Shown here: piece by piece, positions 1-64,000 of the stretch
Numbering within the stretch: position 1 is the stretch's first letter
How the letters are laid out: each line of letters begins with the position of its first letter
Source of the DNA: an uncultured Verrucomicrobiae bacterium
Lineage (GTDB): Bacteria > Verrucomicrobiota > Verrucomicrobiia > Chthoniobacterales > JAFAMB01
Assembly: GCA_963813025.1 (NCBI GenBank)
Contig: CAWEXO010000011.1
Location: 608,001-672,000 of the forward strand
Length of the DNA stretch: 64,000 nt
Direction of reading: 5' to 3'
Notes under the pieces: model-generated
What the model was told of the DNA's origin: nothing
Database searches by the model: none
The model's input: only the letters and a program-made list of their open reading frames with translations
Made by a program: the position numbers and the translations under genes

Positions 1-2840
<2,840 letters not shown>

Positions 2841-3014
2841 GGAGAAAAAACCCGCTGAGATTATCGTCTAAAACGGCAAAAGCAAGACAAAAAACATCTT
2901 TTTACATTAGATTTCGGTCGCCCATAAAGAACAATTTGCCTAATGTCGGTCGAAGCCAAACATGCGGCTCGCGGGAAATGGAGAGAAGGTTTTCCCGAAG
3001 CCTTCTATAGTGAC

Positions 3015-3594
3015 ATGAGAATTTTAGATGAGCAAGAGAAGGCGATCGTCCGCCAATTGATTCGCGATCCCCGCCAGTCGGATAACGCGGTGGGCGAGCG
3101 AACGGGGATAAACGTGCGAACAGTCAGCCGCAAACGGCTGCGGCTAGAACAGGAAGGAATACTGTCCTATTATCGCCAATGTCGATCTCTCCGCCGATGG
3201 CGCGCGCCAATTCATCGCGCGACATCTGTATATCATCAAGTTCCGCGTCGGCGTGACTTACAAGCAGCTGCTGGACGAGATGCGACAGGAATCGAATCAA
3301 CAACCGGTTTTCACTGAAAGTATTTACGAGAGTCACATGGCCGAGATCGACGGCAAGGTGGCGCTTCTTGTCTATGTCGATGGTGACAGCGATCTGGACA
3401 TCGTGCGCCGGGTTCACGAGGAGATTGTTCCGACGCTGTTTGAGAACCACGGAAACGATTCAATCGAAGAAATCTCGACGGTGCGATTGTTATCTCCCGT
3501 CCGCGTGATGCGGAATTATCTGCCACTCATTAATATGGCCGAAGGCTATCTCAAGCCCGAGTGGCCGTTGGAAGCCATCTACGTGGGGAAATAG
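3015..3594 (+). CDS. Lrp/AsnC-type HTH regulator, divergent from gltB (one frameshift near 3172)
   Basis: LDEQEKAIVRQLIRDPRQSDNAVGERTGINVRTVSRKRLRLEQEGIL matches the Lrp HTH pattern; C-terminal part is ORF 3253..3594. Confidence 0.75.
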
Positions 3595-3622
3595 CGCGGG
3601 CGGCCTCGTCCGTAGTCAGGCG

Positions 3623-4072
3623 TCAGGAGGAGCCGCGGGCTGCGGACGACTTGGTAGTCCGCTGTTCCAGGCTGGCTGCCGCGCTCTCCAACAGGGCGCG
3701 GATTTTCTGCCACTGCTGAGTGCCGATCGCCTCCAGGGCCTCTCTTTGGGCGACATGCCAATGCGGTAACGCCTGCGCTAACCGTTCGCGGCCGATCACT
3801 GTTAAATTTATCATTTTCTTGCGGCGGTCCTTGCTGGCCAGGCGCTGCACTAAACGTTGTACAAACAGCGGACGCAAATTTCGCGTTAAAGTCGTGCGGT
3901 CCATCCCCAGGAAGGCAGCCAGATCGCCAATGGAGAGGCTTCGGTTCAGTTCCACCACTGCCAGAATCGTCACCTGTTGCGACGCCAATCCGAGCTTGCC
4001 CAGGCCACGATCGTAGTGGCGAGTGATCTGTCGGGCGGCGCGACGCAAACCCAGGCAGACACATTCAGGCAT
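3623..4072 (-). CDS. MarR family transcriptional regulator
   Basis: CVCLGLRRAARQITRHYD...LGMDRTTLTRNLRPL...DRRKKMINLTVIG; ATG at 4072 overlaps the stop of the upstream gene. Confidence 0.9.
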   Translation of the reverse strand: MPECVCLGLRRAARQITRHYDRGLGKLGLASQQVTILAVVELNRSLSIGDLAAFLGMDRTTLTRNLRPLFVQRLVQRLASKDRRKKMINLTVIGRERLAQALPHWHVAQREALEAIGTQQWQKIRALLESAAASLEQRTTKSSAARGSS

Positions 4073-4838
4073 TTGGCGCAGGAGACCCAAATCCGGCCCG
4101 GCCGTCTTTGGCTCCTTGCGATTGTCTGGTGAGATAGAAGGAGAGTTGGGCGATGGAGAAGACATGAAAGACCAGCACCAGCGGTACCGCTAAGGTTGGG
4201 ATCAAGACGAGCGGGAAATGCGGGAGATAAAGGCGGCTCGAGATAGGGTCCGGTCCGAAGACCAGCCGATCCAATCCCGCAAAAAAACCGATGCCGGTTC
4301 CCACGGCGATTACCAGATCAAGGATACCAAGTGCGTTCCAGGCCAAGCCCAGCCGTATCGCGCCGGCATTCGGACGTTGGAGAGCGTAGGCTGTTGGGAT
4401 GGCGGCGAGACCGACCAGCACATCGCCCCAGCCTGCCGGTAGCGCAAAAGAGGGGGGCAACTGGTGTCGGGCAAGAGCCAGCAGGAACACGCCCCCAAGG
4501 ACGCGCGTGACCTGAGCCGCCACGAGCGCATTCGGTGGAGTATCGCGCAAAATTTGCCGAACGGCTGGGAACATGAGGAGCCCGACAGCGGCAACGGGAG
4601 GCCACAAGAGGAGAAGGAGGAACCCTGGAGAGATCCCAGAAGGATGAGGGCTGAGCGACCGCAAGAGGGCGTACGCGAAATTACCGCCGATGAGGCCGGC
4701 AAAGGCAATGAAGAAAATGAATCTGTTTCTGCCGGAGATCGCGAGTTGATCGAGCGCGGCAGCGAACAGGAAGGAGGAGAGGGCGACGAGCGCGACACAA
4801 CCGGCAACGACAAGGAAACTGAGATCGAGTGAAGCCAT
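4065..4838 (-). CDS. Multi-pass membrane protein, coupled to the MarR gene
   Basis: 257 aa with many hydrophobic segments; LPPSFALPAGWGD and WNALGILDL motifs. Confidence 0.8.
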   Translation of the reverse strand: MASLDLSFLVVAGCVALVALSSFLFAAALDQLAISGRNRFIFFIAFAGLIGGNFAYALLRSLSPHPSGISPGFLLLLLWPPVAAVGLLMFPAVRQILRDTPPNALVAAQVTRVLGGVFLLALARHQLPPSFALPAGWGDVLVGLAAIPTAYALQRPNAGAIRLGLAWNALGILDLVIAVGTGIGFFAGLDRLVFGPDPISSRLYLPHFPLVLIPTLAVPLVLVFHVFSIAQLSFYLTRQSQGAKDGRAGFGSPAPNA

Positions 4839-4884
4839 ATACGTGTATATGCACGTATATTAGGGCGGAACGTTTTATCGTCAA
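4837..4884 (-). promoter_or_regulatory. Sigma70-like promoter with an overlapping 24-bp palindromic operator (probable MarR site)
   Basis: Minus strand TTGACG-N16-TAATAT; ATATACGTGTATATGCACGTATAT at 4837-4860 is self-complementary except one pair. Confidence 0.65.
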
Positions 4885-4964
4885 GTAATTTGCCAAACCG
4901 TCTTGGCTTCGACCCTGTTCCGCCGCGGCTTCCAGCCGTACGCGGACTCCCGAACTCCGAGCTT

Positions 4965-6059
4965 CTAGGCTTCCTCGCGAATTCCTTCTCCGCTCGGATA
5001 ACTGCCCAGCACTTTTACAAACGTACAATGTTTCTCGAGCTCATGAATCGCTTCGCGAACCAGCTGATCGTCGCAATGGCCTTCGATGTCGACAAAGAAA
5101 AAGTACTCCCAATTCTTTCTTTTCGAGGGCCGGCTCTCGATTTTGCTCATGCTGAGCTTGAGACTATTAAAGGGCTCGAGCGCGGCGTAAAGAGCACCAA
5201 CTCTGTCATGAACGCAGAACATCAGAGAGGTCTTGTCGTTTCCCGTCGGGGGGCAGGTCGTGTGCGAAATGACGAGAAACCGGGTCGTGTTGTTCGGGCT
5301 ATCCTGCACTGAGCGCTCAAGCACCTGCAGTCCATAGACTTCGGCCGCCATTTCTCCGGCCAGGGCTGCCGAATCAGACTCGCGAGCCGCGATTTCGGCT
5401 GCCCGCGTAGTGCTGGAGACCTCAATCTGTTCGAGGTCGCGGGCATTCTTTTGCAACCACTTCCGGCACTGGCCCAGAACCTGCGGGTGCGAATAGATTC
5501 GGCGGATCGCGTTGCGCGGACTCTTGGAGAGGAGGTGGTTTTCGATGCGAAGCAAGATCTGCGCGCAGATCTTCAGCTCCGAATCCGTAAACACGTCCAG
5601 CGTATAATTCACGGCGCCTTCAACCGAGTTTTCAATCGGAACAACCCCATAATCCGCGAGATGCCGCGTTACTTGATCAAACACGTCGCCAATATTCGGT
5701 TGGGGAGCGTAGCGGACTGAACCGCCGAACTTCGCGCGTGCCGCTTGGTGCGACCAAGTCGCTTCCGGTCCCAGATAAGAGATCGTCAGGCCTTTTTCCA
5801 GAGCGTATGATGCCGAAATAATCTCCCGGAAAATCGCGCGAATGGCGAGCGGAGGGAGACGTCCTTTGCTGCGCTTGAGCAAGGTTTGAAAAAGAGCTTC
5901 CTCGCGCTCCGGCGCAAAGATGGAGAGGCCGGACTGTTTTTTCAGCAACCCAACTTCGTGAACCAGGTCGGCGCGTTGATTCAAGAGTCGAAGCAAGTGA
6001 CTATCAACCTCGTCAATCTGTTTGCGGATCTCCGTCAAGGATATTTTTGCTCGCTCCAC
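4965..6059 (-). CDS. pheA: Bifunctional chorismate mutase/prephenate dehydratase
   Basis: IRKQIDEVD CM domain, YLGPEATWSH, GVVPIENSVEG, NTTRFLVI, ACT domain KIESRPS; GTG start after GGAGG. Confidence 0.95.
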   Translation of the reverse strand: MERAKISLTEIRKQIDEVDSHLLRLLNQRADLVHEVGLLKKQSGLSIFAPEREEALFQTLLKRSKGRLPPLAIRAIFREIISASYALEKGLTISYLGPEATWSHQAARAKFGGSVRYAPQPNIGDVFDQVTRHLADYGVVPIENSVEGAVNYTLDVFTDSELKICAQILLRIENHLLSKSPRNAIRRIYSHPQVLGQCRKWLQKNARDLEQIEVSSTTRAAEIAARESDSAALAGEMAAEVYGLQVLERSVQDSPNNTTRFLVISHTTCPPTGNDKTSLMFCVHDRVGALYAALEPFNSLKLSMSKIESRPSKRKNWEYFFFVDIEGHCDDQLVREAIHELEKHCTFVKVLGSYPSGEGIREEA

Positions 6060-6750
6060 TTTCTTCCTCCGATGAATGTCCCGACAAACCGGCTGGGTCA
6101 ACAGTTGTTCTGGCTGCTGGCTGTGATTGGATCAGCTCCGGTGTGTTGTGTTTTGCACCAGCATTGACGGTTCCGGCTGTTTTTGCGACGAGTTCCGAAA
6201 TTTGACGGAGCTCATGAGCGTTGGGCAAGTCCTGCAGTGAGTTCAGACCAAAATGCTCGAGGAAATGGTGTGTAGTTTCGTAAAGGAGGGGACGCCCGGG
6301 GATCTCAGCGCGTCCAGCTATTTTGCTCAAGCCTGCATCCAAAAGCTTCTGTAAGACCCCGTCGACGCTGACTCCGCGAATCGCCTCGATGTCGGCCTTG
6401 GTGATTGGCTGGCGATACGCGATGATCGCGAGAGTCTCCAGAGCGGGCGGGCTGAGGCGGTTCGGGCGCAGATCAGGATAGAGCTGCCGAATCCAGACGG
6501 CGTATTCCGCTCGCGAGGTAAGCTGCCAGCCCCCCGCGCGCTGAACCAACTGAAAAGCGTGCCCGTCCTTTTCGTACTGTTCGGCCAAGCCCTGAAGCGC
6601 TTGTCCGACAGTGTCTTCATTTACCGTGGATACCGGCGGATTCTCGGCGCATTCCGCCGCGCCACGGATAGCTTGTTCGATCTGCTGCTCGGTAAGAGGT
6701 CCGGAAGCGCTGAACAGGAGCGCCTCGATAATGCAGTTCAGTGTGACCAT
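6013..6750 (-). CDS. scpB: SMC-Scp complex subunit ScpB
   Basis: IIEALLF, LSPPALETLAIIAYRQPITKADIEAIRGV, PGRPLLYETT, FLEHFGLNSLQDLP. Confidence 0.95.
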   Translation of the reverse strand: MVTLNCIIEALLFSASGPLTEQQIEQAIRGAAECAENPPVSTVNEDTVGQALQGLAEQYEKDGHAFQLVQRAGGWQLTSRAEYAVWIRQLYPDLRPNRLSPPALETLAIIAYRQPITKADIEAIRGVSVDGVLQKLLDAGLSKIAGRAEIPGRPLLYETTHHFLEHFGLNSLQDLPNAHELRQISELVAKTAGTVNAGAKHNTPELIQSQPAARTTVDPAGLSGHSSEEESGASKNILDGDPQTD

Positions 6751-6772
6751 GGACGATGATTCGGGGAATCTG

Positions 6773-6806
6773 AGGAAGTTCAAGGAAGTTCGAGGAAGTT
6801 CAAGGA
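6773..6806. repeat. 10-bp tandem repeat AGGAAGTTCR x3
   Basis: aggaagttca aggaagttcg aggaagttca agga; same unit at 41353-41372 and 47469-47492. Confidence 0.85.
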
Positions 6807-6948
6807 TCCAGGATTGCCTCGGCGCGGTCCAGTTCTTCTTCTACAGCATAAAAAGCATCGTCTCCATTCAACCCGGAGACGGCAGAATGGCTACCCCTGC
6901 GCCGCATCATCGCCTTTTTTGGTCTTTTTTACTTCGGGCCTAGTTGTG

Positions 6949-7701
6949 TCAGGTCGCCAGAAATCCGCCGTCGATCCGCAAGGCGAGAGCGTTCAGCATG
7001 GACGCACCGTCGCTCAGGAGGAAACAGACGACGGACGCCACCTCCGAGCATTCCGCAAACCGCCGCAAAGGAATGCGAGCGAGCATGGGTCCTCCCTTAT
7101 CGGGATCGGTCCAGGCGCGTTTGCCCATTTCTGTCAGAACCACTGTGGGATTCACGGAGTTGACCCTTATACCATACTCGCCAAGCTCGACCGCCATGAC
7201 CTTGGTGAGCTGGTCCAGACCCGCTTTGGAAGCGCAATACGTGGCGTGATCTCGCAGCGCCTGAAAAGCCGCCATGCTCGAGACGTTGACAATTGAGCCG
7301 GCCACCTTGCGTGCAATCATGCCGCGAGCGACAACCTGAGAGAGAAGCAAGATGGAACGCAGATTCACCGCCATCGTGCGGTTAAAATTCTCCTCGGTTG
7401 TATCGAGGAACGACTGCAGAATCGCGATTCCCGCGTTGTTGACGAGCAGGTCGATCTCGCCGGCTTGCTGCGCCGCCCGCCGGATCTGACCCGAGTCCTC
7501 AAGGTCGGCAACGATGGTTTCGCACTTGATCTGGTCTTGTAAACTATCCAGGTCGGAGCGGGTTCGACTGAGCCCGACGACTTGGGCATTGGACCGGGCC
7601 AGCATGACGGCTATTTCTCGCCCGATGCCTTTGCCGGCGCCGGTGACGAGGGCACGGCGCCCCTTAAAATCGAGCTGCTCGGTAATGGGAGGAAAATTCA
7701 T
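6949..7701 (-). CDS. SDR oxidoreductase, L-xylulose reductase (DCXR)-like
   Basis: TGAGKGIG, NNAG, NVSS, YCASK and DCXR-type VNPTVVLTEMG. Confidence 0.85.
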   Translation of the reverse strand: MNFPPITEQLDFKGRRALVTGAGKGIGREIAVMLARSNAQVVGLSRTRSDLDSLQDQIKCETIVADLEDSGQIRRAAQQAGEIDLLVNNAGIAILQSFLDTTEENFNRTMAVNLRSILLLSQVVARGMIARKVAGSIVNVSSMAAFQALRDHATYCASKAGLDQLTKVMAVELGEYGIRVNSVNPTVVLTEMGKRAWTDPDKGGPMLARIPLRRFAECSEVASVVCFLLSDGASMLNALALRIDGGFLAT

Positions 7702-7805
7702 ACGAGACTAGCATGAGATATGGCACGACGACCAGCATCGCGCAAAACGCTGACTTCGCAGCCGCTGGACCTTACGCGTAGCTCATGAAATGTTCGGGGA
7801 AGCAC

Positions 7806-8762
7806 ATGGCAATGCTTCCCCGAAAAAAGACGAGCGCCGTTGCGGTACGGTCGGGCAGCCTGGAATTTGTCAAGATCAATACTGCGCGATACGACTTCCG
7901 AGACCTTTATCACCTGGTATTGACATTATCCTGGCCGGCGTTTTCGGCGGTGGTCTTTATTGTCTATCTCCTGCTTAACTTTATTTTTGCCGGCCTTTAT
8001 TTAGTCGGCGGGAACGCGATCGCTGAGCTCCCGCCCGGATCCTTTCTCGAAGCATTTTTCTTCAGTGTTGAAACCCTGGCGACCGTCGGATACGGGCATA
8101 TGTACCCGGTTACTCTGTACGGCCACTGCATCGCGACCCTCGAGATTATCATCGGTATGTTTGGTCTGGCGGTGATTACCGGCCTCATCTTTGTCCGTTT
8201 TTCCCGCCCGACCGCCCGGATCCTCTTCAGCGAATCCGCCGTGATCACGCTCTTCGACGGGGTTCCGACTCTAATGCTGCGCGTTGCAAATCTCCGGCAT
8301 CAAGCGATGGCCGAAGCAGATTTTCGGATCATGCTGCTCCGGAACGAGCCGATCCGAGAGGGCGATTTCTTCCGGAAATTCTATCCTTTGAAGCTGTCTT
8401 TCGATCACCTGATCATGTTCCCGGTCGCTCTCACCCTGCGACACCCGATTGACGAGAGCAGCCCGTTGTTTGGGATGGGACCGGAAGATCTGGAACGCAC
8501 CGATGTGCGGATTTTGGCTTCAATCGTTTGCGTCGATACCGTCATCCAGGCCCCGGTCCAAAGCCAGGCCGACTACGGCTGGCAGAAAATCCTTTGGAAT
8601 AAACGCTTTGTCGAAATCTATACCGAGGGGGCGGACGGTAGGTACACGGTCGATTATGGCCGAATTCATGAGGTTGAGCCGGTGCCTCCGAGCGATGTTA
8701 TACCGGGGATTAATTTGTCCATCGACGCGGACAAGTCCTTTGAGCCGATCCCATCTGAGTGA
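7806..8762 (+). CDS. Inward-rectifier K+ channel (KirBac family)
   Basis: DLYHLVLTLSW slide helix, AFFFSVETLATVGYG pore, RFSRPTARILFS, LMLRVANLR, HPIDESSPLFG. Confidence 0.92.
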   Translation: MAMLPRKKTSAVAVRSGSLEFVKINTARYDFRDLYHLVLTLSWPAFSAVVFIVYLLLNFIFAGLYLVGGNAIAELPPGSFLEAFFFSVETLATVGYGHMYPVTLYGHCIATLEIIIGMFGLAVITGLIFVRFSRPTARILFSESAVITLFDGVPTLMLRVANLRHQAMAEADFRIMLLRNEPIREGDFFRKFYPLKLSFDHLIMFPVALTLRHPIDESSPLFGMGPEDLERTDVRILASIVCVDTVIQAPVQSQADYGWQKILWNKRFVEIYTEGADGRYTVDYGRIHEVEPVPPSDVIPGINLSIDADKSFEPIPSE

Positions 8763-8787
8763 TCCCGGCCCAGAGGCCGGATGAAAC

Positions 8788-9690
8788 TTACAGCGATCCG
8801 CGCATGGCCGCGAGGTTTCGTTTCATCTCCGCAACACGGCCGTTATGCTGTTCGCCGCGTCGAATGACCACGCAGGTTGCCAAGACATCAATCAGGGTGA
8901 GCGTCGCTAACCTCGATGTTGTTGGCGTGTATATATCGGTATTTTCGAGCGTTTCAACCAACAGGACAACGGTGCAATGATCCATCAATGGGCTTTTCTT
9001 TCCGGTAATACCTAAAACCGATGCACCATTCTTCGCCGCCGTCTTTGCGGCCTCGATCACCCCTCGGGTTCGACCTGTATTTGAGATGGCAACAACGACA
9101 TCTCCACGAGCCACCATCGAAGCGGCGATAAACTGCTGATGAGAGTCGCAATGGGCCATGCAGGGAACACCGAAGAGAGGAAATTTTTGTTGGGCATCCA
9201 GCGCGGCAATCCCGGAAGCACCAAACCCGAAAAACTCGATTCGGTTAGCGCCCACGAGCAACTGAACCGCACGTTCGAGTGCTCGCAGATCGAGCTGTTT
9301 TCGAGCCCAATCGAGACTGTTCATACTGTAATCAAAGATCTTCTCAGCGACATCGCTGACGGAATCACCCGGCAGGATTACCGAATGCGTAGCCGGCATC
9401 CCAAGAGCGACGCTTTGGGCAAGGCGCACCTTGAATTCTTGAAAACCACCAAAACCCAGTGCCTCGCAGAACCGGATCACGGTAGGTTCGCTTACACCGG
9501 CGCGGGTCGCGGTCTGATCGACTGTCCCATTGAGAACAAAGTCCGGCGCGGCGAGCGTCAGTTCCGCCACTTTCCGGTCAGAAGGCCGCAGGGCGGACAG
9601 GCAGGTCGAGATGGTCTCAAGCAAGTTGCGATTGAGATCGATTGGAATTGGTGGTCGCGGAGGTCTAGGCACCGGGGATGCTTTCAACAA
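8788..9690 (-). CDS. RpiR/HexR family regulator (HTH + SIS)
   Basis: AGVSEPTVIRFC, GFQEFKVRLAQ, FGFGASG, ENTDIYTPTTSRLA. Confidence 0.9.
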   Translation of the reverse strand: MLKASPVPRPPRPPIPIDLNRNLLETISTCLSALRPSDRKVAELTLAAPDFVLNGTVDQTATRAGVSEPTVIRFCEALGFGGFQEFKVRLAQSVALGMPATHSVILPGDSVSDVAEKIFDYSMNSLDWARKQLDLRALERAVQLLVGANRIEFFGFGASGIAALDAQQKFPLFGVPCMAHCDSHQQFIAASMVARGDVVVAISNTGRTRGVIEAAKTAAKNGASVLGITGKKSPLMDHCTVVLLVETLENTDIYTPTTSRLATLTLIDVLATCVVIRRGEQHNGRVAEMKRNLAAMRGSL

Positions 9691-9710
9691 GTCACTAACA
9701 TTTTCATCAT

Positions 9711-10649
9711 TTAATGACTGGCCTGCGTGGCGATCTCGGAAAGCCTGGCAAAACTGTCGGGATCAATCTCGATCTTGAATACATCGCCTATCACGCAGGT
9801 CCATCCATGGATGAAATAGTCCCAACCATCGTAGATGCTCAGCTCTTTAGCCGTTTGCTGAGCTCGAGCTTGCTTTAAAAAATCGAGTTCGCCGCGATAG
9901 TTCAGCTCCCAGACGATCGCCCGGTCAGGGAATTCGGCGCTGTCGCGAATGGGTGAGCCTGGCCGGTCTTTGCCCAATCCGGTCGCGTTGATAACCAATG
10001 AACCGGGTCGCAAACGACCGAGCAAACGGTCGCTCTCGTCCGGGTTGCTGACCAATCGAGTCTCCAATCGATCAGACTGCACCAGCTTCGTAAGGTGCGT
10101 TAAGCGACTCAACGAAATATCCGAGACATAGACATGATCCGGGCGCCCAAGCCGATGCTCACCATAAAGCAGGAACCAAAGGATAGCGACGCCGGCCCCT
10201 CCCGCCCCAAAGCAAAGCACATCTGCTGTGCCACGATCCCAGTAACCCTCGGGGAGCATCTGGACCAGGGTCCGACCGGCCGAGATCGGATCTTTCGCCT
10301 GCGCAACCAAACGGTTCTCCCGTTTGGAGATAGAGCTAACTTCTTGCATTAATTCGGCAAACCGGTCTCGCTCGTCAAACAGGTCGGAGCACGCCTGAAA
10401 AAGATCGATCTTGTGGGTAGTAACTAAGGCGCCATACGACAGCAGATCCTGCCGGATGAAACAGATAACATCCCGGTACTTTTTCGCATCGGCATGAAGC
10501 GGCAAATCGATCCCTCGAAGCTGAGCATCGCGCAATCCCAGTTCTTTTGCCCACTCCGGAAATACTTTGCGAATCGATGAATACCGCGTCGATACCCCTA
10601 TAAAATACATGGTCGGGGCCTCCGCCCGGGCCAGACGGGTTGCATCCAT
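9711..10649 (-). CDS. Shikimate-dehydrogenase-like NAD(P)-dependent oxidoreductase, substrate unknown
   Basis: GALVTTHK, GAGGAG, VINATGLG, WELNY, DGWDYFIHG are divergent versions of AroE motifs. Confidence 0.75.
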   Translation of the reverse strand: MDATRLARAEAPTMYFIGVSTRYSSIRKVFPEWAKELGLRDAQLRGIDLPLHADAKKYRDVICFIRQDLLSYGALVTTHKIDLFQACSDLFDERDRFAELMQEVSSISKRENRLVAQAKDPISAGRTLVQMLPEGYWDRGTADVLCFGAGGAGVAILWFLLYGEHRLGRPDHVYVSDISLSRLTHLTKLVQSDRLETRLVSNPDESDRLLGRLRPGSLVINATGLGKDRPGSPIRDSAEFPDRAIVWELNYRGELDFLKQARAQQTAKELSIYDGWDYFIHGWTCVIGDVFKIEIDPDSFARLSEIATQASH

Positions 10650-10898
10650 ATGGATTCAGGTTTCGGCCGCCCTGCGAACGTCGGCTGCGACAGATTCCCG
10701 AATCGCGCTCCGGTTCTGATCGCGAATCCATTGCTGCCTGCCAGAGAGCCGAGAGATTGCGAGCGCTATCGCAGCGGGTTCCTTCAGGCAGCGCCGCAGC
10801 TTGCTCACATTCCTCGTAAAGACAAAGCGGGTCATAGCGAATCGCCACAAAAACGTCTGGACGCCGTGATAAAAGACAGCCAATTATTTCACTGTTAG

Positions 10899-10913
10899 CG
10901 TAGCAATACAACA
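10899..10913. promoter_or_regulatory. HexR-like operator 1 (CGTAGCAATACAACA)
   Basis: One of four related 15-mers in this cluster. Confidence 0.6.
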
Positions 10914-11041
10914 AAAACAATTCAACGCACTGAACGGTACGCTCGAAAAAGATGTTTCGGTTTCGGCGCGCCTTGCCAAAGCCCGCTCGCATTGATGCGC
11001 ATAACTTGAAGAAACTGACGACCGTGAAAACACCTTTTCCC

Positions 11042-11056
11042 AGGAGCAATACTACG
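11042..11056. promoter_or_regulatory. HexR-like operator 2 (AGGAGCAATACTACG)
   Basis: One of four related 15-mers in this cluster. Confidence 0.55.
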
Positions 11057-11263
11057 TGCTTAGGCTAGTCCCGATTTTTAGCGCCTGCTGCCGCGAGCAA
11101 CCGGAGCGGCGTAGTCCGTTGATGCACAATACGACATGCTCAAACGGATCGCCGATGCCGGCCCGATGCAGACCGGGTCCCGGGCGGGATCGAGCAGCGG
11201 GTGGGCCCGTTGATTTGCGCGCCCAAAAGCCGATTTTCTAGCGCGTACCAATGCCTCCAAATT

Positions 11264-12778
11264 ATGGCCTCTAATTCCAAGGATCTACTCCTGGCTGTCG
11301 ATGTCGGTACTGGCAGCATACGCGCGGCCCTGGTTAACGGTGTCGGCCAGATCGTCGCATTCGCCGGATCCGAACACGATCAGATCGTTCCAAGTTTTGG
11401 CTGGGCTGAACAGCGTCCGTCCGACTGGTGGAGAGGGGTGGTTGGTTGTATCCGATCAGTTCTAAACCAGACTGATAATTCTGCCGGGCGGGTCGCCGCA
11501 GTTTGCTGCTGCGGACAGATGCATGGAACCGTATTGCTCGGTGCGGATGGCTTACCGGTGGTCGATTATGCTCCACTCTGGAACGATAAACGTACGAAAG
11601 ACGTACTCGAATCGTTTGCCGAGCAACACGATCCGCAGCACCTGCTTCCGCTAACCGGCAATCCACCGGCCACGGCTTGGCCAGCTTTCAAGCTCCTCTG
11701 GTTCAAACAAAACCGCCCCGACGTGTATTCCAAAGCGGTACGCATGCTGATCGCCAAGGATTACATCAACTACCGCTTAACTGGTGAACAAGCGATTGAC
11801 CATCCGGAGGCGTCCACCACTTACCTTTACGATGTTGGCACTCGGACGTGGAGCGAAGAGCTAGCTCAGCTCTTCGGGATCAATCCCGGGCTTCTGCCGG
11901 CGATCCGGGCACCTACCGATCTTGTCGGTGCAATTTCAAAACAAACGGCTACGGAAACCGGCTTGTGTGCGGGAACACCGGTTGCAGTCGGCGCCGGCGA
12001 CTTTCCAGTGACGCTGCTCGGATCGGGGGTTAGCCGGATCGGCATCGGTTCGGACTCCACGGGCACTTCGACCTTGTTATCTCTTCAGACCTGCGAAGCG
12101 GTACTCCATCCCATCATCAGCAATGTCTTGGGGATCGACGAAGGCTGGGCGGCGTTCACGATTCTGGACGCTGGCGGCGACGCGATGCGTTGGGCGCGCC
12201 GCGCCTTTCACGACAACCAGGTGAGTTATGATCAGGTGGTCAAGCTAGCACAGAGCGCCCCTGCTGGTTCGGGCGGCTTAATCTTTCTTCCCTATTTGAA
12301 CGGTGAACGTCTTGGTTCGAGGACCAACGCCCGGGCACAGTTCTTCGGGCTAACTTACGCGCACGGCAGCGGCCATCTGCATCGGGCGGTAATGGAAGGA
12401 GTGGCTTTCGCCTCACGCCGCAACCTCCACATCATGGCGAAGAGCGGTAATCGAATCGATTACCTTATAGCGAGTGGCGGAGGAGCAAAGACGCAACTCT
12501 GGCTCGAGATCAAGGCGAGCATTTACCAGACGCCGATTCGTACGACCAGGCATCAGGAATCGAGCATGCTTGGTTGTGCCATGATCGCCGGCACTGCGGT
12601 GGGAGTGTTTAAGTCCCTGCGTGACGCCACCAATCAGCTCGTTCATCTTGACGCGAGTATCGAACCAAATGCCGATTGGGTTCCACGATACGAACACCTA
12701 GGACGGTTGTTTGATCGGATCTATGACGACGCAGCACCATATTATCTGGCGCTGGACGAGTATGGTAGACAGGAGTAG
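11264..12778 (+). CDS. FGGY family carbohydrate kinase (xylulokinase-like)
   Basis: AVDVGTGSIRA, GWAEQRP, CGQMHG, LWNDKR, FLPYLNGER, RAVMEGVAF, SGGGAK. Confidence 0.92.
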   Translation: MASNSKDLLLAVDVGTGSIRAALVNGVGQIVAFAGSEHDQIVPSFGWAEQRPSDWWRGVVGCIRSVLNQTDNSAGRVAAVCCCGQMHGTVLLGADGLPVVDYAPLWNDKRTKDVLESFAEQHDPQHLLPLTGNPPATAWPAFKLLWFKQNRPDVYSKAVRMLIAKDYINYRLTGEQAIDHPEASTTYLYDVGTRTWSEELAQLFGINPGLLPAIRAPTDLVGAISKQTATETGLCAGTPVAVGAGDFPVTLLGSGVSRIGIGSDSTGTSTLLSLQTCEAVLHPIISNVLGIDEGWAAFTILDAGGDAMRWARRAFHDNQVSYDQVVKLAQSAPAGSGGLIFLPYLNGERLGSRTNARAQFFGLTYAHGSGHLHRAVMEGVAFASRRNLHIMAKSGNRIDYLIASGGGAKTQLWLEIKASIYQTPIRTTRHQESSMLGCAMIAGTAVGVFKSLRDATNQLVHLDASIEPNADWVPRYEHLGRLFDRIYDDAAPYYLALDEYGRQE

Positions 12779-12842
12779 GACAAGCCCGTGCTCGAAAATC
12801 GAGCAAAAATGATGAAGAATATTTTGAATTCTGATTTCATGA

Positions 12843-12857
12843 TGTAGTATTGCTACG
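12843..12857. promoter_or_regulatory. HexR-like operator 3 (TGTAGTATTGCTACG)
   Basis: Reverse complement is CGTAGCAATACTACA; upstream of the ABC operon. Confidence 0.65.
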
Positions 12858-13007
12858 TCCGTGTTCGGGTAATTTTTACCTGATGATCTAGATCTCTGCC
12901 ACTCCCCCTGAACCATGCACCAAAAATCTTTCCCTATCCCTTGTGTCAAGGCGCTTATTTCCCTTACCGATCCTCCTGTTCCTGTAAGCATGCCGCCCGA
13001 ATCATGC

Positions 13008-13022
13008 GGTAGCAACATTACA
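13008..13022. promoter_or_regulatory. HexR-like operator 4 (GGTAGCAACATTACA)
   Basis: Just 5' of the AGGAGG RBS of the first binding-protein gene. Confidence 0.55.
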
Positions 13023-13040
13023 GAAACCAAGGAGGAGAGG

Positions 13041-14108
13041 ATGAGTAAAAAAATACGCTTTTTGTCGGGTAAGATCCTGACTGGGTTCTTCTGCGCATCT
13101 CTTCTCCTGGTAAGCCCGCACCAGGCGTTCTCGGCATCAGGCCCACCGGTGACTCTGGCGATATCGATCCGTACCCTCTCGAACCCCTATCAAGCCAACT
13201 ACAAGGTCGGAGCCGAGGCCTTCGGCAAGCTCGTCGGATGGCCCGTTGACGTCCTGACGACTGAAGCAAACAGCGAGAAAGGTCTGACCGACATCAAGTC
13301 GGAGGTCGCGCGTACCGGTGGCAATGTGGTGTTCTTCATCGATCCAAACCAGGAAACAGACTGCGTGGCGATCGCGAAGATCCTCGATCGGGCCGGAGTC
13401 TATTTTGTTACCTGGTGGAACAAGCCTGCGGACGTGAAAGTATGGGACTATCCACATTGGGTCGCGCACATCTCTTTTGATGGCGTAGCCGCGGGCAACT
13501 ACACCGCCAATGAGCTGTTCAGGACCTTCAAGAATCCGGGTCACGGTAAGATCGTCGCTCTGCAAGGGCTTCTCGCTAATACACCGGCGGCCGAGCGATT
13601 CCGGGGACTCCAGAAGGCGATAAGCGAGCAGAGCGGAGTGCAGCTCGTCCAATGGGTAGCCGCGGACTGGGATCGAACCAAAGCCTACAACGACACAAAG
13701 GCAATGCTCATCGCGCATCCCGACATCGACGGGGTGTGGTGCGCGAACGACGATATGGCGATGGGCGCGATTCAGGCTCTGAAAGAGGCTGGCCTCGGGG
13801 GAAAGGTGTTTGTCACCGGCACCGACGGAATTCCGGAGATGTTCGATGCGATCAAAAGCGGACTCGCCGCAGCCACGGTCATGAATGACGCCAAATACCA
13901 GGCAGGACTTGGGTTGGCCATGTCGCTCGCTGCGAAGCAAGGTTAGTTTGATGTGGCATCCCAGCCCCAGAAATACCGGCAGTTCGAGATCCCTGCGGTA
14001 AACGTTAACCGCCAAAACGTGGACCAGATCGTCAACGAGTACATAACCAATACGCCGAAGTATGACTTCACCAATTTCTACGCGCGGTGGTCGGTTGCCA
14101 TTTCGTAG
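13041..14108 (+). pseudogene. Sugar ABC substrate-binding protein 1 (RbsB-like) with in-frame TAG at 13944-13946
   Basis: Signal peptide and ANDDMAMGA; after the TAG the frame continues FDVASQPQKYRQFEIPAVNVN...WSVAIS*, colinear with the downstream paralog. Confidence 0.8.
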
Positions 14109-14139
14109 AGACATAATAGCCGCCGATGCGTGTAAAAAA

Positions 14140-15225
14140 ATGATCCGTCACAAGGAAAATTTCGAAACGAAGATCGTCCGACGAGGATCCAGCTTAATTG
14201 CGCTGGGGTTGCTCTTTTCAGCATTCACTTCGGCCACAGGACAAACCAAGTCGTCTGCGCCACCTACGACCCTCGCAATATCGATCAGGACGCTCTCGAG
14301 CCCCTACCAGGTCATGTACAAGGTCGGAGCCGAAGCCTACGCGAAACAGACCGGTTTACCCCTTGATGTCCTGACGACCGAGGCAAACAGTCAAAAGGGA
14401 CTGACCGACATCAAGTCCGAAGTGGCCCGCACGGGTGGTAATGTGGCATTCTTTATCGATCCGAACGATGCTTCGGATGCCCTCCCGATCGCAAAGACGC
14501 TCGAGCCGGCGCGCGTTTACTTCGTTACGTGGTGGAGCAAGCCGGCCGACGTCAAAGTTTGGGATTACCCCCGCTGGATTGCTCACATCTCGTTTGACGG
14601 ATTCGCTGCAGGTACGTATACCGCTACCGAGCTGTTCAAGAGCTTTAAGACGCCGGGCAAAGGGAAGATCATAGCATTGCAAGGGCGCCTGGGCGATACC
14701 CCCAATGCCGAGCGCTGGCAGGGTTTGCAGCAGGTCCTTTCCCAGAATCCCGGAATTCAGTTGGTTCAATGGGAGTCCGCCCAGTGGGACCGAACTCAGG
14801 CCTACAACGATACAAAGGCGATGCTTGTCGCTCATCCCGATATTGACGGAGTGTGGACTGCGAATGACGACATGGCCATGGGTGCGATTCAAGCCCTGAA
14901 AGAAGCCGGGCTAGCCGGCAAGGTGCTTGTTACCGGCTGCGACGGGATTCGCGAGATGTTTGATGCAATCAAAGGTGGGCTTGCGGCAGCCACGATTTTC
15001 AACGACGGCAAGTACCAGGCCGAGTTAGGTCTTGCCATGGCACTTGCAGCGAAGGAAGGGAAGCTCGACGTCGCTTCTCTACCCCACAAGTATCGCCAGT
15101 TCGAGATTCCGGCGGTGAATGTGAATCGCGAAAACGTCGATCAAGTCGTGCACGACTATGTGGAAAATACCCCGACCTACGATCTGACGGATTTTTTCGC
15201 CAAGTGGTCGAAAGCGATTCCGTGA
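14140..15225 (+). CDS. Sugar ABC substrate-binding protein 2 (RbsB-like), paralog of protein 1
   Basis: Long stretches shared with protein 1, such as KGLTDIKSEVARTGGNV and AYNDTKAML. Confidence 0.92.
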   Translation: MIRHKENFETKIVRRGSSLIALGLLFSAFTSATGQTKSSAPPTTLAISIRTLSSPYQVMYKVGAEAYAKQTGLPLDVLTTEANSQKGLTDIKSEVARTGGNVAFFIDPNDASDALPIAKTLEPARVYFVTWWSKPADVKVWDYPRWIAHISFDGFAAGTYTATELFKSFKTPGKGKIIALQGRLGDTPNAERWQGLQQVLSQNPGIQLVQWESAQWDRTQAYNDTKAMLVAHPDIDGVWTANDDMAMGAIQALKEAGLAGKVLVTGCDGIREMFDAIKGGLAAATIFNDGKYQAELGLAMALAAKEGKLDVASLPHKYRQFEIPAVNVNRENVDQVVHDYVENTPTYDLTDFFAKWSKAIP

Positions 15226-15328
15226 CTCGATGGCGCCGTCGGCGGACGCCGTGATACTCGCCGGCGCCTCTTGATTCGATCTTCAAGGGCCGTAATAAGG
15301 TACAGGGAGAAGCGGGGGCTGTGCAATC

Positions 15329-16357
15329 ATGTCGAATAACGTGACTTCAACATCGCCGCCTCGCGCGTCCGGCTGGCTTTCGATTTCCGCCGCGAGAGGA
15401 CAACGATGGTTTCGGCGAAGCGGAATCGGCGGCCAGCTCCTTTCTCTGGTCATAGTAATGGGAATATTCGCCATCGGGACTAAGGGGAAATATCTTTCCT
15501 GGCCGAACTTCCAAGTTATTCTCAGCCTCAGCGCAATACCGGCGATCATCGCGATCGGGCTGCACCAGGTGGTAGTTCTCGGAGGGATCGATCTGTCAGT
15601 CGAAGGGATTGTGGCGCTCTGCGTGGTTTTCGTCGGCCTCCTTGCGCGCAACAAATTCAACTCGAATGACGTCGGATTGTGGATTGTTCCGATAACCGCG
15701 GGCGTCGGCGGGCTTGCCGGAGCTATCAACGGCCTGCTCAACACGAAACTGAAGATACCGTCGTTTATCAGTACACTAGGTATGAGCTGGGTCCTTTGGG
15801 GATTGGCGGTTTTTGTGAGCAAGGGGCAGACCATTCCGTTGCTTAACAGCCCGCTAAGCGGTTTCGTGAACGGCTATGTGCTGGGCGTTCCGAACCTGGC
15901 ACTGGTCGCGATCGGGTTGTTTATCGTTATTCAGATTATTCAGGACAGAACCCGATTCGGCCGTTACCTTTACGCGATCGGCGGAGACGAAGTGCTTGCT
16001 GCGCAGGCAGGCGTTAAAGTCGATGGGACGAAGATTATCGCCTTCGGTATCGCCGGAGTATTCTACGGTCTTTCAGCTTTGTTCCTCGCCGTGAGACTCG
16101 ACAGCGCCCAGGCGATAACGGGCAACAATCTCCTTTTCCCGGCTGTAACCGCAGTGGCGGTCGGTGGAGTCGCGTTAACCGGCGGAATCGGGGGCGCTAA
16201 GAATGCAGCGCTCGGGGCGCTGATCATCACGGCGCTAAACGAGGGGCTGATCCTTCTGAACGTCAACCCATATGCGCAGGAAGCGGTGAATGGAGTCGTT
16301 CTGGTTGCGGCGGTTGCGCTGACCATTGACCGAAAGAAGCTTGGCTTCATCAAATAG
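15329..16357 (+). CDS. Sugar ABC permease (RbsC family)
   Basis: GGIDLSV, KIPSFISTLG, RTRFGRYLYAIGG, VGGVALTGG. Confidence 0.93.
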   Translation: MSNNVTSTSPPRASGWLSISAARGQRWFRRSGIGGQLLSLVIVMGIFAIGTKGKYLSWPNFQVILSLSAIPAIIAIGLHQVVVLGGIDLSVEGIVALCVVFVGLLARNKFNSNDVGLWIVPITAGVGGLAGAINGLLNTKLKIPSFISTLGMSWVLWGLAVFVSKGQTIPLLNSPLSGFVNGYVLGVPNLALVAIGLFIVIQIIQDRTRFGRYLYAIGGDEVLAAQAGVKVDGTKIIAFGIAGVFYGLSALFLAVRLDSAQAITGNNLLFPAVTAVAVGGVALTGGIGGAKNAALGALIITALNEGLILLNVNPYAQEAVNGVVLVAAVALTIDRKKLGFIK

Positions 16358-16389
16358 ACCCAGGTTGTGATGATGGGAAACCCGACAGA

Positions 16390-17913
16390 GTGACTGCAAA
16401 AGAACCAGTGCTTGAGCTGCGGCGGATTACAAAATCCTATCCAGGAGTCGTCGCACTCGATCGAGTGGACTTCACCGTGTACGAGAATGAAATCGTCGGG
16501 CTAGTCGGCGAGAACGGTGCCGGAAAGTCCACCCTGATGAAGATTCTCATCGGACTCATTCAACCCGATCGGGGCTCTTACACGTTACAAGGAGAGCCCG
16601 TCGTGTTAAGAGATCCGGCAAGTGCGACCAGGCTCGGAGTCGGCATGGTTTTCCAGGAAGGTTCCCTCGTGCCGAATCTGTCCATCATGGAAAATCTATT
16701 TTTGTGCCATGAGTCACGGTTTCGAAGATTCGGTTTTCTCTCGAAGCGCGCGATGCAAGAAGCCGCCTACGCTGCTCTTGCGCCTGTGAAAATAGAAACG
16801 GACCTGGATACCCCGATTGCAGATACCACTCCCGAAGTCCGCCAAATGGTCGAGATTGCGCGCCTTCTTTGGCTTGCGAAGCTGTACGGCCAGAGGAATC
16901 CCATCCTTATTTTGGACGAACCGACGACCGTCCTGACCGAGAATGAGCGGGACACTCTTTTTTCGATTCTTGGCGGGATCAAGAGCCAGGCATCGATCGT
17001 TCTGATTTCTCACCGGCTGCAGGAAGTCGTCGAGAACTCGGATCGCATCGTGATCCTGAAGGACGGAAAGAACGTTACCGAATTGGGGACCGGAGAGGCG
17101 AGTATCCCTGATATCGAGCAGATGATGGTTGGCCACCGATTCGCAGCGGACCGTTACCGCGAAGACGAGCAGGTTGAGCCGAGCGACCAAACTGTATTGA
17201 GGGTGCAGAACTTGAGCAAACGTGGGCTGTTTGAACCGATCGATTTCTCCGTCAGAAGAGGGGAGATAGTCAGCCTTGTTGGGCTTGTCGGATCCGGCAA
17301 GGAAGGAATATGCCGATGCATAACTGGCCTGGAGAAGCCCGACAGCGGCTCAATCGCGCTCGGGGGGAATAAGCTTACTTCCGGCTCTCCTAGCGAAAGC
17401 GTTCGCTCCGGGATTGGGCACATTCCAATCGACCGGCGAAGCGAGGGTCTCGCCCTCGGGATGACTGTGGCCGAAAACGTGAATCTCCTTGTGCTGGATC
17501 GCTTCAAGGTAGCTGGTCTGGTCAGTCCTGCGCGTGAGAAGCGAAATGCAGTCCACTGGATTGAGGAGTGTCGGATCAAGGCTCCTTCTGCTTGGACGAT
17601 GTGCGCCAACCTGAGCGGCGGGAATCAGCAGAAGACAGTGATTGCAAAGTGGCTCTCGTCGCAGATTCAGTTTCTGGTGCTTGATCACCCGACACGCGGC
17701 GTTGACGTGGGAGCCAAGCAGGAGATTTACCGGCTGATCCGAAAGCTGACGCGTGACGGAATCGGCATGCTCATTATGTGTGACACGCTTGAGGAAGATA
17801 TCGGTCTCTGTAATCGAGCGCTCATTATGAAAGATGGTCGGCTCGTTAGGGAGATCAGCTGTCCGCCGTTCAAGAAAGCCAGCCCCAGTGAGATTATAGG
17901 CTCACTCGTGTGA
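16390..17913 (+). CDS. Sugar ABC ATP-binding protein (RbsA-like, two NBDs)
   Basis: GENGAGKST, LILDEPT, ISHRL, LSGGNQQK. Confidence 0.93.
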   Translation: MTAKEPVLELRRITKSYPGVVALDRVDFTVYENEIVGLVGENGAGKSTLMKILIGLIQPDRGSYTLQGEPVVLRDPASATRLGVGMVFQEGSLVPNLSIMENLFLCHESRFRRFGFLSKRAMQEAAYAALAPVKIETDLDTPIADTTPEVRQMVEIARLLWLAKLYGQRNPILILDEPTTVLTENERDTLFSILGGIKSQASIVLISHRLQEVVENSDRIVILKDGKNVTELGTGEASIPDIEQMMVGHRFAADRYREDEQVEPSDQTVLRVQNLSKRGLFEPIDFSVRRGEIVSLVGLVGSGKEGICRCITGLEKPDSGSIALGGNKLTSGSPSESVRSGIGHIPIDRRSEGLALGMTVAENVNLLVLDRFKVAGLVSPAREKRNAVHWIEECRIKAPSAWTMCANLSGGNQQKTVIAKWLSSQIQFLVLDHPTRGVDVGAKQEIYRLIRKLTRDGIGMLIMCDTLEEDIGLCNRALIMKDGRLVREISCPPFKKASPSEIIGSLV

Positions 17914-17945
17914 GGCACCGCCGGCACTGAGAAAGGAGAAGTGAA

Positions 17946-18941
17946 GTGGTACAGGTAAAGCCCGGCGGCCCGGCGGACGCGCCAGCGACGACAACCGCCC
18001 GGGGTAAGCGGGCAAGGATACCCGCGATCTATTTCGCGGTCACACTTCTCGTTGTCCTGGTTTTTTTGTTTACCATGGGCAACCGGAATTTCCTCTCGGC
18101 GTATAACCTCAACACGATTGCAAGTTATACCGCGATCTTGTTGGTGGTCGGTCTGGGCCAGATGAATCCCATCCTCATCGGCGGAATCGACCTCTCTGTC
18201 GGGGGCCTCATGTCATTCGTTTCGGTCGTGTTCGTCGTATCGTTGAAGACGATTGGGATCTGGGCCTTCCCGCTCTGCATTCTAATCGCGCTGACCGCGG
18301 GTTTTCTCAATGGAAACATTCTCACTCGCATCAAGATTCCCTCGTTCATTGCTACTCTGGGCACCGGGGGCATCCTGACGAGCCTTGCACTTCTTGTTTC
18401 GCCCCTGCCGGTCGATGTCCCGGCCCCTTCGTATCCGTTGCTGGAGACCGTAAACGGCACAGTGCTCGGGGTACCAAATCTGCTGCTCCTGACGCTCGGC
18501 GTCTTCGCGCTTTTCTATGTCATTCTCCGACTTACCACGGTCGGTCGGAACATTTACTACATTGGCAGCAACATTAAGATGTCCTGGATGTCGGGGATCG
18601 ATATCGTCAGAACGCGGAATTTTGCGTTCGCATTGTCGGGTCTCGGTGCAGGGCTCGCGGCCATCATGCAATCGTGCAGCCAATACGGTGGCGACCCGTC
18701 TTTGGGCAAGGTTTATATCCTGCAATCAATTGCTGCGGTTGTGGTGGGCGGTACCGCACTCACTGGGGGAACCGGCGGAGCGATCAATACCGTTATTGGT
18801 GCCCTGATTCTAGGCGTAATGGAAAACGGTATGAACGTGGTTGGAGTCGATGCCTATTTCCAACAGAGCATCCTCGGGCTCGTTATCATCATTAGCGTGG
18901 CGCTTACGTTTGACCGAAGCAAAACGGCGATGATCAAATAG
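17946..18941 (+). CDS. Sugar ABC permease (RbsC family)
   Basis: GGIDLSVG, KIPSFIATLG, IAAVVVGGTALTGG. Confidence 0.93.
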   Translation: MVQVKPGGPADAPATTTARGKRARIPAIYFAVTLLVVLVFLFTMGNRNFLSAYNLNTIASYTAILLVVGLGQMNPILIGGIDLSVGGLMSFVSVVFVVSLKTIGIWAFPLCILIALTAGFLNGNILTRIKIPSFIATLGTGGILTSLALLVSPLPVDVPAPSYPLLETVNGTVLGVPNLLLLTLGVFALFYVILRLTTVGRNIYYIGSNIKMSWMSGIDIVRTRNFAFALSGLGAGLAAIMQSCSQYGGDPSLGKVYILQSIAAVVVGGTALTGGTGGAINTVIGALILGVMENGMNVVGVDAYFQQSILGLVIIISVALTFDRSKTAMIK

Positions 18942-19024
18942 AATGAAGATTCCGGAGGAGATCTGTTCGGATCAATTCGAGCGTGCGGCCCGGCTCTTGT
19001 ACTGGATTGGACGGCAGTTCATGG

Positions 19025-19402
19025 GTAAGCGTCACGCCAAGCGCCTCGCAGTCGTCCATTGACTCGAAGGGACTGTAAAAGTCGTAAGTTTGAGTTACGA
19101 CATTTAGAATATTTAGGCTGCTCTGGGTGCAGTGTTTCTCCTGGCTGCTGCCCAAGCTTTTGGAACAATGTCTTTAATCTGATGATTGGTCATTGTGGGC
19201 AGGCGGGTCAGTACGTCGAGCAGATAAGTGCAGGGCTCGATAACCTGCCGCCGGCAGCTTTCGATGATCGAGTAAATGATCGCGCTGCGTTGGTTGGCCT
19301 GCGTCGGCGTCACCGAAAAATAACCAGTTCTTCTTTCCAAGAGCGGTAGGTCGGACCGCATTCTCAACCAGGTTATTGTCGATCTCGATTTCGGGCTCTT
19401 TG
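19025..19402 (-). mobile_element. IS66 family remnant: right end and 3' fragment of the transposase
   Basis: EIDNNLVENAVRPTALGKKNWLFFG and AIIYSIIESCR...YLLDVLTRLP (frameshifted); GTAAGCGTC terminus at 19025. Confidence 0.85.
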
Positions 19403-20062
19403 CGCCTCACCTCACGAAACGGAAAAAATCGTACATTAACCGAAGTTCCGCAGTTATTCCTGCGGAACTCAGGTTAGTTAAGAAGCAAGAACCGGGTCGG
19501 AGGGGCCGAAATTTTCCGCTTTCCACCCGCCGGTTCTGCCGCCAGACGTAATCGCCAGTGAGGTTGATGTGTTCCCAGCCGAGGGACGACAGGTGTTCAA
19601 GCAGGTTGTCGCCCACCGCTTGCGTACGAAACCGGTCGGTGCGTCGGCAGGCACCTTGCGCAGGTTATCGGCGTTCATGACCTTAAGCGTTTCGAGCGCT
19701 TCAAGGGCTTTTAGCCGTTCAGGGTGTTCGAGCAGGTGCTTCGCGCTCGGCACGCCGGGCGCTTGTCGTCACCAAGCCAGCGTGCTGGAGGTCGATCCGG
19801 TCGATTGCCGCAAAAGCCCCTCCAGCTGCGCGTGATGGCCGTCGTTAAGGGTCTCGGTCAGGGTTAAATAGATTTTCCGATTCGCGCGCGTGATGGCTGG
19901 CGCACAAATGCCCTCGATCACGTTCAGAGGAGGCAAAATGAGCTTTTCTTGGCGTAGTTCCTGAACCAACGCAATCGCCAGGGCTCGGCCCGGGTACCGC
20001 AGGCCGCACATCAGAATGGCAAAGCCAAGGCGATGCGCATCACCCCGGCGTTGGTTAATCAC
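19403..20062 (-). mobile_element. tnpA: Tn3-family remnant: degenerate 38-bp IR and internally deleted tnpA
   Basis: N-terminal INQRRGDAHRLGFAILMCGLRYPGRAL, middle [15 protein letters not shown]-terminal [20 protein letters not shown]-like CTCACGAAACGGAAAAAATCGTACATTAAC ending at 19440. Confidence 0.85.
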
Positions 20063-20202
20063 AGATAGACTTGTTCGCTAAAGGTATAAAGCCGAATCAG
20101 CTCGGATCGCTCGCTCGGAAATGCCAACAATGCGTTGCGTTCGGCGGGGTAAGGATGCATCGATGGGGATGGATATTCTTCTCGGAAACGAACCTTAATG
20201 AG

Positions 20203-20736
20203 AAGGAAAGCAACCAGAACCTTGAACTACAACTAGCGGCGCTGAAGAGAGCCAGCTGCAAACGGATCTTTATTGACAAGGTCAGTGGCGCTAAGGCAGA
20301 TCGTCCTGAACTCACAAAGACGCTCTCCCACTTGCGGGAGACTGATACTCTGGTTGTTTGGAAACTCGATCGTCTCGGACGCAGCGTGAAAGGATTGGTT
20401 GATCTGGTGAATGGACTCCAAGAGCGCCACGTACATTTCAAAAGTCTGACCGATGGCATCGATACAAAGACGCCGGCCGCCCGGTTCTTTTTTCACGTGA
20501 TGGCAAGTCTTGCGCAGATGGAACGAGAGCTGATTATCGAACGGACACGCGCCGGATTGGAAGCGGCAAAACGACAAGGCCGTGTAGGTGGCCGAAAACG
20601 CCGAATGACCGAAGGCAAGGTCAAAGCAGCTAGGAAGTTGCTTTCTTTGGGTACGCCGCCAAGAGATCTGGCCCAAAGTTTGGGCGTGTCGGTGCCAACG
20701 TTATACCGCTGGGTTCCCGCCTCTACGAGAATGTAG
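20203..20736 (+). pseudogene. tnpR: Serine resolvase with N-terminus missing
   Basis: QNLELQ, LVVWKLDRLGRS, ERELIIERTRAGLEAA and a C-terminal HTH, but no GYARVS catalytic motif. Confidence 0.8.
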
Positions 20737-20977
20737 GTGCTTGCTCGTCAATTCAAAAACTATACTGTACATCTAACAAAACGACAAAACGAGACCAAGC
20801 GATTCGACCTGATCTTGCCCGTCAGGACCCTTTTTCATCCTGATGAACACTGAGGCATCGCCTGCCCCAAACTCGGGAGGGGAGCCGCTTTAATCAAAGA
20901 ATCAAAAAGCCGCCTGTCGGGGACGAGAAATCCTTGCGGCCACTACCCCGTTGCCCTTATCGCTCGGCCCTGTTTGC

Positions 20978-21724
20978 TTAAACCGCGATCATTCCACCAT
21001 CCACCACCAGCTCGGCGCCGGCCACAAAGCTGCTGTCATCTGAAGCCAGGAAGACGACCGCCTTAGCGATTTCGTCGGGCTGACCCACACGACCTAGGGG
21101 GATTTGAGCCGCCATCTGTGCCGCGAATTGTTTGAGCTGTTCTTCGTTGCCGAGAGCGCGGTAGCCCTCGGTCGGCACCACGCCGGGACTGATCACATTG
21201 ACACGGATCTTTCGCGCCTTTAAATCCGTGGTCCAGGTGCGAGCAAAAGAACGCACGGCAGCTTTGGTAGCGCTATACACACTGAATGCTTCCATCCCGA
21301 TCGACGCCACGATCGAAGCGTTCAGAATAATCGCTCCCCCATCCTTCAACAGCGGTAGCGCTTTCTGCACCGTAAAAAGCAGCCCTTTTACGTTGATGTT
21401 AAAGATCTGGTCGAAATGTTCCTCTGTGATTGCGCCCAGCGGAGCAAAACTTCCTCCTCCGGCGTTGGCGAAAACGATATCGAGATACCCTTTCTCTTTT
21501 TGGATGGTGGCATAGAGCCGATCCAGATCCGCCAGGTTAGAGACGTCTCCTTGGACGCCAAGGACATTCCCGCCGAGGCGTTTTACGGCGGAATCAAGTT
21601 CAGCTTGTCGCCGGCCGGTGATGATCGCGTCAGCGCCTTCGCTGAGAAAGCGTTCAGCGGTGGCAAAGCCGAGGCCGGTGGTTCCGCCAGTAATAAGCGC
21701 TATTTTTCCGTTTAATTTACTCAT
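20978..21724 (-). CDS. SDR family oxidoreductase
   Basis: TGGTTGLG, FANAG, YSATKAAVRSFARTW. Confidence 0.92.
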   Translation of the reverse strand: MSKLNGKIALITGGTTGLGFATAERFLSEGADAIITGRRQAELDSAVKRLGGNVLGVQGDVSNLADLDRLYATIQKEKGYLDIVFANAGGGSFAPLGAITEEHFDQIFNINVKGLLFTVQKALPLLKDGGAIILNASIVASIGMEAFSVYSATKAAVRSFARTWTTDLKARKIRVNVISPGVVPTEGYRALGNEEQLKQFAAQMAAQIPLGRVGQPDEIAKAVVFLASDDSSFVAGAELVVDGGMIAV

Positions 21725-21948
21725 GCTGTATTTTTCTTTTGTGACTGAGGGTTGCGGTCGACTAAATTGTTTCTTTTACAGTAACAATTTTGGGAACAAT
21801 GCTGCGTGATTCTGGCCCGCAGCGCTGCGTTAGTTTGAGTCTGGGTAATACCCATCGAGCAGTTCTTCCTCGTTAAACCACGCAAAATAATTTCCCAAAA
21901 ATCGTCAGCGGCGGAGTGGACAAAAAATGGCCACCGTTGGGACACATT

Positions 21949-22497
21949 TCATCGGTAAGAGGCGAGCATCGCATAGACTGCGACCCCGGTTACGGAAACG
22001 TAGAGCCAGATCGGAAACGTCCAACGAGCAATCCGGCGATGGGCCCGGAAGCGGCCGCTCAGCGAGAAGAAAAAGGTAATAAGAATCAGCGGAAGGGCCA
22101 GGACCGAAAGACTGATGTGGGAGATGAGCAGGCCGAAATAAAAGGGCCGAATCATACCTTGGCCATGAAAACGCATGTCACCGTGCAGGGCGTGATTGGT
22201 GATGTAGGTGACAAGGAACACGGTGGAGAAAACAAACGCCGTAAACATCGCAGCTCGATGGGCTTTGACCCGCTTGGTCCGGATGAAAACGAAGCCCGCA
22301 AGCAGCGCAAGCGCCGAGAGGGCGTTGAGCAGCGAATTGAGGGCGGGAAGGAAACGCAAATGTGTTCCGGCCACATCGGCAGGCGCATGAAAATAGACCA
22401 ACCAGCAGAGAAAAAGACTGGCGACGGCACTGACCGCGACGATGACGCCTATGACAATCGGCGGAGTCCGGGTTTTGTTAGCAGCCAGGGTGGTCAC
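21949..22497 (-). CDS. DUF420 family membrane protein (start uncertain)
   Basis: LPALNSLLN, HRAAM, STVFLVTYITNH, LISHISL, HRRIARWTFPIWLYVSVTGV. Confidence 0.85.
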   Translation of the reverse strand: MTTLAANKTRTPPIVIGVIVAVSAVASLFLCWLVYFHAPADVAGTHLRFLPALNSLLNALSALALLAGFVFIRTKRVKAHRAAMFTAFVFSTVFLVTYITNHALHGDMRFHGQGMIRPFYFGLLISHISLSVLALPLILITFFFSLSGRFRAHRRIARWTFPIWLYVSVTGVAVYAMLASYR

Positions 22498-22687
22498 GTT
22501 TTTTAGTGCGCTTGGCGCAGCGCCTATATGGTAAGGCTCCAAATCGTCCCTGAAAAGGCGGAAGCGGCTTGCTCGCAAGGCTGACCCCGGCGTATCCCTT
22601 ATTCTTCACCCCTCATGCGCCCGATTGTGACGCAAGAAAACACCCTCATTTCCGCGCAAATGACTCGCGAACGAATCCGCAGAAATT

Positions 22688-23650
22688 ATGCCTAAAGTAC
22701 TTGTGACTGACAAGATTCAGCAAGCTGGTCTCGATGTCTTAGCTCAACGCAGCGGTCTCGTGCTTGATCGCTGCTGGGATCGACCGAGCGAGGAAGAGCT
22801 GGTTGATCGAATCCGTGATGTCGATGCTCTTCTGGTGGGCACAACGCCGATCACGGCAAAGATCATCGATGCCGGACGTCAACTGAAAGTAGTTTCGCGG
22901 CGCGGTGTAGGCTACGACAATATCGATTTGGCTGCCTTGCGGCGGCGCGGAATTCCGCTGGCGATCGTTGGTTTGGCCAATGCGTCCGCTGTGGCAGAGC
23001 ATACGCTCTCGTTTATCCTGGCGCTGACAAAACAATTGATGGCCTACGACCGCGCAGTCAGAAGCAGCAACTGGGACTTTCGAAACACCCTGGTCGCCAA
23101 TGATGTACTGGGAAAGATTTTGTTACTGGTTGGCTTGGGCCGGGTCGGCCGCGCAGTTGCTGTTCGTGCAGCTGCTTTTGGCATGCGGGTGATGGGTTAT
23201 GATCCGTTTGTTCCGGAAGCTGCATTTCGTGAAGTGAAGATTGAACCGATTACGGATCTCGTTCAGGGATTGGCTGCGTGTGATTTCCTCAGTGTGCATG
23301 TACCATTGACCCCGGAAACCTGTGGATTGATCGGGCGGAAACAGCTCGCGGCCATGAAGCCGACCGCTTTCGTGGTGTCCACGGCTCGAGGTGGGGTGCT
23401 TGACGAAGTAGAGCTCGTCAATGCGTTACGGACGGGGCTCATTCGAGGAGCAGGATTGGACGTTTTTGCTGAGGAGCCGCTTCCGCCGAATCACCCGTTA
23501 ATCGAATTGGACAATGTAATCCTGTCGCCGCACGTGGCGGCGCTGAGCTGGGAGTGTGCCCGGCGGATGGACGAAGTGGCAGCCCAGAACTGCCTCGACG
23601 CCATCGATGGGAAGCTGGATCGGGCACTGACTGTTCCGAATGAAGAATAA
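22688..23650 (+). CDS. D-isomer-specific 2-hydroxyacid dehydrogenase (PGDH-like)
   Basis: GVGYDNID, AVAEH, GLGRVG, TARGG, LDVFAEEP, SPHVA. Confidence 0.92.
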   Translation: MPKVLVTDKIQQAGLDVLAQRSGLVLDRCWDRPSEEELVDRIRDVDALLVGTTPITAKIIDAGRQLKVVSRRGVGYDNIDLAALRRRGIPLAIVGLANASAVAEHTLSFILALTKQLMAYDRAVRSSNWDFRNTLVANDVLGKILLLVGLGRVGRAVAVRAAAFGMRVMGYDPFVPEAAFREVKIEPITDLVQGLAACDFLSVHVPLTPETCGLIGRKQLAAMKPTAFVVSTARGGVLDEVELVNALRTGLIRGAGLDVFAEEPLPPNHPLIELDNVILSPHVAALSWECARRMDEVAAQNCLDAIDGKLDRALTVPNEE

Positions 23651-23699
23651 GCCCCGGTTTCGCAAACCACCATAATGGCGGCCGGCGTATTCATTGTCT

Positions 23700-24109
23700 T
23701 CAGGGCGGGAAGTTTTTCAGATAGTCACGGATTTCATTTCGTACTCGGCGAAACAGCTCCAAGCGTTTTTTCTCCGTGCCTTGAAACGCCGCCGGCTCAT
23801 CAAAAGCGTGGTGAAGTCGTTTTTGCCTGACCGGGAAAGACCGGGCAGCTTTCCTTGGCCTTGTCGCACACCGTGAGCACGTAATCAAAAGATTGACCCT
23901 GAAACTCGTCCACGTGCTTCGAGCGATGAGTGGAAATATCAATACCAAGCTCTTTCATCACTGCAATCGCTTCTGGTCTAAGGTGCCCCGGGTTTGTCCC
24001 GGCGCTTTCGACTTCGAAACGGTCGGGCCGCATCATGAAGGAGCAATCCTTCAGCCATCTGGCTGCGGGCGGAATTCCCGGTGCAGAGAATCAAAACGCG
24101 TTTCTTCAT
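23700..24109 (-). CDS. arsC: Arsenate reductase, LMW-PTP/thioredoxin type (frameshifted)
   Basis: MKKRVLILCTGNSARSQMAEG, VESAGT, LTVCDKAKESCPVFPG, FRRVRNEI. Confidence 0.88.
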
Positions 24110-24156
24110 GATCTTTCTCCAACCACCGTTTCAGTCATGATTACCCCAGCGCGGAG

Positions 24157-25011
24157 CTAAAATGAAGGCACCGTCACTTTCGATTCGGCGGGCTTGCTCG
24201 CACGGACAAAGGCGCTGAGAAACTTCCCGGCGACCTCTTTCGCCAGCTCATCGACGCTGTGGCCCCGAGCCGACAGGAAGCACCGCGCATCATCGATATT
24301 GTAGACACGCGTGGCCTCGATATCGATGTTCTCGAAACCCGCTTTGGCGAGTTTTGCGAGATAGTCATAATCGCTCAAAGCTCCGGCAACACAGCCCACC
24401 CAAAGCTCCATGCTTCGCTTGATTTTCGCAGGCACGTCGCCGCGGACGACGACATCGGAGACGGCAAAACGACCTCCCGGTTTAAGCACCCGAAACGCTT
24501 CCTGCAGTACGCGGTCTTTGTCGCCCGAAAGGTTGATGACACAGTTCGAGATGATGACATCCACCGAATTGCCAGGAAGCGGAATGTTCTCGATTTCGCC
24601 TTTCAGAAACTCGACGTTCGTTAAACCGCTTTTACTCTTATTCTCTTCCGCGAGCGCCAGCATCTCAGCGGTCATGTCGAGACCGAAGGCTTTCCCTGTC
24701 GGACCGACCCGGCGAGCGGAAAGCAGCACATCAATACCGCCGCCGGAGCCGAGATCGAGCACGGTTTCTCCTGACTTCAATTCAGCAAGCGCCGTGGGGT
24801 TACCGCAGCCCAGGGAGGCTTTGATGGCCGTGTCCGGCACTTCACCTTTCTGAGCCGGATCGTAGAGGTTTGAGGTTATCGGATCACATGACCCTTTCTG
24901 TGCCGGAGGACGGTCGTCGTCGCCGCAGCAACTGCCCGTGCCTGAGGCGGCTCGACGGGCCGCCTGTCCATACTTCTTCCGGACAACTTCTCTCACATTC
25001 GGCATACTCAT
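24157..25011 (-). CDS. arsM: Arsenite S-adenosylmethionine methyltransferase
   Basis: SLGCGNP, VLDLGSGGGID, IISNCVINL, WVGCVAGA and N-terminal CC. Confidence 0.92.
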   Translation of the reverse strand: MSMPNVREVVRKKYGQAARRAASGTGSCCGDDDRPPAQKGSCDPITSNLYDPAQKGEVPDTAIKASLGCGNPTALAELKSGETVLDLGSGGGIDVLLSARRVGPTGKAFGLDMTAEMLALAEENKSKSGLTNVEFLKGEIENIPLPGNSVDVIISNCVINLSGDKDRVLQEAFRVLKPGGRFAVSDVVVRGDVPAKIKRSMELWVGCVAGALSDYDYLAKLAKAGFENIDIEATRVYNIDDARCFLSARGHSVDELAKEVAGKFLSAFVRASKPAESKVTVPSF

Positions 25012-25025
25012 TGGGTAGTTCTTTC

Positions 25026-25373
25026 CTAGCGGCAGACGGAGACAATCTTCTGAGGTTCGATGGCCTTGTTGCGCGTGCAGCATTCCGCGTAGAGAAACCG
25101 AAGCAGTTCTTGAAGCCTTTCGGCGTTGGCCGAATACCAGAGAAATGTCCCTTCGCGGCGGACCTTCACCAGCTCCTCGATTTTCAGCTTATCGAGATGG
25201 TGCGAAAGCGTGGAGCTGGGAATTTCGAGTTCATTGCCGATCTCACGAACAATCATGCCGTCCGGATATGCTGAAAGAAGCAGCTGCATGATCCGCAGCC
25301 GCGGCTCAGCGCCCATGGCCGAAAGCATTTCGGCATAACGAGTTACCTGTTCGAGACTCTGTTTTCTAATCAT
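25026..25373 (-). CDS. arsR: ArsR family repressor with C-terminal CC site
   Basis: RLRIMQLL, STLSHHL, LYAECC; first gene of arsR-arsM-arsC. Confidence 0.88.
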   Translation of the reverse strand: MIRKQSLEQVTRYAEMLSAMGAEPRLRIMQLLLSAYPDGMIVREIGNELEIPSSTLSHHLDKLKIEELVKVRREGTFLWYSANAERLQELLRFLYAECCTRNKAIEPQKIVSVCR

Positions 25374-25393
25374 CAACCGCCGGGCTGCCTCAA

Positions 25394-25415
25394 TACTTCC
25401 ACAAGTATCGAAATA
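25394..25415. promoter_or_regulatory. Probable ArsR operator (imperfect inverted repeat)
   Basis: TACTTCCACAAGTATCGAAATA, 20 bp upstream of arsR, next to a minus-strand TTGACT. Confidence 0.5.
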
Positions 25416-25507
25416 CATGAGCGAGTCAAGCGACGTTTCAAGCATTCCTGTTCAAGGGCCCTCACCTATGCTAAAACTAGATCAACCCTATACCCCCTAG
25501 ACTAAGC

Positions 25508-26764
25508 ATGAAAATCTTCGATCCGAGGGTCATCTGTACGGCTGCATGTTTCCTGCTTGCCGGATCACTGAGTTCCGCGAAGACCTTGACCGTCCTCCTT
25601 TTGGCCAATGCCAGTACGCAAGATGTGATGCAAAAGTTTCTCAAGGAGTATGGACAGAACCATCCGGGGATTGATTTCAACGTATCGATTGTGCAATACA
25701 GCGCGCTCACCGCGAAGATCAATACGCTTGTTACCGCCGGTGAGCCTCCCGATATTCTGGAGGTAACAACGTCTTATATTCAGACGTTTGCCGAACAAGC
25801 CCTCGATTTGGCCAAGTACACAAACGGACCCGATCTGTTAAATCGGTACCTGCCAAGTTACCAGCCTTTCATCAGGTCGGAAAATAGAGTGATCGGAATT
25901 CCGATCGAAGCCACGGTCAATGGCCTTTTCTATAACAAGGAACTTTTTAAGGAAGCGGGCGCAAATGTACCAACGGATGCGGGTCACGTTTGGACCTGGC
26001 AAGAATTCAAGGACACGGTTCAAAAGGTAATGAAACTGCCATCCTGCCGGATTGGAGTGGCCTTCGATTGCAGCGTGCAGCGTTGGTCCAACCTGCTTTA
26101 CCAGGCAAACGGCCGCTGGATTTCCCCCGATGGGAAGACAATCCTGCCGGATCGGGCCGCGGCTAAACATGCGCTGACTTATTTCCGCAGCTTGATCGAG
26201 GCAAAGCTTGTCCCCGGTTCTTCCTGGCCGGGTAAGACGGACGGAGGTCCACTCTTCCAGACCGGCGTTACCGCGCTCATGTGGGCTGGAAACTGGGAAT
26301 TAAAAACGCTCCTGGGAAGCGGACCATCCTTCGCGTTTGGCACCACCTACTTCCCCAAGGATGCGATAAGAGCCGCGTGTCCTGGAGGCGAGTTTTTGAT
26401 CGGGTTCAGCAAATCGCCGAATCATGACGATGCGGCGAAGGTATTGCTCTGGTGGGCCGAGCCATCCACGACAAAGCGTTATCTCGAAAGCCTCGGAGGT
26501 TCTCTCCTGAGTCCGATCAAAGACTTACCGATCAATTACGGAAAGTACGCCGAATACCTGAAGCCGATGCTGGACGATTTAGCGGTAACGCCGCAGTGGG
26601 TTTCGGAGGATCTGGCCAAGCCCGCTCTCAACCTTTTGCAGAATGACTTGCTCGATCAGTTGATCCTCTTCTCCACCGGAAGGAAGCCGCTGAACGACAC
26701 GATCGCCGAGATTGAAAACCTGGGCTCCGGCGTTCTGCAACAGAATAAACCCGTAAGCAAATAG
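25508..26764 (+). CDS. Carbohydrate ABC substrate-binding protein (CUT1)
   Basis: Signal peptide, AGEPPDI, LFYNKELFKEAG, WTWQEF. Confidence 0.88.
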   Translation: MKIFDPRVICTAACFLLAGSLSSAKTLTVLLLANASTQDVMQKFLKEYGQNHPGIDFNVSIVQYSALTAKINTLVTAGEPPDILEVTTSYIQTFAEQALDLAKYTNGPDLLNRYLPSYQPFIRSENRVIGIPIEATVNGLFYNKELFKEAGANVPTDAGHVWTWQEFKDTVQKVMKLPSCRIGVAFDCSVQRWSNLLYQANGRWISPDGKTILPDRAAAKHALTYFRSLIEAKLVPGSSWPGKTDGGPLFQTGVTALMWAGNWELKTLLGSGPSFAFGTTYFPKDAIRAACPGGEFLIGFSKSPNHDDAAKVLLWWAEPSTTKRYLESLGGSLLSPIKDLPINYGKYAEYLKPMLDDLAVTPQWVSEDLAKPALNLLQNDLLDQLILFSTGRKPLNDTIAEIENLGSGVLQQNKPVSK

Positions 26765-26772
26765 CAGCGGTT

Positions 26773-27696
26773 ATGAATTCGCCGGATAACGCAATCTCCA
26801 CACTGCCGACGGCATCCTCGTCGCGCGTGAAAGTTCCGTTCCAATGGGCGCCTTACCTGTTTTTGCTTCCCACGGTCGGCATCATGGCTCTTTTCAGCTT
26901 ATATCCGATGCTTTACGGCATTTGGATGTCACTACACGACTTTGATGTTATTCACGGGACATTCAGGTTTATCGGGCTAGGAAATTACCTCAAACTGTTT
27001 CACGACGCGCAATTTGGTCAGAGTGTGGTGAATACCGCCTGGTACACGCTCACAGTGGTCCCGCTAATTGTCGCGGGAAGTGTCGCGATCGCCGTGTTTC
27101 TCCGCGAAAGCAGACCGGCGCGGTTGGTCGCTCGCGTCGGTTTTTACATCCCGTTTGTTTTGTCGCCGGTCGTGGTGGCGACTTCCTGGAAATGGCTTTT
27201 GAACGAAGATCTCGGCGTGATCGATGGATTCCTGAAGTGGGCGGGAGCTTCCACGATTCCGTGGTTGACGTCCGACCTTTCCGCGCGAGTTAGCGTTGTA
27301 CTCATCAGCGTCTGGAATCTCGTCGGGTTTTATATGCTCATGGTCTTGGCCGGTTTAAGTCAGATCAGCCCGGACCTCTACGAAGCGGCCCGAATTGAAG
27401 GCGCTACCCGGTGGCAGCAATTTTGGCGAATTACCCTGCCGATGCTGAGGCCCACGCTTCTGTTGGTCCTTATCCTCGCCACGATTCACGCTACTCAAGC
27501 TTTTGAGATGATCCTGCTGCTCACGGCGGGAGGACCGGGCGACGCGACGCGGCTCGTGGTGCAGAATATGTATCAATCTGCCTTTGGACGTCTCCAGCCC
27601 GGCTATGGTGTGGCCCAGGCCGTTGTCCTGCTGCCGGTGATCCTGATAGTCGCCTGGCTGCAGATGCGGCTCTTCAAAAAGGAGGGGATCATTTAG
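26773..27696 (+). CDS. Carbohydrate ABC permease (MalF-like)
   Basis: FIGLGNY, LYEAARIEGATRWQQFWRITLP. Confidence 0.92.
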   Translation: MNSPDNAISTLPTASSSRVKVPFQWAPYLFLLPTVGIMALFSLYPMLYGIWMSLHDFDVIHGTFRFIGLGNYLKLFHDAQFGQSVVNTAWYTLTVVPLIVAGSVAIAVFLRESRPARLVARVGFYIPFVLSPVVVATSWKWLLNEDLGVIDGFLKWAGASTIPWLTSDLSARVSVVLISVWNLVGFYMLMVLAGLSQISPDLYEAARIEGATRWQQFWRITLPMLRPTLLLVLILATIHATQAFEMILLLTAGGPGDATRLVVQNMYQSAFGRLQPGYGVAQAVVLLPVILIVAWLQMRLFKKEGII

Positions 27697-27830
27697 TGCC
27701 AGTGTCAGTGCTAGTGCCAACGGGAGCGCTGCTCGCCGGTGATGCGTCAATTCAGATATGCACCGTCCACTGGGACCGTCTGGCCGGCCGGCATTGTTAA
27801 ACGCAACACCATGCCATTATTTATGAAACG

Positions 27831-28679
27831 GTGCACGATGTGAACAGAGACAAGCAAGCGAGCAGGAATCTCGGGAAAGCCGTCTACGATTGTTGTGCGA
27901 TCGTTGTTTGCCTCATTTTCCTGATTCCGGTGATTTGGGTTCTTTTTTCCGCGTTTCAACTACCGAAGCATCTGTTTACCTTTCCACCAAGTTTTGATCC
28001 CCGGCAATTTAGCTGGATTAACTTTAAGACCGTCTTTGCGACCGGCGACGTGCCGCGCTATGCGATGAATTCGCTGATTGTGGCGACATCGAGCAGCCTG
28101 ATCACTGTCCTGGCGAGTTCTATGGCAGGATTCGCGCTCGCGAAATATCGGTTTTTGGGGCGCCATGTTATCTTTCTGCTGATCATTAGTGTGCTTTTAG
28201 TTCCGTTGCAGGTCTTAATGGTGCCGGTTTTTCTGATTTTGAAAGCCTTGGGTTGGATTAACAGTTTGATTGGTATCATCATTCCGCCGGCGGCTACAGC
28301 GACGGGAACATTCATGATGCGCCAGTACATCCTGGGCATTCCGGATGAGTTGCTGGAAGCTGCTCGCATGGACGGCGCTTCGGATTGGAAAATCTATTGG
28401 CGCGTTATTCTACCACTATCCGCTCCAGCTTTGGGAGCGGTCGGAATTCTGAGCTTCACCTGGCGCTGGAATGATTATCTGTGGCCGTTGATCGTTATCA
28501 GTAACCAGAAGAACTTTACGTTGCAGCTTTCATTAGCCAACCTGGTAGGAACGAATACGGTTGAATGGGGCACCTTGCTGGCCTACGCCACCCTGGCGAT
28601 GCTGCCGGTCCTTGTTGTCTTCATTTGCTTTCAGCGGTATTTTCTAAAGGGATCGCTGAGCGGAGGCGTTAAAGGATAG
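27831..28679 (+). CDS. Carbohydrate ABC permease (MalG-like)
   Basis: IPDELLEAARMDGAS, WNDYLWPL, FQRYF. Confidence 0.92.
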   Translation: MHDVNRDKQASRNLGKAVYDCCAIVVCLIFLIPVIWVLFSAFQLPKHLFTFPPSFDPRQFSWINFKTVFATGDVPRYAMNSLIVATSSSLITVLASSMAGFALAKYRFLGRHVIFLLIISVLLVPLQVLMVPVFLILKALGWINSLIGIIIPPAATATGTFMMRQYILGIPDELLEAARMDGASDWKIYWRVILPLSAPALGAVGILSFTWRWNDYLWPLIVISNQKNFTLQLSLANLVGTNTVEWGTLLAYATLAMLPVLVVFICFQRYFLKGSLSGGVKG

Positions 28680-28783
28680 ACTTGGCATTCCCAGTGGCTG
28701 GCAATGCCATAGCTAGACGTATTTCGTCTGCGGACGGCTTGAAGGGAGCGGACGAGTCCGCAATAGGAGTAGGCAGAGCCCAA

Positions 28784-29074
28784 TCACCCAAGGTACTCAA
28801 CTTGATTGTTCTTGTCGCGCACCGCCACGGACGCGCCCGGATCGGCAAGCAGCAGAGTCAGTGCCGAACCGTCCGCAAAATTCAGCGTGAACTCTGCGCC
28901 GTCCTCCTGAATTGCCTTGATCGTACCGCCTGGAGGAATGTTTGCGATGCCAACCGTCTTCACTTTCATCGTCGACTGATCAGCGAACGAAATAATTACG
29001 TTGCCCGATTCAACGGTTGCAACGCGAACGGTTCGCCCTCCAATAACGTTCGTTAGCTTATTGTTTCTTGGCAT
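28784..29074 (-). CDS. Small hypothetical protein
   Basis: 96 aa ORF with protein-like composition and two similar halves (IISFADQS / TLNFADGS). Confidence 0.65.
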   Translation of the reverse strand: MPRNNKLTNVIGGRTVRVATVESGNVIISFADQSTMKVKTVGIANIPPGGTIKAIQEDGAEFTLNFADGSALTLLLADPGASVAVRDKNNQVEYLG

Positions 29075-29114
29075 AAACTATCGACCGGCCCTGCCCGCAG
29101 GCGAAAACCCGCTA

Positions 29115-29441
29115 TCAACAGCGTCGATCTCGGTCATGAACGTCCCCTCTGGTTCTTCCGTAAAACCGTGAACCCGGCCTCCAGTATTTGCCCGAGCGCG
29201 TGTTCACCCAGACTTCATCTGCGGAGGCGGTTTCGGCGGAAACCGGTAGCGCGCGCACCTGCGACGCCGGCGGCGTTTCGGCGACATACTTCTGATATGC
29301 TTTAATCCAGTGGGTAGCGATCTCATGCTGAGCGGTCTGGAGGTCGACCTTCTCGTTGCAGACGAGATTATACAGTCTTCGCTCCAGCACATCCTTCACA
29401 TACGCATTCCAGGGCGAAGTGTTGTATGATTGGCTCGGCAA
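29115..29441 (-). pseudogene. 5'-truncated gene fragment (C-terminal half of an HNH-like secreted protein plus a VWVNT..YG tail)
   Basis: QSYNTSPWNAYVKDVLERRLYNLVC...AQHEIATHWIKAY and VWVNTRSGKYWRPGSRFYG; no N-terminal part visible; family assignment from memory. Confidence 0.5.
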
Positions 29442-29555
29442 ACCCCCGCGCAGAAAAGCATATCGAGCGAAGCGGAGAAAGCCAAAAGAACTTTACGCTG
29501 CAGGTATCGATCGCCAATGTAACGAGAAGAGAGGAGGAAAGTTGGAGGATCGGGT

Positions 29556-30707
29556 ATGGAAACAGTAAGACTCGGAATTGTCGGCCTTGGATCGATGGGA
29601 TCCGTCCATGCGCGAGCCATCGCGGACGGCAAAGTGCCACGATGCCAATTAACCGCAGTGTGTGATCTGAAGGCTGAACGTCTTCAGGCGTTCTCATCGG
29701 CCGAAGGGTTTCTTTCCGTGAGCGATTTCCTGCGGTCATCGGAAACAGATGCGGTGCTGATTGCGACGCCACATTACTCTCACACGACGATCGGCATCCA
29801 GGCGCTCGGAACCGGCCGGCACGTGCTCGTTGAAAAACCTATTTCAGCTCACAAACTGGATGCCGAACGTTTGCTGGCGGCCCATCGCGGTACTAATCAA
29901 GTGTTTGCCGCAATGTTCAACCAGCGGACGGACCCTTTCTTTCTCAAGCTTCGTCAACTGGTGCAGTCCGGCGTTCTCGGGGCGATCAGGCGAGTCAGCT
30001 GGACGATTACCGACTGGTTTCGGACTGAAGCATATTACCAGTCGAGCGACTGGCGAGCTACTTGGGCCGGCGAAGGAGGCGGGGTTTTGCTGAACCAGTG
30101 TCCGCACAATCTGGATTTGTTCCAATGGATCTTCGGAATGCCTGAAACTGTCCGTGCCTTTTGCCATTTTGGCAGGTACCACGATATCGAAGTCGAGGAC
30201 CACGTGACGGCGTATCTTGAATACTCGAACGGGATGACGGCCGTATTTACCGCTTCAACGGGGGAAGCACCGGGGACGAACCGGCTCGAAGTGGCGGCTG
30301 AGCAAGGTAAAGTCATCATCGAAAATGATCAGTTTCTCTTTACACGCAACGAGGTGCCCATGAGCGAATTTTCGCGGACAGACCCAGGTCGCTTTTCGAC
30401 GCCTGCCACTTGGGATATCCGGATACCGATTGTTGGACACGGCCCACAGCACAATGGGATTCTCGCGAATTTTGCCGCGGCCATCCTGGACGGAGCGCCT
30501 TTGATTGCGCCTGCGCATGAAGGTATTTTTTCCTTGGAACTGGCAAACTCGTTTCTGCTCTCGAGTTTGGAAAATCGCTCAGTCCGACTTCCGCTGGACG
30601 GAGCATTGTTCGAAGAACATCTCAAAAAGCTGATCGGTTCATCTGATCGGCGGAAGCCGAAAGTTATCCGGGAAGTTTCCGACGACATGGCCAAATCTTT
30701 TCGGTGA
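29556..30707 (+). CDS. Gfo/Idh/MocA family oxidoreductase
   Basis: GIVGLGSMG, IATPH, VLVEKP, GGGVLLNQCPHNLD. Confidence 0.92.
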   Translation: METVRLGIVGLGSMGSVHARAIADGKVPRCQLTAVCDLKAERLQAFSSAEGFLSVSDFLRSSETDAVLIATPHYSHTTIGIQALGTGRHVLVEKPISAHKLDAERLLAAHRGTNQVFAAMFNQRTDPFFLKLRQLVQSGVLGAIRRVSWTITDWFRTEAYYQSSDWRATWAGEGGGVLLNQCPHNLDLFQWIFGMPETVRAFCHFGRYHDIEVEDHVTAYLEYSNGMTAVFTASTGEAPGTNRLEVAAEQGKVIIENDQFLFTRNEVPMSEFSRTDPGRFSTPATWDIRIPIVGHGPQHNGILANFAAAILDGAPLIAPAHEGIFSLELANSFLLSSLENRSVRLPLDGALFEEHLKKLIGSSDRRKPKVIREVSDDMAKSFR

Positions 30708-30729
30708 CGAAATGCGATCTTCTTAAATT

Positions 30730-31801
30730 ATGAGTCAAACAGGTTACGATTACGCTCCGAAAGGTAAACCCGCGCCCGTGTGCCGGCCGGGTGAATTTAA
30801 ATTTGCGGCCGTGGCTCTCGATCACGGCCACATTTATGGCCAGTGCAACGGGCTCGTGGAAGCAGGCGGCGAACTATGCTGGGTATTCGATCCCGATCCG
30901 CTCAAAGTCGAAGAGTTCCGCAAGAAATTTCCTCAAGTAAAGGTTGCCAAGGCGCTGGACCAGGTGCTGGAGGATCCTGGAATTCAACTCGCCGCGGCCG
31001 CCGCGATCCCGTCGGAGAGAGGGCCTCTCGGCGTGCAGGTGATGCGAGCCGGTAAACATTATTTTACCGATAAAACTCCATTCACTGAGCTGCGCGCAAC
31101 TTGCGGAGGCGCGACGGGTGGCGGCAGAGACTGGAAAGAAATACATGGTTTACTACAGCGAACGTCTCCATGTCGAATGCGCGGTGTTCGCCGGTGACTT
31201 AATTGAGCAAGGCGCGATCGGCCGGGTGGTCCAGGTCCTTGGGTTAGGGCCGCATCGCCTAAGCGCCGAATCACGGCCGACCTGGTTTTTTGAAAAGGCG
31301 AAGTACGGCGGAATCTTGTGCGACATCGGCAGCCATCAGATCGAGCAGTTCCTTTTCTACTCCGGAGCCTGCGACGCCACCGTCACTTCGGCGCGGGTTG
31401 CCAATTACGCAAATAAAGAGTACCCGGAACTGGAGGATTTTGGTGACGCAACGTTGGTTGCCGACAACGGTGCTGCCTCCTATTTCCGCGTGGATTGGTT
31501 AACCCCCGACGGCCTGCGCACGTGGGGCGATGGACGCACGTTATTCTCGGAACCAAGGGTTACATCGAGATGCGAAAGTATATTGACGTTGGTCGTGAGG
31601 CGCAGGGTGATCAGCTGTTTTTGGTTAACGAAGAAAGGCGAGCAACACTTCGCGCTCGCTGGAAAAGTCGGCTTTCCTTTCTTTGGCCGGTTAATTCTTG
31701 ATTGCCTGAACGGAACCGAAGCAGCGATGACCCAGGACCACGCATTCAAGGCGGCGGAGCTGTGTCTCAAGGCTCAGGCTGCTGCTCAACGCATCGAGTA
31801 A
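30730..31801 (+). CDS. Gfo/Idh/MocA family oxidoreductase (frameshifted)
   Basis: LDHGHIYG, YFTDKTP, YYSERL, GGILCDIGSHQIEQF spread over several frames. Confidence 0.85.
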
Positions 31802-32081
31802 GGCTTTTTCTCACACGCTGATCGTTGGGAGCGGTAGGGATAAGCTTCCGACTACGGACAAGCCTTCGTCGCGACTCGGATATGGAATGGCGCAAAAGTT
31901 CGACCGGAGGGGCATTAGTTAGGCTTGCGGAGGTGGCCTGCTCGCGGTAGGGATGAGTTCCTGCTCGTCCGGATCGGGATGTGATCCAACCTAAGAGGTC
32001 AAGCGGGAGCTTGCCCCTACCGATCCCGGGTATTGTGAGACGATCTCTTTATTCGAGCTGCTTTCGCAGTGGCATCAAGGA
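31801..32081. repeat. Composite REP/MITE-like repeat, copy 1
   Basis: GGTAGGGATRAG units, inverted AAGCGGGAGCTTGCCCCTACC and a TGTGAGACGATCTCTTTA end; colinear with 55004-55260. Confidence 0.8.
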
Positions 32082-32083
32082 GC

Positions 32084-33034
32084 TCACGTAGTCCCTACTT
32101 TGAGCAAAAGCTTTCCACTCGTCTTACGCGATTCGAGGTCGACCTGGGCGGCGCCTGCCTCCGCTAACGGGTAGACGTGGTGTATCCGCACCTGGAGCTC
32201 TTTTCGAGCCAACCGGTCGAAGAGTTTGTTGGCGCGCCCGAGTAATTCTTCACGATTAGCGATGTAGTGCGAAAGGCTCGGACGGGTTAAGAACAACGAT
32301 TTTGGCTGGAGCAGCGCAACATCGAAAGGCGGTACACGACCGCTCGATTGACCGAACAGAGCGAGCATTCCGCGAGGTCGCAACGATTCCAGGCTGCCGG
32401 CAAACGTCTGCGCCCCGACCGAATCATAGACTACATTGACGCCTTGGTTCTGAGTCGCCGCGCGCACGGCAGACGCAAAGTCCTCCTCCGTGTAGCGAAT
32501 CGCCAGATCAGCGCCTGCATTCCAGGCCAGCTGCGCTTTTTCTTCAGTCGAGACCGTGGTGAAGACTCGCGCTCCTTTGCGTTTAATCAGCTATATCAGG
32601 AGGAGGCCGACGCCGCCTGCGCCCGCATGAACGAGCGCCGTATCGCCGGCTTTCACCGGATACGTGCTCGCGGTCAGGTATTCAGCCGTCAAACCCTGCA
32701 AAAGGGCCTGCGGCGGTGGAGAGTTCAACCTCGTCGGGCACGGGGATAAGTTTCCAGGTCGGCACGGCGGCAAACTCGGCGTACGCGCCCGAAAAATCTG
32801 TCCAGCCACTCGCGTGCCCGGCGCGAGTTCTCCTCGCTCGACAACTCCGGCCCCCTCCATTCCTGGCGTGAAAGGCAGTGATACTTTGTAGAGGCGTTGA
32901 TAAATGTCCAGGAAATTCACTCCGGCCGCGTGCACGCGGACCAGGGATTCGCCTGGTTCCAATTCGGGCAAATCAATCTCTTCAATCTGCAGGACCTCGG
33001 GGCCACCGTGCGAATGAACTCGAATCGCTTTCAT
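32084..33034 (-). CDS. qor: NADPH:quinone oxidoreductase, zeta-crystallin family (frameshifted)
   Basis: MKAIRVHSHGGPEVL, AAGVNFLD, HAGAGGVG, VVYDSVG, FGQSSG, SLFLTRPSL. Confidence 0.88.
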
Positions 33035-33167
33035 GCTAGCAACGCTAACCTGAAAAACGCAGCAGTTCATTATAGTACGCAGGAGTGAGCGCGGTGAATT
33101 GGATGCAACGCGATCGGTCCAGATCTTTTGGCCGCGCCGCGCGAAGCCTGCTAATAGTGGAGTCACG

Positions 33168-33737
33168 ATGGGTATCAAATCGGACCAATGGATCCGCCGG
33201 ATGGCGCTCGAAAAATCCATGATTGATCCTTTCGCGAGTGCGCAGGTGCGTCGGAACGAAGCGGGTGGTTCGGTGATCAGCTACGGGCTGTCCAGCTACG
33301 GTTACGATCTGCGGGTCTCGACCGAGTTCAAGATTTTCATCAACGCATTTAACACCGTGGTCGATCCGAAAGCATTCGATGAAAAATCGTTTGTTGATCT
33401 GGACACCGATGTCTGCGTGGTGCCGCCGAACTCATTCGCCTTAGGTCGCAGTGTCGAATACTTCCGTATTCCGCGCGAAGTTCTGACGATTTGCCTGGGT
33501 AAATCAACCTATGCGCGCTGTGGAATCATTGTGAATGTCACCCCGCTTGAACCGGAATGGGAGGGACACGTGACTCTGGAGATTTCGAACACGACACCGC
33601 TGCCGGCGCGCGTATACGCCAATGAGGGCTTGGCTCAGGTGATTTTTCTGGAGGCGTCGGAAGTATGCGAGACGTCGTATGCCGATCGGTCGGGCAAGTA
33701 CATGGGACAACGCGGGATCACGGTGGCGAGAGGATGA
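33168..33737 (+). CDS. dcd: dCTP deaminase
   Basis: [41 protein letters not shown]. Confidence 0.96.
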
Positions 33738-33835
33738 TAGAGGCGAAGAGCCAGAACATGCGGCTCCGGAACTCCGGCAACTCCTAAACTCCTAGACTTC
33801 TCGCAAAGTTCGCTGGATGATTGCCGTCCCTAAAT

Positions 33836-34312
33836 ATGCGCCACACAATTTCAGTCCTGGTGGAAAACCGTTTCGGCGTCCTCGCTCGAGTTGCCGGAAT
33901 GTTCAGCGGGCGCGGCTTTAATATCGATAGTCTGAATGTCGCGCCGACAAACGATCCTTCAACATCGCGGATGACGATCGTAGTCCGTGGAGACGATACC
34001 GTGCTGGAACAGGTAACCAAGCAGCTCAATAAGCTCGTCGACATTATCGAGATTCAAGACTTTCGTGATGGCGAGTATGTCGATCGGGAGCTGGTCATGC
34101 TTCGGGTCAACGCAGACTCCGACAATCGTTCGGAAGTGATGCAGATCTGCGACATTTTCCGCGCAAAGATTGTCGATGTGCAGCCTCGGCGGCTCGGCAT
34201 CGAGATCACCGGCAACGAAAGCAAGATCAGCAAATTCCTGCGGTTGATGGACAACTTTGGCATCAGCGACGTGACCCGGACCGGGAAAGTCGCCATGGCA
34301 CGCGTCGAATAG
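33836..34312 (+). CDS. ilvN: Acetolactate synthase small subunit
   Basis: VENRFGVLARVAGMFSGRGFNIDSL, EQVTKQLNKL, RTGKVA. Confidence 0.96.
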   Translation: MRHTISVLVENRFGVLARVAGMFSGRGFNIDSLNVAPTNDPSTSRMTIVVRGDDTVLEQVTKQLNKLVDIIEIQDFRDGEYVDRELVMLRVNADSDNRSEVMQICDIFRAKIVDVQPRRLGIEITGNESKISKFLRLMDNFGISDVTRTGKVAMARVE

Positions 34313-34344
34313 TTTTCCCGCGTTTAAGAAGCAAGTAACTATTT

Positions 34345-35370
34345 ATGGCAGCAAAAGTATACACTGATAAAGACGCCGATCTTCAGCACCTGCAAGGAAA
34401 GCTATGCGGAGTTATCGGATTCGGCTCCCAAGGGCACGCGCACGCGCTCAATCTGAAGGACAGCGGAATTGATGTGGCGGTAGGATTATACAAAGGCAGT
34501 AAATCAATCCCGACCGCTCAGGATCATGGGTTTGAAGTTCACGAGGTCGCGGAGCTGGCCAAAAAAGCCGATGTACTGTTCTTCGCGACGCCCGACCTTC
34601 GGATCTCCTCGATTTTTCGCGATGAAGTAAGCCCGCATCTCCAAAAAAATCGGACGCTGCTTTTCAGTCATGGGTTCGCGATTCATTTTGGGACGGTCCG
34701 GCCGCCTGCCGATGTCGATGTCATCATGGTCGCGCCCAAAGGGCCCGGGCATATCGTGCGCCGCCAGTATCTGGAAGGCAAAGGCGTCCCGGCGCTTATC
34801 GCGGTCCACCAGAACCCGTCTCGACAGGCGAAGAAGGTGGCCCTCGCCTGGGCAAAAGGAATCGGCGCCACTCGAGCCGGAGTCCTGGAGACCTCCTTCA
34901 AAGAAGAGACCGAGACCGATCTGTTCGGCGAGCAGGCTGTGCTCTGCGGCGGTTTAACGTCGCTGGTCCGGAATGGATACGAGACCCTCGTCGAAGCCGG
35001 TTACCAGCCGGAGATGGCCTATTTTGAGTGTCTCCATGAACTGAAGCTGATTGTCGATTTGATGTACGAGTCCGGCATTGCGGGAATGCGTTTCTCGATT
35101 TCGGAGACGGCCAAGTGGGGCGATGTTTCCGTGGGTCCGGTGATCGTCGATCTCGCGGTGAAGAAGAAAATGGAGCGGACGCTCAAGGACATTCAATCGG
35201 GTAAATTTGCCAAAGGTTGGATCGCCGAGGCGGAAGCCGGGTTTCCTAATTACAAACGGCTTTTGAAAGAAGGGGAAGGGCACTCAATCGAAAAGATTGG
35301 TAAACGGCTTCGCTCATTAATGCCCTGGATCCAGAAGAAGAATATCAAAGGCGCGCAGGCAGCGTACTGA
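34345..35370 (+). CDS. ilvC: Ketol-acid reductoisomerase
   Basis: [37 protein letters not shown]. Confidence 0.97.
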
Positions 35371-35434
35371 TAGCGGATAGCCAATGACCGATAGCCGATT
35401 ACGAATCGGCTATCGGCGATCGGCTATCAGTCAT
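35369..35434. terminator. Hairpin built from heptamer repeats, 3' of ilvC
   Basis: CCGATAGCCGATT-ACG-AATCGGCTATCGG with flanking GATAGC/GCTATC units. Confidence 0.6.
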
Positions 35435-35755
35435 CTCACTCAAAGTACCGGCGATGGACTTGCCGGCGCGCGGAAGCTGGCCTCAGATTTTTCTCATCGA
35501 TTTCCGCCGCGAGACGAAACAGCTCATGGGCAGTCATCGGCTGAGATTTTCCGGTACCTCGCCGTCGATTTCCCTCATTATCTTCCGGAGCGAGACTTCG
35601 GAATTCTGTTTCCCTATCCGTCCTCGCCGTGCTGAACATTTCCTTGTCCATACCGACCGCGCCTTTCTGATATTAAAACCGACCTCGACGGGTAAATCGC
35701 TCGCCACGCCCGCCAAAGGCGATTAGGATAGCTCAAAGCTCTGGCAAAAACCACC

Positions 35756-37561
35756 TTATTGTTGAAGCAGGGTCCGTAATTCTTCGATCCGCTGGCTGAA
35801 CACCTCGATAGCTTTCTCTACCGGCGCGGGGGAGGCCATATCTACGCCAGCATTTGACAGAGTCTCGATCGGGAATTCCGAGCCCCCTGATTTCAGAAAG
35901 CCAAGGTAAGCATCCCGCGCGCCCGCAACTCCTTTGATTACGCGATCCGCCAGGGTGATCGCGGCGGAGACGCCCGTTGCGTATTTGTACACGTAAAACG
36001 CTGAGTAAAAGTGCGGAATGCGAAGACACTCGATCTCGAGCTCGGAATCGAGGGTAAAGTGGGGCCCAAAATAGGCCTCGAGCAGCGTTCGATAAAGTTG
36101 TTTGAAGGTCGCCAAGGTGAGCGGCTCGCCTCTTTCCTCAATCTCATGGGTTTGCGTTTCGAATTCGGCGAACATCGTTTGGCGGAAAAGCACGCTGCGG
36201 ATGTCCTCGATACGCCGATCGATTAGATAAGCGCGCAACTCGGGCTCTTGTGCGCGTTCCAACAGGTAATGGGTCAGCAGTTCTTCGTTAAACGTTGAGG
36301 CGACCTCGGCCAGAAAGATTGGATAGCTGTATGTCTGGAAAGGCTGATGAGATTGTGAAAGCCAGCTATGCATGGAGTGGCCGGCTTCATGTGCCAAGGT
36401 GAAAACGTGAGAAAAAACATCGGCCTGATAATTCATCAGGATGTACGGAGGATTACCATAGCTGGAGGACGAGAAAGCGCCGCTGCGTTTCCCCTTGCTC
36501 TCGTATCGGTCGATCCAGCGCGAGTTCAGTCCGGCTCGAAGAGGATCGACATACTCCGGACCAAGCGGCGCGAGTGACTCGGTCACGAGAGCCGCGGCTT
36601 CATCGAACGGAACATTTTTGCGAACTGCCGGCACGAGCGGCACAAAAGTGTCGTACTGGTGCAGGTCGGCCAGCCCAAGGACTTCCTGGCGCAGATCATA
36701 GTAGGCATGGAGCGCGGGTAAATTTCGGCGAACCGCAGCGACCAGGCTGTCGTAGATTGTAAGAGGAACTTTGTCGGGAAACAGCGCTGCTTCGCGGGCA
36801 GAACCGAAACTCCTTGCGCGGGCATAGAACGCGTCGCCTCGAATTGAGGCGGCAAGAGCGGAAGCCAAGGTGAACTGGTGATCTTGAAATTCGCGGTAGA
36901 ACTGATGAAAGGCCTTCCGGCGGACCTCGCGGTCAGAGCGTTGGAGCAAAGAAAAAAAACTGCTCTGCGAGAGAGGAACCTCCCGGTTATCTTCGTCTCG
37001 CACCGTGCCAAATTGCATGTCGACATTGGTGAGTTGCGAAAAGGTCTCGCCATGCCCCCGGACCACACTGCTGCTGGCCGCCAGAAGCCGCTCTTCTCCC
37101 TCGGACAAGGTGTGCGCGCGATAACGCCGGATCTTCGCGAGGGGAATTCGCCACTCGCTGAGGATCGGATCATGCCGGTAGTCCTCAAAGCGGTCATCCG
37201 GAATCTGCTGAATCGCCGGGACCACGAACGATGACGACTCGCGGGCGCGCGTGAAAAGGTTGGTAAGTTCGGCTTGGCGGGCGAGGTTTTCGTCGTTGGA
37301 ACTATCCTCAGCGGCCCGGAGCGAAGCGTAGTGCCCCAGGCGTTCCGCCAACGAATCCAGAGATTTCTCCAGTTCCAGGCAGGCAAGGAGGTCTTGTGCG
37401 GATCGACCGAGTCGCCCCTTGAACTCGCTGAGCCGGGGATACTCGGCTCGATAGTGTTCCAGGTTTTGGCGATAATCCTTCTCGGAGGCAAAGAGCGCTC
37501 GGAGATCCCAGGTATCAGGTTCGGCAATTTCAGAGCGAAGCGGTATCGTCGCGGAGGTCAT
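35756..37561 (-). CDS. pepF: Oligoendopeptidase F (M3B)
   Basis: TWDL, GKRSGAFS, TLAHEAGHSMH, FLAEVASTFNE, RIPHFY, YVYKYATG. Confidence 0.95.
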   Translation of the reverse strand: MTSATIPLRSEIAEPDTWDLRALFASEKDYRQNLEHYRAEYPRLSEFKGRLGRSAQDLLACLELEKSLDSLAERLGHYASLRAAEDSSNDENLARQAELTNLFTRARESSSFVVPAIQQIPDDRFEDYRHDPILSEWRIPLAKIRRYRAHTLSEGEERLLAASSSVVRGHGETFSQLTNVDMQFGTVRDEDNREVPLSQSSFFSLLQRSDREVRRKAFHQFYREFQDHQFTLASALAASIRGDAFYARARSFGSAREAALFPDKVPLTIYDSLVAAVRRNLPALHAYYDLRQEVLGLADLHQYDTFVPLVPAVRKNVPFDEAAALVTESLAPLGPEYVDPLRAGLNSRWIDRYESKGKRSGAFSSSSYGNPPYILMNYQADVFSHVFTLAHEAGHSMHSWLSQSHQPFQTYSYPIFLAEVASTFNEELLTHYLLERAQEPELRAYLIDRRIEDIRSVLFRQTMFAEFETQTHEIEERGEPLTLATFKQLYRTLLEAYFGPHFTLDSELEIECLRIPHFYSAFYVYKYATGVSAAITLADRVIKGVAGARDAYLGFLKSGGSEFPIETLSNAGVDMASPAPVEKAIEVFSQRIEELRTLLQQ

Positions 37562-37573
37562 GAAGAGACAGTG

Positions 37574-37650
37574 AAATCGCAGATCGCAAATCGCAAATCG
37601 CAAAAGAGACTGAATTGAGAATCCAAGATGTTCACGGGTTTGCGATTTGC
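37574..37650. repeat. Heptamer repeat (ARATCGC)x4 with an inverted partner
   Basis: aaatcgc agatcgc aaatcgc aaatcgc ... ttgcgatttgc. Confidence 0.75.
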
Positions 37651-37675
37651 ACCATCGCTTGGGTCGATTTTAAAG

Positions 37676-38575
37676 CTAAGCGCGGGGGTGAGCCGCGTCG
37701 TAGGCCTTGCGCAGGCGCTCTGTCGTGACCTGAGTATAGATCTGCGTGGTGGAGAGGCTGGCATGGCCCAGGAGCGTTTGCACGCTGCGCAGATCGGCGC
37801 CGTTATCGAGCAAGTGGGTAGCAAAACTGTGCCGCAGCTTATGCGGGCTCACCGGTAACTGGATACCGCTTTGCTGCAAATATTTTCGGAGAATCAGCCA
37901 GACCGAGCGCGCTGAGATGCGCTTTCGGAGCTTGCTTATAAACAGCGGCCCAGTGTTGACCCCTGCTTCCAACCGGTACTTCTGAATGGCGTTCAGCGCG
38001 ATTTGGCCGACGGGGACGATTCGCTCTTTTCGGCCTTTGCCGAGAACGCGGACCGACTCCGTGAAAGTATCGACGTCAGACACGTTCAGGGCGACGAGTT
38101 CGCTGAGCCGCAACCCGCTGCTGTAAAACAGTTCCAGCATAGCAATATCCCGCCTCGCGGCCCACGACGGCGCCTGATTTTTTCTAGGCACGCCGGCCGG
38201 CAGCGCCAGTAGTTCCTCGATCTGCGGCACCGACAAGACGACCGGGAGTTTCTTTTCTCTCTTTGGCAACTGGACTTCTTTCAGCGGATTCGAACTGAAG
38301 CCGGCGCGCTCAGTCAAATAGCGGTAGAAACTGCGCAAAGCGGCAAAGGTCAACCGAACGTAAGAGCGGGCCATTTCCAGTTTCATGCACTCGAGCAAAA
38401 AAGCGCGAAACTGGTTGGCGGTAGCGGTCGGCCAGGGGTTTTGGTTGCCGGAGAATGCCCGAAAGTTTTCCAATGCATGCCGGTACGCAAGAATCGTGTG
38501 AGAGGAAGCGTTCTTCTCGACCTGCATGTACTGAAGGTACTGCTCGAGTAACCGATCTTTCTTCGCAGTCGCCAC
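37676..38575 (-). CDS. xerC: Tyrosine recombinase XerC-like
   Basis: Catalytic residues intact: SGLRLSEL, GKGRKER, HKLRHSFATH, LLGH, TTQIY. Confidence 0.88.
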   Translation of the reverse strand: MATAKKDRLLEQYLQYMQVEKNASSHTILAYRHALENFRAFSGNQNPWPTATANQFRAFLLECMKLEMARSYVRLTFAALRSFYRYLTERAGFSSNPLKEVQLPKREKKLPVVLSVPQIEELLALPAGVPRKNQAPSWAARRDIAMLELFYSSGLRLSELVALNVSDVDTFTESVRVLGKGRKERIVPVGQIALNAIQKYRLEAGVNTGPLFISKLRKRISARSVWLILRKYLQQSGIQLPVSPHKLRHSFATHLLDNGADLRSVQTLLGHASLSTTQIYTQVTTERLRKAYDAAHPRA

Positions 38576-38610
38576 TGAGGGTAAGACTAGAAAACCGTGC
38601 TGAAGGTGTC

Positions 38611-38790
38611 GAGCCGGGAGTCCCGCGTTCCGGCTCCCGAGTGTGGAGTCCCGAGTGTCGGGCCGGGGTACACCCTTCGACCGCCGTAACGCTGTTGCCG
38701 GCTGACCGACCTTAACAGAGCGACCTGCAATTCGTTGCTCGGGACGCGGGACCCGGGACTCGCGACACTCGGGACCCGGAACCCGAAACC
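38611..38790. repeat. Inverted arrays of 7-mer repeats (GAGTCCC / GGGACNC) around a unique core of about 70 nt
   Basis: gttccggctcccgagtgtggagtcccg pairs with cgggactcgcgacactcgggacccggaac. Confidence 0.75.
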
Positions 38791-40421
38791 TACCGGCGTC
38801 CGATCGGATCGCTTAGATGAGCCGGTTGGGCGGTAGAGCCGACCTCGCCTCCTCGTGCCGTCGCACGACTGAACCGCAAGGTCGCCGCCCTTGTTTCGAT
38901 GCCATCCGGTGAGGTCGCCCGAATCGGGATTTCGAAATGTCCATCCGGCAATTTGAAATGATAGCGGAACGAACCGTCCGGCTGAAGCTCGATCGGTTGG
39001 CCATCGACCGTAACCTTCGCTCTCGGATCCGTGCCACCGTAGAAAATGACCTCGGCGTTTACGTGGAGGAAAAAGGCTCGCTCGCCATAGGCTGGCTGAC
39101 CGCTCCAGCTCGCCCCGACTTCACTGGAAAGGTTGGTCTCGCTGAAGAGCTGATTCCAGCTCGACAGTTCGAATTGAAGACCACTCCAACCGGCAGCAAC
39201 CGCGGAACTAAGTTCAGCCGATCCGAGTCCGAGGCCTGAAACCTCCGCGGAGCTCAGTCCGAGAGGAAAAGTCTCCGAAGAGCTGAGGCCGAGCGATTGT
39301 TCGGAAGCCAAACCATAAGAGCTTGTCTCCGCGGCACCGGGGATGGACAAAGGGCGTTCGCTTACTTCTCTCGAGCTCAGACCAAAAGAACTGGCTACTG
39401 ATTGCCAGCTCCCGCCGAGTGCTGCCTGCTGCCAACTTGCTCCGACCTCGCTACCGGCTTTCGCGGCGAGCATCGACTCGCTGCCGATACCGGCGCCGAG
39501 GGAAGATTCGCCGCCGACCGCACCCAGTGATGATTCGCCTCCCAGTCCGGCAGCTTGAAAACTGCTGACGCCCGCGCTGAACAACTCCCGGGCCAGAGCT
39601 TCGCGTATCGAACCGCTGAAAAGACTCGATTCAGCCGGCAACAACAGTTCGGCTAGCCGGCTTTTGGCCAGAATTTCGCTCGCCGATTCGGAATTGAGCC
39701 TCGAACGAATCTCTTGTTGCAGAAAGCTCGAGAGTTCCGCTGAGCTTAAGGAAAACAATTGGTCCAGGGTTTGTTTGCCGAGCAACGCTTCCAGGACCCT
39801 GATCTGATCGGACGCCCAGCTCGAGGGTTCTCCAAAAGTGCCTCCGGCATCCCTCTGCTGAAGACGGCTCAATGCTTCCGCCAGCGGTTGGCCCGATCGG
39901 CGTGCGGCGGCAATCACGTCCAGCAGAAGGTTAAAACTCAAATGGAACGGCACGGTGGCAAACTTTGCATCCCAGTCCGGACTCACCGACTCAGGAGGGG
40001 TGTGCGCCGGCCCAGCGGACCCGAGTTCGCGCCACTGTCCCGAGCTGTCAGTAAGACCAAAAACGATCCGGTAACTGGCATTAGCGGCCCGGACCGGGAT
40101 GTACCAGTTCCGGGCGATCTCATTCAGCTCGATGATTGACTCAAGCTCGTCTTCCCGAAAAACGCGGAGCTTCAATTGCCGCTCGGCCGGGAATTGCGAG
40201 TAGTCGAAATCCCAGTAGGTGAAGAGCCAGTGAGGATCGCGGGCGATGAGAAAGATTTGCGGCTCGGCTTTTGGCAATTCGCCGAGCGACTCGAATTCCG
40301 GGCTCAAAGCAGGATCGGTTGCCGGAAGGTATTTCGAGCTTTCCTCTTCGTACTCATTTGGCACCACGGGCTTCGGCGCAATGCGAAATCCGTTTTGGTT
40401 GTCGCCCGATTCGTTGCTCAT
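38790..40421 (-). CDS. DUF4912-domain protein with a Ser/Gly-rich repeat linker
   Basis: LIARDPHWLFTYWD, NWYIPV and C-terminal FFLHVNAEVIFYGGTDP...PDGSF. Confidence 0.8.
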   Translation of the reverse strand: MSNESGDNQNGFRIAPKPVVPNEYEEESSKYLPATDPALSPEFESLGELPKAEPQIFLIARDPHWLFTYWDFDYSQFPAERQLKLRVFREDELESIIELNEIARNWYIPVRAANASYRIVFGLTDSSGQWRELGSAGPAHTPPESVSPDWDAKFATVPFHLSFNLLLDVIAAARRSGQPLAEALSRLQQRDAGGTFGEPSSWASDQIRVLEALLGKQTLDQLFSLSSAELSSFLQQEIRSRLNSESASEILAKSRLAELLLPAESSLFSGSIREALARELFSAGVSSFQAAGLGGESSLGAVGGESSLGAGIGSESMLAAKAGSEVGASWQQAALGGSWQSVASSFGLSSREVSERPLSIPGAAETSSYGLASEQSLGLSSSETFPLGLSSAEVSGLGLGSAELSSAVAAGWSGLQFELSSWNQLFSETNLSSEVGASWSGQPAYGERAFFLHVNAEVIFYGGTDPRAKVTVDGQPIELQPDGSFRYHFKLPDGHFEIPIRATSPDGIETRAATLRFSRATARGGEVGSTAQPAHLSDPIGRR

Positions 40422-40451
40422 AAAAATCATTCCTCCTGGCCCGCTACCGCT

Positions 40452-40509
40452 CCCCCGGGGACAGGCCCCGGCAAAGATTACCCCCGGGGACAGGCCCCGG
40501 CAAAGATTA
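40452..40509. repeat. Perfect 29-bp tandem duplication, each unit a GC hairpin
   Basis: CCCCCGGGGACAGGCCCCGGCAAAGATTA x2. Confidence 0.95.
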
Positions 40510-40552
40510 GGAGAAACGTCGGCGAAGGCAAATAGGTTTTTTTCAGTGCGCA

Positions 40553-40579
40553 AAACGTGAAACGCGAAACGTGAAACGC
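40553..40579. repeat. Heptamer repeat (AAACGYG) x about 4
   Basis: aaacgtg aaacgcg aaacgtg aaacgc. Confidence 0.8.
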
Positions 40580-40586
40580 CCTAACC

Positions 40587-41363
40587 TCAGCGCGCACCCG
40601 ACATCGCTGACGCTTCGGTCAGCGACGAACTCCTGGCCGTCAGTCCGGCCAGGTAAGGATTGCGAACAGGCAGAGCCGTGGCTGCCTGAATATTGGTGGG
40701 ATATTCGAGACGCGAAAAGATGGCATAAGCGATGCGCGATCGCGGAACGACTTTCTCGCCGAACCCGCCAGGTTTGTTGCTGGACCAGAAACGCACCATA
40801 TTAACGCCTCCCTTTTGTTCCTGGCCGAGGTAGATAACGGAATGCCCGTGTTCGCTCCGACCCACATTGTCCGTCCAGAAGATCTTCATAAAGTCGCCGG
40901 GACGCGCGTCGTTGAAAGAAGTGAAATTGGATCCGAGCCGCAGTTCTCGAAAAAGGCAAGCGGTCCCTGGTCCATTGGCGTTCCACCGGCCCCAAATTCC
41001 TGAGCCGTCCGGTTGATCATGGACCGCCAGAGCACGCGCGAGCGAACTGTTCATCTGTGCTGGAGCAAGGCGCTGCAAGGCCTCGAGAAAGACCAGATAC
41101 GTTGCCTCGGAACAAAAACTCGGGTGCGCGTCAGCCGGATCCACTTCCAGGGTACCTCCGCTGACCCGGACCGCGGTTTGGAGACGGCGCATTGCCTCGG
41201 ACGTCGCGAGATAACCGCCCCCGGACGGCATTGTGCTGATGAGCGAGACGATGAGGTGGTTAGGGTTCTCCTGGGCCAACAGCGCTGAGCTGGCGAGAAC
41301 AGAAAAGATCAAGACAAGCGTGCAGGCCTTGGGCGGAAGGTTACGAAGCTTTGGGAAGTTCAA
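40587..41363 (-). CDS. Secreted hypothetical protein, possible NlpC/P60-like Cys amidase (start uncertain)
   Basis: Signal peptide; FCSEATY...RPGDFMKIFW...HGHSVIYLG. Confidence 0.7.
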   Translation of the reverse strand: MNFPKLRNLPPKACTLVLIFSVLASSALLAQENPNHLIVSLISTMPSGGGYLATSEAMRRLQTAVRVSGGTLEVDPADAHPSFCSEATYLVFLEALQRLAPAQMNSSLARALAVHDQPDGSGIWGRWNANGPGTACLFRELRLGSNFTSFNDARPGDFMKIFWTDNVGRSEHGHSVIYLGQEQKGGVNMVRFWSSNKPGGFGEKVVPRSRIAYAIFSRLEYPTNIQAATALPVRNPYLAGLTARSSSLTEASAMSGAR

Positions 41364-41664
41364 GGAAGTTCAGGTTTCTGGCGGCGATCGATCATTGACT
41401 TCGGTAAAGTGAAGGATGTTGCGCGAGCTCAAAAACACCGGCACTATAACGAGTTTCTTCATACTGACAAACGAAGCGCACCGTCGACAAATTGGGCCAG
41501 TGGTTCCTACAGGTCTCAGGGGACTCATGGGTCCTGTGCGACCTATCCGGGATGAGAGCGTCCCGTTCGAAGAAAGGAGCTCCTGGCGCAGGGGCGCAGT
41601 TTCCTCCAGAAAAGGATAGTAGTGATGCGTGTCCGGGAAAACGTGAGAAGATGAGCGTGAGACC

Positions 41665-42780
41665 ATGAATTGGCTTTTTGTCACTATTTATCACTCGGCA
41701 GCAATGTTCTGGGAGACGCTTTGGGCTCTGGTGCTGGGCTTTACCATTTCCGGGGCTTTGCAAGTATTTGTCAGCAAGGAGCAGATGGCGCGGAAGTTTG
41801 GCCAGACGAATTGGCGCTCGATGGCACTTGCTACGCTGTTTGGCGGGGCCAGCAGTTCCTGCTCCTATGCAGCCGCCGCGGCTGCCCGAAGCGCTTTCCG
41901 CCAAGGTGCCGCGCTCATCCCAGCTTTGGCTTTCATGTTCGCTTCCACCAATCTGGTGATCGAGCTAGGCGCGATTCTCTGGATACTGATGGGTCCGATT
42001 TTTGTGCTCGCTGAAGCGCTGGGAGCGATTCTGCTGGTGCTCCTGATCTGGCTTTGTGGGAAGCTGTTCTTCCCAAAGGATCTCGAAAAATCAGCGCGCG
42101 CGCACACCGAAAACCTGAGTGAGGAAGGCTGCCACACCCATCATCATGGCAGCGAACACCAGGACCGGTGGACAGAGGTAGCGTTCGCGTTCGTGATGGA
42201 TTGGTCGATGCTTTGGAAAGAGATTCTCGGCGGCTTCCTAATTGCCGGATTTCTCGCAGTGCTCGTGCCGCACGACTGGTGGAAGAGTCTTTTCCTGCAG
42301 AACGGTCCGGCTTGGTTGCGCCTGATCGAGAACGCCGTGGTTGGTCCGCTGATCGCCATCGCCAGTTTCGTGTGTTCAATCGGCAATATTCCACTGGCCA
42401 GTCTCCTGTGGAGCGGCGGTATCAGCTTTGGTGGCGTGATAGCATTTATCTACTCCGACCTGATTGTGATCCCGCTCATCTTGATCTATCGAAAATATTA
42501 CGGGGAGCGAGCCGCTTTTTTCATTGTCAGCACGATGTTTCTCTCGATCGTGATCGCGGGTATCAGCGTCGATTTGCTCTTCGCCAGCCTGCATTTGATC
42601 CCGACCGGGCCGCGGCCGCAAGACGCCATTTCGATGGCCCGGTTTGACTGGAACTACCCAACCTGGCTGAACTTTGCGGCGATCGCCTGGGCTGGATGGT
42701 TGATTTTTCTTTACCGCAGATCAGCACGCGCTGCTGGGGCACACAGCTCGGCCGAGCATTTGCCTGAGCATCATCACTAG
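41665..42780 (+). CDS. Permease of the DUF318/ArsP_1 family with a His-rich loop
   Basis: ASSSCSY, FMFASTNL, FVCSIGNIPLA, HTHHHGSEH. Confidence 0.85.
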   Translation: MNWLFVTIYHSAAMFWETLWALVLGFTISGALQVFVSKEQMARKFGQTNWRSMALATLFGGASSSCSYAAAAAARSAFRQGAALIPALAFMFASTNLVIELGAILWILMGPIFVLAEALGAILLVLLIWLCGKLFFPKDLEKSARAHTENLSEEGCHTHHHGSEHQDRWTEVAFAFVMDWSMLWKEILGGFLIAGFLAVLVPHDWWKSLFLQNGPAWLRLIENAVVGPLIAIASFVCSIGNIPLASLLWSGGISFGGVIAFIYSDLIVIPLILIYRKYYGERAAFFIVSTMFLSIVIAGISVDLLFASLHLIPTGPRPQDAISMARFDWNYPTWLNFAAIAWAGWLIFLYRRSARAAGAHSSAEHLPEHHH

Positions 42781-42892
42781 CGGGTAGAGCAAAACTTTAG
42801 AACGTGTTTGGAAGTTCGTTCTCGCTAATGCTCGAATGAAGAAATTGTCTCACAACCCCAATATCGGTACAGGCAAGCTCCCACTTGACCTC

Positions 42893-44022
42893 CTAGTGCC
42901 TAATTGCGTAAGTTAGTTATATGTATGGCGACTTTCCCCTGGTGTACCTGGGATTTGGTCCATTCGAAGGGAGCCGCATTGTTATTGTAGTTCTTGATGA
43001 AGGTGTCGATGGCGTTGCGCAGCTCTGCCACGCTGGTGAAGTTTGCCCCCTGGAGGGCTTGGCGGCTCAAGATACTAAACCAGATCTCAATCTGGTTGAG
43101 CCAAGAAGCGTGGGTTGGAGTGAAATGAAAATGCACATTGGGGTGAGCCTTCAACCAGCGATCTTGCTTTGGCTTATGGGTCGCAAGGTTGTCTAAGACC
43201 ACATGAATTTCTTTGTCGAGATTTCCGGCAACTACCTGGTTCATAAACTCCAGGAATTCCCGTCGGCGCTGGCGCCGGTAATGACCAGCCTGCACTTGGC
43301 CGCTGGCAATGTTGAGGGCGGCAAAGAGAGTGGAGGTGCCATGGCGCTTGTACTCGTGGCTAAAACCCGTCAGCGCCCTGCCATTGGGCAAGCGAATCCA
43401 ACCTTGGGCTCTTTCCAGGGCTTGAATGGCTGGTTTTTCATCAATGGCCAAGATGAGCGCATTCTGGGGCGGATTGAGATAAAGACCGACAATGTCAGCG
43501 GCCTTGCGCACAAACTCCGGATCGGTGGAAATGCACCAGCTGCGGCGCCGTTCCAATTCAATGCCTTGTTGGCGCAAAATGCGCCAGACTTGATCGGAGG
43601 AAACATCGGCCAGACTCTGCGCCAGCAGTCGCCCATTCCAGCGCCCGTAGCCCGCCGGTGGATCTTCATCCAGCAGCGCCAAGACCCGCTTGACCGTCAT
43701 TTGATCATACTTGGCCGGCTTTCCACTGCGTGGCGCGTCTTCCAAGCCAGCCAGGCCTTGGCGCACAAAGCGCCGCCGCCATTTACTCACCGTCACCTCG
43801 GGAATGCGCAGGCTCTTGGCAATCGCACGTCCACTCAAGCCCGCTGCCGCCTTCAAGATAATCTGACTCCTGACCTTGAGCCGGTGTTCGACCCGTTGCG
43901 CTCGACTCCAACCCTCCAAGAGCTTGCGGTTTTCCACAGAAAGTTTGATGCGACCCGTTGCCATCCATCCAACAAATCATAATTTTTCATAAATATAAAG
44001 AACTAAAGCAACTAAGTACTAG
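42893..44022 (-). mobile_element. IS630 family element, apparently intact
   Basis: CTAG at both ends; imperfect IRs CTAGTGCCTAATTGCGTAAGTT and CTAGTACTTAGTTGCTTTAGTT. Confidence 0.92.
42900..43964 (-). CDS. IS630 family transposase
   Basis: LEDAPRSGKP, IDEKPAIQALER, HEYKRHGT, VLDNLATHK, HFTPTHASWLNQIEIWF. Confidence 0.96.
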   Translation of the reverse strand: MATGRIKLSVENRKLLEGWSRAQRVEHRLKVRSQIILKAAAGLSGRAIAKSLRIPEVTVSKWRRRFVRQGLAGLEDAPRSGKPAKYDQMTVKRVLALLDEDPPAGYGRWNGRLLAQSLADVSSDQVWRILRQQGIELERRRSWCISTDPEFVRKAADIVGLYLNPPQNALILAIDEKPAIQALERAQGWIRLPNGRALTGFSHEYKRHGTSTLFAALNIASGQVQAGHYRRQRRREFLEFMNQVVAGNLDKEIHVVLDNLATHKPKQDRWLKAHPNVHFHFTPTHASWLNQIEIWFSILSRQALQGANFTSVAELRNAIDTFIKNYNNNAAPFEWTKSQVHQGKVAIHITNLRN

Positions 44023-44305
44023 TGTTGGATCACAGCTCGCTCTGGACGAGCGGGAGCTCATCCCTACCGCTCCTCGTCCTTAATGCCGCGCCGAAAGCGG
44101 CTCGAATGAAGAGGCTGTCTCACAACATCCGCTAACCCACGACCGGTAGGGCGAAAATTCATTCGAGCGCCAGCGAGAACTTGTTTGAGCCGTCTTGGAG
44201 GCGTGGCACACCCCTTATGTCCGGCTCAAACGAGTCCTCGCTAAGGCTCAAATAAATTTTCGCCCTACCGGATCAGGGCCGAGGCCATGTTGCGAGACAG
44301 CCTCT
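44023..44305. repeat. Composite REP/MITE-like repeat, copy 2 (left part at 42819-42892, split by IS630)
   Basis: AGAGGCTGTCTCACAAC...GTTGCGAGACAGCCTCT (16/17 IR, 44110-44305) enclosing CGGTAGGGCGAAAATT...AATTTTCGCCCTACCG. Confidence 0.85.
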
Positions 44306-44425
44306 GAATTTTCGCCTTCCCAGAACAGGATAAAAAAGAGGTTTCGAAATAGCCTCTCGCTTCTCAGCCCAAGAAAGGCCCTCTTTCGAACGACCTACTC
44401 CGACTTTGCGCGGGGCTCAGCACCG

Positions 44426-46629
44426 TCAGAATATCCAACTGATTCCGCCCAAAAATCCGCGCCGCGCTCCGAACTGCGGAGCAAAGACGCCAATTCCAGT
44501 GCCGTTCCGAAGTTGATAGCTTTGATCGAAAAGATTCATAACGTCGAACCGGAACTGGAGCAGGCCATATTTCGTCCGGAAGATGAAATATATGCGTCAA
44601 GCCCATGTTGAAAGTGATAGTACGCCGGTCGAGTTCATCCGTATTCGCAAAGCCACTGCTGAGGCCGCTGCCATAAAGGAGGTCGGCATAGACCGTGGTG
44701 TCTTTGTAGGTGTAGGATGCGCCGGCAGAAGCGTGTAACGCTGATCATGGTCAAGAAAGACCCAATGATTGCGAATGAAGGCGAGTTCATCCGGACTCGA
44801 AAAGAAATTGACTGGAGACAATTTGCTTCCCGTTCCGCGTTCGAAGCCGAAATTGGCGTAAGCATTGAATCCGCTTTGGTTGCAATTCGCGGTGACTTCG
44901 ACGCCGTACTGGTTTCCTTTTGCGTAGTTAAAAGGAGTAAAAATCAGAGCTGACCCGAATTGACCTTCGTCAATTAAGTCTCGAGAGATTTTGTAGTAGC
45001 CATCAACACCCATCGAAAGGCGAGCAGTAAATTGCTGGGTCATTCCTGCATCAAAGTAGTTGGCGCGTTCTGGTTTCACTGCAGTATTTTGCAAGATCGC
45101 TGATTGATTGGAGGTGCCGACAAATTGATTGATGGTTTGTGATTGAACAAGCTCCAGCGGAGGCGGTGTAAAGTACCGGGCATAACCGGCATGGAAGCGT
45201 CGTACTCTTGGTCGCTTGGAAGACAACATTGACCCTGGGACTGAGCTGATTTGCATGAGCGTACTCATCCACGACATCGAACCGGGCTCCGAAGTTAATC
45301 GTCAATGGCTGCGAATACTTTCCACTCGTCCTGAAGATAGAACCCATAGTAGGCGCCAGTCTTGGCGCTGGTTGTTAATGATCGTAAGCGGAACATCAAT
45401 GTCTGATTTCCCGCGGCATCAACAGGGAAAACCTGGTTATTGGTATCAACACTCGCGGGCTCCACGGTGACAAGAAACCCGCCACGCAGGATATTGAGAA
45501 TCATTGATCGCCCAGCTCGCATCAAACTGAACTCCGTTGGAAAAGATGCTTCGGTCGATCCGCCTGCCAAACCGGTGAAGATCAGATCCCTTTCGGTCAT
45601 CCGGGGAAAACAAGGTCGCGCTGTAGCGGGTAAACGCCGCCAATTGAAGTTGACGAGTGTCGAAAGATTTTGATAAGCGAGAATCGCAAATGATTCTGCT
45701 CGTGCTGATTTCATTGAGAAACCTGGAATCAAAGTTCGGCGGGAGGCTCCAGCCAGGGCAAAGAGCAGGCGTCTGACCGGGGTTGTCCGGAATCTGGAAA
45801 TCTGAATAGGTACCGCTCAGCAACAGGCTGATCCGACTCGTGTCATCGATAAGATAGGAGAGGTAGGCAAATCCTTTATATTGCTTAGTACCATCGTGGA
45901 TGCCGTACGTAGCCGCCGGTTGGGTTTTCGATCCCAAGATTGTTCTGATTATAGCTGCCGAGGATGAATAATTCAGCCGGCCTGTGCGCCTCCAAATTGA
46001 AACTGCGGGAATAATGGTTTCGTGCGAGCCGCCGTAAAAGGAGAGATCACCACCATTCAAATTCGGTGCCTACCTTGGTGTGAATGTCGATGATCGCCGT
46101 GGTTCGGAAACCGAATTGAGCCGGAAAGAACCGGTGATCAGTGAGACATTTTCACCAGCTGCGTATCGATTTCCTGGCCGAACCCGGTGATCCCTTCAGG
46201 GATCAGCACGTCATCAATTCGAAATTGCAGGTTGGCGTGTTCGTCCCGAACATGCAGTTGCCCATAGGAATCTTGCGCGACGCCTGGAGCCCGCAAGATG
46301 ACTTGATTAAATGGCGCGTTCTCACCCTGCGACTGGGTTTGGATCTGCGCTTGGTCGATCGAGTATTTTGTCGCGCCTAAATAGGGCACAATCTGGCTGC
46401 GCGCCTCGTTGAGCTGGCCGGTAACAATGATCGAGTTGAGTTCATTGCCGATCGGCTCGGCCGAGCTACCCGAGGCATTCCCGAGCGTCTGGTTGGAATT
46501 GGCGCCGAATGAGACAGACGGTGTGGGCGAGATGGTCTGTGCTCCAGTACTCGCTAGCAAAGAAGCATGTCCCAAAACAGTAAATAGAAGGGTCCGGAGT
46601 GAGAAAGTGCGCAGGAAAGGCGGTTGCAT
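44426..46629 (-). CDS. TonB-dependent outer-membrane receptor (multiple frameshifts)
   Basis: Signal peptide, IIVTG, LRAPGVAQDSYGQLHVR plug, YLQDEWK, LSPRV, VKPERANYFDAG and C-terminal GGISWIF*. Confidence 0.85.
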
Positions 46630-46635
46630 ATTTTT

Positions 46636-46676
46636 AATGCAAGTGTATTGCAATACAATTGCAAGAGAATTGCAGT
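46636..46676. promoter_or_regulatory. Three overlapping TGCAA-N5-TTGCA boxes (Fur/Mur/Zur-like operator array)
   Basis: TGCA at 46638, 46649, 46660 and 46671, directly upstream of the receptor ATG. Confidence 0.65.
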
Positions 46677-46827
46677 AAGATGCGTGGCTTCGTCCCTGTT
46701 TCGGACAATCGCTTTATTCGTGCCTGGGGCGAGAGACGCCGGGAAAAATCGTGCCTCACGTGTCGCCCTGAAACAGCGGTTCACTTCGCGACCGTTCTTC
46801 CTTGATCGTGCTTGCATCCTCTGATAG

Positions 46828-46841
46828 TGTTCGCTTGAACA
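46828..46841. promoter_or_regulatory. LexA box of the Verrucomicrobia type (TGTTC-N4-GAACA)
   Basis: TGTTCGCTTGAACA, 4 bp before the lexA ATG. Confidence 0.88.
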
Positions 46842-46845
46842 GGTC

Positions 46846-47445
46846 ATGCCCGAACTGACGCATCGCCAACATCAAGTGCTCGATTTCATTGAGCGGCAAC
46901 AACGAGAGACGGGGTTGCCCCCGACCAGCCGGGAAATTCAGGCACACTTCAGGTTCAGGAGCCAGACCGCAGCGATGAACCATTTGCGAGCTCTCGCAAG
47001 AAAAGGTGCGATTAGCCGGCTTCCGGGCCGAGCTCGATCTGCCGTTGTCCCGAATCTGGGTTCGCTCAAAATTCCATTCCTCGGGCATATCCCGGCCGGA
47101 ATGTCGGTCCAGTCCGAGCAAATAACGGACTCCTCTTTTGTTCTGGATCCGAGCGCGCTCGGGATTCGGCGAGGTCGGGATGTCTTTGCGCTTCGCGTGC
47201 ACGGCGATTCCATGACCGGTGTGCAGATTGCCGATGGCGACACCGTCATTCTGGAACGACGGCCTCCTCGCCATAACGATATTGTCGCGGCGCTGATTGA
47301 CGGAGAGGTGACGCTCAAGCGCTATCAGGACAGCCGGGATGGGACTTTCCTCAAAGCGGAGAACTCTAGGTATCCGGACCTGATCCCGTTAACGGATCTC
47401 ACGGTACAAGGGGTGATGATTGGATTATTACGGCGTCTCGCTTGA
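46846..47445 (+). CDS. lexA: SOS repressor LexA
   Basis: PPTSREI HTH, IPAG cleavage site, VHGDSM (Ser), TLKR (Lys). Confidence 0.95.
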   Translation: MPELTHRQHQVLDFIERQQRETGLPPTSREIQAHFRFRSQTAAMNHLRALARKGAISRLPGRARSAVVPNLGSLKIPFLGHIPAGMSVQSEQITDSSFVLDPSALGIRRGRDVFALRVHGDSMTGVQIADGDTVILERRPPRHNDIVAALIDGEVTLKRYQDSRDGTFLKAENSRYPDLIPLTDLTVQGVMIGLLRRLA

Positions 47446-47499
47446 ATCGCCAAGAGCTCAGGATATACGGGAAGTTCAGGGAAGTTCAGGGAGTGCAAT

Positions 47500-49140
47500 A
47501 TGCGGTTTGCGATTCGCGCGAAGCGCGGCCATCGTCCTTGCACTAAATTTCAGCCCATTTTGAACTTTTCAGATTTTTTTTCGGTGTATTCAGTCAAAGT
47601 CGCCTGCCTGGCGATCGCTATGGCCTCTTTTGCCTATCGTTCCAGCGAAGCGGAAGAGGCTCCCGTCGTGATCGACTACAGCAAGGTCGTCGAAAAAGCC
47701 GCTGCTCTGGCGCAACAGCCTTTCCTGCCTCAGCTGCAGGAGCTTTCATCCGACATGCTCAATCTGGACTACGACCAGTATCGACGAATTCGCTTTCTTC
47801 CGGAGCGAAGTGTGTGGCGTGATGCTCCTTATCGGATTGGTTTCTTTCACCCTGGCTACTATTTCAAGCGCCGGGTTCTTTTCCGCGCAATCGAGCCGGA
47901 CCGGCTACGCGACATTCCTTTTTCTCCCGCTTATTTTTACTATGACAAACCGATCGTCTTCAGCGGACACGAAGCTTTTGTCGGATTCAAGACTTACGTC
48001 CCGTCTGCGTCGCCGGGTGTTCAGGACGAGTTTATGTCTTTTCTCGGAGCCAGCTATTTTCGGGCCATCGCGCGCGGGCTGCACTGGGGCCTGTCCACCC
48101 GCGGGCTGGCAGTTAACAATGGGATCGGCGGCCAGGAGGAATTCCCGGATTTCCGGCAATTCTGGATACGGGAGCCAAAATCCGGAGATCAGCAGTTGGT
48201 TTTTTATGCTCTCCTGGACAGCGAGAGTGTCACCGGCGGATATGAATTTACGGTGCAGTATGGAGATAGGACGACAATGGACATCCGGGCGACGATCTTC
48301 ATCCGAAAGAAACCGGAAGTTCTCGAATTCGCCCCGCTGACCACGATGTTCTACTTCGGGGAGAATACGGTGAATAAACCAACGCTGAAACCCGACTACC
48401 AACCTACGGGCCGAGCCGATTTTTCGATGAACAAGACAGACTTCAAACGAAGGGAATTTCGTCCACAGGTCCACGATTCCGATGGGCTGCTGCTGGATAC
48501 GGTCTCGGGCGAAAGAGTTTGGGTTCCCTTTGATAACCCGCGCTCGATGACGGTCCGCCAGTTTTCGGATGTCCGGTCGTTCTCCGCGTTGCAACGGGAT
48601 CGCGATATCAATGATTATCTGGATCAGGAAGCAGAGTACAATCGCCGGCCGAGCCTGACGGTCATTCCCACGAGCGATTTCGGGCCGGGTTACGTTCGAC
48701 TCTTGCAAATCCCGAGCGCAGACGAGTACACGGACAACACGGTCGCAGGATGGCAGATACAGAATCCGCCAGAAGCGGGCGGCCACGTGGAGATCGCGTA
48801 TCGGCTTTTGTGGCGCGGTGACGAACCGAACAAGGATCAGTACCGGGTGGTATCGACGACCGTCCGTCCCAGCCCTAGTTCGAACGAGACTCGTTTTGCG
48901 GTGGAGTATGCGCGACCAGAGATCGAGCAGAACGTTCCGGTAGAGGAGCTCAGGCCATACATCGTGGCGAACCAGGGTGGTCAGGTCAAAGACGTCGAAT
49001 TTACTGCGACCGCACGGGGCTGGCTCGTCGGTTTCACAATTTTCAAGCCTTCTCCCTCCCAGGCCATGGACATCAGCTGTGTCATCCTTAGAGGCGATAA
49101 GTTTTTTTCGGAAAAATGGCTATATCTCCTGAATACCTGA
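47500..49140 (+). CDS. opgG: Periplasmic glucan biosynthesis protein G/D (start uncertain, may lie up to about 47620)
   Basis: YDQYRRIRF, SFLGASYFRA, EEFPDFRQFW, APLTTMF, RPQVHDSDGL, LQRDR, EKWLY. Confidence 0.92.
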   Translation: MRFAIRAKRGHRPCTKFQPILNFSDFFSVYSVKVACLAIAMASFAYRSSEAEEAPVVIDYSKVVEKAAALAQQPFLPQLQELSSDMLNLDYDQYRRIRFLPERSVWRDAPYRIGFFHPGYYFKRRVLFRAIEPDRLRDIPFSPAYFYYDKPIVFSGHEAFVGFKTYVPSASPGVQDEFMSFLGASYFRAIARGLHWGLSTRGLAVNNGIGGQEEFPDFRQFWIREPKSGDQQLVFYALLDSESVTGGYEFTVQYGDRTTMDIRATIFIRKKPEVLEFAPLTTMFYFGENTVNKPTLKPDYQPTGRADFSMNKTDFKRREFRPQVHDSDGLLLDTVSGERVWVPFDNPRSMTVRQFSDVRSFSALQRDRDINDYLDQEAEYNRRPSLTVIPTSDFGPGYVRLLQIPSADEYTDNTVAGWQIQNPPEAGGHVEIAYRLLWRGDEPNKDQYRVVSTTVRPSPSSNETRFAVEYARPEIEQNVPVEELRPYIVANQGGQVKDVEFTATARGWLVGFTIFKPSPSQAMDISCVILRGDKFFSEKWLYLLNT

Positions 49141-49694
49141 CTCTTCTTCGGACGGGAATAAAAGCGTCCCCGGAATGGCGAGAGGCCTGGGATCGGATGA
49201 ACGCTTACCTGGACGCGTTGCGCGCTCCGGAAGGAGTCGATCGCGAATTGATTCTTCTGTCCAGCTTCGAACGAGCGATTGCGCGCAAGCGAGAATCACC
49301 CTTTAGGCCAGCGACGGAGTTGGTCTTTGAGGAAACGCAGAAGAGTCTCGACGAGTCTCTAGGACATCTCATCGGCAATCACGTACCTGAGCACCGGCGG
49401 CCGGCCGAAGAACGAGTGCGCCTATTCCTGAACGAAGCGACAATGGGTGGCGTACTGGGACAGCCCGAGCCAATTGCCCGGGAGGTGGTGGAGGCGATGA
49501 GGGACGTGCAGCTCGACACTGCTCCCCGACCGCAGCCAAGCAGTATTACTCCGCGACCGTTTTCGACATCTCCGATCGGTGCGCGGATAGGCGAGATCGC
49601 TGAGTGGCTTTCGCCGATGGGCACGAACCGGCTTGTAGTTTGGCCGATCGTTTTGCTGCTGCTCGCTTTTGTGGTATACTTCTCGCTGTTTTAA
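49116..49694 (+). CDS. Hypothetical tail-anchored protein between opgG and opgH
   Basis: 192 aa, overlaps the opgG end, single C-terminal TM helix. Confidence 0.75.
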   Translation: MAISPEYLTLLRTGIKASPEWREAWDRMNAYLDALRAPEGVDRELILLSSFERAIARKRESPFRPATELVFEETQKSLDESLGHLIGNHVPEHRRPAEERVRLFLNEATMGGVLGQPEPIAREVVEAMRDVQLDTAPRPQPSSITPRPFSTSPIGARIGEIAEWLSPMGTNRLVVWPIVLLLLAFVVYFSLF

Positions 49695-49767
49695 AAGAAT
49701 CAAAAAAACCGCATTAAGGAGAGACGTTTTGTCTCATTTTCAGGAATAGTTGGAGGGTCTGGAGGAT

Positions 49768-51900
49768 ATGAAAGGTAACGATCGGTCAGTTCAGCTCACT
49801 GGTCTGCCAGCCACAAAGGAGCTGGGCGAAGCGTTCGCCGCGAAGGTGCGTCAACGCCGCTGGGCGGTCGGTTTGGTGAGCCTGGGCATCGCGCTCATCG
49901 GCGTCTGGCTGATGTGCGACATGCTTGCGGCTGGGGGCTGGACAATGTTGAAGGCGACCAACGCGGCCGTTTTTTGCCTTCTGTTCTCAGCGTTGGCTTT
50001 TGGATTTACTCAAGCATTCCTCGGTTTTCTCGTGCTCGCCGAAGGCCAGGAACCGCTCAAAATCACGAATACGTTGGACCAAACTGCGCCTCTGGCCTCG
50101 ACCGCAATCGTGATGCCGGTTTTCAACGAACATCCCCAGACAGTTTTTGGAAACATTCGAGTTCTTTTTGAATCCCTTGCGCAACGGGCGGAGCTGGAAC
50201 ACTTCAATTTTTATATTCTGAGCGATTCCACGGATCCTGCGTGTGTAGTGGAAGAAGAACTCGCCTGGGCGGATCTTTGCCGCCAGACAGACGGTTTTGG
50301 CCGGATTCATTACCGCCGAAGAAAGCTCCCGGTGAACCGAAAAAGCGGTAATATTGCGGATTTCTGCCGGCGTTGGGGCCACCGCCATCGCTATATGGTG
50401 GTGCTGGATGCCGATAGCATCATGACTGGCGAAGCGGTGTCTTCACTCGTTCGCCTGATGGAGGTGAACCCGCGAGCTGGGATCATTCAAACGATGCCTC
50501 GCCTCGCCGGAGCCGAAACAGTATTTGGGAGAATTCAGCAGTTTGCCTCCCGCCTCTATAGTCCGATTTTTGCAGCCGGTCTCAATTTTTGGCAGCAAGG
50601 TGCAGGAAACTATTGGGGACACAATGCGATCATCCGGGTGAATCCGTTCCTCTCCAGTTGCGCGCTGCCGGAATTGCCAGGCAAGGAACCGCTGGGAGGT
50701 CGTATCCTGAGTCACGATTTTGTGGAAGCGGCGCTAATGCGTGATGCCGGCTGGGAGGTGTGGTTTGCTTATGACCTGGAAGGCAGTTTCGAGGGGTTGC
50801 CGCCCAACTTAACTGAATACGTCAAACGCGACCGCCGCTGGTGCCAGGGCAACCTGCAACACATGTGGTTCCTGTTGGCCGACCGGATCAAATTCGTCAG
50901 CCGCCTGCATTTGGTTCAAGGTATTCTTGCTTACGCCTCGGCTCCGTTGCTGGTCTTATTCGTCCTTTTGGGAGCTATCCAATCGGCGCTGGAACATTTT
51001 CACCATAAGCCCGCCGAGTTTCCCTCGGCGTCGGCCGGCGTCCTCTTTGCGTTGACATGTGGGCTTCTTTTCGGGCCGAAAATCTTGAGCGTGCTCCATC
51101 TTTTTGCACGACGGAAGGAAGTTGAGGCATTTGGGGGTCCGCTTCGGATCGTCGCTGGAATGATCGCGGAGACGGTGTTTTCCATTGTGGTGGCTCCAGT
51201 GATGCTGTGGTTTCATACCCGGTTTGTCTTACGCAATCTGGCTGGTCAAACCGTTTCCTGGCATGCCCAGATTCGGAACGGCAGTAAGGGTCCGCGGTGG
51301 ACCGATGTCTTTGCTGAATATTGGTTACTTCCGGTTGCCGGTTCTTTTTTTGGATTTTTGGCGTACCTGATCTCGCCAAGCTACTTCCTCTGGGTCTTAC
51401 CGTTGCTGGTTGGCCTCTGGCTGGCGGTTCCAGTGGCTCAGTTGAGCGGCCGGATGAATCGTTTCCGCAACCTTTTCATCACACCCGAGGAGTCTGCGCC
51501 AGCCAAGGAGCTAACGAGCCGTTTCGAATTTCAATTGCGGGACGGTGACCAGTTTATCCATGCTGTGCTCGATCCTTTTTATAATGCGGTCCATGTGTCG
51601 CTGCAGCGGGAGAAAATGAGAAACTCGCCAGCCGCCTCGGGCTATCGAGCCGCGCTGGCCGATCGCTTGTTCGCGGAAGGACCCGATGCTCTGTCCAATC
51701 GTGAAAAACGAGCATTGCTGTCCGATGGTTCGATGATGGCGTATCTCCACGGTTTGATCTGGAAAACGCCGGCCGAGCTTCTCCATCCCGCCTGGGTAGC
51801 CGGCCTTCGGGAGTACCGAGGGAACAGCGAGACGGGAACGCTTCAAGGCCTTTCGACGCAACCGGCCTTTTCGAGCGTCAAGCAGGCGGTGGCTGCCTGA
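49768..51900 (+). CDS. opgH: Glucan biosynthesis glucosyltransferase H
   Basis: MPVFNE, LSDS, RKSGNIADFCRRWG, VLDADS, YWGHNAIIR, LSHDFVEA, RDRRWCQGN. Confidence 0.96.
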   Translation: MKGNDRSVQLTGLPATKELGEAFAAKVRQRRWAVGLVSLGIALIGVWLMCDMLAAGGWTMLKATNAAVFCLLFSALAFGFTQAFLGFLVLAEGQEPLKITNTLDQTAPLASTAIVMPVFNEHPQTVFGNIRVLFESLAQRAELEHFNFYILSDSTDPACVVEEELAWADLCRQTDGFGRIHYRRRKLPVNRKSGNIADFCRRWGHRHRYMVVLDADSIMTGEAVSSLVRLMEVNPRAGIIQTMPRLAGAETVFGRIQQFASRLYSPIFAAGLNFWQQGAGNYWGHNAIIRVNPFLSSCALPELPGKEPLGGRILSHDFVEAALMRDAGWEVWFAYDLEGSFEGLPPNLTEYVKRDRRWCQGNLQHMWFLLADRIKFVSRLHLVQGILAYASAPLLVLFVLLGAIQSALEHFHHKPAEFPSASAGVLFALTCGLLFGPKILSVLHLFARRKEVEAFGGPLRIVAGMIAETVFSIVVAPVMLWFHTRFVLRNLAGQTVSWHAQIRNGSKGPRWTDVFAEYWLLPVAGSFFGFLAYLISPSYFLWVLPLLVGLWLAVPVAQLSGRMNRFRNLFITPEESAPAKELTSRFEFQLRDGDQFIHAVLDPFYNAVHVSLQREKMRNSPAASGYRAALADRLFAEGPDALSNREKRALLSDGSMMAYLHGLIWKTPAELLHPAWVAGLREYRGNSETGTLQGLSTQPAFSSVKQAVAA

Positions 51901-51950
51901 AGGCAGCGACTCGACAAGACTCGCCGAAGCGTCTCTTTTTAGGGACGCGC

Positions 51951-53585
51951 ATGAAACGTGTTTTGCTAGCGGGACTGGCTGGTTTGCTTATCGCGGCTGC
52001 CGCAGCGGTCCTTTTCTGGCAATCCCGGCAAATACCTGTTCCGGGAACCCGGCTTGCTCCGGGCGACTCAGTTCTCTTCTTTGAGATCCCGGATGTGGAA
52101 ACCAGCCGGAAACGTTGGGATGGCACCGCACTGGCCCAGCTTTTGAAAGAGCCTTCCGTCGAGAAGTTTTTGTCACGTCCGTTGAATCGGGTTTTGCGAG
52201 ATTATCGCGGTACTCGTCAAGCCCTTGACCGGCTTCGCCCGAATTCCCTTTTTATTTGCGACACCGGCGGAAATGACAAAAGCTGGATGCTCGGGTTGCA
52301 ATGCCTTTCCGATCTCAAGGAATGGCGTCGGAATGTTGAAGCGGTCATTGAAAACACTTATGGATGCCGTCTTCGCGAACTCTCGGCGGGGGATCAGAGC
52401 ATCCCGGGGCCAGCGGACCCTTCGCCGATTGTCTATGCGCATCGAATCGGAAACTGGTTACTCTTCGGGCGGGATCCGGATATGATCAGAGAGGCGGCCA
52501 AACGATTTTCCCGGAAGCGGGCGGGACTCGAAGAATCCTCTCTCTTTCAGCAATGCTCCGTGCGCTTGCCCGAAAAAAAGGACTTTCTCACTTTTTTTCG
52601 GGGCGCCGCCTTATCTCCGGATCGTCTGCCGTGGAGAATTCCCAGAGATGTCGAAAACGTGCTCGCGGTGATGGGGGCGACGACCATCGACGGGGCTCGC
52701 CTCCGCGATACGGTCTTTACCCTGGAAAAAAGGCCCGGTACTCGCCCTCCCTTGAAAAGTGACACGTACTCCGTAGCCGGCGCAGACGCCTTGTTTCTCG
52801 GCGCTTTTCAGCTCGATCTGCTTCATCTGCGGGATTTGGCAACAGAGCTCTCGGACAGGTTTGCAATTGCCGAGACCGCGAAGGGCTATTTTGATAAGAT
52901 CAAGGCAGCGGGCATCGATCTTTCCGAACTAAGTGGTCTGGTTCCGGAGGTGGAGTTCGTTCTCGATCGAGACCCAAACAAGGACACCCTTTCGTTGCTC
53001 TTCACCGCTGTGGTACGTGATTCTCCGAGGTTTGCTTCTCTCGCTGAGCGGCTTCTGGCGTCGGAGTTTCCCGGGCAGTATTCGCGCCGGGAGGTTGGCG
53101 GTATTTCGGCCTACATTTTGCGCATCAACGACAGTACTTCGCTCGTGTTCGGTATCTTTGCCGACCGCCTGTACGTCGCGACGGACGAACAACATCTCGC
53201 CGAAACGCTTCGGCGCGCACGAGGTCAGGGGGCGCTACTGACGAGCAACAACGACTTTCAGGCAACGCGGCAGCTGGTTTCGCCGGCGACCGATGTTTTT
53301 ATCTACGCCAATGGCCAGGATTTGTTCGATCGGGTCTATCCCGTTGCTCGTCCGATGTTCATGCTCAGCTGCGTGCTCGTTCCGAATCTCAATGAATACG
53401 TCGATGCAAACGCTTTGCCAGACTCCGCGGAAGTGAGCCGGCATCTCAGTCCAATTGTTTTTTCGCGGCACCGCGTTTCGAATGGGGTGGTGGACGAATC
53501 TGTCGGACCGATCACCGGCTATCAAGCATCGATCGTTGGTCTTAGCGTCAGTTATGCCGTCGGCCTGTTTAACCCGGAGAGCTAG
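51951..53585 (+). CDS. Hypothetical exported or membrane-anchored protein
   Basis: 544 aa ORF with N-terminal signal/TM; possibly DUF3352-like (unverified). Confidence 0.7.
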   Translation: MKRVLLAGLAGLLIAAAAAVLFWQSRQIPVPGTRLAPGDSVLFFEIPDVETSRKRWDGTALAQLLKEPSVEKFLSRPLNRVLRDYRGTRQALDRLRPNSLFICDTGGNDKSWMLGLQCLSDLKEWRRNVEAVIENTYGCRLRELSAGDQSIPGPADPSPIVYAHRIGNWLLFGRDPDMIREAAKRFSRKRAGLEESSLFQQCSVRLPEKKDFLTFFRGAALSPDRLPWRIPRDVENVLAVMGATTIDGARLRDTVFTLEKRPGTRPPLKSDTYSVAGADALFLGAFQLDLLHLRDLATELSDRFAIAETAKGYFDKIKAAGIDLSELSGLVPEVEFVLDRDPNKDTLSLLFTAVVRDSPRFASLAERLLASEFPGQYSRREVGGISAYILRINDSTSLVFGIFADRLYVATDEQHLAETLRRARGQGALLTSNNDFQATRQLVSPATDVFIYANGQDLFDRVYPVARPMFMLSCVLVPNLNEYVDANALPDSAEVSRHLSPIVFSRHRVSNGVVDESVGPITGYQASIVGLSVSYAVGLFNPES

Positions 53586-53730
53586 TCAGAGCGGCGGGAG
53601 CGGCGGGAGCGGGTTCAGCGGAGGGGAGGGAACTGCGCTGTTGAGCAGTTCGCAGTTGTGAGGATTGCGGTCCCCCCCAAAGACCCGGACCTCTTTTCGA
53701 ACACGGGCCGCCCAGCTTTCCAGTTCCTCA

Positions 53731-53903
53731 GTTCTCGCGCTACGTCCCTCCACTGAAGCCGCTCCCTCTGCGACATTGAAGAACACGAAGGGATATTAAG
53801 GCCGAAGACCTTGTCTAGTTAGTGGAACCAGAGTACGCAGGGTTGATGCATCCCACCGCTGCTCAATGCAGGCCGGCACCGAGACGTTGATTGCCGTGAC
53901 AGC
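53731..53903 (+). ncRNA. Candidate 6S RNA
   Basis: About 173 nt with nested pairings (acgtc/gacgt, gccg/cggc, gggat/atccc) and GCATCCCACC followed by a CTGC-TCAAT-GCAG hairpin; strand not certain. Confidence 0.4.
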
Positions 53904-54790
53904 TATAGCACTCTACGTTTTTTGAGCATCAGCACAAACGCTCGCGAGGCCGAGCTTCGGACTTTGTTGCGTTTCTGCAGAATTCCGATCGGCCGCCACA
54001 TGTCAACCGACTCAATCTCAATTGGCACTAAAGTTCCTAGCTTATGCTCCTTTTCAATCGTTGTCAGTGGAACGATCGAAACGCCATGCTCGATCTCCAC
54101 GGCCCGCTTTACCGTCTCGATGTTGTCGAATTCCATCGTCCGGCGAATCGCGACGTGATTGATCCGGAAAATCCGGTCGATCGCCTTCCGGGTCGGCTGA
54201 TCGAACGCAAATGAGATAAACGGTTGACCTTCCAGAGCGCTGATGGAAGCGCTTCTTCGACTGGCGAGAGGATGGCTGGGCGGGCAGATCAAGACTAACT
54301 TATCTTTCCAGTAACTCTCGACTGCGATACCGCGTCGCCGGGTAGGAAAGGCGACCAGGCCGAGGTCCGCGGAACCATCGCTGACTTTTTGATAAACCTG
54401 CGACGCCCGTAAATACTCAACCGTCACCTCAACGGCGGGGAACTCTCGCCGGAACAGCTTCAGGTTTCGCGGTAGTTCATGGAGCCCGATACTGAAGACA
54501 GTCGCGATTTTCAGAGTGCCGGCTACCGTGTGCTGCAACTGCTGCAGCTTTTCTCCAAGGCTATCATAAGCTTGCAGAATCTCCTTACTGGCTTGAAGAA
54601 AGGCCCGGCCCTCGCTTGTGACGGAAAAGTTCTTCTTGCCTCGCTCGATCAAAGCCACTTCGAATTTCCGCTCAAGAGCACGGATCTGCTGACTAACGGC
54701 GCTCTGGGTAATAGAGTTTAATTCTGCAGTTTTGGAGAAGCTGGCCGTTTCCACGAGGTCGCAAAATATTTTGAAATTCTCGATCTGCAT
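53903..54790 (-). CDS. LysR family transcriptional regulator
   Basis: SFSKTAELNSITQSAVSQQIRALE, EFDNIETVKRAVE. Confidence 0.93.
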   Translation of the reverse strand: MQIENFKIFCDLVETASFSKTAELNSITQSAVSQQIRALERKFEVALIERGKKNFSVTSEGRAFLQASKEILQAYDSLGEKLQQLQHTVAGTLKIATVFSIGLHELPRNLKLFRREFPAVEVTVEYLRASQVYQKVSDGSADLGLVAFPTRRRGIAVESYWKDKLVLICPPSHPLASRRSASISALEGQPFISFAFDQPTRKAIDRIFRINHVAIRRTMEFDNIETVKRAVEIEHGVSIVPLTTIEKEHKLGTLVPIEIESVDMWRPIGILQKRNKVRSSASRAFVLMLKKRRVL

Positions 54791-54880
54791 CTAACAGGGA
54801 CACGCCTCAGGGCCCACGAGTTATCGCATATCTAACTTGATCCCAAAAGAGCGAGCAACGCGGAAAACTGGGCCGTGTGC

Positions 54881-55260
54881 CGGTAAGGGCAAAAATTTTC
54901 ATTCGAGCCGGACGATGGAGTTGTCATAGCCAAGACGGCTCAAACAAGTTCTCGCTGACGCTCGAATGAATTTTCGCCCTACCGAAGCAGGTCAAGACCA
55001 TGGTGCGAGACAATCTCTTTATCTGGGCCGCTTTCGGAGTGGCATCAAGGAGGAGGAGCGGTAGGGATGAGCTTCCGACTGCGGACAAGCCTTCGTCGCG
55101 GCACGGATATGGAACGGCACAAAACGCCTGACCGGAGGGCCCGCCGTAGCCTCGCGGAGACGGTCTGCTCGTCCAAGTCGAGAGGTGGCCCGCGCTGCCG
55201 AATAAGCGGGAGCTTGCCCCTGCCAACGTGCGGTTGCGAGACAGTCTCTTTATCCGAGAT
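54881..55260. repeat. Composite REP/MITE-like repeat, copy 3
   Basis: GACGGCTCAAACAAGTTCTCGCTGACGCTCGAATGAATTTTCGCCCTACCG is near-identical to the reverse complement of 44144-44194; 55004-55140 matches 32034-32081 plus 31828-31910. Confidence 0.85.
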
Positions 55261-55341
55261 GCGCGGTCGGTCGGGCAAGAGCAAAGGCTGACGCGTCCGG
55301 GACTGGCGCTTCCCAGGACGTTACCGTTAAACTGACACATC

Positions 55342-56046
55342 ATGGAAACTGTGATCGCCAATAATTTGGAGCGGGTACGGTTAAAAGTTAGTGAGGCGGC
55401 GGAGGCGTCTGGACGGCCGGCTGATTCTGTGGCGATTATCGCAGTGAGCAAAACGCATCCAATCGAAACTATCGCGGAGGCGGTTAATGCTGGGCAACTC
55501 CTGTTCGGCGAAAATAAAGTTCAGGAAGGCCGCGCCAAGATCGCGCTATTACCGGGAAAGCTGCATTGGCATCTCATCGGCCACCTGCAAAGCAACAAGG
55601 TGCGCCTGGCTCTATCTCTTTTTGAAGTGCTTCACGGCATCGATTCGGTTGATCTTCTGCAAGATGTTGCGCGCATCGGCGCTGAGCTCGGGACGTATCC
55701 GAAAGTGCTCCTGCAGGTAAATGTAGCCGGGGAATCGTCCAAGTTCGGCTTCACACCTGAGGCGCTTGTTCGCCAGATTGAGGTGGTCGCCGCAACCGAT
55801 CGCGTACAGATCGATGGGCTGATGACCATTCCGCCGTTGAGCCCGCTGCCTGAGCAGGTCCGGCCCTATTTCCGGCAGCTTCGTGAGCTGCGTGATCGGA
55901 TCCAGGATGAGTTCCGCCTGCCTTTGCCCCATCTCTCAATGGGAATGAGCAACGACTACCATGTCGCGATTGAAGAGGGCGCCACCATGGTGCGGATCGG
56001 AACGGCAATCTTTGGCGCCCGCCGAGCAAAGCGACGGGATGATTGA
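55342..56046 (+). CDS. yggS: PLP homeostasis protein (YggS/PLPBP)
   Basis: IAVSKT, FGENKVQE, WHLIGHLQSNK, LSMGMSND, VRIGTAIFG. Confidence 0.95.
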   Translation: METVIANNLERVRLKVSEAAEASGRPADSVAIIAVSKTHPIETIAEAVNAGQLLFGENKVQEGRAKIALLPGKLHWHLIGHLQSNKVRLALSLFEVLHGIDSVDLLQDVARIGAELGTYPKVLLQVNVAGESSKFGFTPEALVRQIEVVAATDRVQIDGLMTIPPLSPLPEQVRPYFRQLRELRDRIQDEFRLPLPHLSMGMSNDYHVAIEEGATMVRIGTAIFGARRAKRRDD

Positions 56047-56063
56047 GCTCGGGACCCAAAACC

Positions 56064-57161
56064 TCACCGGGAAAGCGCCTCCGCTGAAGCCGACTGTTCC
56101 GGCCGCCGAAGGCCGAGAACCTGTAACGTGAGATGTTCGAGCGGAAGGGGACAATACTGAAAACCCTGGATCAATGCATCGCCGAGAAGCCGGTGAAGCA
56201 TGGCGTGCTTTGCGAGTTGGTTGACCCAGAGCCGGCCGCGATAGACGCGCGCCAATCCTCGACGAAAGCAAGTATCTGCGAGCGAACCTCCTGAGTGTTC
56301 TTCGACGATTGCGCCGGCGGCGAGCCGGCCGGTGTTGAGAGCGTAAAAAATGCCTTCCCCAGTGAACGGTTCGACAACGTGTCCGGCATCTCCGACATAG
56401 AAAAGTCGAGGCATCCTCGAACGAATCGGCGCGCGCGAGAGGGGGGCTACCGAAAGCCAGGCGTGGTCTTTCGCCAGGTTGAAATTGTGTTGAGCCCAAC
56501 TTCGGGCTTCCGCGACCTTCGCAGGCCGACAGACCAGACAGAGATTCATCGTTTCCTCAGAGACCATGGCTCGTCCCAAATAACCGAACGAATGAAGCTC
56601 AAGACCGATCTCTGGTTCCGCTTGCCAATTGAAGTGCGTTTGCAGCGCCACGCGATCGCGCCGGCTTCGTGGGGCATGACCAAGCAGGCGCGCAACGCTC
56701 GAGTTTCGTCCGTCTGCGGCGATCAGGTATTTCGCTTGTACGCGGCTCTTCCTGGTCGCGATTTCCCACTGCGGCTGAACCGTGGTCACTGGTTCGCCCG
56801 CCCACAGTTCGGCACCGAGCTCCAGAGCGCGATTCAGGAGCACTTGGTCCAAATCGCTCCGGCGGACGGCGATCTCGCCGCATTCAGCCGCCGGGATATT
56901 AACCCGGCGCACGGAACCATTTGAGCCGGCAAAGTCTACCCAACGCGGCCGCGAATGCGGCAATCTCCGCACCGCTTCGTCTACGGCCAACTCTCGAAAA
57001 ACTTCCCAGCAACCCGGGTTCACGCAGTCACCGCAAACCTTATCGCGAGGGAAATGCGCCCGTTCGATGATCAGCGTAGCGAACCCAGCCTGGGCGACGA
57101 GTGCGGCCGCGGTTGCCCCGGCTGGACCAGCTCCAACGACCACGACATCATAGTGCGTCAT
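56064..57161 (-). CDS. FAD-dependent oxidoreductase, geranylgeranyl-reductase family
   Basis: GAGPAG, FPRDKVCGD, AADGRNS, VGDAG..EPFTGEGI. Confidence 0.85.
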   Translation of the reverse strand: MTHYDVVVVGAGPAGATAAALVAQAGFATLIIERAHFPRDKVCGDCVNPGCWEVFRELAVDEAVRRLPHSRPRWVDFAGSNGSVRRVNIPAAECGEIAVRRSDLDQVLLNRALELGAELWAGEPVTTVQPQWEIATRKSRVQAKYLIAADGRNSSVARLLGHAPRSRRDRVALQTHFNWQAEPEIGLELHSFGYLGRAMVSEETMNLCLVCRPAKVAEARSWAQHNFNLAKDHAWLSVAPLSRAPIRSRMPRLFYVGDAGHVVEPFTGEGIFYALNTGRLAAGAIVEEHSGGSLADTCFRRGLARVYRGRLWVNQLAKHAMLHRLLGDALIQGFQYCPLPLEHLTLQVLGLRRPEQSASAEALSR

Positions 57162-58303
57162 ACGAAAAGTTCGGCTATAGAGTCCGCAACCATCCGGCCT
57201 TTTGATGTCAGAACGATGCGGTTATCGAGAAATCGCAAATAGCCCTGTTCGTGCAGGCGCTGCAGATCACCTTGCCACTCCGTGACATCCAATCGCAACA
57301 CCCCGCGGTCGGTCCGCAGGCCGAAAGCGAGCTTCTCGGAACGCCGGACTGACGGCGGGAGAGTCTCGCTCGCGAGGATGGCATTACCCGACGCGACGAT
57401 CCGGTCGACGTAAGCTGCCGTGTCCGCCACATTCTGCCATCGGCGAGATCCGACCGTCGACCAGGCGCTCGGTCCGAGGCCGAGATAGTCCTTTCCTTGC
57501 CAATAGGCGAGGTTGTGCTGGCACTCGCGCCCGGGTCGGGCGTAGTTCGAGATCTCATACTGCGCGTAGCCGGCATCTCCTAAAACGTCCATCGTCTGCG
57601 CAAACAGGTCCGTCTCGATTTGTTCGTTCTTTACCAGCTCGCCGCGATTCAGCTTAAGGAAAAACTCGGTATCCTCCTCGTAAGTAAGACAGTAAGCCGA
57701 AATGTGTTCGGGCGAGAGACTGATGGCCTGGTGCAAGGTGGCTGCCCAGGCCGCAGATGTCTGGCCGGGTATACCAAAAATGAAATCCAGATTGATATTG
57801 GTGAAACCTGCTTGCCTCAGGATCTGGTAGGAACGGACTGCTTGTTCGGCCGAGTGAACCCGTCCCAGCTTGCTTAGCAGTACCGGGTCAAAAGACTGTA
57901 CGCCCATACTGATCCGGTTCACGCCAAGCTTTCGGAGAAGCTGTGCCTTTTCCAGCGAAACGGTGGCCGGATTCATCTCCAGCGTCCATTCCGAAAGGAG
58001 GGAGAGATCGAGTTTATCTCGCATCTGGCCTAACAAAAATTCCAGTTGGCGAACGGTCAGTGCGGAAGGAGTGCCGCCGCCGAAGAAAATGGTCTGGCAA
58101 CGAAGACCGTCCGCACTGCGATAATCCAGCTCGGTCAGGACCGCGTTGAGAAAGCTCTGCGTCTTGTTTCGGTCCGACGCCTCCTTATAGAAACTGCAGT
58201 ACGGGCAGATCTTTGGGCAAAAGGGGATGTGGACGTAGAGATGATGCACGGGAGCGGGGTTCACGGACTTATAGTCGGAGCAAAAATTTAGAAGCTGGCT
58301 CAT
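57158..58303 (-). CDS. hemW: Radical SAM heme chaperone HemW
   Basis: HLYVHIPFCPKICPYCSF, FGGGTPS, YEISNYA, HNLAYW. Confidence 0.92.
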   Translation of the reverse strand: MSQLLNFCSDYKSVNPAPVHHLYVHIPFCPKICPYCSFYKEASDRNKTQSFLNAVLTELDYRSADGLRCQTIFFGGGTPSALTVRQLEFLLGQMRDKLDLSLLSEWTLEMNPATVSLEKAQLLRKLGVNRISMGVQSFDPVLLSKLGRVHSAEQAVRSYQILRQAGFTNINLDFIFGIPGQTSAAWAATLHQAISLSPEHISAYCLTYEEDTEFFLKLNRGELVKNEQIETDLFAQTMDVLGDAGYAQYEISNYARPGRECQHNLAYWQGKDYLGLGPSAWSTVGSRRWQNVADTAAYVDRIVASGNAILASETLPPSVRRSEKLAFGLRTDRGVLRLDVTEWQGDLQRLHEQGYLRFLDNRIVLTSKGRMVADSIAELFV

Positions 58304-58374
58304 CGTATTATTTCCGCAAAGCGAAGACGGATAGCGCGACAGTTTAGAGCTGGAGCAGGCCCGCTAACCAGCGA

Positions 58375-58439
58375 ACGGCAGGGCGAAAATTTATTCGAGT
58401 GCCAAGCGAGGACGCGTCAGATGAATTCTCGCCCTACCA
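58375..58439. repeat. Short REP-like doublet, copy 4
   Basis: GGCAGGGCGAAAATTTATTCGAG...ATGAATTCTCGCCCTACC. Confidence 0.75.
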
Positions 58440-58474
58440 ATCCACCTTGAACTCCGATTTAGCTTTGCTTAGGT

Positions 58475-59686
58475 TTGCGAGGATTTTTTCGTGTGCGCAG
58501 AGTCGCCATTATCTCCGTTTGTTCCATCCTGATCTGTAGCCCGTTCTGGCTATTAGCTCAATCCGGGCCTGCGCCCACGCCAAAAATAGACGGGTTGCCG
58601 GAGACAAGCCCTGCTCCGGCGTCGGCTGCCACCCCCGCCATTCCACCCGCTCCGACTTCGGTTTCGCTGCGATCCGTCGTCTATGAAGTGCAGGAAAGGG
58701 AGGCGATCCAGGATTTCAAGGCTTTCAGCCGCCCTGTTCGGCGGATGGTCGATGAACTGGTCACTACTTTGACTGGAGCTTATTCTCCGGCACAGGCGTG
58801 GGCTTTGCTTGTCAAGCCGAACGATGTGGTCGGTCTGAAGGTCTCGGCCAATGGCGCACCTCTCTTCAGTACCCGTCCGGAAGTGGTGCAGGCGATCGTT
58901 TCCGGTCTCGAAGAGGCTGGTGTGCCGCCGCATAACATCGTCGTTTGGGACCGGGACCGCGAGCTCCTGGCAGCGGCAGGTTTTTTCAATAAAGCCGGAG
59001 GGTATCGAGTGGAGTGGAGTGAAAGCAACTATGATCCCCAGGCCGTGCTGACTTCTGCCGTGGCGGGGCGGCTCATCTTTGGCGATTTACTCTTTGTCGG
59101 CAAACGAGCTCCGAACTTCAAAGCGGAAATGGAGGCTGACCCGACGGCCAAGCGGCCGCCGCGGAACCCTGATAACCTCAGCAACCAAAGTTTTATCAGC
59201 AAGGTGCTCACCCGCAGCGTAACCAAGGTTATCAACGTGCCGGTCCTCTCTGATCACATTTTCTGTGGCCTGGCGGGAGCGATGTACAACATGACGGTGC
59301 AGAACGTTGATAACTGGCGGCGATTAGTTGACGAGCAGGAAAGAGGCAATCCGGCGATCCCGGAGATGTATGCCGATCCGCGCATCAGCGGCAAGGTCGT
59401 ATTGACTATTATGGACGGCTTGGTCGCTCTGTATGCGGGAGGACCAAGTGGCGATCCGAACTACGCCGTCCATTTCGGTACGCTTTACGCCAGTAAAGAT
59501 CCGGTCGCGATTGATGCGATCGCTGTGAAACAGCTGGATCACTGGCGCTTACAGGCTAAGCTCGAGCCTGCCTCCAAGGACGCCAAGTATGTCGAGACTG
59601 GCTTCGATTACCAAATCGGAAACGCTGATCTCGGCAAGATCGAGCTCCGGCAGCTGCCATTGCAGTTAAGAACCGACGAACGATGA
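58475..59686 (+). CDS. DUF362 domain protein, exported (start uncertain)
   Basis: DVVGLKV, VINVPVLSDH, IMDGL..GGP, SKDPVAIDA. Confidence 0.75.
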   Translation: MRGFFRVRRVAIISVCSILICSPFWLLAQSGPAPTPKIDGLPETSPAPASAATPAIPPAPTSVSLRSVVYEVQEREAIQDFKAFSRPVRRMVDELVTTLTGAYSPAQAWALLVKPNDVVGLKVSANGAPLFSTRPEVVQAIVSGLEEAGVPPHNIVVWDRDRELLAAAGFFNKAGGYRVEWSESNYDPQAVLTSAVAGRLIFGDLLFVGKRAPNFKAEMEADPTAKRPPRNPDNLSNQSFISKVLTRSVTKVINVPVLSDHIFCGLAGAMYNMTVQNVDNWRRLVDEQERGNPAIPEMYADPRISGKVVLTIMDGLVALYAGGPSGDPNYAVHFGTLYASKDPVAIDAIAVKQLDHWRLQAKLEPASKDAKYVETGFDYQIGNADLGKIELRQLPLQLRTDER

Positions 59687-59690
59687 ACCG

Positions 59691-60683
59691 ATGACGGGTT
59701 TCCGGGAGAAGCAGCTCCTCACCCTGCTTCGGCGAACCTCGCGTTCGTTTTACCTGAGCGTTCGATTGTTGCCGCGGCAGATCAGGTCGACCATCGCGCT
59801 CGCCTATCTGATCGCGCGCGCCACCGATACGATCGCCGATGCAAGCCGAGTGGCTCCTCATGCACGTATCGGACTTCTGGCTGAACTAGTAAATGCCCTG
59901 GCGCAGCCGGCCTCGGTGGCGCCGCTCGCCGATTACGCCGGAGTAGCGCTGGAAGCGACCGGTGCCGAGCGTCAACTCCTGACTCAGATTCCGGGATTGA
60001 TCGAGCGCCTTCGGCGTTTGCCCGCGGAGCACCGCCGCCTAGTCCTGGCAGTAGTGCAAATCATCGTGCGCGGTCAATCTCTCGATATTGAGCGGTTTGA
60101 AATGATCCCTGGCCCAAACGCTTTCCGGAACAGCGGCGAACTCGACGAGTACACCTATCTCGTTGCGGGATCTGTTGGCGAGTTCTGGACCAAGCTTTGC
60201 TGTGAGGAATGGCCGCGGTACGCCCGAATTCCCCAGAAAGACCTCATTTGCCTTGGAATAGCTTTTGGCCAAGGGCTTCAGCTTATTAACGTGCTTCGGG
60301 ATCTACCGGTCGATCTGGGAAATGGCCGGTGCTATCTGCCGCTGGGCGAACCGCCGTTTTCCCTCGATTCAGAAAAGACCGGAGTCGAGTTCCGGAAGTG
60401 GCGCGAAATCGCTTTCGAAAAGCTAGGCCTAGGTTGGCGGTATGTAGAGTCGATCCGGCCTCGCCGGATCAAATTCGCCTGCGCTTTGCCGATCCTGATC
60501 GGGATTCGCACGCTGAGCATGCTGAAGTCCGCGGAAACTCTCCGTGCGGGCTTAAAGATCTCCCGGGACGAGGTCTATCGCTTAATGATCGTCTCCTTGC
60601 TGGTCGCGGCGGTTCCACCGCTCGCCGAGCCAATATTCCGTCGCGAGCGACGGCAGCGGGAGAGTTCGTTGGCCAATCAATGA
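59691..60683 (+). CDS. Squalene/phytoene synthase family protein
   Basis: TSRSFYLS, YLIARATDTIAD, YTYLVAGSVGEFW, GLQLINVLRD, GRCYLP. Confidence 0.88.
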   Translation: MTGFREKQLLTLLRRTSRSFYLSVRLLPRQIRSTIALAYLIARATDTIADASRVAPHARIGLLAELVNALAQPASVAPLADYAGVALEATGAERQLLTQIPGLIERLRRLPAEHRRLVLAVVQIIVRGQSLDIERFEMIPGPNAFRNSGELDEYTYLVAGSVGEFWTKLCCEEWPRYARIPQKDLICLGIAFGQGLQLINVLRDLPVDLGNGRCYLPLGEPPFSLDSEKTGVEFRKWREIAFEKLGLGWRYVESIRPRRIKFACALPILIGIRTLSMLKSAETLRAGLKISRDEVYRLMIVSLLVAAVPPLAEPIFRRERRQRESSLANQ

Positions 60684-60754
60684 AACTCTTCCAGAACGTT
60701 CTATTCCAAAGAAGCAGCAGAATTCCGGCGTAGCCGGGAATCCGCTGCCGACGG

Positions 60755-61876
60755 CTACTTGTTCTCTGCTGCCTGAAGCGCGTTTGCCGTAGTCAGAAAG
60801 TCCAGTGCGCGTTCCAGGACGACGTCTTTTAACTTCGGTTGCTGAGTCTTCGTCGTACCCTCTGCCTCGAGCACATCGAGTTCAGGGTTCTTTCCGGTAA
60901 CCAGAGCGGCTTCATTACTGTGCGGGCGCTCTTCCTCGGTGATGGAGGAAACGACGGAGCCGCTGTCTGTCGCGCGCAAGACGGCAGCTTCCTCGTCCAT
61001 CGGAACTTTAACGTCTATATCCGGGTGAACGCCGTCAGGAAAAAGCACCACGCCATTTGGCAATCGCACCGCCGCCACAGCGACATTGAGAAAAATAGCA
61101 GGTTGTACCGGGAACTTCTCATACTCCACCGCCCGCGCAGCCGTCTTTTCGCCAAGTAAGAGGGCATGACCTTCTGTTTTCAGAGCGCCAGCGATCGCTT
61201 CGGCCGGGCCGGCGGTATCAGGGCCGATCACCACGGCCAATAACCCGGTATAACTGGCATCGGTACTGCCGGAGAAACTGCGTTCGGTTGGACTGTTTTT
61301 CCCAATTAGCTGGAAAAAGGGTTTTCCCGATCCAAGAAAACGGCTCAGGACTTCCGCCGCCGCCGGATATTCATCGGTAAAATTGCTCGTTCGGAGATCG
61401 AGCACGACGCCGGCCACGTTGTGCGCCCGAAATTCGGAGATCGCGCTATCCACACGGGGCAATAGATCCTTGGAGAGAGTCCCCAGCCGAATGTAACCAA
61501 ACTGTCCATCGACGAGTTCGGCCTGGAAGGGTCGGGATGGACTGGTGGTCTGCTGATTTGGTCCTCTCTGCAGAAATGCACCTGGACCGATACGGGCGAG
61601 CAGGCCTTGCACCGTTGCCTGGGTAATCTCAGTACCCGTCAAAGCCTTTAGATCGACATAGTTAGTCCGAAGACGATCGATGATTGTGTCCAGCTCCTTC
61701 TGGTCGAGTTGATTGATGGCCGAGGTATCCCGGGGAGACGCGGTCGTGGTCGGAGAAGGAGCCGAGCTGCCCGTTGGCGGACTGGTAATCGCCCCGGCGC
61801 TGGTTAATGTCGCCATGCCCAGTTCGAGCAACGACCCCGCGAAGAGAAAAGACAAACAGCTAAAGATTCGGCGCAT
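60755..61876 (-). CDS. S41 (tail-specific protease) family protein with degenerate catalytic residues
   Basis: GYIRL, VLDLR, GVHPDI and DVVLERAL present; TAGPAE and GEKTAAR replace the TAS.SE and G..TFGK motifs. Confidence 0.8.
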   Translation of the reverse strand: MRRIFSCLSFLFAGSLLELGMATLTSAGAITSPPTGSSAPSPTTTASPRDTSAINQLDQKELDTIIDRLRTNYVDLKALTGTEITQATVQGLLARIGPGAFLQRGPNQQTTSPSRPFQAELVDGQFGYIRLGTLSKDLLPRVDSAISEFRAHNVAGVVLDLRTSNFTDEYPAAAEVLSRFLGSGKPFFQLIGKNSPTERSFSGSTDASYTGLLAVVIGPDTAGPAEAIAGALKTEGHALLLGEKTAARAVEYEKFPVQPAIFLNVAVAAVRLPNGVVLFPDGVHPDIDVKVPMDEEAAVLRATDSGSVVSSITEEERPHSNEAALVTGKNPELDVLEAEGTTKTQQPKLKDVVLERALDFLTTANALQAAENK

Positions 61877-61881
61877 CACAG

Positions 61882-63141
61882 TCACTCCGTCGCAATGTCG
61901 CGGCGGAAATAGCAGCAATCAAAATGGATTTTCGCAACCGTCTCGTAGGCCAATTGCGCAGCTTGCGACAATGAGGGTTTGATGGCGGTCACGCCCAGAA
62001 CTCGGCCGCCGGAGGTAACGATTCGCTCTCCTTCCTGCCGGGTGCCGGCGTGGAAGAGCATCACTTCGGGCACACCAGTCAAAGACTCCAGGCCGGCGAG
62101 CGGTTTACCGGTCTCGTACCGGGAGGGGTAACCGCCCGAAGCCATGACCACACAGACGCTGGCCTGGTCGCTCCACTTGGCGCTAACCTGGCCGAGCCGT
62201 CGGTCAATGGTCGCTTCCAGCAGATCGACTAAGTCCGATTCCAGTCGAGGAAGAAGGACTTGCGTTTCCGGATCTCCGAACCGTGCGTTGAACTCGAGAA
62301 CCTTGATGCCTTCCGAGGTGAGCATCAGTCCGGGAAACAGGAGACCCCGATAGTCGATTTTGTCTTCCTGAATTCCGCGAAGAAACGGTTTCAGAACGGA
62401 ACGTTCGATCTCTTCGAGCAGTTCCCTGTTTATGGAGCGGGACGGACTGAAGGCTCCCATCCCGCCGGTGTTCGGGCCTCGGTTCCCATCGTAGAGCTGC
62501 TTATGATCTTGGGCCGTAGGAAACAGCAAATAACTTTCCCCGTCGACCAGGGCGTGCACCGAGCACTCGGTGCCCGCCAGGAATTCCTCGACCACAATCC
62601 TTTTCCCCGCTTCGCCAAACCGCCCGCTCTCCATCATGTCCCGAATAACCGTTACCGCGCTTGTTCGATCCTCGGCGATGATTACGCCTTTACCGAGAGA
62701 TAATCCGTCTGCCTTGATCGCCACCGGGAAACCGAACCTTTCCAGGGCGCCGATAGCCGCTTGCGACGAGTCAAATGATGCGTAGCTGGCTGTCGGAATC
62801 CCATGACGGACCATGAACGCCTTGGCGAAACTCTTCGAAGATTCAAGCTGTGCGGCCAGTCGAGCGGGGCCGAAAATTCGCAGACTATTTTGCTGAAAAA
62901 GATCGACGACGCCGGCGGCTAGCGCATCGTCCGGTCCCACGACCGTGAGATCGATGCTTTGATCCTGGGCGAATTGGACCAGTGCGTCGAGATCGCGAAT
63001 GTTGATCGGCACGTTGCGGGCAATCCGGCCTGTTCCGGCGTTCCCCGGCGCCACAAAGACTTCGCTGACCCGTGGTGACTGATTGATTTTCCAAGCTAAC
63101 GCGTGCTCTCGACCGCCACTGCCCAGGATCAGAACTCTCAT
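61882..63141 (-). CDS. purD: Phosphoribosylamine-glycine ligase
   Basis: GSGGREHAL, APGNAG, GPNTGGMGA, EFNARFGDPE, TSGGRVL. Confidence 0.97.
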   Translation of the reverse strand: MRVLILGSGGREHALAWKINQSPRVSEVFVAPGNAGTGRIARNVPINIRDLDALVQFAQDQSIDLTVVGPDDALAAGVVDLFQQNSLRIFGPARLAAQLESSKSFAKAFMVRHGIPTASYASFDSSQAAIGALERFGFPVAIKADGLSLGKGVIIAEDRTSAVTVIRDMMESGRFGEAGKRIVVEEFLAGTECSVHALVDGESYLLFPTAQDHKQLYDGNRGPNTGGMGAFSPSRSINRELLEEIERSVLKPFLRGIQEDKIDYRGLLFPGLMLTSEGIKVLEFNARFGDPETQVLLPRLESDLVDLLEATIDRRLGQVSAKWSDQASVCVVMASGGYPSRYETGKPLAGLESLTGVPEVMLFHAGTRQEGERIVTSGGRVLGVTAIKPSLSQAAQLAYETVAKIHFDCCYFRRDIATE

Positions 63142-63315
63142 ATTAGCGGCTCGCAGGCGAAGCGCCGCTCACAGATTGAAAGCGACAGTGGGCGATAATG
63201 CATAGTGTCACTCGTCTTTTACCATTAGTTAGCTAGTTCCCCAGAACTCTGCGCGTTCTTTTTGCGGCAAGAAACACTGGATTGATTGCCTTGGGCATCT
63301 CGACGTAGAAAGTAG

Positions 63316-63495
63316 GCAGCAGTGGGTCGGCAGTTAAGACCGGTGTGGCATTGGAGCTTTATGCCCGATAGCTAGTTTGGTTCCGAGCGTTTTGGTTGTT
63401 GCATTAGCGAAGCTCCAGATCGGGTTGTTTGCCGATCTGGAGCTATCCTGTTTAGGAGATTTCTCTCTATCTACCAACTCGGGCCGATGCGCTGC
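63316..63495 (+). ncRNA. Candidate IS110 bridge/seek RNA
   Basis: Closing stems GCAGC/GCTGC and TCGGC/GCCGA; internal GGCAT/ATGCC and 13-bp AGCTCCAGATCGG/CCGATCTGGAGCT hairpins; TTGATT-N18-TAGAAA upstream. Confidence 0.55.
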
Positions 63496-63533
63496 AGTGT
63501 GAAAGCAAGAACAACATCTAACCCAAGAGAGGT

Positions 63534-64000
63534 ATGGCAAAGAAAACCACGACCAAGCGAAAGAACAAATCAAAAACTCACCGGAGTGTTCTGGAACGGA
63601 TCAATCTCAAGGCCGCAGGAATCGATATCGGGGCGAATTTTCACCTGGTGGCCATTCCCGAAGACCGCGGCTCAGAAACGGTGCGCAAGTTTGGCCCTTT
63701 TACGAGCGATCTGCAGCGGATGGCTGACTGGCTGAGCGAACACCACATTGAGACCGTAGTGATGGAATCAACGGGGGTTTATTGGATACCGGTGTTCCAG
63801 ATTCTGGAGCAGAGAGGGTTGGAGGTAAAATTGGTCAACGCAGCTCATGTCAAGAATCTGCCTGGACGCAAAAGCGACGTCTCGGACTGCCAATGGCTTC
63901 AACAACTCCACACCTTTGGTCTTTTAAACGGCTCGTTCCGACCCAAGGACGAGGTCTGCGTCTTGCGCAGCTTCCTGCGCCTGCGCGACACCTTGGTTAA
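63534..64000 (+). CDS. IS110 family transposase/recombinase, N-terminal DEDD domain (runs off the window; absent from the ORF track)
   Basis: Manual translation is open to the end: AAGIDIG, VVMESTGVYWIPV, LVNAAHVKNLPGRKSDVSDCQWLQQLH. Confidence 0.95.
   Translation, partial: MAKKTTTKRKNKSKTHRSVLERINLKAAGIDIGANFHLVAIPEDRGSETVRKFGPFTSDLQRMADWLSEHHIETVVMESTGVYWIPVFQILEQRGLEVKLVNAAHVKNLPGRKSDVSDCQWLQQLHTFGLLNGSFRPKDEVCVLRSFLRLRDTLV

Follow-up and report, generated by a model that had tools for sequence, protein, structure and literature searches.

Guide covariation suggests that an IS110 element of a Verrucomicrobiae bacterium reads its ends in the form of a single folded DNA strand

Introduction

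The window, as the whole stretch of 64,000 nucleotides analysed here will be called, ends inside an IS110 element whose recombinase gene lies behind a long, highly structured leader. The question raised by this locus is whether the leader encodes a bridge RNA and in which form such an RNA would meet the DNA of the element's own ends. The element is a member of the IS110 family. In IS621, according to the accessible text of PMC11208158, the donor guides bind opposite strands of an opened 14-bp duplex, 7 nt to the left and 5 nt to the right of the core. An initial annotation had proposed an IS110 recombinase guided by a bridge RNA from its own leader, and this is now backed by RNA structure and by covariation of the guides with DNA. 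A bridge RNA by itself is of an already known kind, and the novelty lies in the proposed donor, since the patterns found among relatives suggest that the window element recognises its ends in the form of a single folded strand of DNA and not as a normal double helix. A bridge RNA together with a fold-back single-strand donor, in an active IS110 element of an ISPpu9-like clade, is quite probably the best explanation overall. No IS110 donor read as a folded strand was found in the literature searched, figures, preprint supplements and most subscription papers aside. The features discussed are collected in Table 1.

Table 1. Features of the element and its leader (window coordinates; mini-elements in genome coordinates)
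Feature	Position	Strand	Remark
Left flank TAGCT, candidate target of guide B	63230..63234	+	Outside the element in the simple model; covaries with guide B
AG core, read as CT on the antisense strand; second copy at right end	63235..63236	+	Junctions of insertion units, tandem junctions
First 7 nt of left end, putative equivalent of the 7-nt donor arm	63237..63243	+	First two bases probably read by handshake
Left-end DNA hairpin, GAAC/GTTC plus A63243-T63259	63244..63258		Starts at nt 8; family hairpin flush with the 6-mer
Distal donor 6-mer (candidate)	63259..63264	+	Same sense as guide C; 5/6 in window copy
Displaced sub-terminal inverted repeat AAGAAAC	63269..63275	+	Complementary to right-end GTTTCTT
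Predicted internal sigma-70-like promoter TTGATT-N18-TAGAAA	63282..63311	+	Conserved in close relatives; fails strict scan
Predicted bridge RNA of about 178 nt with closing stem and two loops (target, donor)	63319..63496	+	Folding, covariation
Guide A, 5' side of target loop	63343..63351	+	Weak complementarity to right flank
Guide B (TAGCT) + core (AG) + handshake (TT)	63369..63377	+	Covariation with junction
Guide C (TTGTTG + CA), 5' side of donor loop	63396..63403	+	Match to distal 6-mer
13-bp hairpin, length-variable tip of donor loop inner stem	63411..63444	+	Not a guide
Guide D (TTAGG + AG)	63452..63458	+	Identical to last 7 nt of element; 77/81 loci
IS110 recombinase gene, 5' part	63534..64000	+	463 aa in all; D31, E78, D115, D118, S349
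115-122-bp mini-elements	G000:C13:343107-343228; C14:104508-104751; C14:36986-37220

Element Ends, Core and Copies

The window element is multi-copy, with 13 copies in the genome, twelve at 98.9% identity or above and one at 88%. The left flank differs between copies while the element stays constant. Retrieval of the right end and of the other copies, advised by the initial annotation, showed AG at both the left and the right junction in 15/15 insertion units, and in tandem junctions one AG is common to the right end and the left end; with AG at all junctions and a single AG in tandems, the core is AG and the element starts at 63237. Beyond this short core no ordinary duplication of the target is seen. 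The left junction had been placed near 63230, which is displaced from this true start. The element is 1692 nt long with the right AG included, and its right end lies about 930 nt past the end of the window, directly after the recombinase stop codon. The seven bases ending in the left AG were TAGCTAG in 10 of the 15 insertion units, TAACTAG in two and other sequences in three, and the right flank was nearly free, with C as its first base in 8/15. At two sites (G000:C13:326054 and C14:331246) the element sits at the same point of another repeated element, which has an element-free third copy, and the same flank follows a mini-element in genome G035 (L237).

The gene to the left of the element (61882-63141) is presumably purD-like. 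An empty site for the window copy was sought in G001, where the intergenic stretch is not conserved; the interval from the purD-like gene to the next gene there measures about 90 nt and is unrelated to window positions 63150-63229 and to the roughly 300 nt that follow the element. Neither a circle junction nor an empty site turned up in the contigs from four DNA runs, which are informative neither way.

Four left junctions (G000:C9:180483, C9:95551, C11:436303 and C11:492914) carry 4 bases (CTAG) more than expected from the element-free paralogous repeats, on the left side only. These insertions lie in repeated sequences that read TAGCTAG when filled and TAG or AAG in the element-free paralogues. 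For the two TAACTAG sites the empty paralogue gave no extra bases, and one locus (L149) has a single extra base, which also perfects the guide match. The 4 extra bases at four insertions indicate that the real target in this sub-clade may be short, perhaps no longer than (C)TAG, and that part of the junction that matches the guide may arrive with the element; these bases perhaps stem from slippage, since the guide overlaps itself, and up to 4 bases of 63230..63234 may have been brought in by insertion.

Recombinase

An intact DEDD recombinase start had been annotated, and the ATG at 63534 indeed opens a frame that runs to the window end and encodes 463 aa in the genome. The protein matched PF01548 (DEDD RuvC-like, 72 bits), PF02371 (Transposase_20, 30 bits) and NCBIfam NF033542 (247 versus a cut-off of 140). 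D31, E78, D115 and D118 are invariant in 70/70 homologues; S349 (alignment A2), which stands before the invariant G350, is Ser in 34/70 and Thr in 36/70 and is presumed catalytic by position. The AlphaFold model (pLDDT 87.6) found its best structural matches in IS621 and ISCro4 (16% identity, Foldseek E 4e-11). Among named homologues, the closest share 79-88% identity and come from Verrucomicrobiae assemblies, and those at 44-58% from cyanobacteria, delta- and betaproteobacteria and others.

Leader RNA and Promoter

The comparison set was drawn from 223 loci, which gave 188 leaders, 126 after dereplication (62/188 being near-duplicates) and 119 parsed (7/126 unparsed); 19 were without a full left window, a further 13/90 were left out for want of a located repeat or a firm junction, and 5/77 were absent from the tree. 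The window leader (63315-63533) folds better than 200/200 shuffles (z −3.59). RNAalifold on 43 leaders placed a closing stem round two hairpins, each with a large internal loop, with two-sided changes in 25/32 pairs of the consensus fold and 91.5% paired cells, versus 75.5% in shuffles and 29-49% when slid. The upstream region of about 180 nt described earlier as closed by long-range stems was thereby upheld, its structure covarying across these 43 homologous leaders. The perfect 13-bp hairpin also noted there is present (63411-63423/63432-63444) and is down to a few pairs in many homologues. An Rfam search of the leader gave no family, with three chance-level matches far below the cut-off. 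The free RNA fold buries the guides (−83.0 versus −62.8 kcal/mol).

The promoter-like boxes were likewise found where they had been reported, TTGATT at 63282-87 and TAGAAA at 63306-11, 18 nt apart. A scan with a strict promoter consensus returned 0 sites, and TTGATY-N16-18-TA.... was the best site in all 15 close relatives listed, just before the stem; the promoter score exceeded its shuffle mean in 46/68 loci. Transcription from this internal promoter would probably yield the bridge RNA as the 5' part of the message for the recombinase, that is, as its leader.

Target Recognition

The 9-mer TAGCTAGTT stands both at 63230-38 and at 63369-77, as the initial annotation had stated with the reserve that it could have arisen by chance. 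Some exact 9-mer repeat appeared in 13.5% of 5000 shuffles of the 319-nt stretch, so the match is weak alone and gains its significance from the other copies and from covariation. Guide B agreed with the left flank in at least 4/5 bases at 87/100 loci (permutation mean 13, max 26) and for 48/58 distinct guides (mean 5.8, max 14). The two bases after AG equalled the element's first two at 73/90 loci (18.7 by permutation) and in 46/59 after dereplication (11.6 by permutation), and this handshake was followed in 13 independent pairs by 11 for and 1 against. The covariation that had been proposed as the test of the guide is thus far above permutation, and the 9-mer is read as a target guide, AG core and handshake, all of which covary with the junction across homologues. 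Guide A gave a lower signal against the right flank (115/280 versus 70; at least 4/5 bases in 10/56), and the base 5' of guide B was rejected as an eighth guide base (7 versus 9 of 59). Guide B equals a donor guide of the family in 23/119 leaders.

At the other end, guide D repeats the last 7 nt of the element at 77/81 loci (23.3 by permutation), with 8/12 distinct guides matching (0.8 by permutation). With the core read as CT on the antisense strand, guides B and D are the equivalents of the IS621 right guides. It is very improbable that the leader is a translational control structure only and that the matches are chance or phylogenetic artefact: such a role would accord with the frequency of 9-mer repeats in shuffles and with the ISPpu9 leader, which represses translation according to the accessible text of PMC12288879 and PMC8450116, whereas the covariation of guide B, handshake and guide D stays far above permutation, also when dereplicated, and that of guide B and the handshake is found in independent pairs as well.

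Putative Donor Recognition by Guide C

Several partners of guide C were rejected. It did not match the element's first bases in six registers (n = 56), it gave no signal against the reverse strand of the left end (202 versus 200) or against the right end, and no partner was found for it within the RNA itself. Nor did the donor-loop handshake covary (14 versus 14.7 of 56). Against the sense strand of the left end at free offset, the score was 240 versus 202.5 ± 4.4. The site matched is a 6-mer that lies some 23-30 nt in from the left end, between the DNA hairpin and the displaced inverted repeat. In the test of this pair, anchored on the motif GRAAC and covering 39 distinct guides from 77/90 loci, 172/234 bases agreed when the gap to the inverted repeat was fixed at 6 nt, versus 92.3 ± 6.7 by permutation (max 117), and other gaps gave 55-89. 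Matches of 5-6/6 were obtained for 26/39 distinct guides (2.8 expected) and at 59/77 loci, and the match is 6/6 in the genome's mini-element and in the 88% copy. The 6-mer was rejected as a complement of the 7-nt lead (128/450 versus 134).

In 23 independent pairs from a 72-protein tree, the cognate DNA was better in 16, worse in 1 and tied in 6, with shifted controls at 1:5 and 8:5. Between close pairs the DNA follows single-base changes in guide C, which argues that the match is actively maintained. The held-out AG-core homologues scored 6/6, 4/6 and 5/6, with another 6/6 by eye. Ten AA-core homologues showed no match at gap 6 (19/60 versus 18.8) and a weak one over gaps 6-8 (35 versus 29.3 ± 2.1), some of their junctions being mis-set; by eye, they retain the hairpin and the repeat. 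In the held-out set, 1/12 plasmid loci was without a leader and 4/12 viral loci were left out; three other loci were unparsed and one was unplaced.

Left-End Hairpin, Inverted Repeat and Mini-Elements

The DNA hairpin starting at nt 8 is a family feature, with 217/300 pairs versus 103 in 75 left ends; at least 3/4 of the hairpin pairs form in 49/75 with a 7-nt lead and in 61/75 with a lead of 6 or 7, and the median folding z is −2.2 versus +0.4 for downstream DNA (n = 70). The window copy itself forms 4-5 bp with a z of −0.14, which is no better than shuffles, and a rival hairpin wins there. The inverted repeat measures 7-9 bp, its right copy being sub-terminal and its left copy 30-40 nt inside. 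Its flanks covary between both ends (40/57 versus 23.2), the central 5 bp of the repeats having served to find the ends. Covarying inverted repeats are equally expected if the protein binds them in duplex DNA.

Five mini-elements of 115-122 bp with the element's ends occur in the genome, some in tandem. Inside them lies a short TTAGACCGG segment resembling the beginning of the target loop, which is reminiscent of the Ssr9 RNA of MITEPpu9. Two related genomes contain five still shorter mini-elements of 57-59 bp, composed of a 40-nt head, 4-7 nt and a 12-nt tail and placed after target-like 7-mers. Immediately past the AAGAAAC repeat the mini-elements cease to resemble the left end, and those without the RNA gene retain the distal 6-mer. 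In the 57-59-bp units the two repeats pair with one another, and some of these units carry changes that match between the repeats. Circles of 57-59 bp are implausible as duplex DNA, given the stiffness of DNA.

These observations bear on an ordinary duplex bridge recombination with a three-guide RNA, in which the donor would be read by guide D, the handshake and contacts of the protein with the inverted repeat, and guide C and the 6-mer would track each other through regulatory or decoy pairing (an antisense RNA like the ISPpu9 Asr9) or through duplication ancestry. This is held to be improbable. Recognition of half the donor is enough for IS621 (available parts of 10.64898/2026.08.31.748434), ISPpu9 circles form despite a mutated hairpin (PMC12288879, accessible text), antisense and decoy RNAs are described in ISPpu9 (PMC12288879 and PMC8450116, likewise), and the guide C signal is weak in the AA-core group; the single-base changes of guide C followed by the DNA in close pairs, the fixed spacing to the inverted repeat together with the 7-nt lead, and the retention of the 6-mer in mini-elements without the RNA gene all speak against it.

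A Proposed Fold-Back Donor

Guides C and D both carry the sense-strand sequence and would therefore both bind the antisense strand, some 30 nt apart; a single strand folded back on itself, or an extruded cruciform, is accordingly the likeliest form of the donor. If the geometry of the IS621-like protein is kept, as the fold match suggests, the antisense strand must turn back between the two guides. The antisense strand of the joined ends would fold with the inverted-repeat stem on one side and the hairpin on the other, leaving between these stems a mismatched bubble, its sides about 14 and 12 nt long, which would mimic the opened 14-bp donor of IS621, with 7 + 2 + 5 nt on the cut side and, facing it, 12 nt without a core. 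The complex of recombinase and RNA would cleave the antisense strand after CT before joining it to the target; as the facing side has no proper core, only one strand would be transferred, and replication or repair would finish the insertion, in a copy-out, single-strand paste-in manner. Either a single-stranded circle or a supercoiled duplex that extrudes a hairpin could give rise to the fold. One-strand transfer from such a folded strand or extruded cruciform is, on balance, judged probable from these sequence features, and it fits the single-strand excision reported for IS621 and the top-strand-only insertion reported for CazIS110 (10.64898/2026.08.31.748434 and 10.1101/2025.10.25.684509, in the parts available).

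Folding carried no strand bias, the sense strand being better at 33/57 junctions and the antisense strand at 22, with wobbles at 4 versus 7. This would suit a mechanism in which guide C pairs with the 6-mer on duplex DNA at another step, holding the left end in excision or in direct transfer, while the inserting donor is a duplex circle read by half a loop and the hairpin only loops out the spacer. Circle-free direct transfer in CazIS110 (10.1101/2025.10.25.684509, available part) and the extra left-junction bases, which suggest separately formed junctions, lend this mechanism further weight; it leaves unexplained the mobile units of 57-59 bp and the IS621-like dimensions of the bubble, and the ISPpu9 data in the accessible text of PMC12288879 point to a hairpin dispensable for excision, not for insertion. 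It is considered unlikely, if less so than the three-guide duplex scheme. The same ISPpu9 source reports correct minicircles by PCR from point mutants of the A-box inverted repeat, its authors leaving open a role of the hairpin in efficiency or integration, and CazIS110 prefers duplex donors (10.1101/2025.10.25.684509, available part).

A more far-reaching form of the fold-back donor, to which less than even weight is given, is that a whole, widespread branch moves obligately as a folded single strand, its RNA-guided donor site arising solely through the folding of one strand into a pseudo-duplex in the manner of attC, with one strand inserted and 57-59-nt dumbbell circles as its minimal form. 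This branch would take in relatives from Verrucomicrobia, cyanobacteria, delta- and betaproteobacteria and Bacteroidetes and, probably, ISPpu9. The inverted repeats of IS1111 might serve in the same folding role.

Comparison with Known Systems

The comparisons in this section follow the accessible parts of the sources cited. The nearest studied element is ISPpu9 of Pseudomonas putida, an apparent relative by architecture and by protein motifs compared by eye, the tree row that contains ISPpu9 showing the same motifs as the window recombinase. Both have an AG core, a hairpin about 7 nt from the core within a 43-nt left A box (PMC12288879), a short right B box and an internal promoter, roughly 84 nt in from the left end, and a long structured leader accompanied, as with MITEPpu9, by tandem mini-elements with the same ends (PMC12288879; PMC8450116). 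ISPpu9 differs in being described as without inverted repeats, in that guides are not mapped there and in targeting REPs (PMC12288879; PMC8450116); in our own reading, its printed A and B boxes contain a complementary CAAACA/TGTTTG pair placed like the window repeat (PMC12288879).

With IS621 and ISCro4 the element shares the fold of a DEDD recombinase, with a presumed catalytic Ser, a left-end leader RNA with target and donor loops as two internal loops (PMC11208160; PMC11208158), a target loop matching both strands (guide A weakly), a two-base core, a target-loop handshake that reads the donor and a 7-nt donor arm (PMC11208158; PMC13626964). It departs from them in its core, AG in gene orientation where IS621 has CT, and in the reversed order of the guides (PMC11208160). 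Opposite-strand donor guides at the core were not found, the 5' donor guide matching a distal site on the same strand instead. A closing stem surrounds both loops, the promoter is internal and not formed at the junction, the donor-loop handshake is without covariation, and the protein is about 140 aa longer. The earlier impression that the RNA fold differs from IS621 thus holds for the closing stem, along with differences in the AG core, internal promoter and donor DNA, while the guide loops turned out to be IS621-like.

As in IS1111, the top-strand guide precedes the bottom-strand guide, and a sub-terminal repeat lies 3 nt from the core on the right with a 7-nt lead on the left (PMC11187229). 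In contrast to the 11-13-bp repeats of IS1111, 7 and 3 nt from the ends, the window repeat is 7-9 bp long with its left copy displaced behind the hairpin and the 6-mer, and the RNA lies upstream of the gene and not downstream (PMC11187229). The work on CazIS110-1 and on half-matched IS621 donors resembles the proposal in single-strand excision and one-strand insertion and differs in its ordinary donor sites (10.1101/2025.10.25.684509; 10.64898/2026.08.31.748434). Integron attC sites are likewise used as a folded single strand, by a tyrosine recombinase without RNA. ISPpu10 also has DNA structure as a layer of specificity, with the stem-loop in the target, beside the guide match. The readable files of the Durrant supplements contained no DNA motif of this element's family; the Durrant tree includes related proteins, the nearest named rows being ISAzo22/ISCARN20 and ISPpu9/ISPsy35/ISWpi13, and no paper on ISCARN20 or ISAzo22 was found in the literature searched.

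A 2026 preprint, in its available part, treats single- versus double-stranded IS110 intermediates as an open question. The guides themselves appear here to demand a folded strand, which offers a sharp and cheap test, also in ISPpu9 with its unexplained left-end hairpin. The donor windows of a recent survey measured 25 nt, as far as its accessible text describes, and would mostly miss the distal site; this would explain why the donor guides of this clade escape pipelines limited to 25 nt round the core. The possible failure of orthologues tested with a 14-bp duplex donor would be explained as well. If true, the proposal would provide a bridge recombinase for single-stranded donors that needs about 52 nt of cis sequence.

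Targets of Relatives

Among the relatives, eleven loci (L027, L030, L032, L035, L038, L161, L169, L043, L102, L096 and L095) have a target guide equal to the right end of sister elements and lie directly behind such an end, as IS110s piggy-backing on other IS110s. At L010 (1136-2900), L214, L230 and L249 the element now targets the right end of its own family and stands in tandem arrays with mini-elements of 57 and 120 bp; the donor guide of the L010 group matches the tail of the mini-elements and not its own tail. The AA-core sister group (L255-L263, L268 and L269, on proteobacterial plasmids and viral contigs) has a run of A as its guide, and most of its members are inserted at AAAAAA runs, perhaps a frameshift site, in genes that we take to be of the IS3 family from their appearance. 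The cyanobacterial loci L018, L020, L024, L026, L029, L031, L040, L072, L162, L172 and L192 all lie behind a shared TGCAAG-containing repeat, and the guides of the cyanobacterial homologues track the variants of this repeat.
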